This document shows, piece by piece, positions 1 to 64,000 of a DNA stretch of 64,000 nt. Below the pieces are notes generated by a model. The model was given only the letters and a program-made list of their open reading frames with translations, made no database searches and was not told where the DNA came from. The stretch is taken from contig CP075496.1 of the NCBI GenBank assembly GCA_021613535.1, positions 13,268,001 through 13,332,000 on the forward strand, in the 5' to 3' direction. Numbering within the stretch: position 1 is the stretch's first letter; each line of letters starts with the position of its first letter. Both the position numbers and the translations under genes were made by a program. The DNA is from Adineta vaga (taxonomy: Eukaryota > Animalia > Rotifera).

Positions 1-1577
1 TAATTTCTCTTTACATTGATCGAAACCTTGTAATAATGTTCCATATTTTTGAATTTTTGTTTTCACTTGCCGTAATTCAGTTCTATCTCCTTTGGTTTCT
101 TCGAGTAGAGTTACGTTTGTTGCAACGGGAAAAATATGTTCAGAACGAAACCCTTTTTGTTCAAGTTCGAGTTTTGCTTTTGTATAATGTTCTTGGTATT
201 TCATTTGTGTTTGACACGAATCAAGTTTTGTGATTATACCAAAAGCACGTTTCATTCCATCGAAATGACCATGTTGTATTTCATTTAATAATTGTATTTG
301 ATGGTCAGTTAAACTTGGTCGTTGTCCGTCAGTTAGAAAAAGAAATGCATCAGCATCTTGTACAACACGAATGGCGGATAAACGATGTTCAACTATGGGC
401 GAATCACAACCAGGTACATCTACCAGAATATAATTCTCACCTAAAAGAACTTATCTGTCTACAAATACTGTCGTTAGCAACTCTTTCTTACCAGGTAATT
501 TGTTTGTGTAGAAAGTAACGTGTTTAACAATATTTAAATATTTCTCATCAGTAATATAAATCTCCAATTCTTTTATAGTTTCTCTACGGTCATTATCGTT
601 GGATGTATGATAATATTTTGTTAAACTATTTGGTAGAATTGTTTTTTGTTGAAGTTGACAAAGTAATGTTTGACGTTGTTTGAAATCATCATCAGTTTCA
701 TTCTGTTTCTTGTACAAGTTATCTATGGCATCTTTGAATTCATCGTCATTATAAAATTCAACATCAGCAAATAATGTTGAATCATTTGTGACGAGTGGTT
801 TAACTATTGTTTTTACTTGAGTACAACGTTCTATTCTATAAATAGATTAAAGAATTGTTTAAATCAAATTAAATAATGAAACAAAAAAGAAAAGATTTAC
901 TTGGATGGTAAAATTTTAAATCCAAGAAGTGCATTAATAAACGTTGATTTACCAGCTTTTTCAAGACCAATAATACAAATTGTATTGCATTCTTTTTCAT
1001 TTATTTTTTGCATACGTTCTACATGTTCTTTAGTTTGATTTAGTGAATCCAATAAAATATTTATTTGTGCACAATCATTTGTATTTTTATCAACGATATA
1101 TTCTTGAATAACAATCATTGTTGACATAATTTCTAATAGTTCATCAATTAGTTTTTTCAATTTATCATTTGCATGTTTTGTATTTTGTGCTTCAGTAAAT
1201 TGAATTTTCAAATTTGTAACACCTGTCTGTTGCCAGTCAAGTAATTTCTTTAACCGTTGGTAAATAAGTTGACTGGAATTATGATCAGTGATGATATTTT
1301 CTAACTCACCATGTTCCCATTTTTCTCTCAGTAAAGTTTTGTAGAGTTCATGATTTTGTTCATATTTTAGAATCAAATTTTGTGTCCATCGTCCAAGTAA
1401 ATGTAAAAATTCATTTGTATCTACACCGTATTTGGTTATGAAAGAAAAACATTCTTGTTTGTCTTCTTCTATTTGCTTAAAGATCATCTGCGCCACATTT
1501 GTGTCAGTTTTCAATTTTTTTTCAACAGAAGCAGCATCAGATGATCTCTTCTTTGATGTAATAGAGAAGAGCGACAT
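1..1577 (-). CDS. Bacterial-type dynamin-like GTPase (Dynamin_N/DLP family) with N-terminal helical extension; spliced, 3' end runs off the window
   Basis: ATG at 1577 (MSLFSITSKK). After removing GT-AG introns at ~837-900 and ~441-491 the protein reads G1 IIGLEKAGKSTFINALLG, G2 LPSKIERCT, G3 LVDVPGCDSP, ADAFLFL and G4 IITKLD, in correct order. Confidence 0.85.
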
Positions 1578-1768
1578 TTGATCATCGAATAACACGATAG
1601 ACAACTAGTATAGAACAATGCTGTGTTCTTCTTATTGACAGAGTAATGTATCGATAGAGGAAGGTAGTTCTCTCAACAAGGAGTTGTAAAACTTTTCTTT
1701 AAGAATAAAATTAATGGAGAAGAAGAAAAAAATTGTCGTCAGAATTGAAATACTGCTGATGCGTTTTC

Positions 1769-1780
1769 ATAAACCAATAA
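1769..1780 (+). promoter_or_regulatory. CCAAT-box-like 12-mer ATAAACCAATAA in the divergent DLP/SPAG16 intergenic region
   Basis: Exact 12-mer also at 25314-25325 and 47590-47601, each between divergently transcribed genes. Confidence 0.45.
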
Positions 1781-2131
1781 TGAGTCGAGAGGAAAACAAA
1801 AAATAAAATCATTCCATGTTAATAAAGAATTACAGGTCGTAAAAATCTGTCAGAGCAAGAACTTGATAAATGTTATTTTACACATATCTAGTTTTGAGCA
1901 TTTAATCATCGTTTCATTATACTTCATTTATATTCAAGTCAATTCAGCCATCAGTACTAATAGAAATAAAGTCTATAAGATGATAAAAGCTTTTCAAGAA
2001 ATTCTAGCAGGATTTTGATTATATATTACAATCGCAAAGTATTGACACAAGTAAACTGTTGTAAATATTTAAAGTAGAGAATTGCGCGCATTAATATTGC
2101 TATAGATGGCGCATTTTCTATGCTCATAGAG

Positions 2132-2147
2132 GTATTTGTTTAGCAAC
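2132..2147 (+). promoter_or_regulatory. Composite forkhead (TATTTGTTTA) plus RFX half-site (TAGCAAC) upstream of SPAG16
   Basis: GTATTTGTTTAGCAAC lies ~90 bp before the SPAG16 ATG. FoxJ1 and RFX are the established regulators of motile-cilia genes. Confidence 0.35.
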
Positions 2148-2235
2148 GTATTTTGATTTACTAGCAAATGATGAATGAAACATGCAAACATCTAAGTCTA
2201 ACTATTCTCTAGTAAAATAGTTCCTATAATCAACA

Positions 2236-5123
2236 ATGGCTACAATGGCAGCATCAAATACACGTGATTTAGGTTCAAAAGATTTAGGAATGCGTAATAA
2301 TTCATCAATAAAAATTGATCTAGCAAATATTGCTGATGTTCCTTATTATGTCGAAAGTAATTTATTATTTTTCTTATCTGTATATTCTGAAAACAAAATG
2401 TGTATTTTGTAGAACGTTATGTTCGTGCCGTTGATAATGGTGATGAATTTCAATATGAAGAAGTACCTGTTGAAGAATTCTATGATGATGGTATTCGTAT
2501 TGATGATAGGAATAGTGCGATATTTGAAAACTGTCTTTTGTTTTTTAAGATAAAGAAGAAACACTCGATGCACTTATTCGAAATGTAAAAGATCAACAAC
2601 GTGAATCCCAAGTCATTTCAACTTCAGTATGAAATCATTGTTGATCTATGTTAGATGAAATAAAATTGTTTTGTTGTCGTTTTATAGACTTCTGCATCGA
2701 TTTCTCGAGGTTCACTAACGACTCAACCTGAAGCTGTTGATGATTTCGTTCGTAATTTTCTCGTTCGTATGGGTATGAAAAAGACAATGCAACAATTTCA
2801 AGTTGAATGGCATAATTTATCATCGTCGGGACGAATTAAAACTAATGAAGCTGGTTATTTACCCGATGTTGTTAAACACAACGAAGAATTAAGTGAAAAA
2901 ATGAAATTATTAGAATCAGAAGTCGATCGATATCGTAAATCGGCCGAGTAAATTCATTCGAAATATTTATACAAATAAAAGTAAAATCAATTTTTTAGAA
3001 AAGCACGAGATGAATTTATTAAAATGAAAAAAGAACGTGATTATCATCGACAACATCATAATCGTATTGCACAAGAAAAAAATAATCTTATAACATTTGT
3101 TAAACGGTATGTAAAAGAAATTTCCTTGATATTCCAACAATTAACAAGAATATTTTCTTCTCGCTTAGACTAAAATCTCATCTATCAACATATGAACCTC
3201 AATTAGATGAATTAAAAGTCAAATATGATGCTGCCGTTCGAGAAAAGATGATGTACAAATTAGAACGAGATCGAATGCAAAATGAATTAAATGCATTGAA
3301 ATTAGGCACATCAACATCATATCAAAGTAAAGAACTGTGATATAGAATTAAATTTCAAGATTATCCGAATATTATATTTAGGTAATACAGATGGAAGTTT
3401 AGGGCCAACACAAACAAAACTTCGAGATTTAAGATTGCAAGAAGAGAAGAAACGAGTTACAATAACAAGTGAACAAAAACGATTAACAGGATCTATGGAT
3501 GAAACAAATCAATCATATGCCCAAGTTCGAAAAGAAATACTTTTTTTCTTGAATATCATTGTTATGAAATATTATTCTTAGGATTCTGAATTTCCAACTG
3601 ATACAGGAAATAATCCGTATTTAAATCGATTTGCTGAAGATGCTTTTCATCGATCAACATTAACATTAGCGAAAGAATTATTAGCACATGAAGGTCCAAT
3701 CAGTTGGTAAGAAAAAGCAAGGATGATTTCATCGAACATTGATGATTGGATTTGTTTTTTTTTTCTAGTGCTGCTATTCATCCACGTAAACATGTTGCTG
3801 TAACTGTATGTCAACTAAAAATGTTCATTTCTTTGAATGATCTTTATTTTTGATATATTATTTAGGTAAGTGATGATCGATCATGGAAAATGTGGGCCAT
3901 ACCTGAAGGTAAATTAGATATTAATGGTTTATTTTTAAAGAAAAGATTCAATGAAAATTTTTATTTTTATTCAGGTGATATGATTATGAAAGGTGAAGGA
4001 CATGCAGATTGGGTGTAAGAATTTAAAATCTTCTTTTCAATTGATTTAGTATAAATAAAAGAGTTTCTTATAGATCTGGTGTTGATTTTCATCCAACGGG
4101 AAATAAAATGGCGACATGTTCAGGTGATACAACTGTTAAAATTTGGGATTTTTCACAAAAAAAATGTGTTCATACATTTACGAATCATCTCTTACCTGGT
4201 AAATTTACTTTGATTATTGAAATATGAGATTAAATGATGATTGATTTTGTTTAGTATGGTCGGTTAATTTCCATTCATGTGGAGATTTTCTAACATCAGC
4301 ATCTCAAGATAAAACTGTTCGATTATGGGATTTAAATAGGTAAAGATTTTATCAATAAATCAAAGAAAACAATTCGTTATTTTTAATTATCATTAGTCTT
4401 CGCTGTCGAACAGTTATGCGTGGACATCAAGATTCAGTTCATTCAGCTGAATTTTTAATGTTTTCAAACATAATTCTATCTAGTTCAGTTGATAAAACTG
4501 TTATGTTATGGGATGCACGAACAGTAAATAATAAAATCAAACTAAACAGTTCAATAATCTTGTCTTACTTGTAGGGTTTAGCAGAACATACTTATGCTGG
4601 TCATGGCAATGCTTGTAACCAAGCAACATTTAATTTACGAGTAAATATTATGAAATTGAAAGACATATCAAGTGTAATCATCGATGTTTCTAGGGTGATG
4701 CAATTGCATCTTGTGATACGAAAGGTGTAGTGAAAATTTGGGATGTAAGAACAGTTAAAACTATTGTAACATTGGATTTTGGACCATATTCAGCAAATAG
4801 TGTTTCATTTCATCCAGCTGGTAAGTAGAATTTTTGTTTTGTACGAAAAGAAATTTGTTTGTTTTGTTTTTTCTTTCAAGGTCAATTATTAAGCACAGCG
4901 TCTGGTGATCGATCGATTAAACTTTATAATATTGGTTCAGAAGAAGTAAAAAGAATATGATTTTTTCGTTTGATTAAATAAAAAGTATTCTTTTGTGATT
5001 TTATTTTTCTAGTTAATTCCATTAAGTAGTCATACTGATGAAGTTCAATATGTTAAATTTGATCTTAAAGGACAATATATGATTTCCACTGGTCGTGATC
5101 GAACCTTACGTATTTGGTCTTAA
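2236..5123 (+). CDS. SPAG16: Sperm-associated antigen 16 / PF20 (central-pair WD40 protein), multi-exon
   Basis: Spliced product: PYYVE..FQYEEVP, PEAVDDFVRNFLVRMGMKKTMQQFQVEW (LisH-like), coiled coil KARDEFIKMKKERDYHRQHHNRIAQEKN, then WD40 repeats (GEGHADWV, SGDTTVKIWD, SQDKTVRLWD, GRDRTLRIWS*). Confidence 0.93.
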
Positions 5124-5249
5124 ATTTGTAGAATTTTATTTTGTTTTTCTTTTGATAAGAATATATACAAAACACATTTATTGAACAGAAACTTTTTCTT
5201 TTCTTTTTTTTTTGAAAAATAAATATTTCAACTTTCAAGAGAAATACTA

Positions 5250-5271
5250 CGATCGATCGATCGATCGATCG
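5250..5271. repeat. Perfect palindromic (GATC)5 tract
   Basis: CGATCGATCGATCGATCGATCG is its own reverse complement; lies between the SPAG16 3' end and the TEP promoter. Confidence 0.9.
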
Positions 5272-5568
5272 GCCACTCGATACGTGTTTCTAGCTACATT
5301 GTTCACTACAATAGTATTATCGAATCGTATGATTCTCGAAAGAAGATCGAGAACGATCGAAATAGAATAGAAAAGAAAATTTCGAGAAATAGGTATAGTA
5401 TATGCTTTGTTAGAAAGCACCATGTAATATCGAGGGATAAAGAATATGTACGTAGATCTTATATATCTCTCTCGTTCTATCTTTCTTCCTTTGTGTTCAA
5501 CAAAGAGAGAGTGATAACTATAGAACGTTCTTGGTCGTTCATGAATGCCTAGTCGACGATACCTACCT

Positions 5569-5576
5569 TATAAATA
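5569..5576 (+). promoter_or_regulatory. TATA box of the TEP/A2M gene
   Basis: TATAAATA 59 bp upstream of the ATG at 5628; Inr-like TCAGTT at 5590-5595. Confidence 0.55.
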
Positions 5577-5627
5577 CTGTTGTCGAGCGTCAGTTTAATT
5601 TACAACTCCTTTTCTTCAGCCATAAAG

Positions 5628-8600
5628 ATGAATGTATGTATAAGAATCATATCGAATAGTTGCCTCTTTTTTACAAGGATTCATTTTATCTATTCTAGTG
5701 GTCTTTGATCGTTCTCGCTTTGGTTGCCTTAACCGGCGTAGCTATTGCTGAAAAGTAAGATTTTAATTAATTAGAATCTTCTATTTAATAAATTTAATGC
5801 TTTTTCTAGTTCTTATCTTATTATCGCACCTAAACTTCTTAAAGTTGGGTTCGAAAATCAACTTTCCGTATTTATTGCTGCGGCTTCAAAACCCGTCGAA
5901 GTTAAATTCGAATTACTTATTGGCCAACAACGTATTAGCGGTCTAACCACAGTTAAAGCTGGTAGGTTTATTCGTATTTATTATTTAATTTTTTTTATTA
6001 ATATATAATCATTTTATAGGTGAAACACGTAATGCCACATTGACAATTCCAAAGGAATTTCCAGTTGGTGCTGCTGAATTAACCATCATCGGAACTGGCG
6101 GTATTAGTTTCGAAGATAGACGCGACGTTATTGTTTATGATAACCGTTATGTTCTTCTCGTTCAAACATCATCATCGACCTATCGTCCAAGTGATGATAT
6201 GGAAGTACGTATTATTGCCACCAACGAAGAACTTATGCCACTCGAAAACAGCGAAACTGAAATTGAAATCTATGTAAGTGATGATAATGATTTTAATTGG
6301 AAAATATATTCATATCTATTCGTTTGTTTATAATTGTAGGATGCTAACCTTAAACTTGTTGGTGAATTCCGACATGTACCTATTCGTGCTGGTAAGAAGA
6401 TTTATTTCGATTGCCGAATTTCATGACATTATTATTGATGGTTTCTTTCTAGGTATTTCTAATACTTTGACATTCCCAATTGCTATGCACTGCAATGTCG
6501 GCACATGGCTCGTATCAGCTACTATTGGAAACACCACATCATCTGTTGAAGTACTTGTTGCTCGTCCAACAACTCCATCATTTGATCTTAAGGCTATCTT
6601 TCAACGATTTCTTCTTCGTACAGACAAATTTCTTCGTGGTGTCATTGAAATCGATAACGATGAAAATGAACCAATCTTTGGTCGTGCTATCGTTGCCGTT
6701 GGTCAAATCACCGAACAAGATGTTCAAACCATGATGAAAGAACAAGCAGAAAAAATGCAAAAACATGAAAAACCATTACCAAAACCAGAAACAATGCCAG
6801 TTGTTGAAGAATGGCGCAAATGGAAATCACAAGAAATGGAAATTGCTGGTCGTGTTGAAATTAACTACGATCTTTTATCATTATTCAATGTTGATGTGAC
6901 AAAAGTTATCGCTGTTCAAGTTTACATTCAAGTCACCGATCTTGCATCAGGACAAGAACGTTTCATTCAACACGTTATCCCTGTATTCTCACGTGATGTT
7001 GTTTATGACATTCGTCCACTTGAATTCGAAGCTGGTTTCGAAAATGAATTTGAAATCATTGCCAAACGTCCAGATGGTAAACCATCAAAAATGGAAGACT
7101 TAATTGTCACCGTTTCAATGATGCTCGGTAATGAACAAGGCAAAATTCAAGATGAAAAATCAGTTGAAATCAAAGATTTCTATACACGGTATGAGCAACA
7201 TTTTTTATCAATTTAAAAGGAACAAAAAAAAACAATCATACTTTTATTTCTATCTTTTAGTGGTCGTAATGATATTGGTTTCTTCAATGTTGAAATTCCA
7301 GAAAACTGCATTGGTGTTCTTATGACAGTAAGCATCTTTTTCTTTTTGATTATCTCTATTTCTATATTTATTTTCTTTGTTTATTCCTAGATTACTCCAT
7401 TGAGTGAAGATGGCAAAGCCCGCGGTTATCGTACACATGCCGTTCCACTTATGCCAAAACCACGACGTGGTGTTAGCGGTGGCAAATTGTCCATTGAACT
7501 TTTACCATCAATCGCAAGTCCAGTTGCAACTGATGCTAATGCTCCAGTTGTTAGCTCACAAATTTCAACTGTTGGTCGTACATCAAACTTCTACATTCAA
7601 TTGGTTCCAGCTAAATCAATTCAAAAATTCCAACCCGTACCAATGTCATACGTACTTTTAACCAATGGTCGTATTACACGTACTGGTGAATTTATGATTA
7701 AACCAACCAAAGAATGTCAATCGAAGAAACGTGCTATCAAATCCGAAGAACCATTAGCACCAATCTGTGTTTTTAATGGTACTTTACCAATTGAAATTAC
7801 ACGTGACATGGTACCATACTCAACATTACTTGTCTATACATTCCAACCATCATTTGGTCTTAATGTTGCTGAATCATATCGATTCTCAGTTGCTGGTCTC
7901 TTCCAAAGTACATTAACATTAAATGCAACAATTGTTCCATATACAACAACAAGTTCAATGGTTGGTGATGATCTTACTGAATCAAAAGAAGATTTCAGTT
8001 CATCAGAAGATGTTGATCTTAGATCAGTACCACTCTCAAAACTTGCTCAAGATAAAAACGTATTGAACTTTCATTTACTGGCACCCCAGATTCAACTGTC
8101 GGCCTTAACGTTATGGAATATGATGCCGTTATTCAAGGTTTATCAACCCGAATGACCAAGGAACGTGTTCTTCAATACTTAACAGCTTATGAACAAGTAC
8201 CTATCGTCGGTATGCCAACATTCAAACGACCAACAGAAGGAAAACTCGGTATGCAAAAACGCGGAGAAGGTTTCGAACCAACCCCAGATACATCTGATTC
8301 ACAAACACTTCAAGGAGAAGGAAAAGGTGAAGGTGAAGGTGAAGGTGAAATGGACACCAGAGCTGTCTTAAGCGAAGAAGGTGAAGAACGTAAAATGCTC
8401 GAAGAATACATGGTAAACAGAAATTCTTATTTTATTAGATGTTATTATCTAACATAATTTCTTTTATAGGGATACAAAGTTCGTTATCCAATTGAAAGAA
8501 TGATCTTTGGTGTTGTCTCAAACCGTGGTTCAAAATCAACCGAAGGTGATGATAGTTATACAACATCAAGCATGGGCCGATTATATGGTGATTTACAAGG

Positions 8601-11572
8601 TCAACGACCACAATCACCTTACCGTCGTCGTGCTATGAAATCATCAAGTCAATTCGATGCTAACATTGAAGATAACAACTACGTTGTTGCTACAAGCACT
8701 CCAGTTGCATTCAAACAAACACCTGGTGCTACACCATTCAAACAAGAAGAACAACAACAAGATAAAGAAGATGTTGATATTGAACAACAAGGAGAATCAC
8801 GCCGATATGGTACACCATCATGGTACGAAAAGATGAACTCCAAATTAACATCAATCTCACAAGAAGCATTTACATTTATGCAATCAGGATTAACAATTGT
8901 TTCTGATTTCTCAACATTAAATCTTCCAGTTGAAATGCGACGAACAAACTTGACCAAATTATTCTCACACATGCGTCAACGATCATTCATTGATACTGCA
9001 TCATTCAGTGTTCGTGATGAAGCTCGTCAACTTCTTGAAGAATATCTTGCTGAATCTGATTTATCTATGATTCCACCACCAGTTATGCTCGAAGAACAAG
9101 CCCGTACTGGTTATTATCGTTCAATCTTCTTTAATACAAGCCGTATTGAATCACAAGGTACCGGAAAAGTTGTTCTTCCACGAACCAAACCATATTCAAC
9201 ATGGATTGCTACTGGATTTGCTCTTAATGCTAAGAAAGGTTTAGCTGTTGCTCAACCAATTCGTCTCCCAACAAACCAAGGTCTTTATATTCTTGGTAAC
9301 TTCCCAGATCAAGTTCAAGTTGGTGAACGTGTTCTTTTGACATACGGTATCAACAATTATCTCGGTAAAGATTTAAGCAAAGTTACAATTCGTGTTCGCG
9401 CATCAGGTGACTTCGAACTTATGGAACAAGGTGAATCTCAACGTGCTGTTTCAACCAATGGTAAAGATTATACAATGACAATTCCAACACTTCCATCACT
9501 TGGTGTTGTTACACGTCATCTTATTCTTGTACCAAAACGCGCTGGTGTTGTTAAGATTGTTCTCGAAGTCGAATGTGAATTCGGTGGTGATTATGAAGTT
9601 TTAACAACCTACGTACGTGAATCAGGTATTGAACGTCAAGAAATTTCAGCTCGTCTCTTCGATTTAACCAATGACAAGAAATCATATGGTCCAATTGTTG
9701 AAAAAATGACTCCATCACCATTCCTCCGATCAGTCCGATTATCAGTCTCAGGTAAAATATCTTCTGTTCTTTCTTTCTTTCTTCAAAATATTCATAACAA
9801 ATTAAATTCATTCTATTATTTATTTAGGTACTGGTCTCGATCGTCTTGTTGAACGTTACACATCTGAAACAAACTCATTGATCGGTGTCGATCTTGCTCT
9901 TATTCGTCTCTGGCGTTTAATGGGTCTTGCTCGTTATCTTAATGAAACATCACAAATGGAATCAATGCTTGCAGTTCAAGTTGCTGGAAACATCTCAACA
10001 GCTTATCAAAAACTTCAACTCTACAACTCTTATGATGGTTCATTTTCATTCATTTCTGATCAAGGTGAACAAATCTCATCACTCTACTTAACCTCATTCG
10101 CTTTCGGTGCTTTAATGTCACCATTTATGACTGTTCGTGACAATGTTACACTCAACCGTACATTATCATACATCTTATCTCGTCAACAACAAGATGGTTC
10201 ATTCGATGATGAAGTTTCATGTTTCCACTATCGATTCTGTTCAGGTGAATTCCGTCGTGAATCATTAACTGCTCTTGTCTTATATGCAATGACACATAAC
10301 AATGTATCTGAATATGCACCTGAATTTATTCGTCAACGATTATATATGGGTGAACAAAGTCCAGTTACACGTGCTCAACGTTTCTTAGAATCACGTCTTG
10401 ATGCTGTTAAATCATGTATGTTAACCACAACATTGATTCAATTAGCTCTTGTTCAATCACCACAATTACCAGAACAAACAAGACAAAAAATCTTCGAAAC
10501 AGTTCGTGCTCGTCAATTAACTGTTGTACCTGAAGATGGTTCACGATTCTTCAAACACACCGATAAGACAATGTTGGTTGAAGAAGATTTATTACTCAAC
10601 GGAATGATGCTTTCAATCTATACCTCAGTTGGTGACCTTAAAACTGCATCAGATTTAGCTCGTTGGATAGTTGATCGTATTGAAACACACCCACACTATG
10701 ATACAGTTTTAGATGCTGTCTTTCAAACTGAAGCATGGCTCAAAACTGATTGTCTTTTCCGTCGACGATTTTCAACAGAAAAATTCTCCGTCATTGTCGA
10801 TGTTTCAACTGATAATGGACAAAAGCAACAATTCAAAATTGATTCAACCAATATGGACATTACACAAAAACTTCGTTTCACATTACCAGTCAATCAAATC
10901 ACCTATTCAGTTAGTGGTTTCGGTATTGTTGGTGTTGTTATTCGTCAAGTTTATGTTGAAAAACAACAAAAACAAATTGGTGAACCAGCTCCATTTCAAC
11001 TCAAAAACGAATTTATGCCAATGCCATGGATCAATGAAATTACTACCCGAACATGTGTTACATATACACCAACACCCAAAGATCAACAATTAGCCAAAAA
11101 TACATTCAATCGTACTGTTGTTGTTGATGTTCAACTTCCATCAGGTAAAATATAAAATACAAGAAAAATGAATTCAATAATTTTCTTTTTCTAATTAGGA
11201 ACGCGTGTTAACCTTCGTCAAATTGGATTCTTCTTAAGCCGAGTTCCAGAAATGATCTACTTCACATTCGATACACGTGCCAACAAACTTAACTTCTTCC
11301 TTACTGTTCCATCAACAATGTATGGTAAAGATATCTGCTTCGAATGGTGTCTTGAACGTTTATCCATGATCGAACAATGGGCACCAATTCGCATTCGTGC
11401 TTATGATTATCTTCAACCCGAATCACAATTAGTTCGTCTTATGCCTGTTGAATTTCAACCAAAAGTTCTCGGATACTCATACGTTGAAGCTGTTCACAAG
11501 GCTCGACCAACCGCCGAACAAATAGCTAAAATTCAACAATCATCAAAACCAATTCCACCACCCCGTGTTTAA
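5628..11572 (+). CDS. Secreted alpha-2-macroglobulin/TEP (CD109-like) family protein without a thioester; one apparent 1-nt frameshift at 8054-8058
   Basis: Signal peptide MN|WSLIVLALVALTGVAIAE and MG1 SYLIIAPKLL. Also YVLLVQTSSSTYRPSD, STWIATGFAL..KGL (MG7), YQKLQLYNSYDGSFSF, SLYLTSF, LSRQQQDGSF (TED), and C-terminal VVVDVQLPSG..IRAYDYLQPE (receptor-binding domain). Confidence 0.9.
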
Positions 11573-12263
11573 ATGAGCGTGCCGAATGATTCGAATGACT
11601 CTATTTTTTTTCATTTGGTATGGAGAAGGAGTTCTTTTAATATACTGTAACATCTTATCCTTTTTTTAATTATCTCCTCTCCAATCTAAATCGATCGATT
11701 TTTTTCTCGCATTTTATTTATTCATTTTCATCCGTCCACACTCATTCATTTATGTTTTTTTTCTTCTCATTTGTCCTCGTCTTTGTCTTGTCTTTTACGT
11801 AAATGTTTTGTGTTCTACTTGTCCATCGTTCACAATGTACGTGAGAATGTGTTAACTATATGTCTTGTCTTCGTCTAATTCTTCTCTTTCTCTATTTATT
11901 CCGTCTATATATGGGTGCTGTTAAGATCGGACTAAAAAGGATGATTAAACTATTTTTCCTCCTTCTCAAAACTACATGTATATTCATAAAATAAAAACAT
12001 TAAAAAGCAAAATTTTCTTCATTAAAAGACTTGTGCAAAAATTAATAACATGGCAATGAAATTTATCTCAATGTTTGTTTAATAAATCATTTGATTTGAT
12101 TTTCATAAGTTATTTGGACAGAATATTTATCCTAGAGAGAAAGAAAATCCATGAGATTCGATATAATAGAAAATCTCTTTTCATTTTCCTACTGTATTTT
12201 TTTCTGATTGAATATCTAACTGAAATGTAACGATGAACATTTTTGTATAAGATTAGTTTAAAA

Positions 12264-12918
12264 TCATTGATTAAGTCTAGTTTTTAATTGTTCATAAGTT
12301 TCTTGATAAATATTAGGTTGATCATTCGAGACAAATCGATCAACAAGACCCGTCATTTCTTCAAGTAAAAATTTATTTTTCTTCAATTCTTCTGAAGTTA
12401 ATTCATTCTGGAATGATCCACGTTGTTTTATACGTTGTTTCAATTTATTACTAGAATGAAAAGAAATTATCTTCTACAAATCAATTTTTCTTCTACAAAT
12501 GTAATTCTTTACTTAGTTGTAGCTGTTCGAAGACGTTTTATTGTACAGAGAACCGTTTCCATCGGATGCATAATGGTTAGTAAGGATTTTAAAGTATTAA
12601 TTTCATTGAATTGATGATGATTGTCATCATCATCATCCTCTTCATTATTCTAATAGAATAAAAATGAATATTGATTGATAAGAGTAATTTTACATACATT
12701 TTCTTGTTCCATTTCTTCACTAACATTAATTCTTTCATTAATAGGATTTATTAGTTGGTCCTGTTCATTTCCTAAACAATGAAAATGTTAATTTGAAAAA
12801 ATTATTTTCTATTCAAATTACCATGGTGTATTGCTTTATCATGATATTTATCATCGATTTCATCAATACATTTCTTCAATCTTTTGGTTCTTTCATCGAC
12901 TTCACATTTTCGTTTCAT
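12264..12918 (-). CDS. Short CD2BP2/LIN1 (U5-52K)-like paralogue lacking the GYF domain
   Basis: Four-exon reconstruction MKRKCEVDE...RINVSEEMEQE...LLTIMHPMETVLCTIKRLR...LLEEMTGLVDRFVSNDQPNIYQETYEQLKTRLNQ*. This matches the CD2BP2 central helical motifs (P.ETV..AL.RL; L..L....D.....G...YQET.E.L). Confidence 0.65.
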
Positions 12919-13238
12919 CTTTATCTAAAATATAACACAAATAATATTATTCGACATTGTCAATTTTCTTCTTCTTGTTATTTCTTTTTTGCGTTACGTA
13001 CGAAAATGAAGGATATTTTATTGGAAATCTTTTCAACCAATTAGTAAAAGAAGAAAGTGCTGTCATCTGTTTTTTGTCTTTTCCTATTTTGTCACTGTTG
13101 GAAATAATTTCGAAATTACCAACACAATTTAGTAACACTCACCCTCAAGAATTATTTCGAAAGTTTTCATCAGAAAATAAAAAACTATTTAAGTAAATAG
13201 ATTTGCTATATCAAAAGTTTCATTTAAAGACGTAAACA

Positions 13239-13958
13239 ATGACAGAACATTTGATCTATGTTAACAATTGGTTTTCAAAATATGAAGTGAATCGTGCTGA
13301 AGAAATACATTATTCCATATTTGTGAGCATCAAAATATTTATTTTCTACATCGATAGAGTAGCGTAACATTTCTCAAAGCAAAACACTTTTACATATGTT
13401 TGTTATAATACATTCACAAAATAGAAGACTCAAAAGCATACGACTGATTACTTTTGACATTGAACTTCTATTGAATATTTCTTTTATTATATAGAAACCA
13501 GTTGAAAGAAAACCTGTGGTTAATAAATCGAAAGGTAAATAATCTCTCTTTGGATCATTATTGCTGACATTTGCAGTTATAGATGTTGCTAAAAGTATTT
13601 TCACTCTGCATATTATCCCTTACGATGATCAGACTGATTTAAATGCTATGGAACAAGCTGTAAGATCAATTGAAGCTGATGGTTTAGTTTGGGGACAAGG
13701 TAAATTGATATAAGAAAAACTAAAAAACATATCTAATCATATTCTTCTAGCAAAACTGATTCCAGTTGCTTATGGCATACGTAAATTACAAATTGGTTGT
13801 GTTGTCGAAGATGATAAAGTAATTCATTGTTTTCTTGACCAAATCATTCTCTTAAGCTCTACATGTTTTAGATTGACTTTGAATTTCTTGAAGAGAAAAT
13901 TGGCGAATTCGAAGATTACGTTCAACGCGTTGATCTAGTTATCATTCAGAATCTTTAA
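13239..13958 (+). CDS. Miniature eEF1B-delta/beta-like protein (EF1_GNE guanine-nucleotide exchange domain)
   Basis: N-terminus MTEHLIYVNNWFSKYEVNRAEEIHY resembles the eEF1B-delta N-terminus. GNE domain [76 protein letters not shown]. Confidence 0.85.
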
Positions 13959-14439
13959 ACAAGTGATCTTCTGACATTTTCAATGTTTATTCTTAAATAA
14001 AGAGACAGAATCCATATATATATATAAACTATTGGATTAATCTTAAGTGTGAATAAAAGTATGCTCCCTGCTGTTGTTTGCTATATTGAGTAATGATATT
14101 GAGTTAGGTGTGAAATAACTAAACAGCCGTAAGGCAAAAGTTTGTTTATTCGATAAGTCATTTTCTTCTCTGCCGACATTCGAAAAGAATGTGTCATTAA
14201 ACAAGAAATAACAATAACTTCACGCTATCTCTTTTCTCTTATTTGAACGTCATCTCAATTAATACACATATATATATAACTAATCGATTTTAGAGATTTT
14301 CATGCTTATTATTTCTGCTCATCTTTTATCTCTTTCTATTGATGAGTATCAAATAGAATTCTTTTTCATTTCTTTGATTTTATTTTTCATAGACAAAATA
14401 TATACAAAAAATATGAAATAAAATCATTCATGAAAGTTT

Positions 14440-15488
14440 TTATTCTGTCTCAAAATTTCCAGAGACATTCGGGCTTGTATAAGACGAAGGCATTGAATAA
14501 TACGGTGTTGGATAATACGATGTTCGATATGGATCATATAAGGTATATGAACTCGGTGTTGTTGTTGTTGATGATGATGATGATAAACACATGTTTTGTA
14601 CCGTTGGTGAATTAATTGAATGAGATTCTGATGAAGTATTTGGTGTTGAATACATTGTATGATATGGTGGTGGAGGTGGTGAACACATATAATATGAATT
14701 TGTAGGAGATGGATAGAAATTTGGAAGTGATTCATGTCCTCCGTAAGGTGAATGATGTATCGATGAAGTTTGCATTTGTAATTCTCGTATTTGTTGACGA
14801 TACCGCCGCCGTCGAAAACGTCCTTGTTCAAATTCTGTTTCTGCTAATTCATGAATACGCCAATCTATAAATCAACATGGCATTTGAATCATTGAATATC
14901 ACTTTCATTGTATACTTACAATGTCCTTTCCCATTGTTACCACGTCCAGCTTTAACAAAACATTCATTCAATGATAAATTATGTCGAACACTATTTCTCC
15001 AAGATTTATTAACATTGTCAGCAAAATATCGATATCTAAATAAGATTTAGATTCATTCAACTCTTGATCTTTCCAAAAAATATGTAATACATACTTTCGT
15101 TGAAAATAATCATAGATCTCATACAACTGCATCATTCGATTTGGTGATTTTAATATTGCTTCGGCAATGATTTCCAGATAGGACTGATTTGGTTTTTTTG
15201 GACTTTCATTTTCATCTTCGAATAAAACAAGATCAATTAAAATTCGATTAGCACCAAACTTTCTTTCAATTTTCTTACTTGATTGATTATGAAAATCTTC
15301 TCCGATCGAACCAGTTTCGTCCGAAAGACCTTCATCAACAATACCTGAATCATGTAATTGATATTTATTATTCATAATTAAATCATATTCTCCATGTGTT
15401 CGATAATAAACTAAAAGGAAATCAAACTGTGAATATTACATAACATCTATGATGCTTTTAGTTTACCATTGTTTGGAGACGATTGCAT
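14440..15488 (-). CDS. Forkhead transcription factor, FoxQ2-like
   Basis: Spliced forkhead domain [88 protein letters not shown], followed by an S/P/Y-rich tail. Confidence 0.85.
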
Positions 15489-16550
15489 TTTCTTGAATGA
15501 GGAAATTTCTTGTTCGATCGGATAGACAACAAACAACTAGGTAAAGATCAAAATGAGTAATGTGAATGTTTTCCTTGTTGACTATTTCAATATAAACAAA
15601 ACAATTAATGAGAGAAGGAGAGAGAAAGACAGAGAGAGAGAGTAAGTGACGAAATTGAGTATTCGTCGTTTAAGATAAAAGAAGAAGATGATCGGCACCA
15701 ATCATTTTCTAGGAATATTTTTTTCTCAATTCGTCTAATTAAAATCGATAGCCAATTAATCGACAACTAATGAAATAAGCTCGTTCAAAACTTTGAGCTC
15801 CTTTACTAATAGAACGAGATAATTTAAAAAATATGTCAAACCAATATTAATCTTATTCTTTTGTTTTGTATCAGAGTTTCTTATTTGAGAAAATATTCAC
15901 TTCTTTTCTTTTGTACCAAGTTGTAAGCTTGAGAAAACTTATCAAGCAATTTCATAAACAATTGTCATATGGATTATGACACTTTTTATATCACTTGAAA
16001 AGTATAGTCACTGGCAATTGTTAATTGTATTGAAAAAATGAAGATTTTCAGTGATCTCTTTATATTATTGATCAATATCATCGTGAAAAAGTGAGAAGGT
16101 AAAGCTCACTACAAAAGATAAAAGAGAAATGATCTTTTGATTCAAATAACAAAGATTATTATCGAATTGTGTAGATAGTATTTCTGAAAACATGTGAATC
16201 GATTGCAAAAGTAAAAAAGAATGTTTTTGATTGAAGATAAAGTTATTTTTCTTCTATTGAAAACATCAGTATAGAACAATTGTTAGACGATAAATAAAAC
16301 TTGATGAAAATTTGCTCTCTGTTTTGAATTTTATACTTTCGATTCTGTCGTCATCTTTTTCTTTATATATATATGTATTTATTTATTCGACAGAACCATA
16401 GTTCGTGTGTATTGAATGACCTTTAGAAGTATCGAAAAGTACATTCGTTATATGAATAACTGCATTTAAATAGTCATTCATTTTGAGACATATAAATAGT
16501 TACAGATTTCTTGTGAATATCTTATTCTTCCGATTTGGATTCAATAAATA

Positions 16551-17843
16551 ATGATTTACTACCTGTTCGTTTATTTTATCTTGCACATAAATGGTATTTC
16601 ATCGAATTCTGCAAAGAAATTTGGGTTGAGCCAAATGAAATGCGATCTGCATGATTTAAAAGTATGATATGAAACTGAAGAAATGATTCGTTGAGAAGGA
16701 TTATATATTTTTAGGATACGTACAGAAGTGAATTAGAGAAATCTCCATTTGGAAATCGAAGTGTGGATGAAATAACAACGGCCTGGCGAAGTACATTTTC
16801 AGACGAAAACTACCGAACAAGTACTAAAAACTCTATTCCATTTCAACAAATGAATCTTCGAGGTAAATATTTTAGACAATTTCGAAAAGAATTTGTAATT
16901 GAAATTCAATATTTAGATCCCGATACAATTCTTCGAATGGCTGAATATCAAGCATTGGTCTATTGTAAATCAGATATATTGAATTCTCCCTCAGATCTAT
17001 CTTCAATCAAGAATATGGCAGCAAAAAATCTTCGTATCGGTAATTTTACTATTGAAGCATCGGGTTTTGACAAGAAACATGTGTTATATTGGTATATTGC
17101 TGTGAATATTTTCCAACAATCAATTATTCTTGTTCATCGTGGTACAAAAATGTCGAATCGAGTATGAATAAGGTTACTTTGTGTTTGATAAGGAGATTTT
17201 TTTAAAATAATTTTAGAATGATGTTTTCGATGATCTCGACCGATTCACAAGTCATAATACACATGGACAGCTCAATATAGATTTTCCTTATCTATCTAAA
17301 TCTAAACATGTTTATGTTGATATTGGTTTCTATAAACGATTTCAAGATGAAAAACAAGCAATTATATCTTCTGTTCGTGAAATTCTTGAACAATATTCGT
17401 CTCCTTCATTTTCATTTATCGTTGTTGGTCATTCACTTGGTGCTGCATGGGCATTTCTTAATGCTGGTCATTTCGTTAGTCTTGATGACATTAATCAACG
17501 TTTATCAGCCATTTATACGTTTGGTCAACCACTACTTGGTTCTGCAGATTTTGTCAATGAAATAACAACGAAATTCGATACAACAAAAGAACGTTATGTT
17601 CGTATTGTGAATGGAAATGATCTTATTCCACATATAGGTTGTCGAAAATGTGTTCAACCGGAATTTTCTAATGAAAAATGGATTACGAATACAAATCCAG
17701 TTGTATGGAAAGATTGTCGCGGTGGTGAAGATCAGCAATGTAGTTCAGGAGTACCATGTAAACAATTATCATGGTCAAATCATAGTGCTGTTGGTCTTTT
17801 TTCAATGCGTGGTGAATTTTGTAGAATTGCAAGTAATCAATGA
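16551..17843 (+). CDS. Secreted class 3 lipase (Lipase_3, fungal-lipase-like)
   Basis: Signal peptide MIYYLFVYFILHINGIS; ILVHRGT; VDIGF; nucleophile VVGHSLGAA; YTFGQPLLG; RIVNGNDLIPHI (Asp); CRGGEDQQCS; SNHS (His). Three short introns. Confidence 0.9.
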
Positions 17844-19374
17844 AATGCTAATATTGTTTCATAGATTTATAAAGACGATAATAATATTTTTTTTTCGTTA
17901 TGTACTAATCAATGCGATGGGGTAGAACTAATGTATTTTACATCGTCAATAGACGAATCTCTTTATTTTCTTTTAAAATTAAACAATAAATGAGAATGAA
18001 TTGAATAAATGCGGAAAAAGATTTTAATTGAAAAAGAGTTAAAAACTCATAATTTATGGGTTGGATTTGGTACCTTCTAATTAGATGAAACATAAATCTA
18101 CCAATTAGCAAATCATTATCATAAACAACTCAATATAAAGAGGCTTTAATCAAGTTTTTCCGAAGTTTTGATGTTATCACGGTAATCACATACAATCTCT
18201 AATATAATAATTTAAATGCGAAACAATATCGACTTTTTTAGCATTATACTACAACGTTGTTTTATTTCTCTATACCCATGTCACAAATAAAGCTTATTGG
18301 GGATTTTAAAAGGATGCAAGAAGATATGACGTCAAATCTTCTTTAATTTCTTCAGAAGTTTTATGTATAGAATACGATAGTCTCTAATGGAAGAATTTGA
18401 ACCTCATAGAATAAAGATAAGAAATGTTAACGTCCGACTAGCAATTAAGGTTAAGGAAAGGTCATCTCAATTAATATCTTTGTCATTATGGTTAGTTTCT
18501 ATGGACGATACAATCATTTCGTTATGTCACACATATATAAAAAGGAGTATACTTCGACTACTTATTCATTATATATTGAATATATTCCTCAACAAATATC
18601 GGACTTCATAGATTTAGCTTCTAATCATGTCGGATATGCATTATCATTTTCATTTAACGTTAAGAATAAATAAATCAATCGTAGATTAGTAATATATTCT
18701 CGTGTATAAAAGTAAACTTAAAGGCTGTTTTTTGCAAAAGTTGAGCTTTGTTCCTGTTTTTTCTCTGAACATTTTCTCCGAGGAAGCTGCTGATTTCTAT
18801 GAGAGATGAAGCGAAATAAATCTTGAAATTGACATAGATCGACCAATAGAAAGGAATTTCGATGTATAACTTTCGTTAAACATAAATAGTTTATTTTTCC
18901 GAACTTATAATCTGGTAAATATTAAATTCTATGCGCAGAATCAAAACTTGACTAATGTAAAAAACTGTTAGATTTTAATTATGAGTGAATGTACGATATA
19001 TATTTAATAGTATCTTGAACTGAAGATAATGATTTGCTATGAAAGATAATATTAATCTTCTGAATAATAGTCACATAAATCAAAAAAAAAATCATTGATA
19101 ATATAGATAGTAAAATATGGATTTTATCTGAATGTACTGTTGAACAGTGGTTTATAGAGGAATAAAAAAAAAGAAAACTTAACCAATAAAACGATCGACG
19201 GACGTAATGAAAGAGAAGTTATATAATAGTCTTATATTTTTAAATATTCCCTAGTTGTCTATTCTTATTCATTTGGTGACGTCTTGCACGATTAATGCAT
19301 ACACAGTTATCCTATTAATATCCTTAACTAAAAGTAAAACGAACACAAAATTTTTCTTCTTCTTCCATTTTAAG

Positions 19375-20074
19375 ATGAATTTATGTTCTAAATGGAAGTG
19401 TTGTTGTTGTATGAAACAAGAAGCAGAGAACATTGGAAATACTAAAACTAATGTCGTAACCACAGTCAACCTATGGTAAGTATATTATTCATAAAGTTTC
19501 TATTAAAATATAAGTAAGTTTTAGTCATCAGCGTATTCTTCGAAAGAGCAACCTTCTACGACAATGTCTCTTCAAGTCAAAGTGAGTGTTATTGTGATAG
19601 TGATAGAAATTAGTTAGATAAGGTTCTTCGTTTTATCTCTAATAGACTGATTCACAAATATACATACCCATGTCGGCGCGGAACCCTAGCCATTCCCATC
19701 AAAACATGGAAGCAGTATTGTGGCCGGATGTTTTTCGTTACAGATACAGGTACTCGGAATCAGATGGAAACTTGCGGTTCCTAAAACTTATTAAACATGA
19801 TTTTTCATCATATCCGAAATGAGCTATTCTCAGAGAGACAATTCTGTTCTACAGGAAACATCGTTCTCCTGCGAAATCCTTTGTCAAGATCTGAACTGGG
19901 CTTTAGACATAATGGAGGAAAAGCTGAGGAATCTTGCGGGAAAATCTGACTTTTCCGAACGTTTCCTACCAGTTCTGGAGGCCGGAACGATCAACCTGGG
20001 TAATTCTTCTTAAACAAATGAATAATATTACTAAGCAAAGAAATCAATACGATGAACGATCTTCTCGACGATAA
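19375..20074 (+). pseudogene. Small three-exon gene with N-terminal Cys cluster, interrupted by a MITE; probably non-functional
   Basis: MNLCSKWKCCCCMKQEAE.. with GTAAGT and GTGAGT donors and matching acceptors. The element at 19667-20000 sits in exon 3 and the reading frame is ambiguous after VVTT. Confidence 0.4.
19667..20000. mobile_element. Non-autonomous DNA transposon (MITE), CACTA/EnSpm-like ends with TA target duplication
   Basis: TA|CCCATGTCG...TCAACCTGGG|TA: imperfect TIR (CCCATGTCG vs CCCAGGTTG) with TA on both sides. GC-richer than the flanks. Internal ATGGAAGCAGTATT and TTTCCTACCAGTTC motifs resemble a common bdelloid repeat (from memory). Confidence 0.75.
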
Positions 20075-20221
20075 AAACCATCAAACGATTCAGTCGATTC
20101 TCATTTTTTGTTATTTTATTTTTATGTCTTTTTTCGTCGATAAGATCTTAAACAAATTCTCTTTTCTGAAAGAAAGAGTTATACAGCGTTAAAATCATCT
20201 GCTTGAAATGCAAATAGTTTG

Positions 20222-21750
20222 TCTGTCTATCCTAACCAATCAGAAATTAGTAAAAACTTATCAATACTCATGAGAAAGTGGGTAATTGAGGTCGAGGAAC
20301 TCGGATCTGATGATAGTTTTTAAATTGATTCAATAGATTACGAAAATCTTTATAGAATTTTATATCGATATAGAAACCGACAGAAAAAGGTAAACGTTAT
20401 TCTGTCTAAACGACACACAATCTATGGCGAAAGTAAGAAAAGTTTCAAAGATAGGAAAATACTGTGTTTTTTTAAATATTATTCGCATCCTCATTACCAA
20501 CAATTAGTTTGATTTAAAGATGGTTTTTTATTTTTGAAATTTCAAAACATCTCACAACACGTTTCATATATGAAAAAGAGAATTTCTACTTTCAAAAATG
20601 GGTTTTCAATTTACATATAGTCATATCTCAATATCAGTGTTACTTATGTTGCATGGCTTTTCGAGAGTGTAATTTTTTGCAAATATGAATTTCTTCTTAT
20701 ATACTCTTGTATTTCTTTTTCAAATAATAATGAAAGCTAATGAGCTGGCTCGTGTTTGTGACTGTGTGTATCATTAGAACCATTAAGAAATTCTGAGTAT
20801 AAGATTTAGTAAGAGCATCATGGAAATTGTAGCTAAAATAATCGGAAGAGTGACGAGTCTAACATTTTTGCATTGTTGAGTAGTACAGCTCAGATCTTTC
20901 GACTGGATTTCAGCAGAAATATGTGGATAAAAAGGGAGTATAATGAATGTGATTCTACCGCTGGATATTCATACTCATCAGATATATTAAAGATCATTCC
21001 AAAAATGTGAAAAACTATATGCTAGACGAATGTGCTGTAACTGTGACCACTTATAAAAAAAGTAACCCTGTTTATAGTATCTTTTCCGGAATTGTATGAA
21101 CACAAACTCGTTGCTTTTTAAAGACGGAATTAATGAAAATTCATATATTTCCTTCGAAAGTGATTCAAAAATAGAAGACATAGTGGACTTTGCAAAAAAG
21201 CTACTGAATTTTGTTGTAGAAGTGTTGTTTTGAATAGAAGGTCTAGCAAGGTTTGCATTGGGTTTCTTAATAATTGAGAAAAGGGTTGTCTTCGAATAGA
21301 AGTTCATCTCAATTACTGTTTTTCTCTATTTTTGTGCTTATTTCTATGATAAACAACCTCTATTTCAATAAATGCCTACGTTGGTGCTTCGACAAAAGTT
21401 TAAAATCTATCAATTCATTCGAATAAATAATAAATCGGTTTGAAGATGATGCGTCATTTGTCAGTCTATGAAGGAAAGTGACAAATAATTTTATTGAATG
21501 AAGACTTATCATATTGTTTAACACATGCTGATGAAACTGATGTACTATAACTCTTAGTTTTCCTGGATGTGATTTTAAATCGAACGCAGACAATTTTGAA
21601 TTCTTCGAGTATTAATATTAGACAAAGTGATGGTTTACAAACTACATGAATTACAAAGAATATATATTTACATTTAAAAAGGACAGTGGTATCAAACTTG
21701 AACTTCGAATTCAATCGAAACATAAAGTTTCAATCCAAATTTGAAATGAA
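20222..21750 (+). pseudogene. Decayed, apparently intronless coding sequence of unknown identity
   Basis: The frame from 20222 has only 3 internal stops in ~170 codons (..LMRKWVIEVEELGSDDSF*IDSIDYENLYRILYRYRNRQKK..). Further protein-like fragments continue to ~21750 (ISFESDSKIEDIVDFAKKLL; FPGCDFKSNADNFEFFEY). Confidence 0.35.
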
Positions 21751-21842
21751 CTATCCTAGGACCAATGGAGCGTGAACATTTTCGATTTCATGTCTTTTAA
21801 AACATTTTCTAAAATCAGATTTTTAAACTAATGTTTCTTTTT

Positions 21843-22575
21843 TATTGTAATATCAGTTATATTGAATTCTCCCTCAGATCTATCTTCAATCAAGAATATG
21901 GCAGCAAAAAATCTTCGTATCGGTAATTTTACTATTGAAGCATCGGGTTTTGACAAGAAACATGTGTTATATTGGTATATTGCTGTGAATATTTTCCAAC
22001 AATCAATTATTCTTGTTCATCGTGGTACAAAAATGTCAAATCGAGTATGAATAAGCTTACATTGTATTTGATAAGGAGATTTTTTTTAAAATAATTCTAG
22101 AATGATGTTTTCGATGATCTCGACCGATTCACAAGTCATAATACACATGGACAGCTCAATATAGATTTTCCTTATTTATCTAAATCTAAACATGTTTATG
22201 TTGATATTGGTTTCTATAAACGATTTCAAGATGAAAAACAAGCAATTATATCTTCTGTTCGTGAAATTCTTGAACAATATTCGTCTCCTTCATTTTCATT
22301 CATTGTTGTTGGTCATTCACTTGACTCTGCAGATTTTGTCAATGAAATAACAACGAAATTCGATACACCAAAAGAACGTTATGTTCGTATTGTGAATGGA
22401 AATGATCTTATTCCACATGTATGTTGTGGTGGTAGTAATGATCACGAATACAGTTAAGGAATAGCATTAAAGCAATTATCATGATCAAATCATAGTGCTG
22501 TTGGTCGTTTTTCAATGGAGGATGAATTTTGTAGAATTGCAAGTAATCAATGAAACGCTGTTATTGCATCATACA
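21843..22575 (+). pseudogene. 5'-truncated duplicate of the lipase gene (copy of ~16961-17866)
   Basis: Near-identical direct repeat that retains the intron. It carries 99-bp and 75-bp deletions and stops TAA at 22455 and TGA at 22482, and lacks the signal peptide. Confidence 0.92.
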
Positions 22576-22688
22576 TGTGTCAATGTTTTTTTCTCGTTCT
22601 TTCATGAGTAATATATAAGTAATCATACAAAAGATAAAAACATTTTTATGTAATTTTATTTTCGTCGTTGAAACAAACAGAATCACCA

Positions 22689-23962
22689 ATGTTGGCAATT
22701 GTGGATGATATTCAAAGACTTCATGAGCATGAAGGAGATATGCAATTAGTTAAACAATATGAACGACGACAATTGAAATTAGGCAAACGATTAGCATATT
22801 TACTTCGATATGGAGCAGAAAAAGAAGGGTTGCGAGTTGATGAAGGTATTGTCTGAGTTTTTCATCTCCCGAAACTATCTATCCAAGTTTAATTTGAAAG
22901 GTTGGATTCTCTTGTCCGATCTTGCCAAAGTTCCATTGATGAAAGAATATACAGAAAACGAATTACTTGGTGAAGTTCAAACATCCTATTCGTATAGAAA
23001 AACACCGAGATATCAATGGGAAAGACGACCTGATGGAATTTATGTTCGAGCTGCTTATGGTCGAAAATTTGAAAGAGTAAATTTTTTTTTGTAAACTTTG
23101 TTTTGATGTTTGAATTGATTTCTAGAATCCTTTTCATGAACAAACTCAAATTCGTCGTTTATTAGATTTAACATTAGACTATGTTTGTCAAAATATTCAG
23201 AAATATGATTTAGAAGGTTTTCCAGATGAATTTCTAATCAAGTAATTTTCAATATGTTCTAAAAAAAATGTTTTATTTTTGTTTCTTAGTGAAATTATTC
23301 ATCGAATTAAACGGAATGGAAAATTAACAAGTAAAATCTTTCAAAATCTATTGTCACAAACGATCGAACATTTGGATCTTGATGGCATTTACCTTACAGG
23401 TTGGAAATGAAGTTGCGAGCAAACACAAGTTTTATTATTCGACTCTTTTAGAATCAGGTATTCGAGCTGTTTATACGAAATGTCCAAATTTAAGAGTATT
23501 ATCATTGAGAAGTTGTGGTTATGTTCTCAATGATCATTATTGTGAACAACTTATTCGAGTATGATACTTTTACAAAGAAAAACAAATTCTATTATCAATT
23601 CTTTCGTTTAGAAATGTCCATTAATCGAATCTCTTGATCTATCCTATTGTCGACATTTAACTGATCGAACATTGAATAATCTAATAAAATATTATTCGAA
23701 TAATCTTCTTCATCTTATACTTTCGGGAAATCATAATTATACTGGTGATGGAATCGTACGTCTTGTCTCAGAATGTCAACAATTAAAACAATTAGATATA
23801 TGGGATAATCCAAATTGTACCAATGATGTTCTTAACATCTTAATTGCATTAGGAAAATCCCGAGGTGACGATCGTGCCATAACTATTGTACATAAGAATC
23901 TTCAACATCCAGCTGTTGCTCCTGACAATCCATGGGCAGTTGTAAATGCTAAAACACTATAA
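22689..23962 (+). CDS. Tpt1/KptA RNA-lobe domain fused to a BC-box-like segment and AMN1/FBXL-type leucine-rich repeats
   Basis: Six-exon reconstruction: LGKRLAYLLRYGAEKEGLRVDEGWILLSDL..RKTPRYQ..IYVRAAYGR (Tpt1 N-lobe pattern), IRRLLDLTLDYVCQNI..FPDEFLINEI, then LRRs IEHLDLDG, LRVLSLRSC, IESLDLSYC, LLHLILSGN, LKQLDIWDN. Frame is continuous across all splice junctions. Confidence 0.8.
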
Positions 23963-24156
23963 AATCGAATACACCTAGATTTTATTTATATTCTATTTGT
24001 TAACAATGAAATATATATGAATACTGGAAAAAGAGAGCACCTGTTGTCCGCGAATGATTTGTCAAAGAAGAGAAAGAAAAAGAATTTCTCATTTTAATCT
24101 TGAACTGTTCGATAAGATCAACTTTCGAAATATCGATAATGTATGGAGACAAAATG

Positions 24157-24187
<31 letters not shown>

Positions 24188-24240
24188 GAAAGAATTTGAT
24201 TTTTGTTGTTGTTATTGCTATGAAAAAGTCAACATTATAG

Positions 24241-25194
24241 TTAAAGACGACATAAACAGAAAATAACAGGAATAACAGCAACTATTGCAATTAACAATGG
24301 AATCAATGAACTCGATTGATCTTCTGCATAAGGATCAACGACTTTTGGTCCACTAGTTTTTAAATTTCGTTGAACTTTCGTTGTTTTAGCTGGTGGTTCA
24401 TCATATTCATCACGAGCTGGTTCTTCAACTTGTTCTGGTTCAGGTATAGCTGGTAATTTTGGAATTTCTGAAAAAGAAATCTTGAAAACATCTATATCCA
24501 CACTATCTTTGATTACATACGATCAACAGATCCTTTCCATATGATCAATGCATTCACTTTTGGATTATCACGATGATCTAGTTTTTGAAAAGTGATTTTC
24601 AATATTCCTGAGTACGATGTACTACGAGATTTGACAACTAAACGACCATTTTTTATTTGAAATGGAATATATTCATCATGTGCAGTTGCTCGGCCAGCTT
24701 TGGAAAAAATATCAAATTCATCCAGAATATTATGTTCATCATTTAAAACAATTTGAAAAACCTAAAAATCAGTATGATAAAATCAAGTTCTTCTATTTCT
24801 TCAATTCAACAAACTTTCATATTTGGTCCATTAAACCAAACTTCTGCAAATTTCATCCAAAGAACATAATCACCATCATCAACAATATCAATTTCATATG
24901 AAAATTTTTGTAAATCATATCGTTCTGTTTGATAAAGTACCATATCATCTGTTGGAACACGACTTATACTCAAACTTCGTCCATAATCAGAAGCAATTCC
25001 ACTTTTAAGGTAATCTTTACGATATCTTATTCCTACATAAAAGATACATAAAATAAATCATTTTCAATAACATCTTTACCATTCACATCTGTATGTGCTT
25101 CACCACCGCAATTAACCGCAAAGATGACATTATCCATAATCCCCGCAGAATAACATTGATGGATTATGTAAATCAATACGTAAAAATACCGCAT
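24241..25194 (-). CDS. MLEC: Malectin
   Basis: Signal peptide, VIFAVNCGGEAHTDVNGIRY, SDYG, LYQTERY, KFAEVWF, AHDEYIPF, DNPKVNA, TSGPKVVDPYA and a C-terminal TM ending FCLCRL*. Confidence 0.95.
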
Positions 25195-25313
25195 AGTGTT
25201 TCGATTTTTGTTCGAAATTCAAACCACTTGAAACTTATATGATTTGATTTATAGACAAAAAGTAAACAATCAAATATATATATCAATGTTGCATGATATC
25301 AATGGTTTAGGAA

Positions 25314-25325
25314 ATAAACCAATAA
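25314..25325 (+). promoter_or_regulatory. CCAAT-box-like 12-mer in the malectin/PDE6D bidirectional promoter
   Basis: ATAAACCAATAA, identical to the copies at 1769 and 47590. Confidence 0.45.
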
Positions 25326-25556
25326 AATAGAGCTTGAGGTCGCTGTGAAGAGAAAATAAATCTCTTTCGTCTAGTGACATGGTTAAAACATAAACATCAT
25401 CTGAAAGAAAAAAAGGAAGAAGAAAAATTTGACGAAAGGATGAAAATTACTTCCTTGATATTCTTGGAAAAAAAGAAAGAATTCCTTCATATTATATATT
25501 TACTAAACAAAAAATAGTCGTGTAAGATAGACGATATTGTATTAAGTAAAACTTAG

Positions 25557-26170
<614 letters not shown>

Positions 26171-26870
26171 CTCTTTTCTACATTTGAATTATCAAATCAA
26201 ATTTCCGTCTATTGATTTCTTCTTCTGAATTTTATCATTATTTTACTTTCGCTATGCGGATCTGTTTCATTTCAAACAAGTTTATTGTATTATACGTTTA
26301 ATCAAGAAATAATTGCTTCAATGCTCTACTTGTTGTAATTCTATCAAAGAGATGTTCTGTTAGTTGTGAAGTAAACGGTTAAAGATTTAAATGAAAACAA
26401 CACAACTTTTTCTATTCAATGAAACTAAACAATCTTTAAGATTTTTCAAGTAAAAAGATTATTTTACAAAAGTTTGAATAGAAAAAGATAATAAAATTTC
26501 GTTCTATTTCTACTGATAAGATGTGTTTTTGAAAACAATATTCGTCAATAGGAAATAACAATTGTATGAGTCATTCCACATATGAACTTTTTATCTATTT
26601 CAATACATAACAGAAGCAAACTTTTCATTGTTCTGACAAAATTATCCATGTCATACGTATCTATCAATCTGTTATGGTTGCATTATATTTACACAGCTCA
26701 TGAATGCATGATCAAACGAAATATTCTTATCTTTCGTATGAAAATATATATATCACCTATAGATAGATAGATAGATAGATAAATGTAAAAGGAATCAAGA
26801 AAAGCAGACCAAATGATAAACAGGTGAGCATTCGAAAAATAAGAAACACTCAATTGTCTAACAAAACATC

Positions 26871-28174
26871 ATGAAGGATTACATCGCAGGATTATTTGCT
26901 GGTAAGATTTATTTTCGAATAAAGACAACTCATCATACTGTTTTTAGGTGTTGTTAGTACATTAATTTCACATCCAATTGATACAGTTAAAGTAACTATG
27001 CAATATCATTCAACACATAGTATTACTAGAGCAATCAAATCAATTATTCAATTAAATTCTGTATGATAAATTATATGTTTTGAAAGAATTTCTTTTATTT
27101 TATAATAAGATATAGATAAGAGGTTTTTATCGTGGTGCTTCACCAAATTTGTTAACACAATGTGCATCTCAAACATCATTCTATGGTTCATATGCTAGTT
27201 GCCTTCGTCTATTAGGTTGTGATCGAGATAATCGTGCTTCAATTTCATTATCAGATAATTTTCTTGCTGGTTGTTTCGGTGGATTTGTTCAATCATTTCC
27301 ATCGAGTATATTAGAATTATTTAAAATTCGTTTACAAACAACAAGTAAAAGTGTTTCTCTAGAACAAAGATTAACGTTCATTGATTGATTTATCTTTAGA
27401 TCATCAACAAGAAGCAAATTTTTATCAAGTATTTCGTCATTTATATCAAACGGAAGGTTTTCGAGGTTTTTCTCGTGGTTTACATGCGACTATATGGCGT
27501 GATTCACCTACATATGGTAATTATTAAGAATCACTTGTCTAGTTTTCATTTCGAATATGAATCAGAAGATAGAATGAAATATTTTCCTTGGTTTTTTTTC
27601 AAAACACCTTATCCAGGATAGAAAAGACAATCAAGGAGTACAAAATCATACGATTCGGATATGTAGACATCATTGAACGAGAACAACTAACATACTTCCT
27701 ATGAAAACAAATTTCCTGCTTTAATCGAACTCAGCTGATAGAAAAATATTTATATTGTATTGCGAAATACATTTCCTGGAAAGAAAAATTTCTTATATTC
27801 CCGATTCTCATAAGAAGAAATTGAACTTTTCAATCTGAAGATTATTTCTTCTAGGTATTTATATGATGATTTATGATCCATTGAAAGATTATTTACATCA
27901 TTTAACGACGAGCGAATTTCTTGGTGGATTTATTTCTGGTGGTACGGTTGGTGTTATTAGTTGGACATTAGCTTGTCCAGTTGATATATGTAAAAGTAAA
28001 CAACAAGCAGGACACACAAATAAAAGTTTAGGTCAATGTATGGTGGAAATTTATCGTGTGGAAAAAAGTATACACGTTTTCTTTTGTGGATGGACAGTGA
28101 TAGCTACACGTGCATTTTTATTGAATGCTATTTCACTTTTTGTTTGGGATCGTAGTCGACGTTGGTTTGATTAG
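26871..28174 (+). CDS. Mitochondrial carrier, SLC25A45/48/29-like (amino-acid or acylcarnitine class)
   Basis: MKDYIAGLFAG, HPIDTVK, GFYRG, ELFKIRLQ, RDSPTYG, CPVDICKSKQQ, TRAFLLNA: three carrier repeats with R-D at contact point II. Confidence 0.88.
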
Positions 28175-28278
28175 AAGAAGACGAAGTGAAAGAAAGATTA
28201 TTTATTCAGAATTTTGTCATTGTTTTCTCGCACTTTAATTTATAAAAAGAAATTGAATATAATATTCGTTTTAACTAA

Positions 28279-29334
28279 TTACATTTGACTTGATCTAATT
28301 ATTGGCAATGCAGTTGATGTACTAATTGTTGATGCCTTCGCTTTTCGACTATTCCTATGATGATGATGGTGGTGGTGGTGATGATGATGATGAGGTTTTT
28401 GTTTCGTCCAAATTTCTGGAAACGCATATATACTTAAAAATGATGAAAAACAACAAGGAACATATGTAAATGCATCGGAGATTTGTACACACCAAGGTGA
28501 ATTAATCAATGGCCAAAATCTATATAGAGAATTTAAATTTGTTAAAACATATGGAACAAGACCGATGAGATAAATCAATGAAAATAATAAAATTTGTCTT
28601 GTTAAACGTTTACAACGACGCCAACGTTTAGCTGGTAAACGAAGAATTGTTAAACGTAAACGAATAATTCTTATAACTAAGAAACATGTGACGAGAATTG
28701 TTAAAAATAATGGTAAAATTAAACTGAATATTGTATCGATTAAAAAGATAAATTCTTCATTTTCGAAACAAGGACGACATTCAAATGTTGTCGTCATTGA
28801 TATTTGTTGATAGGAGCATGTCGATGCAAGAACTGAATACCAAAGAATTGGTAAACATAGAGCAAGAAAAGTTGGAATTAATTTAAATTTTAATGTTGAT
28901 TGAAGTTTTTTTAAACTTATTGGTCCAAAGATAAGTATATGACGTTGAATGGATGCCCAACAAACAAGAAGTCCAAGACAAACAATCGATGCATAATCAA
29001 ATATTAACCAAATTTTACATATGAATGATGAGAAGGGAAAATAGAGATCAAAATATAATTCCGAAAGAAAAAATGGTACACATGTACAATTTGTAAATAA
29101 ACAAACATAAAGAATCATACGAAATGTAAAAACACTTAATTTCTTATTGGAATTTAATCGATATAATGAAAATAGATTAATAAATACACTTGGAATACTT
29201 ACACAAATAATAACGATAAAAAGTATTCGATTAATGAAAACATTTGATATGGGATAAATTGTTTCTAAAGTTTCATTCAATGAATTATTCATCTTTTCAG
29301 TTAAATCGATTGAATATGTCTGTTTTGTAATCAT
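28279..29334 (-). CDS. Single-exon rhodopsin-class orphan GPCR with a C-terminal His12 tract
   Basis: Seven hydrophobic segments, TM3 CKIWLIFDY..ASIQRHILIF, TM6 GLVPY, ECL2 cysteines; (CAT)4(CAC)4(CAT)4 in the tail. Confidence 0.85.
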   Translation of the reverse strand: MITKQTYSIDLTEKMNNSLNETLETIYPISNVFINRILFIVIICVSIPSVFINLFSLYRLNSNKKLSVFTFRMILYVCLFTNCTCVPFFLSELYFDLYFPFSSFICKIWLIFDYASIVCLGLLVCWASIQRHILIFGPISLKKLQSTLKFKLIPTFLALCLPILWYSVLASTCSYQQISMTTTFECRPCFENEEFIFLIDTIFSLILPLFLTILVTCFLVIRIIRLRLTILRLPAKRWRRCKRLTRQILLFSLIYLIGLVPYVLTNLNSLYRFWPLINSPWCVQISDAFTYVPCCFSSFLSIYAFPEIWTKQKPHHHHHHHHHHHHRNSRKAKASTISTSTALPIIRSSQM

Positions 29335-31065
29335 CAATTATATTTCTCATTTTCTTTCTCTCTCGGTTGGATAGATTTCTCTATAGAGTAAAAGAACTAT
29401 TTCGATAGAAATATAGGCAAACATTTTCCTTCCCGACTCGAATGTCATTTCTCTCGCGTTTATATTGTCAATAGGAAAACAAACTCATACAACGAGAGAT
29501 CAAACGAAGCAAAAAAAAGAAAAGAAAAATATTGAAATGATATGGAATAGAATCATTTCAATATTTGTTTTAAAGTACAATTTCTCTAATCAAGCTGAAT
29601 ATACGATAATACTTATTAACTTCAGTATGCTTGATTGTTTTGAAATAAACGTCAATTAGAAGAGAAAAGATTTACTTTTAAAATATGATCTTTATGTTTA
29701 AGTTTAATCTGCACATGAACAATAATATCTGTTTGGAAAATTACAAAAAAATCGATCAGTAGTGGATGATTGTATAATGTAGACAACTTCTTTCGTAATT
29801 CTTCTAAAAACGTGCTGGTAAATGCTTTTCTGAAATTATCTTTTTTTTTCACCTTTTAAGTACATTCTTAAACAAACTAACATCTAGTTTTTCCTCATTT
29901 TAATGATTCTTTTTATAAGACAATCATTTTCTAGGCTATACAGACAGGTTTAAAGAACTTTTATTCAATATGAAATATTTGATTAAACACGGCTATTGTT
30001 TTCTTCATATCTCGAGTATCACTTTTTTGAAATTTTGATCAATGTTAAGATTGATGATCGATTAATCATATTGATCGAAATACGTTTTATCTTTAATCTA
30101 TCTCTGTATGAGTATTTGAGATCTTATCTTTTATCGATCACAATATTGATCAATAAATAAAAAATGTTGATTAAACTGAATGAATAATCAAACAAATTCT
30201 TCTACTGTATTATGGTATTTTTCTCTCTTTCATTAGCAAAGCAAGAAACGAGGAGTTTTACTGCCTTGACTAAGCTTTACGAAGCATTTTTTTTATCTTG
30301 ATTGTCGCTTTCTTAGACAAATTATTACTTCCTTCGGTGATATTCGAGATCCACCTCTGCGATAAGATGGATAATCCTTGATTATAATATTCGCAAATCA
30401 AGTTTATTTTTTTTACATTGTAGAAATAAACTCGTAGTATGAACTTCGTTCTCAATCTGAAAAAGAACTTCAGTCTCGTTCTTTTTTTCCTAAGCTGATT
30501 AAGAAAAAACAAAATTACATTCTCTTAAGTAGGTTAATGAAATGCAAAGTACCTATCACAAATGGATAGCTTAGAGCATCCGTATGAAGTCGATGTAAAA
30601 GATAGGACTATAGTCAATAAAAAAATTTGCTTATTTTACACGGCATAAAATTGCTTTTTTCAATTTTATATTTGATGTATCGTGTTCAATGTGAAAATGT
30701 GCATTAACCTTGTCGTTTTGCTCTATGTCTATTCTAAACGATCTATACATATAGACATATATCTAAGAGAGAGATACGATCGTTGATGTCACTGATTCTC
30801 ACTTATAGTGATCGATGACAAACGAGATTTTTTTCTCTTTCAACGATTTTTGAAATAAGTGTAACCAACCGTGACCAACTAGGATTGATGAGAATTGATT
30901 GGCTAGACATGTGGAGAAAAAAGAATTCTTGTTATTGTCTTTTTTGGCTTATATTTTGTAATGAAAGATTTTAATTGTTGAATTTTATTTCAAACTTCGT
31001 TGTTGAAATAACAATCGATTAGATCAAAGAAAGAGAATAGGAAAAAAGAAACATAAAGTTCAGGA

Positions 31066-33208
31066 ATGGTTTCACGTTTTTTGGATTTAGAACGTAAAAC
31101 ATTACTTGTACAATTTGTTGCTGTTGAACCATTGAAATTCTATTCGACATCAGATGGAACTGATCTTGTTCAAGATCTTCTTCGTTCACAATTAACTCGA
31201 TCTGATACGGATATATTTGGACAAGACGGCGCTTTATCTATCGATGACCAAGGAGAATTTCTTACATTTGAACCAACTGATACAAAAAATCGAACATTAC
31301 ATTTACCAATTGAACATTTAGCTTATTGTGGTGCTTTAAGACGAATGGTTCGAGATGATTCTGATCATCGTAATCCAGATCAAATTCAACGACGAGAATT
31401 TGAAAATGTCGATTTAGCTAATCGCTTTGCTCAATATATTGTTGGTCCACCAATATTTGTTGCTGTTTTTCATGGTTTTGATCATGCATTATGTTATATA
31501 TTTCTTACACAAAGTGCAGATGATTCATGCCTCTTAGTGATGAAATTAATGCGTGCGTTTAAATTACACGAACAACAACTGGAACAACAAGGACAGATCA
31601 ATCAAGGTTCTCCTTCATTTCCTTTGCTTCACGGTAGTGGTAGGTCGTCATCATCGATCGACAATCAACGAAATAGTCCTGTAGTTCAAATAACACAACC
31701 ATTTACTTCTGATAATAGACAAATATCCTCACCTTCAAATACAAATTCATATATTCAAGATCCGAATCAAGACGAATTAGTTCGACGACTTCTAGCTAAT
31801 CCGAATTTACAACTTGTTAGTCCACCATTTGCTTCTTTACGTCTGAATGATATGCCAATGACATCATCAATGGTAAGTTAACAAAAATAACTTAATTTAT
31901 TCTTCTTTTTAATTTTGATTGGCAATTTTTAGAATCACCAATCATCTCCTATAACAGTTAATAGAAGTGCCAGTTATTCCAACGATATGCCACTGATGGA
32001 TCGATCATCACCTCAATTTATGCGGCCACCTTCACCACCTATTCTCGGTCTTTCAGGAGCGAATAGTGCTCATGATTTATCTAGTGGTTTGAATAATCCA
32101 CAAGTGATCTATAAACCAAATAATCAAGAAGTCGTTTACAAACAAAACATTATGGTACGTTGGTTACAACCACCAACTCCTCCTCCACCAGCACCGATTA
32201 TTATTCGCGGTAAATTTGTTTTCTCTATCTACTCATTTTCTTTTTTAATAAAATTGATCTAATTATATTAACAGAAGTTCAAGCACCAGTTGATCATCAA
32301 CCACCGATTGTCTGTCGACAAGTACCTCCATGTCCACCTACACCACCACCAATTATTGTTCGGTAAGTTTACAGAATATATTTCAATAAATTCCTACGAT
32401 ATTTTCTCTTCGTGTATTTTTAGAGAAAAACCACCACTATGTCCACCTTGTGGTCAACCTTTAATTATAGAAAAACGTATACCATCTGTCACACTTCCTC
32501 GACAAGGTATAAATATCTTTTCTGAAAAACCTTAATTTTCAAATATAAATGTTATTTTAGTTATCGTTGAACGTTATCCTGCGCCACCTGCTAAACCACC
32601 AACTATAATCTATGAGAAGTATCTACCACATGTTGCACCACCACCTCGGCAAGTCATTGTACGACGTGAAGTTTGTCGACCTGCAGGATATCCAATCGTA
32701 CGACAACAAGTACCAGGTCGTCAGTTAGTCCGAGAAATTGTTCGCCAAATTCCCCAACAACAATGCATTGCTCAACCGACTTTCGTCTGTGTTCCTCAAC
32801 AACAGCAACAACAGCAACAACAAGCTGTCCAACAATTAGTACCCGTTTTTGCTACAAGACAAGTAAGATTCATTCTTTGCGGATGGAAAAAGATAAATCC
32901 GTTCTTTTCTCCTTTTCAATGTCATTCTAATCTAAAAACGGAAAGTAAATGATTAATAAGGAAAATCACTTCTATATTTCCGTCATAGAGAACCGTCTAA
33001 TTATGTCAAAACTAATTATATTTCGATAACTTAATACGTTTCTTTCATGTCAATTTATTTTTTCTAGCATGTTGTTCAACCCAAAGGTGTTCGTGTCATT
33101 CGACAAGTTATTGGTCCAGCACAAGGATCTATGCAACAATCTCAACCGATTTATTCTCAAAATAATCAAGCTATAATTCAAACAGTACCGACTGGATACA
33201 TGCAATAA
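31066..33208 (+). CDS. PTB-like domain protein with a C-terminal Pro/Val/Ile-rich repeat module
   Basis: N-terminal ~170 aa fit a PTB-fold pattern (LAYCGAL..PPIFVAVF..LCYIFL..LLVMKLMRAFK). Spliced C-terminus YKQNIMVRWLQPPTPPPPAPIIIRE..PPTPPPIIVREKPP..RQVIVERYPAPPAKPPTIIYEKYLP, then a Q-rich tail. Confidence 0.7.
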
Positions 33209-35123
33209 TATGTTCATTGATAATAAGTGCAGGATTTTTCTTTTATTGTAGAAATTAGATACGTTTCCTTTTGTTTCTTAACATATATGTTAATATATAA
33301 GTCTTTTTCTTCTTCTCATTCATTGTATTATTTCCAAGAATGAAACAAAAAAGAATCCTTTGATAAACTTTGAAAAGTGTCCTTTATTTTTATGAGATTT
33401 TATGAAGCATGATTATTGACACTAATACGATGATGTAGAAAAAGAGAAAACATGAAACAAAAATAAGTACAAGAAATAGAGCGATAAAAGGAAACACAAG
33501 CGAATATACAACAGGACGAATAATGATTCATTTTTTTTTATCATCGGTCCGATTTTGTTTTCACTAAGTCACGAATTTGAGACGTATTTATCTCGTTCAA
33601 TGAGAAACCGTTTGTTAACTTCTTTCTTTAGTCATACTTTTCTAAATCAACTTCTTTTGAGAAGCATAAAGCGAACTGCCAGATGTGTTAGAAGAAAAGA
33701 TTCAATCTATTTTCTCCATTAATTTTTCTAATATTCTTCTTCGATTCTTGTCATGCATAGCACTTTGTCAAATGTTAATTATCTGAAAAAAACTAACACC
33801 TCCAAAACGGAAACAGAGGTTGATTGAATAAAAAAAGAAAGAAAACACATGCCTATGATCAAATCAATGAGAACGACATGAAAATTACTTCTATATAATT
33901 AACCGTATAAAATTCTCGATCAATGTTATTATTCTGTTTTTTTATTTTCATCTCATCAATAAATAAGAAAATATGTATCGAAGAAATAATCTTGTTCGTT
34001 GTTCATAAATAACTGATAAATTAAAAAGATAAGAATTAATCGGAATTCAAGTTCGAATGAAAAACAAACCTTTGTTTGTCCTTGTCCTATTCTGTAGATG
34101 ACCTTTGACAATGCACTAAGAAATACATGATATTATTTTTCCACATTTTTTGATTTCATAGAATTCAAACGTGTATAAGTGAACTACTTTATCGAGTTCA
34201 TGAGTAGAAAGTAATATGTAATTAATAACGTCATGACGTTGATGACATATTCTGAATAAAAGAATATCATTTGATTGTAGTTGAGCATTAAGCAGGAGAG
34301 TGAGAAAGAAGAAAAAGAGTAGAAAGTTATAGTTACATAAATTAGTATTCATTTTACTCATAAATTACTATATATATTTTGACGTTGCCACCTCCATAGA
34401 TTAATTAATAAGCCTGGAAAACGCGTTCCTGACCTTTTTCCTTTCAAAAGCTTCATATTTTTCTTTCTGCTTCTATTTATATCACCAAAGATATATAACG
34501 TAAAACTCGAAATATGACAATTTCTATTTTTTTAGCTTTTTTTTTATTTATATCATGTTATTATTTATCCGAAGCAGATTTTCTCTTATCAACCTAGAGT
34601 ACTGTAGATAAAACCTTAGATTTTTACTCAAACATATCCGAATAAAATGTTCTCATCCTTTTTGTTTCTCATTAGCACCTACGAGGATGTGTGAGTATTC
34701 CTTCTGTTCATTCATTTCACAAGTGTATATTCAATAATTCAGAAGAAAGCATGACAATAATTTGATAAGTATATTAACGAATAACGACAAACATCTAAAT
34801 CATATTTTTTTCCTTCTCGCTTTTTTTTTCTAAGTGCAGATCTGACAAAAAACAGATAGTTCTCTTTCTTTTTCTTTCTTAAAAAGCAGCATCAAAGAAC
34901 TGACAGACAGACAGACAGAATCTACTCAAACATGCTCTTATCCGAATATACATTTGAAGAAAAATTATTCAAGCACAAACATTTAACCACCTAAGTATAC
35001 TTATTTCTTCATCAACGTAGCATAATTACATTTAATTTCGTGTTATTGACGATGTTTTAACCTATTTTAGATAGATTTAAACGACAGTTTCTTTTAAACG
35101 TATAATCTTCGTAAAACATAAAC

Positions 35124-38100
35124 ATGTATAGAGATACTGCATTGCAAACACATCATATCTCGTCATCTTCATCTCCGTCCTCTTCATCATTCTTATACAT
35201 GCAGTGCGAACAACTTCTTGCATATTTATCCAATCGAACAACTATTCAATCAACTCCGAACTCTCTTTTGGAATTATTAACAACACAAAATTTAACATTA
35301 CATACAATAAAAACTATTGAAGGATGTGTTACAGAACTCCAACGTGTTTTAAACACTTCAATGGAGACAAATATGTCGAATAGAAAATCTTTATCACAAT
35401 ACGAAATTTCTCAACGACCAAATTCTTTATTAATATTTATTTACCTCATCATACTTGTTTCCTTGATATCCATCGCGGGAAATCTATGTTTAGCCAAAGT
35501 CTTGTATACCAAACGTTTTCGTTTATCACAAACAGATCGAATTGTATTATGTCTAGCTATAAGTAAATCATTTCCTTTTTTGATTGTTTTGTTTTGAAAA
35601 TGATTGATTTAATTTCGTTTCTTTGTAGGTGAACTTTGTCTTGTTTTAATTGATTCACCAACAGAAATCTATCGATTTCTTACATATTCATTTTCATTAA
35701 CATGGCTTTGTCGTTTTCATACATTTTTTGAATCATTCTTTTCAACTTGTATTATCTTCTATCATCTCTTAGGTATGTTAAATGTTCCTTGTCATTTCCA
35801 ATTAAAGAGTTATTTTCCTTAAGAGTCCTATTCTCATATGTCAGAATCTGTTAAGCAAAACTAAACGAATTAATATTTCCAAAAATGAATAGAAGTTTTC
35901 TTTTCGGTTCTACGCAGATTTTGTTTTAAGTGATTATTATCCAGCAAATAGACTTTTTTCCAATGAAGTAGAAAGGAGAAAAATCACACATCATGATATC
36001 TCGCTTACATTTATACATAATTTAATCAATCGAATATCAGGTACTATGGTACGAAGAAAAGTTTTTTAGAAAAACAATTTTTAAACTTTAATTAAGTAGA
36101 TAGCAAGCATAAACTAATGAGTTTACTCTTAAAAAGATGAAGTCATGATGAACGATGAGTGCTTATACGACATATAAATGATTCTTATGAGTAATTATTC
36201 GCTTGTTGAACTTTGAGACAGTAAACAAAAGTTTTTGGTTCATGTCAAAGATAGTATCTTAAGATGCATGAAAGATTTTACTTCTATGGAAGAAGAAGAA
36301 GAAGAAAACAAAACAGATTATTCGATTGATCTGAATAGAAACTGTCTTAGAAACAAGAACATATAATAAAATTCAAATTAGAGAAAGTATTGAAACATAC
36401 TATTTTTAACTTTAGTTAAAATAATTATGAAGAATCAATCTAATTTTCATGACGTTTCCAGCGACATACGATAGATATAGAATAAGGTTTAAAGTAACAA
36501 TCATCAAGTTTCTATATTTCTTTTCTTGTTTTGCGTCTATGATCGAGAAAGTCATGGGTTTGGGTGTCACTACAAACCAATCATTTCCTTAATTTGTCAA
36601 TTCAAATGATAATTACCTTATATACTTGATACTATTTTGAGAAAATAAAAGCCTCCTATTTTATTTTTAGTAATGAAAGACTATCCATTCTGTTTCCCAC
36701 TAATTACAATACCTAATGTAACTAAAATCAAGTTTTTTTTTGATGATATAATTCCAAAGCGTAATCGAGTATAACATTCTAACATTAGAAGTATTCTCTG
36801 TCAAATCGACCGAAAACATCATAAAAGTATAGATTAATGCCTGGAAAAGAATCAGTGGTGATTTGGTTCATGTCATACTTGTAATCAGATGATGTTACAT
36901 GAAAGAAGTGTATTTCTCGAAATCCAGATTGCGTGCATGACTTTTTTATGAATTATTAAATATATTTGTTGATTATTCCTTTTTACACAAAATACTTATG
37001 AAACAATCATTTGTAAACATTACATTTCATCTGACCCTGGACGTGATTTATAGAAAAGCTCGTTGAAAATAATTAGTTTGATAAGTTGCCTATTATTTCA
37101 TAATTATTCATTTCAGTTTTCTTTTCTGACAAAACAAAATTCATAACGGAAAGAAATTTCTTCAGATTCCATATTTTGAATATCTAGAGCAGGAAATATT
37201 CTTATCTGCATTCATCGTTAAATTTGCATCTTTCTTTTTCATCAAAGAAATTTGATCTTCTAAGATTAGTAACGTTGATGAAATTTAATCTAAGAATTTT
37301 AACGATAATTGAACATACACGAAAGACCTTTGTGTATTTCTATTTAACAAGGTCATTTATGGAAATAAAATATTCAATTTTATTCAAGAAGAAATACAAA
37401 GTTGTATAATTTTAGGAACTAATTATAACATTTAGGTGAAAATTTAATAATAATGATAGATAAAATTAAACAGCCTACAAGCAGAAACATGATTTTTGAA
37501 TAATTTACCGCAAGTTATTTTAGAATCTTCGTGTAGTTTTACTTTAACATAAATTCCAATGTATATTAATATAATTCATTCGTTTATAAAAGAATCAATT
37601 AGTTATAACTTAAGGGAGTATTCTTTTGTTTGAATGAATGAACAAGTCATATGAAATTAATGAATACCTTTCTATTAGATTTCTAAACATAGAACTGAAT
37701 CTAAAAAACACTATTTCATATCCAAATTATTTTTATACTATTCAAAAAAAACTCTTCTAATGAATTTATAAATCAAAGGTTCTATTGTATATTTATAAAC
37801 TGTCTAACGAGACATACAATCCATTAACTTGACTAGCTATTGTGTTCGATTTTGACGTGTTTTTGATATTCTATTTTTAACTATGATTACTAGAAGTTAA
37901 AGTACCGAGAGTGTGCATGTCGAACAATTCAATTTAATTTCACTTGACATTTTAAATTTGAAACAATTTTCAAATGTTCTTTGTTTTCTTTTACAAAAAA
38001 ATTAGGAGCATTTGATCGTTTTGTTTACATTCATGGTCATACATATACGAAAGTGTCGACATGGTCAATTTGGTGTCGTCGTATTTCGACAAAAACGGGT

Positions 38101-39330
38101 TCAATTATTCTCTTAATTCTACCTGTATTATTTAGTTTACCAATTGCAATTTGTAATTTACTTCATGCAAATGTAATACATACACCATTTAAAATGAAAA
38201 TTTGTCTTGTTCAATATGCTGATCGATTTTTGATTAGTATTTTATTAACTTTTTACATCTTACCATTATTATTCGCATTTTTTCTTCATGCAAAATTGAT
38301 TTATTTCATTCGATCACGAAATACTCAACATTATATAGCAACAAAATCGAATTATTTATCATCGACTAATCGAAATAATACAACTGATTCTCAATATGTT
38401 AGTCAAAGAAAACAACGTTCTCAAAATTTCACTCATAACAATACTCGAGAACAATTATTATTACCAAATAAAATGTCTCGAAAAGTTGTCATGTTCAATA
38501 CGAATGGAAACACTGCAGGAACAATAATGACTACAACAACAGGTGGTCAAGTCATCGGAACAAATAATTCATCGAATTCTTCAGCATCAAGTCGATCATC
38601 AACAGGAACTGGTTATTCATCTTTAACATCACCAATTATTCTCTATAAAATCAATTTACAAGCAAATGCAAATGCTAAACGAACTGTTCTCTTACTTGTT
38701 CTATTACTTTCATTTTATGTTCTTTGTTGGGCTCCATATAATATTTTTTCATGGCGTTATGCTTATCAAATAGCACATGTTAATCAAACAGAAATATTCG
38801 TCAATCGATCAGTATCAATGGATTCAAGTCTTACAAGTTCATCATCAATCATTGAAGATATTCAGAGAAATTTACGTCGATTTATATTTATTAATTATTC
38901 GTTATATCTTCTATCAATGGTCTCAATGTGTTTTAGTTTTATCTTTTATTTTTCATTGAATAAACAAGCACGTGCAGAATTTTCGAATTTCATTACTTGT
39001 GTCTGTCCACAATGGAATGAAACACATTCTGAAGAACAAAAACGACAGAAAACACAAGAACAACGTAATGGTTTAAGATGTTTATATTACAATGCAAGAT
39101 ACCAGCATCCTTATCCACCGAATAATATAAATTTACCTCCTATATTAAATAATAAACGAGTACGAACAATGAGATTCAATACACATCCTATGATTGTTCC
39201 TCCAATGTCTCCTTTATTCCACGGAGACGATGATAAAGCACGTACAAACTCACTCCGACCAAAGCTTGAAACTAATTCATCAAAACGAGCAATGTTTACC
39301 TATGGTCGTCATGTTCAACGTTGTCCGTAA
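35124..39330 (+). CDS. Rhodopsin-class GPCR, peptide-receptor-like, with a 2.2-kb intron (35773-38005)
   Basis: TM1 SIAGNLCL, WLCRFH, GAFDRF, TM5 FYILPL, TM6 FYVLCWAPY, long S/T-rich ICL3. Confidence 0.88.
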
Positions 39331-39483
39331 TAATTTTGTTTGTTGATTTATTTTCGAGTTTTTTTTTGTAAAAAAAGAAGAGAAAAACAGGAAAGAATAT
39401 ACGAGAAAAAGGAATTCTTAAAAAATAAAATTTTTGTAATTTATAAAGTTTGAAATGTTGTTAATGACATAAAAACGAACGAA

Positions 39484-40787
39484 TTAGTACCAATCAGGAT
39501 GAATAAAGAAATATTCTGGATAGACTTTTTTCGTATAGTTAAAGAATGATGAGCGATTATTTTCCGGACGAACATTTGGTTCCATATCTTCTCGAGGATT
39601 GATTACTCGCCATGTTTGAGATAGATAACGTCGATTAAGCTTATTATCTTCGTCATTATTTGTTGTATTTTGGTTTTCTTCTGTTTCGAGATGTTTATCC
39701 ATGGATGTTACTGATCGTCTTGTATATTTTTCAATCTTTCGATTCGATTTTCCTCCATTCACATCAGGTAATGGAGAAACTATGGATGTTGCTGATGTCT
39801 GAATACCTTTTTCTTGAACGGCTGATGTTGTTGGACGAAAACTAGAATAGAATAGAATAGAATAGAAAATTTCTTCCTTCATATCTACCTTTTAAAACAT
39901 AGAAACAAGCGAATTTACTCAAAAACGACAGATATCCTTTTTCTAAAAAAATATTACATCGATTGAATTATTATTTACTATATCGTTACAATTGACACTA
40001 TCTTTCTGACTTTCAAATATTTATACTTTAGCTTACTAAGTCAATAAAAAGATCTTTTTTTTTCTTCCAATTTATTGACCGAATCAGACATTTTATAATT
40101 ATCCGTATTTTCAATGGTTTCAGTTGAATTTCTACTCGAGAATTGTGAGATTTTCGTCAGAAAAAAATATATATGTGCTTGTAATTACCTTTCTAATGAT
40201 TCAAGAACTTCGCCAAGATCGCGTTTCGATGCTCGACTCTCTCGTCCATGATTACTTTTTGATCGACGTTGTGCTGAATGATTTGGTGATTGAACAACAA
40301 CAGCAGTTGCTTGTCGGTTTGATAATCGAGAAGCAGGAGCAGGTGATTTTCGACGTTGTTCAACATTTGTTCGATCTTCTTTTTTTATACAACTCTTATC
40401 ATTGTCATAAAGTGTATTAAGAAAACTAAAAACGGCTTGACGATCTGAAATTAAAGAAAAGATTTCTTTTTTTTTAATCAAATCATTTCGATCGATTTAC
40501 CATCGAATGAATGATTAGCAAACCATGATTCAACAGATTGTTTTGACCAAACTTTTTGTTTTAATTCATATTTATGTCGATTGGATGTGATCGGAGAGAT
40601 ATTCTGTGATGCATATGGTATAACACCAGGTTTATGTAACGATAGAGGACGACTATGATAAGTATCCAATTGACTACGAGACTAAAGAGATGAAAGAATA
40701 ATAAAGTTTATTTTTGAAACATACTTTCTCATTAGTAAATTTCTACTTGTGTTTCTTTACTTATTAACATCTACTTACTCGATTCAT
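39484..40787 (-). CDS. Hypothetical low-complexity basic protein, multi-exon
   Basis: ATG AAT CGA|GTAAGT start; exons SRSQLDTYHSRPLSLHKPG.., LNTLYDNDK..RRKSPAPASR.., and a last exon ending KVYPEYFFIHPDWY*. Confidence 0.6.
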
Positions 40788-41390
40788 ATTTTCAGAAGTA
40801 ACGTTAATGATGTTAGTCGAAATCAAATAATACAATAATAATAATAACAAAACAAGAATGAGTAAGTGAGAAAGAGGGAGAGAGAGAGAAAGAAATCGCG
40901 TCACTTCTTACACTTTGATTATATTTGATCGTTTTTTATTTCTTGAAATCAGAAAAGAAATTGGCAACAATTCTATGTCAACAACACCAACTAGAGAATG
41001 AGAAAAGAAAATGAGAACGAAACAAGACAAATTCTTATACCGGATGTATCAATGTTTGTATCTTAGCGACTATCTTTCGTTTATTTTCTTGTTCACCAAG
41101 TTAAATTGGTAAACGAGAGAAAAAATTTCAATGTCAAAAAAAGAAGCCTTTATATTTATTGTTGCCGATGTTATTGATGAACTTCAAATCGTTATTTTTA
41201 TCGTACTCATTCGACAAACCTTCGTTTGAGAAAATTGATTTTAATTAATTGATCAATGAATAGAAGAGTGTCTTTTATTCGAAGAGTAATAGAAAGGCAA
41301 AAAAAATAGTTGAGGAAAGAGAAAAAACTGTTTTCCGTAAAGTTTATTTATTTTTTCTTCAGCTTTCTTAAGTGATCACATATAGAAGTT

Positions 41391-41717
41391 TTAAACGTCT
41401 TTTAATTCAGCTGGTAATTCATTTTTTGGATGTTTACTTTCAAAATGTTGTTTATAAGTTTTTGGATCGCCCATTTGACTCTAGAAGAAAAGATATAATA
41501 TGAAAAAGAAAAGATTTGCCTTTTCTATTACTTTACAAACAGGACATTGAAAAGTTAAACCAGCAGCTAAATCAAAATGTATCGATTAAATTTTGATCGT
41601 CATTTGATTATGAAATTGTCACTTACCAGCGGTGCCTTTTTGTGTTGTTGGTTTACCTCCAGCACCACTTTTTTCATTACGTTGGCGTGCTAATTCTTTT
41701 TGATGTCCACGAGCCAT
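41391..41717 (-). CDS. ZNF706: Zinc finger protein 706 (4F5/SERF-like N-terminus plus C2H2 finger)
   Basis: Three exons: MARGHQKELARQRNEKSG..AAGLTFQCPVCKSQMGDPKTYKQHFESKHPKNELPAELKDV*. Confidence 0.93.
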
Positions 41718-41827
41718 TTGAGTTTTTGATTTGTAGAAAAAATCTTCTTTTTTCAAATCTAAAAATCCAATCAAGAAAACAATATCTAATTTATTCTCAT
41801 ATATACAAAAGAAAAAGTGAATTTTTT

Positions 41828-42190
41828 TTATTGATGAACATGTATATGAATCGTAGGTTTAACAATTCGAACAACATTATTATGATGATGATGTGTTCGT
41901 CGACGAAAATTTGCTCGTGAATGTCGATTAATACCAGAATTCGATCGTTGAAGATGATGATGATTTGGAGTGGATGGATTTGACAAAAGTGTATTTACAT
42001 ATTCATAAACTGTATCATTGGTAGTCATTGATTGAATTAATGGAAGACCAAATGTTGATATAGTTGACTGAAGAAAATTACGAAATATACGCCATTTTGA
42101 TGTAGGTTGTTGATCATGTGTCACAATTTGATTACGATTTAGAAATGTGTTCGTTACAGCCCAAATACTGTTGATAACTACTCGTAACAT
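41828..42190 (-). CDS. Orphan 120-aa single-exon ORF with an Arg/His-rich C-terminus
   Basis: ATG in good AAAAATG context, 24 nt after a TTTTACTTGCAG acceptor. Open for 120 codons in AT-rich DNA and ends RRRTHHHHNNVVRIVKPTIHIHVHQ*. No family recognised. Confidence 0.5.
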   Translation of the reverse strand: MLRVVINSIWAVTNTFLNRNQIVTHDQQPTSKWRIFRNFLQSTISTFGLPLIQSMTTNDTVYEYVNTLLSNPSTPNHHHLQRSNSGINRHSRANFRRRTHHHHNNVVRIVKPTIHIHVHQ

Positions 42191-42603
42191 TTTTGTGAAA
42201 TTACACAAAGTATCTGCAAGTAAAATGAATGATTCATAAAAAAATTCGTTGATTCGTATGATGTCTAAAGTTTAAAAGAGATCTGTTCGCAATCATCGAT
42301 CCTAACAAAATGAAAAGAATAAATAAATAAATATTTATTCCCATTGATTCTACTAGAAAGATAGAGGTCACTATTTTCCTGCGTGATTAATCTTGCATCA
42401 GAATGACGTCGATCAGTGGTGTTTTTATCGTTTTATGACAGAAGCATAGATCAAATTTAAGCAAATATTATTTTGATAAGACAATCTAAGTCAATTCTAC
42501 AATCAGCTGAGTATATGTCTAGTGTTTATGATATTAAAAGATCATTGTTCAACAGTTTGATTTCTGATTTATTTTTATATAAAAACAAAGAAGTTTAACA
42601 AAA

Positions 42604-45600
42604 TCACTGCATAAGTTTATCTAACCAATTGATTCGAATCGATGGTAAAGTAGAAAAAATCACCGGTCCTTCACGCGAAAATGTTTTATAATTGATTAAA
42701 TCATCATGCAATATCTAAGAACAATAGAAAAACAAAAATAAGATTATTTCTATCGATTATACTTTCATCAAATCAACCTTATCATTTGTTGAAATCATTC
42801 GAATATTCTTCAGAATTGTTCGTTGTAAATTCAATTGTTCAGATCGTGTTTGATCAAATAGAAATCCATTCAAATGATGAACAGCTATCATATATAAGAA
42901 TGTTTGAATGGATTTCTTAATTGTTCCATTTAATAATATTTGAGTATAATATTGAATCATTTCCAAATCATTTTCATATGGTAGAAAAAATGTTTCTATT
43001 GAAAATAAAACCTTAAATAAAAACAACAATAGATGAGATAAAACTTCATTTGAATGAAATTACCTGTTCAGGTTTAAGTCGAACATATTTCAAAATAGTG
43101 GAATGTTCAATCCAAACATGTTTACGTAATTGAACATCATAGATTTGTTGTAATGGAACAACAAGATAATTTGAAAAGAGTATATCACCAAATGAACATG
43201 CTTCATATTGATCAACAAGTGTTCGATAACTAAAAATATGATTTTTAAAGAAATTCAATGCTGAAATAACTTACAAATCAAAGAATGTCATTAACGATTG
43301 AATATGATTTCTTGTTTGAAGTTTTTGTAATAAATTTTGTTCATTGAAACAATTTAAAAACGCTACCAAATAATCCGCAACATTTTTATCGAGAAATATC
43401 TCCGAACCCAGTAAATAAATTCCAGCAATCATGGCAAAACGTGTTGTTTTATTTAACATTTGACATAAAATTAACGAATGTTTTATTTCCAGAATATAAA
43501 CAAAACGTAAAGTATTCAAAATCACTTCTAATCGTTGATTATTATCAGCTATTGTTAGAGCATTAGTATAAAGTGATGAAAGTAAACCATACGGCCATGT
43601 TATATCAACTAATGAATATGAATAATGAATGTTTAATTTCAAAAAATCATCAGATTGAAATAAATTAGCAAAATGAATATCACAGATACTGAGATCAGTC
43701 GATGAACGATTTATATGAAGAATATTTTTGTAATAAGTATATAAAGTTGGTAAATGTTCAATAGCACGTTCGTAAAGTAATGTACGTTGAGATGATGTGG
43801 TTATCGATTCATTCGATGCTAAATTGAGAGGTTCATTTGTAATTAATGATAAATCAGATAATTCTGTTTCGTTTGATCTTGAAAAAAGGAAGAATGAAAT
43901 AGAAATTGTTATTTCAATGAGAATTACCTTTTCCAATATGATATATCGAAGAAAACGAGTTTTAAAGCTTCTTGAGCAAGATAATGATAGCCTTTGAAAA
44001 GTGATGGTAGTAATGAAAGTAAGATTTCATAATAAGTCGATGGTAGATCATTATTAAATTTCTAAAAGAAAATCAGTTTTTGTTTTCATCTTCATGATTC
44101 GATCAATGATGAATTTACTTCTTGATTGATAATTTGAATAAATTGAAATAAGAAGATATGTTCAAATTGTTCAAACCATGGAACTTTTCGTGTTGGATTC
44201 GATGTTAATTTAGTCAATATTTTCTTCATATAAACAACGATTTCACTATTTTTTGTTAACATTAATTGACTGATGAATTTCTTCTAGAAAGAAAACGAAA
44301 GATTCGAAGAAAAAAAAATGAAGATTTATTTTTACTGAATTAGCTAAAGATTTATCAATATGATAGATGATATGGGTCAGTCGTAAGAGAGCAATTAGAA
44401 AACCAAATGGAGATATATTCATTTGTGTTAATGTTGGAAGATTTTGAGTAGAATTTGTTGGAGATAGTGCTGTTCTGTATGATCAAGAATATTCATGTTC
44501 TATTCTGATGGATGGATTCAAAGGATATTTACTCAAATTTGACAGTATCAATCAGTTTTTTAATGGATGTTAATCGAAGAATTGGTTCAAAGAATTGAGT
44601 ACGAATCTGTTGAACTTTTAATGGAAGATCTAACAGATTGATTGACTAAAAAAATATGAAAATAAATGAAATTATTTCAGAAGTAATTTGAAACAAACCA
44701 ATAATTGTTGACCGATTAAAAATGAAGCTAAACAGGATAAACAAATTGTTCTAAGAGCATCCAGATCAATCTATAAAAAAAGAAAGGTAATTTTCTCAAA
44801 AGAATTGAACGAATATTATATAAATGTACTTCTTCATTCGTTTCAATTAAAGTTTGCTTTCCAATTGTTAGAATAACATCAAAAAGACCATCGATATGTG
44901 ACCAATTGATAACATTTGATGTATCATCCGATAAATTTCTATTAAAAAATTTTGTGAATAAAATGTTCATATTCTGAGTGATAAATTCATTTTACCGGTG
45001 TTTGAAAATAAATTTTGTAATGGAAATGATCAATGCATCAAATAGACTGATAAGTTGAACTAATATTTGACTGATCATCATATTTGGCATTTGTTGAATA
45101 CATGTTCGACAAAATGGAAGAATAATTGTTGGAAGTAATGAACTATTTCCACAAATTAAATGGATAATACAGTCAATCTCTTGTATCGTTTATTACCTAC
45201 CCAAATTCATCGGCCATATGACCTTGTAAAATAAAAATTCGCCATAATGAAAATAATTCAATAAGAATTTGACTATCTTGTGAAGATAACGAACGGCTGA
45301 AATATACATAAATTGGTCGATATTTTTAGTATTAATTTCATTCAAAGACTGTTTTTGACTTACTTAACTAACGATACCAAATGATTTCTTAAACGTGTAT
45401 TAAGTTGATAACGATGAATCAGATTGAATGATAAAGTACTTCCATGATTTGCTAATACTCGACAGAATTTTAATGCTTCTGGTAACAAATGTTCATATAA
45501 CTGATCTTCATCTATGCAAAGAAAACATAGTGAAGAAAATGAGTTTAATCAATGTAAAAGTTTACTATTTGGCATTGAAATTTCTGGAATGAATTCTCGA

Positions 45601-47512
45601 ATAATAAAATCCATTAGTTGTCTTTCTTCGAAGATCTATTCAAACAAAAAAATCTTTGTTCAAGAAATTTTTTCAAATGATACATACTTGATTAGCACAA
45701 GTCATGGAATGTCTGGCCATACGAATGAGAATATGAAATGAATTTCTCACTGGAATTGAACTTGTTAATGATGGTAATAATTTCATTCGATCGAATAAAT
45801 AAACAATACGTTTTAATACATTCATTCGAAATAAACATTTTATTAAATCTTGTTCTAAGATTTCAATATCTGTTAAATCTGATTCAGTTTTTTTTTCACC
45901 TAATTGAATATCCGGTGGTGTTAAACTTGGTTCATAATATCCACATGGCCAATGATTCGTTCGAGAAAGCATTTCCTAGAAAACAAATTGCTTTTTATTC
46001 TTAAAATCAATTCTTGAATCTTTTTTGATTTACTTCATCTTTTCTTGGTGCTATTAAATTTGCTAAACATTCAATAGCAATCATATAGATCACTTCAATT
46101 TGTTCATCCATAGCCCAACGTATAAGAAAAACAATACCAGCTTCAATTAATTTTGGTATTAATGGTAATTGAAGATCAAGATCATAAATACCAGTATGAG
46201 CCTTTATATCATAATTAAACGAAGAGAAAAACAAGAACAAGAACATACTTGACGAATGATATTTGCTAATGTTTGAAGAGCAATAACACGTTGTTGAAGA
46301 ACAGTTGAGCGAGAAAGATGAAATAATTCTTCTAATGTATAACCAGCTGCTTCTGGTTCTTCACCATGATGATGAAGAGCAGCTGTAACGGGAATATCAG
46401 CATTCCGTGACATCAAATTACCTTTAAAATCAAATCGAGCTGAAATTCCTTCCGAATTCTAAAAGTAATAATAAGCTGGTATTTATGAGATTTGAGAATT
46501 ATATCTTACAGATTCATCCGCTGTTCGTTGAGCTGATGGTGTTGGTAAATCTTTCATCCATTCTAATTTATCATGTTCAATTGTATTCATATGAAGCCAA
46601 CGAGAATCATTTTCAATAGGTAAACTTGTGATTTTCTTATGATCATCAGTATCCATTTGTTGTACGTTAGATGTTTCGTGTCGATAAACTATTCCTTCAT
46701 CTTCTTTTTTATTTCTTTTTCGAATAAACGCAATTAATTTTGGATCTATAAGAAATAATTCAATATTATCATTCAGACAATTTTCAGCTATACAAATCTT
46801 ACCAAGTGTTGTTAATAGTTTCTCTTTTTCTTCTAAAATTTCTTTCTCATTCATTGATTTTAATCGTTCACTATTTTCATTATGAATACGTTGAAGTTCT
46901 CGTTCACCAGTTACTTCACCAAGGCCACTACCAGTTAATAAAGTTGAATGTAAAACTTGTTCATTATTCACTATTTTCTTTGTTTCTCCTAATTCTTTAC
47001 AAGTTTTCAATTTTCCATCGCGATACATTTGTTTTGCAAACATCGACGCTTTCTTTACATTTGGTAAAGTGATTTTCTAAAAACGAAATAAAAGTTACCA
47101 ACATCTTCATAATCAAAAATAAGAATTTACTTCTAAATCATCTTCATTTCCACGATATTTTGCTTCGGGAAATGAATTATTAGTAGGTATTGGTAATTGT
47201 ATTGGTGTTGAACTCACATCTCGTTCCTAAAAAACTTCATTGATGTAATGAAAAAGTTCAAAAGACAATTTTTCTTACAATGACCATAGGTTTCATTACT
47301 GTTGTTTGAGTAAGATCAATAGTCGGTGCTTTCCGTTTTTTATCTTCATTTTCATTTGATTGTTGACGTTTTACTTTTGGTTCACGAATAACTTGAGCTG
47401 ATGGTTGAAGATTTGAACGATGAAATAATTCTTGATAATTTAACATTTCATCTTCGTCATCATCATTAACACCGAATTTTGGTTTCGGACGAACTCCTAA
47501 ATCGTTATTCAT
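42604..47512 (-). CDS. RPAP1: RNA polymerase II-associated protein 1
   Basis: RPK..DEDEMLNYQELF, IHNENSERLKSMNEKEILEEKEKL..DPKLIAFIR (RPAP1_N), EHDKLEWMKDLP, ARFDFKG, LHHHGEEPEAAGYTLEELFHLSRS..QQRVIAL (RPAP1_C), QYEACSFGDILF. Confidence 0.93.
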
Positions 47513-47589
47513 ACTGTTTGGAGAGAAAAAAGAAACTAAATGAATAGTATTGCATATATAAATTGACATTCATATCGTAGAGAAATGAA

Positions 47590-47601
47590 ATAAACCAATA
47601 A
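47590..47601 (+). promoter_or_regulatory. CCAAT-box-like 12-mer in the RPAP1/TXNDC17 bidirectional promoter
   Basis: ATAAACCAATAA, identical to the copies at 1769 and 25314. Confidence 0.45.
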
Positions 47602-48004
47602 GAATTAGATAATATTCACATTGATTGTTCTGCACTTATAAAACTATAAGACTTGATATATATATATTATCATGAAAAAAATCATTGTTGCTAAAAAAAA
47701 GGGATTATTAGTTACAAAGCGATATATAGATATCTCTAGATCAAAGTATATGTTTGTGCTTTGTTTTTGGAATTAGCTTTTATCTTTTGCTGAAAAATGC
47801 TACAATCACTTGTATACACGGGTAAAGGAAGTAAAACTTCAATAGCTTTAGAACGTAATTCAATAACGAGACAGAAAAATAGGTTTTACTTGCTCACATC
47901 AATCATATGAAATTAATTTGTTCCAAAAGTACGAATTCTCTATTATTGTAATCCTGTTTGATCATATAATATACAAGAGATGTATTCGATTGTCAAAGTT
48001 TTAG

Positions 48005-48568
48005 ATGGAATCACATGAGAAAAAGTTTTATGTTAACAGTTATGATGAATTGAAAAGTCTAGTGAAAACAATCGAAAAGAATAAACGTATTTTCGTACTA
48101 TTTTTCGGTGCGAAAAATAGTCAAGGACGTAGTTGGTACATGAAAGTCATAATATATTCTTTCACTTGAATTTATTCTTGTTTTCTTTCCCATCTAGGTG
48201 TTCAGATTGTAATATTGTAGAAAAACCAGTAGCAGAAATGATTCCATCATTATTACCATCGAATGGAATCTTTATTGAATGTTCAGTAGGCGATCGAGCA
48301 AGGTAAAAACAAATCAATTATAAAACTATCACAAATACTAATGAAATTGTATCCATTTTTTCTAGTTGGAAAGATTCGAATTGTTCGTTTCGAAAAGATG
48401 CACAACTTCGATTAACAACTATTCCAACATTAGTCGAATGGGGAACAGTAAGATATTGATTCATAAGATAAATTAATAATTTGTTTGATATTTTTTTAGA
48501 GTAAACGTTTAACTGAGAATCAATTGCTTGATTCTGATATGATTAAGATTCTTTTTGAAGAAGATTAA
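48005..48568 (+). CDS. TXNDC17: Thioredoxin domain-containing protein 17 (TRP14)-like
   Basis: Four exons: IFVLFFGAKNSQGRSW|CSDC..FIECSVGDRAS|WKDSNCSFRKDAQLRLTTIPTLVEWGT|SKRLTENQL..LFEED*. Confidence 0.88.
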
Positions 48569-49650
48569 ATAAAAGAACATGTTTATTACTTAGAATCAAA
48601 TAATGAATCAATGAACACTTTTGAGATTCTTATAGAGAGTTGTATGAATAGATACAATTGTATAGTAGATAGATAGATAGATAGAATTATTCACTGTTAC
48701 GATCTAACGATATATCATCTCAATAAAAGAAATCTATATAATCATTCAGCAAAAGAATTATCTTTGTTGATCTTATCTAGTCAAGATTGATGACTTGATT
48801 GTTTTTTTCTTTCAAAAAAATAAAATATCATGATCTATCAATGAGACATATAATTTTACAAACGTCGAAGACTTTCAAACAAGCAATGTTTACTGCATAT
48901 TACTCGAATAAAAACTATATATTTCCAATAAGTCGATAATATTTCAAAAGAAACCGACCGATAAATCCATTGATAATTAAATTATATAGAAATGAAAGAA
49001 TATTCGCACTAAGATCATTTATCATTTTCATCAATGTTTGAAAGATATTCTAATATCTCGTTCTTTTACTCATCGAAATCGGTATTACTATCCGATCGAT
49101 CGAGTACATCTGTTGAAAGTATACTAATATCTATATTACAGTACATTGTTTCTTCTTGTGGTTTCTAAAACTAATATGTACAAAAAAAACCAAAATAATC
49201 TCAGTCGTATTCTGTTGATTGACAAGTTTTCTTTTACTGTATATATATACATATATATGTATATGGATGCAAAACTAACCTATGTGTCACGAATACAAGT
49301 TGACAGTTTCTTTTCCTTATCACTGGTGTCAATTTTGGACATTGTACATCATTAACATTGACGATAAAGATGAAATAATATACAGTAGAAAGCTGAAAAC
49401 GAAGGACAAACTATATACCATTACTAATTTTGACTTATTCTCTCTCTCTCTCTAGCTCTCTGTTGTTAATCATCTGAGTTGAGACAGGTCCTATATATTA
49501 CTGGTACTCCTACATCTCGTCTATAGAATATACTTGTCTAAGTCATGTACTGTTTTACTCATGATAGAATAAGTTGAGATCTATTTTGTGATGTTATTAC
49601 CATTTGCTACACTGTTTATAAGCTTGCAAAAATGAATTTATTTGTTTAGA

Positions 49651-50149
49651 ATGCCGTTCGGAAATCAAGAAATCAATCGTTGTCCACGATGCAATCAAGC
49701 TGTTTTCCATGCTGAAGCAATTCCAGCTGCTGGAAAACAATGGCATAAAACTTGTTACAGATGTGGTATGTTGAAGTAACTTTATTTTCTTTAATAATTT
49801 TAATCTTTTCTTTGTTTGAATGTATAGGTCTCTGTAAGAAAATGTTAGAAGTTATGATCATGGCTGAACATGAAGGTAATGTGTTTTGCAAACAATGTTA
49901 TGCACGTAAATTTGGTATTCGTGGTGTTGGTTTCGGTGTGGGTGCTGGCGCACTCGGTATGGATACTGGTGATCGATTTGGTAATACTGAATCACTTCCG
50001 TACGTGATTACCTGTAATTTAGTATGATTTATCCATCTGATTTTCTTTTTAGAAATAAACCCAATTATTCTGTCCCACCTGGTGCTGCAGCTGCTGGTAA
50101 TACTAGAAATGCTTCACGTGCAGAACCTGAACCAGAAGCAGAAGAATAA
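49651..50149 (+). CDS. Single-LIM cysteine/glycine-rich protein (CRP / muscle LIM protein family)
   Basis: MPFG..CPRCNQAVFHAE..WHKTCYRCGLCKKML..FCKQCYARKFGIRGVGFGVGAGALGMDTG. Confidence 0.92.
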
Positions 50150-50935
50150 GTTATTTCATGTCTACGCATCTCAAATCTTTATCAATTTTAACATATGATA
50201 CAAAATTCAGCGTTCTAGATCTTTGATTTTCAATATATATCCTAGATAGTTAGAAAGTTTTTTCCTAGTATTTTCATTGGTTTGTTTCTTTTTCAATTTA
50301 ATAAAGATTTCAACTATGCAATATATTCATTTTGAAATCCAATGATAAAATAGAGTATATATACAATTTTATGTCAAGAAGTTTCTCATAAACGACAATA
50401 AAGCACCAAGAAATCTATTTCAAATGTTGTCCTATCGTTTCCTTAAATTTTTCTAAATTCCAATAGAAAAATCGAAAAGCAATCTAAAGTAGAGATGATA
50501 CAATAAATCCAGACATATACTTCAAACTCCTATTATCATATGAAACTGTATTGCTACTTCTCCTAACACTACATCACATATTTCTTGACTATCGATTGAA
50601 TATTTAAACCGATTAAATTGACTTCTGTCATTTGCTTTCAAATATCTTCTAGATTTCATATTGTATCTTTGATGTTTATGGCAACATGAATATATTTGTT
50701 TAAAGAATCTAATCAGTTGTCATTATCATCATTGGTGACAATCTTGTATATCGTTTATAACATATAAACGTCAGTTATACTAGGAATAACAAGATACAAA
50801 TAGCAACAGGAAAAACAAAGTTCAATAACAAAAAACTGATGTTCACTGAATCAAACGATTGATTAACAAATAAAGTCAAACATTTGACTTTTGGACAACA
50901 AAACAGAAAACAGATAAAGAATGTTTATGTGAAAT

Positions 50936-52631
50936 TTAATTACTTGTTGTTCCTCGAGTTTTTTTCGATGTTGTCGATTGACCTTCATCATTCGATTGAC
51001 CATCATCATCATCTAGAATCATAAATGTCAGATATTTTTCAGTTTAAAAACATCAAACTAACCTTGATTACGTTTTCGTTTCTGTCCACCTCGACGATTG
51101 TTTCGTTTGCCGAAACCTCCGCGTTTGTTTCCACCAAATCGATCTCCTTTCTTTGTTCGTTCTGCAGCACGTTTTTCATTTGCTTCTTTCCAAAACTGAG
51201 TTTCTTCGTCACCTTCAACTACTCGACTGATGACTTCTTTATCTGCAATAACTAATTTGCCTTCACCAGCTGCTAAGACTTTTTCTAAAACATCTTTAGC
51301 TGTATTTGCTTCATTTAATCGTACCCAAGCCTAAAATTCATACATTTCTGTTTTATTTCAATCAGAATAGGCAAGATATGTTTTCTTACCTCAGCATCAC
51401 CTTTATTGAAATCAATCCAAGGTGTTTTTGTAAATGGATTAAACTTTTCTTTAATAAATTCTCGTGTTGCAGTCGCAGCCATACCTTGAAAAAACGAAAC
51501 TTTTCAATAGAAAAGAAATGATTGAAAAATTGATTTTTACCAGCAAGATGAATTAAAGCACCAGGTAAATTTTCGTTATTTAATTTTTCTAAATGTTCAC
51601 TTGTTTTCTTGTCTAAATCTTCTTTTCGTTTCTCTTTTCGTGCTTGTTTATCATCATCTGATGGTTTCTTTCCAGTTGCTGCTTCCAATGCTTTCTTCTT
51701 GTAATGATCATCTTGTAAAGAACCTTCTAATTCTGATCCATCTTCATATTTAATTGGTGTTTCTTTAGATTTTTCAATAAATTCTCGAGCTTTTTCTTCA
51801 GTAGAAAAAACAACGAATGCGGCACCACCGAAATCTTTTGATTTAAATTGTTTTTTCATTTGAACACTTTCAATCGAACCAAATCTATAGGTCAATTTCA
51901 ATCACATACAGTTTTCAAAAATAAATCAATCTTACTGTTCGAAAAACGACAAAAGTTTTTCCATAGTAACATCGGCAGTTTTGGGAAAACCTTTGACATA
52001 AACTGTACGATTACGTAATGCTAATTCAAGTTCAGCTTGACTATTTGGTAATGTTCGACCGGGATGACGACGAACTTTATGTTCTGCTTCATCGATTTGT
52101 AAAAGACCAGAAACAGAATTTTTCAATGCATTTGTTATGGTTTTAAAATCAGTTGTTAAGGATTGAAGACGTTTAAATGTTGTTAAAACAGATAAAGGAA
52201 TCCAACCATCATCTTTTGTTACTTCAGTTTTGAGGAATTTATCTTTAACCATATTGACATCACCAAGATAATATTCAATTTGACGAATAATCTTTTTATC
52301 AAGATCAGAATCTGATGATGAAGTTGTTTGAGTTAAAGTTGTCGTAATCTTTTCACCATTTTTTCTAGAAGAAAATATTCAATTTCTTAATCGAAATTCT
52401 TCTATTTTCAATCCTTACTGATCAGTTTTATCTACTGATGTAGTTGTTGTGATAGAATGATCTGGATTAACCTATAAACCAATTAAAATAAACATATTAT
52501 TTTGTAAATTCGTTTTGTTTCTATACCATTTTACTCTTTGTAGTTGTTGTTACTACATTTCCGTTAATAGCGGTTTCTTCTGTTGATGAAATGGTCTTTG
52601 CATTATTCGTTGAAACAGTAGTATCTGTCAT
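50936..52631 (-). CDS. SSB: La protein (La motif, RRM1 and RRM2)
   Basis: IIRQIEYYLGDVNMVKDKFL..GWIPLSVLTTFKRL (La motif), RTVYVKGFP, FGGAAFVVF, second RRM ALIHLAG..WIDFNKGDAEAWVR, basic/acidic tail. Confidence 0.93.
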
Positions 52632-53192
52632 TATTTCGAATTTGTTGCTAATGTGGTTAATCTAGAACACAGACAAAAATATTTAATGGACCTTTCTTCT
52701 TCTTTTTTTGACAGACAAAAAGAAACCTCTTGTTTATGTATACACGGAAAAAAGAATATTAACGACGACTTTTTAAAACGAATTATACAGAAAAGAATGT
52801 ATAAAAATGCATGTTTATCCTCACATTAGAGAAGGTTTCATTTCACTCTCTCTCTCTCTCTCTCTTTTTGCGAAAAACATATAGAAATCTTAAAAGTCAA
52901 TAAAATAGATAGATGAGAATTCTACATTCTAAAAAGAAAACAGAAACGAATGTATTGAAGAGAAAGAGAAAGAATACGATGGATGGATAAATGATTAAAT
53001 ATTGAATTCTAAAGTGCATTTAATTAAGAAGGTCAATTCGATATTCTTCAGAGAAAAAAACAAAAAAAATAAAATAAATAAACGTAGACAAACATTAATT
53101 ACGAAGAGAAGTAAAATACAAAGAAAGCAAGAACAAAACAAGAAATGGACGTTTCAGTTTTGATTCAAAAAAATACAAGTTACTGTTTACTA

Positions 53193-56100
53193 CTAATCTC
53201 GATCAAGCCACTCATGTTCGGGTTCACTGTTTAACAGTGATTCACGTGATTGTGGTCGATCATCAGATACATGACCACCTTCATCAGAAAAAATACCTAA
53301 TTACAGAAGTCAAAATAAGCAATTATTTATCATTGAAAAAAAACGATTTGATATTTACCTTCATTTTTTGATAATGACAAATTTAGATTATTTTCATTGT
53401 AAATTTCACTTTCAGATGAAAATAATCCATTCGATTCTCGATTTTTATGTTTTGCTCGATGTTTTTCATCATCAAGAACGTAATGATCACTTTGAATTTC
53501 TTCAACTTCACCTTCTTCTGATGAACTGTATCGTTTATTCTACGGACGAAGAAAACGAAATCAAAGAAAAGTTTACGTATGTCTGTGAACTTACTCGATT
53601 GAATGAATTTCGAGCTTGGTAAGATGGACTTCGATCTATTGTTGTTGTCGTTGTAGCTAATTGAAAACTTACACTGCGTGGATATTTGCGTAGGTCATTG
53701 GGTTTTTCATTATCAAATTTTTCATCTGTAACATTTTTTTCATGTTCTGCATCATCTACTTGTGGTGTATGTTGATCGAATGAAATTGATTTAACAGATC
53801 GTGTGGATGAAGGTGAGGAAGTTTTCGTATTATTTTGAGTTAATATACGTCGTCGACGTTGTCGAGTTAAATTATGATGTTGATTTTCATGAAAGTCTTC
53901 TGGATCACTACTGGATGATTTACGAGGAGCATATGTAAATATAGTTGCTATTGGTCGTTGTTGATTGGTTGGTGATAATTGTGTTGTTATTGAATTTTGA
54001 AGGTCAAGTTTAAGATCTTTCGGATTTAATTGACGATGATTAGTGTTTGATTTTGAATCAATATCAGCGGAAATTGATGGTATAGGTGCTTTGATTTCGA
54101 TCGATGAATTGAATGTTTGATTTATTGTCGTAATGAGAGACGCGCGTTTGTTTTCTTGATCGGCAATAGCAGATAGACTTGGTGGTGTCCATGATGTTGA
54201 CTTCCTTTACTATTATTGCGGCGATGTCCTGGACCTTTTTTACGTCGTTGTACTGTTTTAATACTTGATGAATCATGATTATTACCACCCGTTGGTACGC
54301 TTGATGGCGACAATGACGTTTGAATATGATGTGAAATTATCGATGGTTGATTATTTGAGACTGTATGAGGCAATACAAAGAAAGAAATATGTAATGTAAG
54401 GAAAGAAAAACATCATGTCTTGCATGAGATGGTAATTTCATCACTATTGTGTAATACGTCACTGTCTATACGAGTTTGATTTTTTCTGAGGTAAAAACGA
54501 AATTTTAATCAAGATAAAAGAAAAACAAACTTCTACTGTGAATATTATCGAAAGTATTTTATTCAATGAAATTCATATCTACTTACGTCCGTTATTTGGT
54601 TTTGTAGAACGTCCTTTTTTACTTGATGTTTGTGATAATATTGTAATTGGATCATTTAAATTAATAGTAGCAGCTTTAATTGATTGTAAAGATTTCTTTC
54701 GTGCTTCTAATAGAGAATTTAATGGACGCTTTTTTCCATTCGTACTTCCTATGGATGAATGTGGTTGAATATTCAATGTTCGTTCTTTTTTCTTGATTTC
54801 TTGTTCACGTTTTTGTAATTGCATCATGAGAGATGATAATTCAATATAAAGTGTATTAACTTGTTGAATTTTCGTTTGATAATGTGCACGTATATCAGCA
54901 ATATGTTGTAATTCTTCTTTACGTTTTATCATTAATTCATCGTTACTCATTTGAAGAGTTGCTGATATATCAATTGTGGGTAAACGTGCTAATTGTTCAT
55001 TAATTTCCATTGACCAAACACGAGTTAATTCAGCATATTCTTGTTCTTGTTCGAAAAGAACAATTTCCGGTTCACTGATATTTAAATGTTTAATAATTTG
55101 TTGAAATGATGGTCGATTTATAGATTTTTGATTCCAACACATTGTCATAAGTAATTTAAAACCTTCTGGAACAGATGATGGAATTGGTAATGTTAAACTA
55201 CCTTTACCAACACCTAAAAGATTGAAAGGATTGTGTTTAAGAAGGAAAAAAAGAAAACTATTTACCCCACATAACAGCATTTGGATCTATATTATGATAT
55301 GGAATTTCACATGTCAAGATTTCCCACAGAACAATACCGAATGACCTAAAATAAATGAAGTTACCTTTGAATTGTTCAGAATATAAGAATGAATTTCGTA
55401 CCAGACATCGACTTTTTCTGAACAAGGTTCTTGTCGAATGACTTCTGGTGCCATCCAAGCTGATGTACCATTGAATGACATGATCTGTCCTTGTTTATTT
55501 CCCAGTTGTTTACTTGTACCAAAATCGGAAATTTTCAGAATGGAATTATCCGAAATGAGAATATTCGGTGATTTTAAGTCACGATGAACAAATTTATTCG
55601 AATGTAAATAATTGACTCCATTCGAAATTTGTTTTGACCAATCAAGTACTTGAGTTGGTTTTGTACATGAATCTTTTTCACGTCGTCGTCTTAATACATC
55701 ATATAAAGAACCATATGGACAATAGTCCATAACAATATAAAACAAAGGTGCTGATATTGATACACCTAAATATATCAATGATTAAAATGAAATATAATCA
55801 AAGAAAGACAAACCTCGAAATTTAATAACATTGATATGATTTAATTTTTTCAAATGTTTTATATTGGTTTCTGCTTCACTTTTAACTCGTTTACAAGCAA
55901 CATTTTGTCCATTAAGTTTTCCTCGGTATACACTTCCTTCGACACCTGTTCCAATCAATACTAAATCATTCATAATACTATCAATAGGTATTGACCAATC
56001 ATCCGTTGTTTTTGTTATGGAATTTGATGGATCTCGAGTATATTTGATATTTTCACCAATTTTATTTACTGCAGAGAAAAATGGTTTGAAACAACCCAGA

Positions 56101-56566
56101 AATGAATCGATTAAACCAGTTTCATCATCATTAACGGGATTTTCATTTGTTTTTACACCTTGATATTGAACTTCGATTTGAGACAAATCATCTGTTGTTG
56201 TTGCTGCTGTAATTGATGATCGTCGAAATCCGACCGGTGGATCACGTTCACCGGTGGGTGTTGATGGTGCTGAACACGTAGTAAATCGACCAACGTTATC
56301 TTTCGTTAATGTCGGTGGTTGTTCATCATCATCATCGGCGGACAAATCGATACTTTCCATTGAATCCATAGCTAAAGATCTATAAATAATAATAATGATG
56401 ATAGATTTTATATTTTCAAAAAAAAAATTTACCCAAGATCCATATGTGCTTCATTGAATTGATTATGATCAAGTTCATCAGATGATGAAAGAACATTAAG
56501 AACAGTTGTATTAGGTAATGAATTTAAAATAATTGTTTCTTCAGTCAGATCAGGTGCTGGTGACAT
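53193..56566 (-). CDS. Dual leucine zipper MAP3K (DLK/LZK/Wallenda; MAP3K12/13 family)
   Basis: [81 protein letters not shown], zipper [31 protein letters not shown]. Confidence 0.93.
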
Positions 56567-57139
56567 TTCTGCTGAATACGTGTGTTTTTATTTAATATTC
56601 GCTACCGAACGGTAGCTTCGTGAACTGAAACAATCTTTAGTGAAATATTTTTTACACAATTTGTTGTTTTGTCATAGTTTTCTTTTCTGTTTCTTTCCTG
56701 TTGACGCACGATACGATGATGTTATGACAGCAAACAAATGTATATATCCAGAAATAACCCGATTGTTTGTTGTTTCTTTTCTTTTGACCAATAAAAATTC
56801 AGTGAACAACCTCTATTTTTTTCTTCGTATAAAAAATTAACATTGACGAAAAACCAAGGAAGAATAATTTTAAAGTGACGAATAAATTTTTTTTCGTATA
56901 AAAAACTCTTCCGATGAAAATCTCATTTTGGAAACCTCCTTGAAATTCTGTCTTGATCATAATAGAAAATTTCTCTCATGAGTCATATGGACTTTCTTAG
57001 TTCTTACGTATGTTTACAAGGAGACATTAGTTTTCTTCTTATCGAAGAAGTGACTTTACTTCGAAATCTTCTTGTTTGCTTCTAGATATTATCGCTCGTA
57101 ATTCGTTTTTATTTTTATTCTATCAATTAAATAACAATC

Positions 57140-57830
57140 ATGAAACTCTTTCTCGATATATTTACTGGTGACGAATTATTCAGCGATTCATATCCAATGA
57201 AACTTGTTGATGATGTTTACTACGAAGTTGAAGGCAAAGTAAGATTATTCTGGCAAAAATATCGAATCTTTAGTTATAAGAATAATTCTTTAGAATATCA
57301 CTGAAAAAAATGATATCGATGATTCATTAATTGGTGGTAATAAAGCCCCAGAAGGTAGTGAAGCAGCCACTGAAGAAGAAGGTGTTAATTCATCGTCTGT
57401 AACTGGTATTAACGTTGTTTTAACACACAACTTAAATGAAACACCATTCGATAAAGCAAGTTTCAAAGATTGGTTAAAAACATACTCAAAAAAGTAAATC
57501 AATTCATTTCTTTAAAATTCTTTCGTAATGTAATTGTGTAATCACATAGACTTAAAGATTATCTCCAAGAAAATGCACCAAACCGTGTCCAACCTTTTCA
57601 AACAGGTATGACCAAATTGGCCAAAGACATCCTCACAAAATTCGATGAATATCGTTTTTATCTCGGTGAAAATATGAATATTGATGGTATGGTTGTTCTT
57701 CAATACTATCGTGAAGACGGTCTTACACCTGTATTTATCTACTTCAAAGATGGACTCCGTGAAGAAAAATATGTAAGTGTATTGACGTGTTTTGTTTCGT
57801 TTACGCATTGCATTGATTTTGTTTTAGTGA
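57140..57830 (+). CDS. TCTP: Translationally controlled tumour protein (TCTP)
   Basis: MKLFLDIFTGDELFSDSYP..YEVEGK, LIGGN, GINVVLTHNL, FYLGENMNIDGMV..YREDG..FKDGLREEKY. The stop TGA is the first triplet after intron 57773-57827. Confidence 0.96.
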
Positions 57831-58028
57831 ACAAAAAACAACAGAATTTTAACATCAATTTCTTGTTATTCTCTTCCTTTTTTTCTCTGTTCGATCGACT
57901 TTTATCAACATTTGAATGGTTAACATCTGTTTTTCTTTTCTTTTTTTGTCATTGTTGAACAGTATAAAGAGAAAAAAAAGAAAAATACAATCAAGATTTC
58001 ACAAGAAAAGAATGAATAACGAATTTAT

Positions 58029-59645
58029 TCATGTTAATCGAATCAAATCCAGATTGATTGTTAAAGATTCATTAGGTTTTAATTGAGAAAAGACAGTCTA
58101 AAATAAAAATGAAAAGCAAGAAAATAAGATTTCAAAGAATTTTTGTCAAAATTACATACAGTAACTTTGCTCTGGTTTGTAGACATATAACCGATACACA
58201 TCGTTTGAGTATTATGTGCACAAAGAAATTCAAGTAGACGTTGATTATGTTCAGTCGTAACTGATTTCAAAAGGATAAACCCAAAATATTTTTCAGCATT
58301 CGTTGGAGTCATTCGTCGATCTAAGATATGAATAATATTGATTAAATAAGAAGAGTGAAAAGAAATCTTACTTAGATAGACATTATTAATATGTGTTCGA
58401 ATAATATCAGGTGTGAGATCATCGAGTGCACAAACATCACTGATTGATTTTGAAAAGAGACTTTTCATTAGAAATTCTCCCGTACCTAAGTAAAATGTAG
58501 AAAATATGTAAATTTACAATGAAAAGAAATACCCGATGAAGCAACTGCTATGGAACATGAATCTTTTCGTTCAGCCCAACAACCGCAACCAAATCTAAAG
58601 AAATGAAAATAGTTCTTGTTTTTGAAGAAAATTCATTTATCTTTTACATAGCTGAATGACCAACACGACCTGAATGTTTTAATAGAATTCCACCACTAGA
58701 TGCAGCTGCTGCAACATTTCCATTTCGATCAATAACAATAGCACCCACTGTATCTAATCTTTCATTATTATCCTAAAAGAGACTACAGAACAAGAAAAGA
58801 AAATCTTCATTTAATACCGATTTTATTCTTTTTGTTGATTCTGAAGTACTTTCATCAAGTTTTCTTTTGTATTTTTCAAACATATAAGTACTATTTTCTA
58901 AAAGAGATTGAACAATCCAATCAACTCAAAGATTCTTTCGTAAAATTAAAGATATGAAACCTGTTTTCATTTGTTGATTGTCTATCAGAGAAAATCCGTT
59001 TTGTTGTGCCCATTGTTTGGCACCGTCGCCAACAAGAAAACTAGAATAGATTAAATCTGCATGAAAATATTTCGAAGAATGTTGACAAAGTATATTACCA
59101 TGGTGGTATTCGGCCACCATCCATCAAGCCTTGTTTTTGTATGTGTAATAATGCCCATGCTAATGTAATCGGATTTTGTATACCTTTAAATCAAGAACTA
59201 TTTCATTCAATAGAAATTTTCATTATCATCTACCTGAAACAGCTCCTATTGCTCCATAACTTTCTTCGTCCATAATCGCTGCATCACATTCAATATTTCC
59301 ATCTAAAGTTAAATTCGATCCAATACCAGCATTTGTCAATGGACAATCCTACTTTATAGAAACATAGTCTATCATACAAAAAATACAAAAGCAAAGATTC
59401 ACTTCAAGAACAGCGACGGTGATGCACGCTGCTTCAGATGCATCTTTTCCGTTATTTAATGCTTTAATTCCTTGCGAACACGCTCGCTTTATTGTTTCGA
59501 GATATTGAGGTAATCGTGCTTGAGATTGTAGACCAGCACCTATTTGAATATGTAGATATATTTCTATATATTCGAATCAATTTTTAGTTAACCCACCTAT
59601 ATGAACTGCAACGAAACCTGCGCGATGACTTTCTTGTTTAGCCAT
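58029..59645 (-). CDS. TASP1: Threonine aspartase 1 (taspase-1)
   Basis: [52 protein letters not shown], autocleavage site [42 protein letters not shown]. Confidence 0.93.
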
Positions 59646-59775
59646 CGAAATGAAAATCTTCAAGAAAATGTTTTCTCTTCTGTTATTAATTATGAAATAA
59701 AAAAAATTCTTGATAAAAATATGTTAGTTAACAATAGAAGGATAAGAAACATATAAGAAAACGAAAAATTTATGA

Positions 59776-61794
59776 TTAATTTGTTTTTTTCGGTTGTTCA
59801 AAACGATTTTCGAGATTCTTTAAAAAAGTCGAATAAGGACAATAATAATCGTTACAATTCGGCAAGATTTGTAACTAAATAAATAAAACGAGAATAGGAA
59901 CAAAATTTTCAAATAAATTCTTCATTTACTTCTCCAGCAAAATTCATTGTCACATAAGTTTCGTCTGGATTTGTTTTCGATACAAAATATTCCAAAAAGA
60001 TATAAGCGGCATACTTTGGCCAACGCATTTGAAAAATCTTAAAGAAATTCAATTCGTAATTAAATGTAATCAAACAATAAAATTTACTTCAAATGCCATG
60101 GCTAATGGAATGATTGTACTATCATGAGCGGAATAAATAAAAAATTTATGATAAGGTCTACAAAAAATAAATCACAAACTGTTTTTTCAACGATTAAGTA
60201 ATACAAATTTATGTACTTTTTGATATTTGAAGTTTTTGCTTCGAGATAATTTTTCAATATGGAATTAAAATTTTCTCGAATCAAATAAAGAAGTGCACCA
60301 CAACCGATTCGTATAAATGCATCAAAACCAATGTCTGTTCTAAAAAGAAACAGTATCATCAGCATAGATAGTTTCGATTTTCAATAAGAAAAAAAAACAT
60401 TTACGCTCTATAAACAAATTCACGAGCTGTCATAACTTCAAAATCTTTAACTAAATCGAGAATATCTTCCGGTATAGAGAAATTATGAGCCTAGTAGAAT
60501 AAATATCAAATTATTTCTATCTTCAATAACTTTTCGAACTCACTTGTCTTGAAACAATATCATCATATAGTTCAACAATACCATGTGAATGTTCATTTGC
60601 ACCTGAAAATGTTTATAAAATGAATAGAATATGAAAATATAGAACTTACCAATACGATTTAATAATGCTTGCCGAGCTTTTTTCAGTTCATGATCATCAT
60701 TTAATGATGTGTAGAGAGATGCAACACTTGGACATTTTTTAAGAATAGGATAAATATTGGCATTAGGAAACTGAATAGAAAATGTCGAATGAGAAAGTTT
60801 TGTATAGGAAATAGAGAAATGATTACCATATCTTCATCAGGAAAATGTTGAACTTCAATTTCAAATGGACCTTTTTAAAATAAGAGTATAGTCTTAGATC
60901 AACTCTATTTAGAATTTACCAATAGCTTGAATTTTATGATCCGCATCGTCTGTAGAGAAAAGACCAGCAAGGAATGATCGAGCACTACGAACTGTTCGAT
61001 CCATATATGTAGACCGACAACTATAATATTCAAAATTTCAGATTATCGAAAAACGTTAACATAAATTCTTTGGAAAATCTCATACTAGACATAATTAGGA
61101 TCATAAGTTGCAGATAGAAGTCCATTATTTGTCGTATCAATTAATTTCGATCTTATAGTTTTTCCAAGTTGAAATAATTGTTTTTCTCCAACGGCTGTTA
61201 ATTGACCTGTTCTTACCGTTAAGCCAGATATTGACTAAATACAAGTACGAAATACTTCTCATTTACACATTTCATTGTGTATTTACTTTTAAACTTTGCC
61301 GATGTTTACCATCATCATTTCCTGATGTGATATTTTCTATTGATACTATGTCATTATTTCGTCTTCCAATTAATTTAATATCCCATTTCGATGGAAGATA
61401 AGTATCAATATGTTCATTATTATAAATAACCTAGAAGAAGAATATCTAATCGAATAGATAAATAAAATATCTCTTTCTATACCTCTTCAAGACTTGGTAA
61501 TAGAAACAGTGGAGTTCGTGCTCCATGTCGAAAAATGATTTGCGCACCAATCAATTGTAAATCATTTCGTTCTTTTCTATGATCCATAGTCATTTTTTTC
61601 TTAAAAGATTGTTGACCAACTGCTGCCCAAGCAATTAAAGACTGTTCATAGGTTAGTAATGCACTTTTCTCTTCGATATTATCTGATGAAGATAGAATAA
61701 GATCAACTAAATAATCAGAAGATTTTTTTAATAATATTCCGAAGATTCCTATTAGAAGTAACCATTTCAATATCAATCGATGATATCGACGCAT
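59776..61794 (-). CDS. ACP6: Histidine acid phosphatase, lysophosphatidic acid phosphatase type 6-like
   Basis: QIIFRHGARTPL, GQLTAVG, RSTYMDRTVRSARSFLAGLF, YSAHDSTIIPL, WPKYAA; N-terminal hydrophobic segment. Confidence 0.85.
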
Positions 61795-62243
61795 AAGATA
61801 AGAAAATATCTGATTTTTTTCTTTCTAAGATCTTTTAGGTTTTTCGTTTCCTCTAATGATCTAGAAGCAAAGAATTATTCCATATATGTTGTTTGTCTAA
61901 AAAAATTTATTTCAATCAATGCTTGTTGTTATTTGTCTGTTTTATGGAAGAACGCGAAATGGTCACAAACAGTTTGTTTAGTTTTTCACGCACACATACA
62001 CTGATATATATATATACATACACACACAAATACAGATAGAAGTTTTCTTTTCTTTTCAATAACATAGGTGTCGACTCGGATAGAAAAGAGAAAGAGAAAG
62101 AAAGCAAGCCAGTACAATGAATGATAAAAAATAATAAAATAATTTAATTAGATGGGAGTGTAATCAGCACTGTAGAATAGAAGACAAAGAAAGAAGGAAA
62201 AAAAAAGGAAGATAGCAATAAGAAAGTTGATATGGTATTAAAT

Positions 62244-64000
62244 TCAAGGTTCGTTAATTGGATTCGTTAATGAAGCATCGATGGCTAAAAGAAGAAAAAG
62301 AAAGATTTTGTCATTGAATTGAATGAAAAATAAATAATCTTTGTTTTAGTTGTAAATGAACGTCACAATCTATGTTATTCTTGATTGAATGTATATTTAC
62401 ATGTTCTTGTCATGAAATTCTTATGTCTTCTTATTTTTTAATAGAATAACTACTTTACATTTGTATACGAAAGAAGTTTATCGTATTGAGCTTCTTAGAT
62501 ATGAACGAATAAGTCTTTCATATACTTGTAAAGCAATATCAGATACATACTACTTAATGTTCGATTAACTGTTTGTAATTGATCAACAAGTTGTTCTAAT
62601 TCGCGAACATTTGAATCACTATCATCAGTGATATTATTCGGTCTAAAATATTCGAAATAGAATATATAAAAGTATTAATGGAATGTTTTTACTTTAATTT
62701 TGCTAATATTCCCGATGAAAGTTGAATTAATTTAATTGCTAATCTTTGTCCATCATCACGTAATGACTCACAACGATCCTAAATAATCAAAAGTTTAGTT
62801 GTTCTATCGATGGAAAACTATTATTTTCTTACTCCTTCACTAAAAGTACTTCCATGCATTCGTTGATATTGTGCTTCATCAGTAACACTTGATGTCATTC
62901 CTTTTCGATATTTTGATGATTTGATTGTAGTTGGTGTTGTCATGGATTCTCCAAGTGGATTTGGACTTGCTGATGATGATCGATGATGTGATGAAGAAGA
63001 TATGGTTCTTGTTTTTGATAAATCTTGTTTTTGTATAGAAAGATGATTGTTATTATTTGAACGAGGATTTGAACGAATACTGAAAAGATCTTTTTTACTT
63101 GTACTACTTGCATTACTATGCCATGATGCACTCATTAGATCATTATGTTGTTCTGTTTTCTGTAATTGATGTCTTGTACGTTGTGCTAATTCTTCAATTT
63201 TAGCTTGTGCACGTGCACGACGTAATTCAACAGCTCGATTAGTTTGTCCAGTGGAATTATTTGTTGATGGTACTGATGGGGTTAGTTTTAATAATTGACG
63301 TGATGGTAATGTTCTTGATACAAGTGATTGCTGCTGCTGCTGCTGCTGTGGTTGTGTTTGTTGTACTGGTTTTGTTGTTGATGGAACAAGATTTGAACGT
63401 TGTCGACGTAGTGCAAATGATTTATTCATATAAACTTTAGTTAAACTTGGATGTGTTGATGAAATGTCTTCATTATCATCGAGATATTTGCTGTTTGTTG
63501 ATGAAGACATTGGTCGATTGTATTGCGTATTTGCTGGCATTGTTTGACGTATAGCAGCATTTCGTTGAAATGGTGATGAATGTGCTTGATCATTAATAGA
63601 TGAATGTGGTCGAAGAGATGTTTTAGATGATGGATATTCGGAATTTTGATGCGAAGATTTTAAGTTTGATGAAGATGATGCGGTTGCTGCTGTTGCTGTT
63701 GCTGTGGTGGTGGCTGTTTCGGATCAAGATACCGTGATTGTTGTAGTTTTGTATCCTGATTACGTGGTTGTTGTGGTTGCCGAAGACGAAATGAATATCT
63801 ATCTGTATCACTTTGATTTGAACGAGCAGAAGATGGAGTTGATGGTGGAGACTTTTTAGATGAAATTTCAAAATTAGTATCTTTTGTTGGTATAGCTGAA
63901 GTTGATAATTTTGATCTAAATCACATTTTTATACGATGAATATAGCGAATCAATATATAGTTCAAACTTACTTCCACTGTGCATCAAGTTTTCGTCGTGG
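62244..64000 (-). CDS. 3' part of a large S/Q-rich coiled-coil protein (possibly CEP170-like); apparent 1-nt frameshift near 63662
   Basis: MNKSFALRRQR and NRAVELRRARAQAKIEEL motifs, C-terminal helical exons (LRDDGQRLAIKLIQLSSGILAKL; VRELEQLVDQLQ). 5' end is outside the window and the family assignment is tentative. Confidence 0.55.

Follow-up and report, generated by a model that had tools for sequence, protein, structure and literature searches.

A rotifer member of a bilaterian protein family joins a catalytically inert Tpt1-type RNA lobe to a BC-box-like helix and a short leucine-rich repeat solenoid

Does a gene in a 64,000-nucleotide stretch of Adineta vaga DNA (hereafter the window) really join the RNA-binding half of a Tpt1/KptA 2′-phosphotransferase to leucine-rich repeats (LRRs) and, if so, what might the resulting protein do? 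A sequence-only reading of the locus had described such a fusion, with a BC-box-like segment between the two parts, and had interpreted the product as a catalytically dead reader of phosphorylated nucleic acid that recruits a ubiquitin ligase. The peptides that it quoted are present in the sequence where it had placed them. The observation is confirmed by the analysis reported here and the interpretation is partly supported: the protein is the A. vaga member of a bilaterian family in which a catalytically inert Tpt1/KptA RNA lobe is followed by a BC-box-like helix with a second helix and then by a short LRR solenoid of the FBXL/AMN1/Rad7 type.

The gene occupies positions 22689–23962 of the window on the + strand, with six exons that comprise 1017 nt and encode 338 amino acids (Table 1). 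Moving the exon 5/6 boundary by a single base gave an intron with proper GT..AG ends and made the residue at the junction K instead of E. Three studies (runs X1, X5 and X15) supplied spliced RNA contigs in which all five introns are precisely removed at the predicted GT..AG sites. These contigs begin at 22690 and splice at 22845/22901, and those from X1 and X5 extend as far as 24137. Because they span every junction, including the 23076/23126 junction between exons 2 and 3 that had been put forward from the sequence, a single mRNA carries both the Tpt1-like and the LRR exons, as the sequence-only reading had supposed. A gene-model artefact, or two separate genes read as one, is ruled out by the same contigs. 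The rotifer gene is real and transcribed.

The end of exon 2 is in phase 0 and coincides exactly with the domain boundary, and exon-sized open reading frame fragments from other organisms stop at this breakpoint too, after FE(K/R). When the genome was searched with exons 2 and 6, only the gene itself was matched, so there is no second copy in the haploid assembly. An exon-by-exon search of NCBIfam gave no useful match. The fold, complex and Pfam tests described below were made on the Adineta steineri orthologue P0066 rather than on the spliced A. vaga protein; the two are 84% identical and align without gaps.

Table 1. Features of the gene, in window coordinates
Feature	Position	Strand	Description
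Exon 1	22689..22845	+	Start codon, poorly conserved 26-aa leader and first RNA-lobe helix (LGKRLAYLLRYGAEKEGL)
Exon 2	22901..23076	+	Remainder of the RNA lobe; contains R89 (in RKTPRY) and VRAAYGRKFER
Tpt1/KptA RNA-lobe homologue	22767..23076	+	Winged helix, aa 27-111, split by intron 1
Exon 3	23126..23241	+	Conserved NPxH linker, BC-box-like helix and beginning of the FPDEFL helix
BC-box-like motif	23156..23185	+	R122-L-L-D-L-T127-L-D-Y-V131
FPDEFLINEIIHRIKR helix	23219..23314	+	aa 143-158, spans intron 3; Cul2-box-like or F-box-helix-1-like by pattern
Exon 4	23290..23399	+	Last pre-LRR helices and first LRR strand
Exon 5	23452..23558	+	Cysteine-type LRR (CPNLRVLSLRSCGYVLND...); profile matches to FBXL2/SKP2
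Exon 6	23612..23962	+	Rest of the LRRs, C-terminal cap and tail, stop codon
LRR solenoid	23363..23893	+	aa ~175-316, six strands, FBXL/AMN1/Rad7 type; introns 4 and 5 fall within it
3′ untranslated region	23963..24137	+	End is the limit of contigs X1 and X5

Residues 27–111 are homologous to the RNA lobe of Tpt1/KptA, in sequence and in fold. P0066 matches positions 2–84 of the 177-position Pfam profile PF01885 at 29.4 bits (cut-off 26 bits), the match of the homologue P0013 ends at profile position 83, and each of the 52 aligned family members matches PF01885 over the N-terminal half only. With exon 1 alone, residues 27–52 match profile positions 2–27 (17.7 bits, E 0.004), and a Pfam search with exon 2 alone gave no match. 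A profile of the N-terminal domain compared with the PDB found only Tpt1/TRPT1 chains, the best being 7yw4 (E 8.8e-10). In the 7yw4 alignment, the R-Y pair of the family lies over R23-H24 of the yeast protein and R89 of the family lies over the arginine of the KQRF motif. The fold model of the domain (pLDDT 89.4) agrees with mouse TRPT1 at TM 0.79 and an rmsd of 1.5 Å by Foldseek, and at Z 12.1 and an rmsd of 3.2 Å over 86 residues by VIA-align. In both rankings Tpt1 chains come first, taking places 1–21 in Foldseek and places 1–3 in VIA-align, and La motifs come after them; the matches ranked lower include the winged helices of cullins and of ESCRT-II. The RNA lobe is one of the better-conserved regions of the family, with a mean pairwise identity of 49%, compared with 40% in the LRRs and 14% in the leader.

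The second half of the enzyme is missing. The NAD+ lobe, which has the ADP-ribosyltransferase (ART) fold and corresponds to PF01885 positions 85–177, had no match among the 52 members, no protein-to-PDB match reached beyond the RNA lobe, and the residues after 111 fold in the model as helices and LRRs. The description of the locus as half a Tpt1 lacking its NAD+ lobe was therefore correct. Tpt1's catalytic tetrad Arg-His-Arg-Arg (as defined in PMC6333775) is represented by Arg40, Tyr41 and Arg89, the fourth arginine having gone with the NAD+ lobe. Since this lobe and the fourth arginine are missing and the histidine has become tyrosine, the family cannot be an enzyme of the Tpt1 kind.

In the RNA lobe, Y37, L39, R40, Y41, R102 and E110 are invariant among the 52 members, R89 is present in 51 of them, and K33, R34, R85, R102 and R107 are each kept in 46–52. 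The QGHS motif of Tpt1 is replaced across the family by A-x-Y-x-R-x-F-E. In the rotifer protein, the changes of LRH to LRY and of QGHS to YGRK are as the sequence-only reading described them. Its two retained arginines are also there, with one correction: the second catalytic arginine is R89 in the K-x-R-F/Y motif, and the arginine of the ‘VRA’ string is not the only one concerned. In Tpt1, the equivalent arginines contact the 2′-PO4 and 3′-PO4 and the role of the histidine is only modest (Banerjee et al. 2019, PMC6333775). As far as sequence can tell, the retained arginines and other basic residues make up the pattern expected of a polyanion site that has been kept. The invariant His-to-Tyr change and the replacement of QGHS may mean that the ancestral phosphate recognition has been altered or abolished.

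Between the RNA lobe and the LRRs there is a helix that resembles a BC box, for which the published consensus is (S,T,P)LxxxCxxxΦ (PMC4878042). The A. vaga motif RLLDLTLDYV keeps the leucine and the Φ position and has R in place of S/T/P and T in place of C/S/A. Across the 52 members, position 122 is T or R, L123 is found in 51, position 127 is C in 31, S in 11, T in five, A in four and G in one, and position 131 is V or I, giving a family consensus of T/R-L-x-x-x-C-x-x-x-V/I. All four positions of the published consensus are satisfied by 27 of the 52, and a further 18 deviate from it at the first position alone. We modelled P0066 residues 112–338 in a complex with A. steineri Elongin C, which gave an ipSAE of 0.78 (the median of three runs, with contact agreement of at least 92% and a partner pLDDT of at least 77) compared with 0.02 for the best control. 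Of 78 solved complexes, 51 reached this mark, as did two of 108 mismatched pairs. The modelled interface sets the BC-box helix, residues 117–131, against Elongin C residues 78–117, with L123, T127 and V131 as the core contacts, and residues 145 and 148 also touch Elongin C. As many BC-box complexes have been solved, the pass may partly reflect familiarity of the modelling tool with such structures. Binding of Elongin C through the BC-box helix, an idea already raised from the sequence, is thus a prediction of the complex model with the family consensus beside it.

Downstream of this helix, F143, P144, D145 and E146 are nearly invariant and residues 146–158 are helical in the fold model. The cullin boxes are Φ-P-x-x-Φ-x-x-x-Φ for Cul2 and LPxP for Cul5 (PMC4878042). 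To bring F-P-D-E-F-L-I-N-E-I into line with the Cul2 pattern, its final hydrophobic residue has to be displaced by one place, and the linker holds no LPxP. The Pfam SOCS and VHL profiles had no match on excised linkers, and the F-box profiles (PF00646/PF12937) had no match either, whether in the 52 members (E ≤0.001) or in five excised linkers (E ≤10).

The solenoid that follows has six β strands in the fold model, at 177, 202, 229, 256, 282 and 313, so the earlier estimate of ‘about five’ repeats was a fair one. In fold, the C-terminal part comes closest to yeast Rad7 in its Elc1-bound form (Z 18.9, rmsd 2.2 Å, 173 residues). The family profile matches FBXL2 (E 4.8e-35) and also FBXL17 and SKP2; the Pfam LRR models matched by members are LRR_4, LRR_6 and LRR_At5g56370, and precomputed annotations add LRR_FBXL15. 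By language-model features, the named clusters nearest to the C-terminal part, after its own cluster, are ‘protein AMN1 homolog’ (0.91, 161 shared features). The resemblance to AMN1 that had been proposed for this region therefore has a counterpart in these features, at the level of a lead.

The rotifer protein is no oddity. About 50 full-length homologues with the same three-part architecture come from molluscs, annelids, a nemertean, a brachiopod, rotifers, echinoderms, a hemichordate and amphioxus, so that this is a conserved family present in at least eight phyla. No member was seen in vertebrates or ecdysozoans, in searches of a kind that are unable to show absence. A search with exon 2 brought the family to light; its matches to P0002, P0006, P0007, P0009 and P0014 were set aside as spurious, these being repetitive proteins with ‘PTYQWERSPDG’-like strings. 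The architecture had been thought uncharacterised, and our literature search turned up no publication about it; the family is, however, already listed in databases across these phyla under automatic names, among them “2′-phosphotransferase” (UniRef) and ‘F-box protein SKP2B-like’. The first of these labels is probably wrong for the family.

We give about even weight to the prediction that these proteins are substrate receptors or adaptors of an Elongin BC-cullin ligase that carry an inert nucleic-acid phosphate-binding module. In such a receptor, the BC-box helix would dock into Elongin C and the LRR solenoid would grip a protein target, while the winged helix would bind phosphate-bearing nucleic acid through Arg40, Arg89 and several of the invariant basic residues. 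Candidate ligands would be an RNA 2′-PO4/3′-PO4 junction or a terminal phosphate, and the ligase could thereby be recruited to such RNA or made responsive to it. The nucleic-acid binding in this scheme, with its specificity, is our inference, as are the choice of cullin, the substrates and the part played in the animal. A fuller version, which we regard as rather doubtful, would have the dead lobe read the 2′-phosphate or terminal phosphate marks that remain when RNA has been cleaved or has undergone 5′-phosphate ligation of the Trl1/Rnl type, whereupon the Elongin BC-cullin ligase would ubiquitinate the proteins on that RNA, in a pathway conserved from rotifers and molluscs to amphioxus.

The C-terminal part could also be read without a ligase. 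The protein would then be an AMN1-like scaffold that uses the solenoid and the Tpt1 lobe to hold a protein partner on RNA, to sequester 2′-phosphorylated RNA or to compete with TRPT1, and the BC-box-like helix would be a mere structural cap. The proximity to the AMN1 homologue clusters and the failure of the linker to match SOCS, VHL or F-box profiles are in keeping with this, and our literature search found no paper that ties animal AMN1 to Elongin or a cullin. We nevertheless think it unlikely, given the near invariance of L123 and of a hydrophobic residue at 131, the Cys, Ser or Ala present at 127 in 46 of the 52 members, the passing Elongin C model with its canonical interface and a top fold match that is Elc1-bound Rad7. 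A different ligase is suggested by the FBXL-type LRRs, by the pipeline annotation of some members as ‘F-box protein SKP2B-like’ and by an LP-D-E-hydrophobic pattern that reads like the start of an F-box. On these grounds the protein might be a degenerate F-box protein that binds Skp1 as an SCF receptor, with the FPDEFLINEIIHRI helix as F-box helix 1 (compare SKP2 and the FBXL proteins). This is quite improbable in view of the unmatched F-box profiles, the lack of a third F-box helix and of the conserved Trp when the segment is read, and the placing of Elongin C on the upstream helix in the model.

The other two alternatives concern the RNA lobe. Winged helices are frequently protein-binding, and the Tpt1-derived domain may have left nucleic acids behind to become a protein-binding or regulatory element, for example one that binds substrates or is autoinhibitory. 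The invariant Tyr in place of the catalytic His, the loss of QGHS to A-x-Y-x-R-x-F-E and the presence of winged helices from cullins and ESCRT-II further down the list of fold matches would all fit. Both phosphate-contacting arginines and the five basic residues listed above have nonetheless been kept, and the fold neighbours next after Tpt1 are the RNA-binding La motifs, so we hold this change of function to be distinctly unlikely. That the protein is an active RNA 2′-phosphotransferase, as the automatic UniRef name would have it, draws on just such names and on the PF01885 match. It is effectively refuted by the architecture: the BC box and LRRs occupy the space of the unmatched NAD+ lobe with its fourth catalytic arginine, the catalytic histidine is tyrosine, and a separate, intact TRPT1 is encoded elsewhere in the A. 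vaga genome (C2:4046849-4047548), where the sequence-only reading had suggested that one should be sought.

Matches to RNA_lig_T4_1 are also present in the A. vaga genome. Animal tRNA splicing proceeds mainly via RtcB, and work of 2010 by Englert and colleagues reportedly dealt with an animal 5′-phosphate RNA ligase. To our knowledge, Tpt1 is the sole protein module dedicated to the recognition of an internal RNA 2′-phosphate. The family described here keeps the recognition lobe, drops the chemistry and couples what it keeps to a probable receptor of an Elongin BC-cullin ligase. If the predicted receptor function is true, a mark at an RNA end or junction would be linked directly to protein ubiquitination, and the Tpt1-derived lobe would be a ready-made, testable ‘reader’ domain with a bearing on the role of 2′-phosphorylated or terminally phosphorylated RNA in animals. 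On the practical side, a family carried in public databases as a 2′-phosphotransferase is very probably no enzyme.

Each part of the predicted receptor can be set beside a known system. The likeness to Tpt1/KptA/TRPT1 is confined to the N-terminal 85 residues and takes in the L-x-K-x-L-x-Y-L-L-R helix together with the K/x-x-R-F/Y arginine, both of which touch the 2′- and 3′-phosphates in the enzyme; the family differs in lacking the ADP-ribosyltransferase lobe and the fourth arginine, in its invariant Tyr and in the replaced QGHS. Rad7, a SOCS/BC-box LRR protein, binds Elc1 as part of the GG-NER E3 ligase and acts in a nucleic-acid-linked pathway; its BC-box residues L168 and C172 stand just upstream of its solenoid (PMC4551923). 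In Rad7 a BC-box helix, and in the family a BC-box-like one, directly precedes a cysteine-type LRR solenoid. Rad7 has no Tpt1 lobe, however, its linker is longer, its repeats are more numerous and its partners are Rad16 and Cul3; the likeness to it is a structural one.

The VHL-box LRR receptors of CRL2 (LRR-1, ZYG11B/ZER1 and PRAME) share with the family an N-terminal BC box, a Pro-containing second helix and LRRs, and the ZYG11B-EloB-EloC structure aligns to model residues 111–338 with Z 13.3. Here the similarity is weak, the family fits a Cul2 box only loosely and none of these receptors carries the remnant of a nucleic-acid-binding enzyme. The AMN1 homologues, nearest among named clusters by language-model features, are similar in size, in the style of the pre-LRR motif and in their FBXL15-type repeats, a likeness at the level of a lead, but have no Tpt1 lobe. 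A parallel in design logic is PCMTD1 of vertebrates which, according to its published account (PMC12590147), combines a PCMT1-related domain with a SOCS box and has experimental support as a CRL5 receptor for isoaspartyl-damaged proteins. The domains are unrelated, and the damage is recognised on protein and not on nucleic acid; what the two would have in common is that a domain akin to a repair enzyme does the recognising for an Elongin BC-cullin ligase.

The genomic surroundings of the gene are eukaryotic (30% G+C, introns of ∼50 nt), and the gene is single-copy in the haploid A. vaga assembly (100.8 Mb in six contigs). An open frame of 1017 nt, encoding 338 residues, runs through six exons; the boundary between exons 5 and 6 was shifted by one base to give GT..AG, which altered one residue (K instead of E). 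Transcription was checked by placing contigs from four public RNA runs on window positions 22500–24150. Three studies (X1, X5 and X15) had spliced contigs, with exactly the five predicted introns removed, all GT..AG; the exon 2–3 junction predicted by the sequence-only reading (23076/23126) was among those present. The spliced contigs join all six exons, and the Tpt1-like exons and the leucine-rich repeat (LRR) exons therefore belong to one mRNA. The contigs reach ∼24137 on the 3′ side and 22690 on the 5′ side, the latter at an allelic bubble that marks the limit of the contigs rather than a defined 5′ end of the transcript. A (GAAA)n microsatellite lies just past their 3′ end. One of two allelic X1 contigs carries 22720 T>A, 22722 C>T and 22744 A>G, which read by codon as L11H, H12Y and Q19R; all three lie inside the poorly conserved 26-residue leader, and H11 and R19 agree with a Rotaria orthologue.

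Coordinates of the gene and of other A. vaga features (C, assembly contigs; L, loci)
Feature	Position	Strand	Basis
Window	C4:13268001-13332000		
Studied gene	window 22689-23962	+	open frame
Exon 1	window 22689-22845	+	frame and spliced contigs
Exon 2	window 22901-23076	+	frame and spliced contigs
Exon 3	window 23126-23241	+	frame and spliced contigs
Exon 4	window 23290-23399	+	frame and spliced contigs
Exon 5	window 23452-23558	+	frame and spliced contigs
Exon 6	window 23612-23962	+	frame and spliced contigs
(GAAA)n microsatellite	window 24150-24190		
Intact TRPT1	C2:4046849-4047548	-	PF01885
Second PF01885 locus	C1:15116463-15116699		PF01885, RNA lobe only
ORF of second locus	L002:1402-1740 (~C1:15116364-15116702)	+	112-aa ORF
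RNA_lig_T4_1	C3:13973277-13973852		PF09511
RNA_lig_T4_1	C5:4272192-4272853		PF09511
RNA_lig_T4_1	C1:10869659-10869919		PF09511
RNA_lig_T4_1	C1:12153477-12153815		PF09511
Elongin C genes on C1 and C4	L010:1429-1707, L011:1483-1776		

Database searches were run exon by exon, and the joined 338-aa model was aligned locally with the fetched proteins. Whole-protein Pfam searches, folding and complex modelling were done on P0066, the natural orthologue from Adineta steineri, in place of the A. vaga protein (338 aa each, gap-free alignment, 84% identical). Exon 1 alone matched positions 2–27 of PF01885, the RNA 2′-phosphotransferase (Tpt1/KptA/TRPT1) profile (17.7 bits, E 0.004), and exon 2 alone gave no Pfam match. 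Residues 27–110 of P0066 matched positions 2–84 of 177 (29.4 bits, cut-off 26 bits), and all 52 aligned family members matched the profile, in its N-terminal half only. A PDB search with the family domain profile returned 11 sequences, every one a Tpt1, TRPT1 or KptA, the best being yeast Tpt1 (7yw4, E 8.8e-10). The AlphaFold model of the domain (pLDDT 89.4) aligned with mouse TRPT1 at TM 0.79 and rmsd 1.5 Å over 86 alignment columns in Foldseek, and at Z 12.1 and rmsd 3.2 Å over 86 residues in VIA-align. Tpt1 chains took ranks 1–21 in Foldseek and 1–3 in VIA; La motifs came next, La being a reported fold neighbour of Tpt1 itself (PMC6333775). The proposal of a half-Tpt1, with the RNA lobe present and the NAD+ lobe absent, is thus borne out by both profile and fold, and we hold the architecture and its homology to the Tpt1 RNA lobe to be nearly certain.

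At the tetrad positions of Tpt1, the first arginine (Rsl R16, Cth R18) corresponds to an invariant R40 in the family, the histidine (Rsl H17, Cth H19) to an invariant Y41, and the second arginine, in K-x-R-F (Rsl R64), to R89 in 51 of 52 members; the fourth position, an arginine of the NAD+ lobe, is missing with the whole lobe. The HMMER alignment to yeast Tpt1 likewise places the family's L-R-Y over L-R-H and R89 over the arginine of K-Q-R-F. In Tpt1, the two arginines contact the junction 2′-PO4 and 3′-PO4; their replacement by alanine slows catalysis hundreds of fold, and step 2 was affected only threefold when the histidine was mutated (Banerjee et al., PMC6333775). Further near-invariant basic residues of the family lobe are K33, R34, R85, R102 and R107, and a family-specific A-x-Y-x-R-x-F-E stands where Tpt1 has QGHS. 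Mean pairwise identity is 49% in both the Tpt1 lobe and the BC-box region, 40% in the LRRs and 14% in the leader. Few parts of the protein are as well conserved as the lobe, which argues that it is under constraint and not a decaying remnant. Together with the pattern of kept residues, this conservation suggests that a phosphate or polyanion site may be retained. An active 2′-phosphotransferase is excluded, since the NAD+ lobe is missing.

An intact TRPT1, which the sequence-only reading had advised looking for, was found on C2. Its PF01885 pieces span profile positions 4–177 and its motifs read LRH ... KKRF ... IRAHQGHS. The ORF at a second locus, on C1, is 70% identical to the C2 TRPT1 lobe, keeps LRH and KQRF and stops after IRAQHRQ, with no match to the NAD+ lobe in its neighbourhood; possible readings are a truncated duplicate or pseudogene, or else a gene for a free-standing RNA lobe. 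The genome also has four PF09511 matches, the best (41.7 bits) inside a 416-aa open frame. Ligases of this Rnl1/Trl1 type, acting on 5′-phosphate RNA, are one possible source of 2′-PO4 RNA junctions.

Queried with exon 2, HMMER gave a protein of 379 aa from Elysia marginata (P0013) and exon-sized fragments, and two word-seeded searches from the exon 2 matches gave at least ∼50 full-length relatives of 300–395 aa. The spliced model aligns with relatives over residues 30–330 at 37–45% identity (E down to 3e-86). Members among the matches listed come from gastropods, bivalves, a chiton, the annelids Owenia and Capitella, the nemertean Lineus, the brachiopod Lingula, the bdelloid rotifers Adineta and Rotaria, sea stars, a sea urchin, Saccoglossus and Branchiostoma. 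Among the matches listed from these word-seeded searches, which took in at most 8000 candidates, there were none from vertebrates, tunicates, arthropods, nematodes, flatworms or cnidarians, which is no proof of absence. Automatic database names include ‘F-box protein SKP2B-like’, ‘uncharacterized protein’ and ‘2′-phosphotransferase’; the last is given by UniRef to P0013, P0017, P0066 and others and is likely a systematic misannotation, the NAD+ lobe being absent in every member. No paper on this architecture came up in full-text literature searches. The gene belongs to a family that is conserved, yet unstudied and probably wrongly named.

In every exon-sized ORF fragment from another organism the break comes after F-E-(K/R), followed by V as from a GT donor, which is where exons 2 and 3 join. 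Because this position is shared across organisms, the domain-boundary intron looks old, which would fit an exon-shuffling origin of the fusion. P0013 has a V-initial insert of ∼20 residues directly after FEK (residues ∼108–140); as it lies at the conserved intron position, it is probably an intron retained in the gene model.

In the full-length model of P0066 (pLDDT 87.9), helices 123–133, 146–158 and 164–170 lie between a conserved N-P-x-H-x-G-T linker and the first LRR strand. The published consensus for the BC box is (S,T,P)LxxxCxxxPhi, and that for the Cul2 box is Phi-P-x-x-Phi-x-x-x-Phi (PMC4878042). Family columns 122, 123, 127 and 131 hold T or R; L (51/52); C, S, T, A or G (31, 11, 5, 4 and 1 members); and V or I. 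All four positions fit in 27 of 52 members, and 18 more fail at the first position only. The cysteine is present in members from deuterostomes and in many from molluscs. A. vaga and the three rotifer sequences alike have R-L-x-x-x-T-x-x-x-V, so that the threonine noted earlier at the usual cysteine position was correctly seen.

Residues 112–338 of P0066 were modelled with A. steineri Elongin C (P0090), this pair being used because an A. vaga Elongin C gene is intron-split. Two Elongin C genes are present, on C1 and C4, each with its last helix beyond an intron after ...YKAKYT; the first exon of the C4 gene matches NCBI's A. vaga protein P0082 at every residue. The complex gave a median ipSAE of 0.78 over three runs, with at least 92% contact agreement between them and partner pLDDT of at least 77; of the three controls, the best scored 0.02. 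Of 78 solved complexes 51 reached the pass mark, as did 2 of 108 mismatched pairs; for eukaryotes the figures were 39 of 65 solved pairs for which older structures include no similar complex, and 2 of 126 pairs that are unrelated. Confident contacts join residues 117–131, 134, 137–138, 145 and 148 to Elongin C 78–117, with L123, T127 and V131 at the interface centre in the canonical BC-box arrangement. As many BC-box complexes are already solved, this pass indicates likeness and does not prove that this copy binds; on the model, Elongin C docking appears rather probable.

Two rival accounts concern the C-terminal part. In one the protein is a degenerate F-box/Skp1 receptor: the family profile matches FBXL2 (E 4.8e-35), FBXL17 and SKP2, and F-P-D-E-F-L-I-N-E-I resembles an F-box first helix. 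The profile also matches Rad7 (E 2.4e-14), KDM2B, COI1 and TIR1, and ZYG11B weakly. The F-P-D-E-F-L-I-N-E-I segment fits the Cul2 box only if shifted by one residue. Pfam F-box, SOCS and VHL models had no match in whole family proteins or excised linkers, and the best structural match, yeast Rad7 in its Elc1 complex (5zb2_A; Z 18.9, rmsd 2.2 Å, 173 residues), scored ∼2 Z units over SKP2. The other account is a ligase-free AMN1-like scaffold. The nearest named clusters by language-model features, the family's own aside, are ‘protein AMN1 homolog’ (0.91), and the AMN1 resemblance seen earlier stands as a lead at that level; the Elongin C model points to a ligase link, which thus has in-silico support.

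The observation holds, and the anatomy first read from the gene was right. We propose that the protein would act as an Elongin BC-cullin substrate receptor carrying an inert Tpt1-derived module that binds nucleic-acid phosphate. For the N-terminal domain, the rival reading is that the winged helix has taken on protein binding, against which the kept R40 and R89 speak; retained binding of phosphorylated nucleic acid is conceivable, if somewhat doubtful. An RNA-reader function is hypothetical, and the whole chain, in which an RNA mark is read and a ligase then recruited, we consider unlikely.

The closest structural parallel, Rad7, partners Elongin C and Cul3, and its BC-box residues L168 and C172 (PMC4551923) sit just upstream of the solenoid part aligned with the model (model 139–330 on Rad7 198–404). 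ZYG11B–EloB–EloC aligns with model residues 111–338 (Z 13.3). Among known kinds, the family sits with the BC-box LRR cullin-ligase receptors, as a variant.
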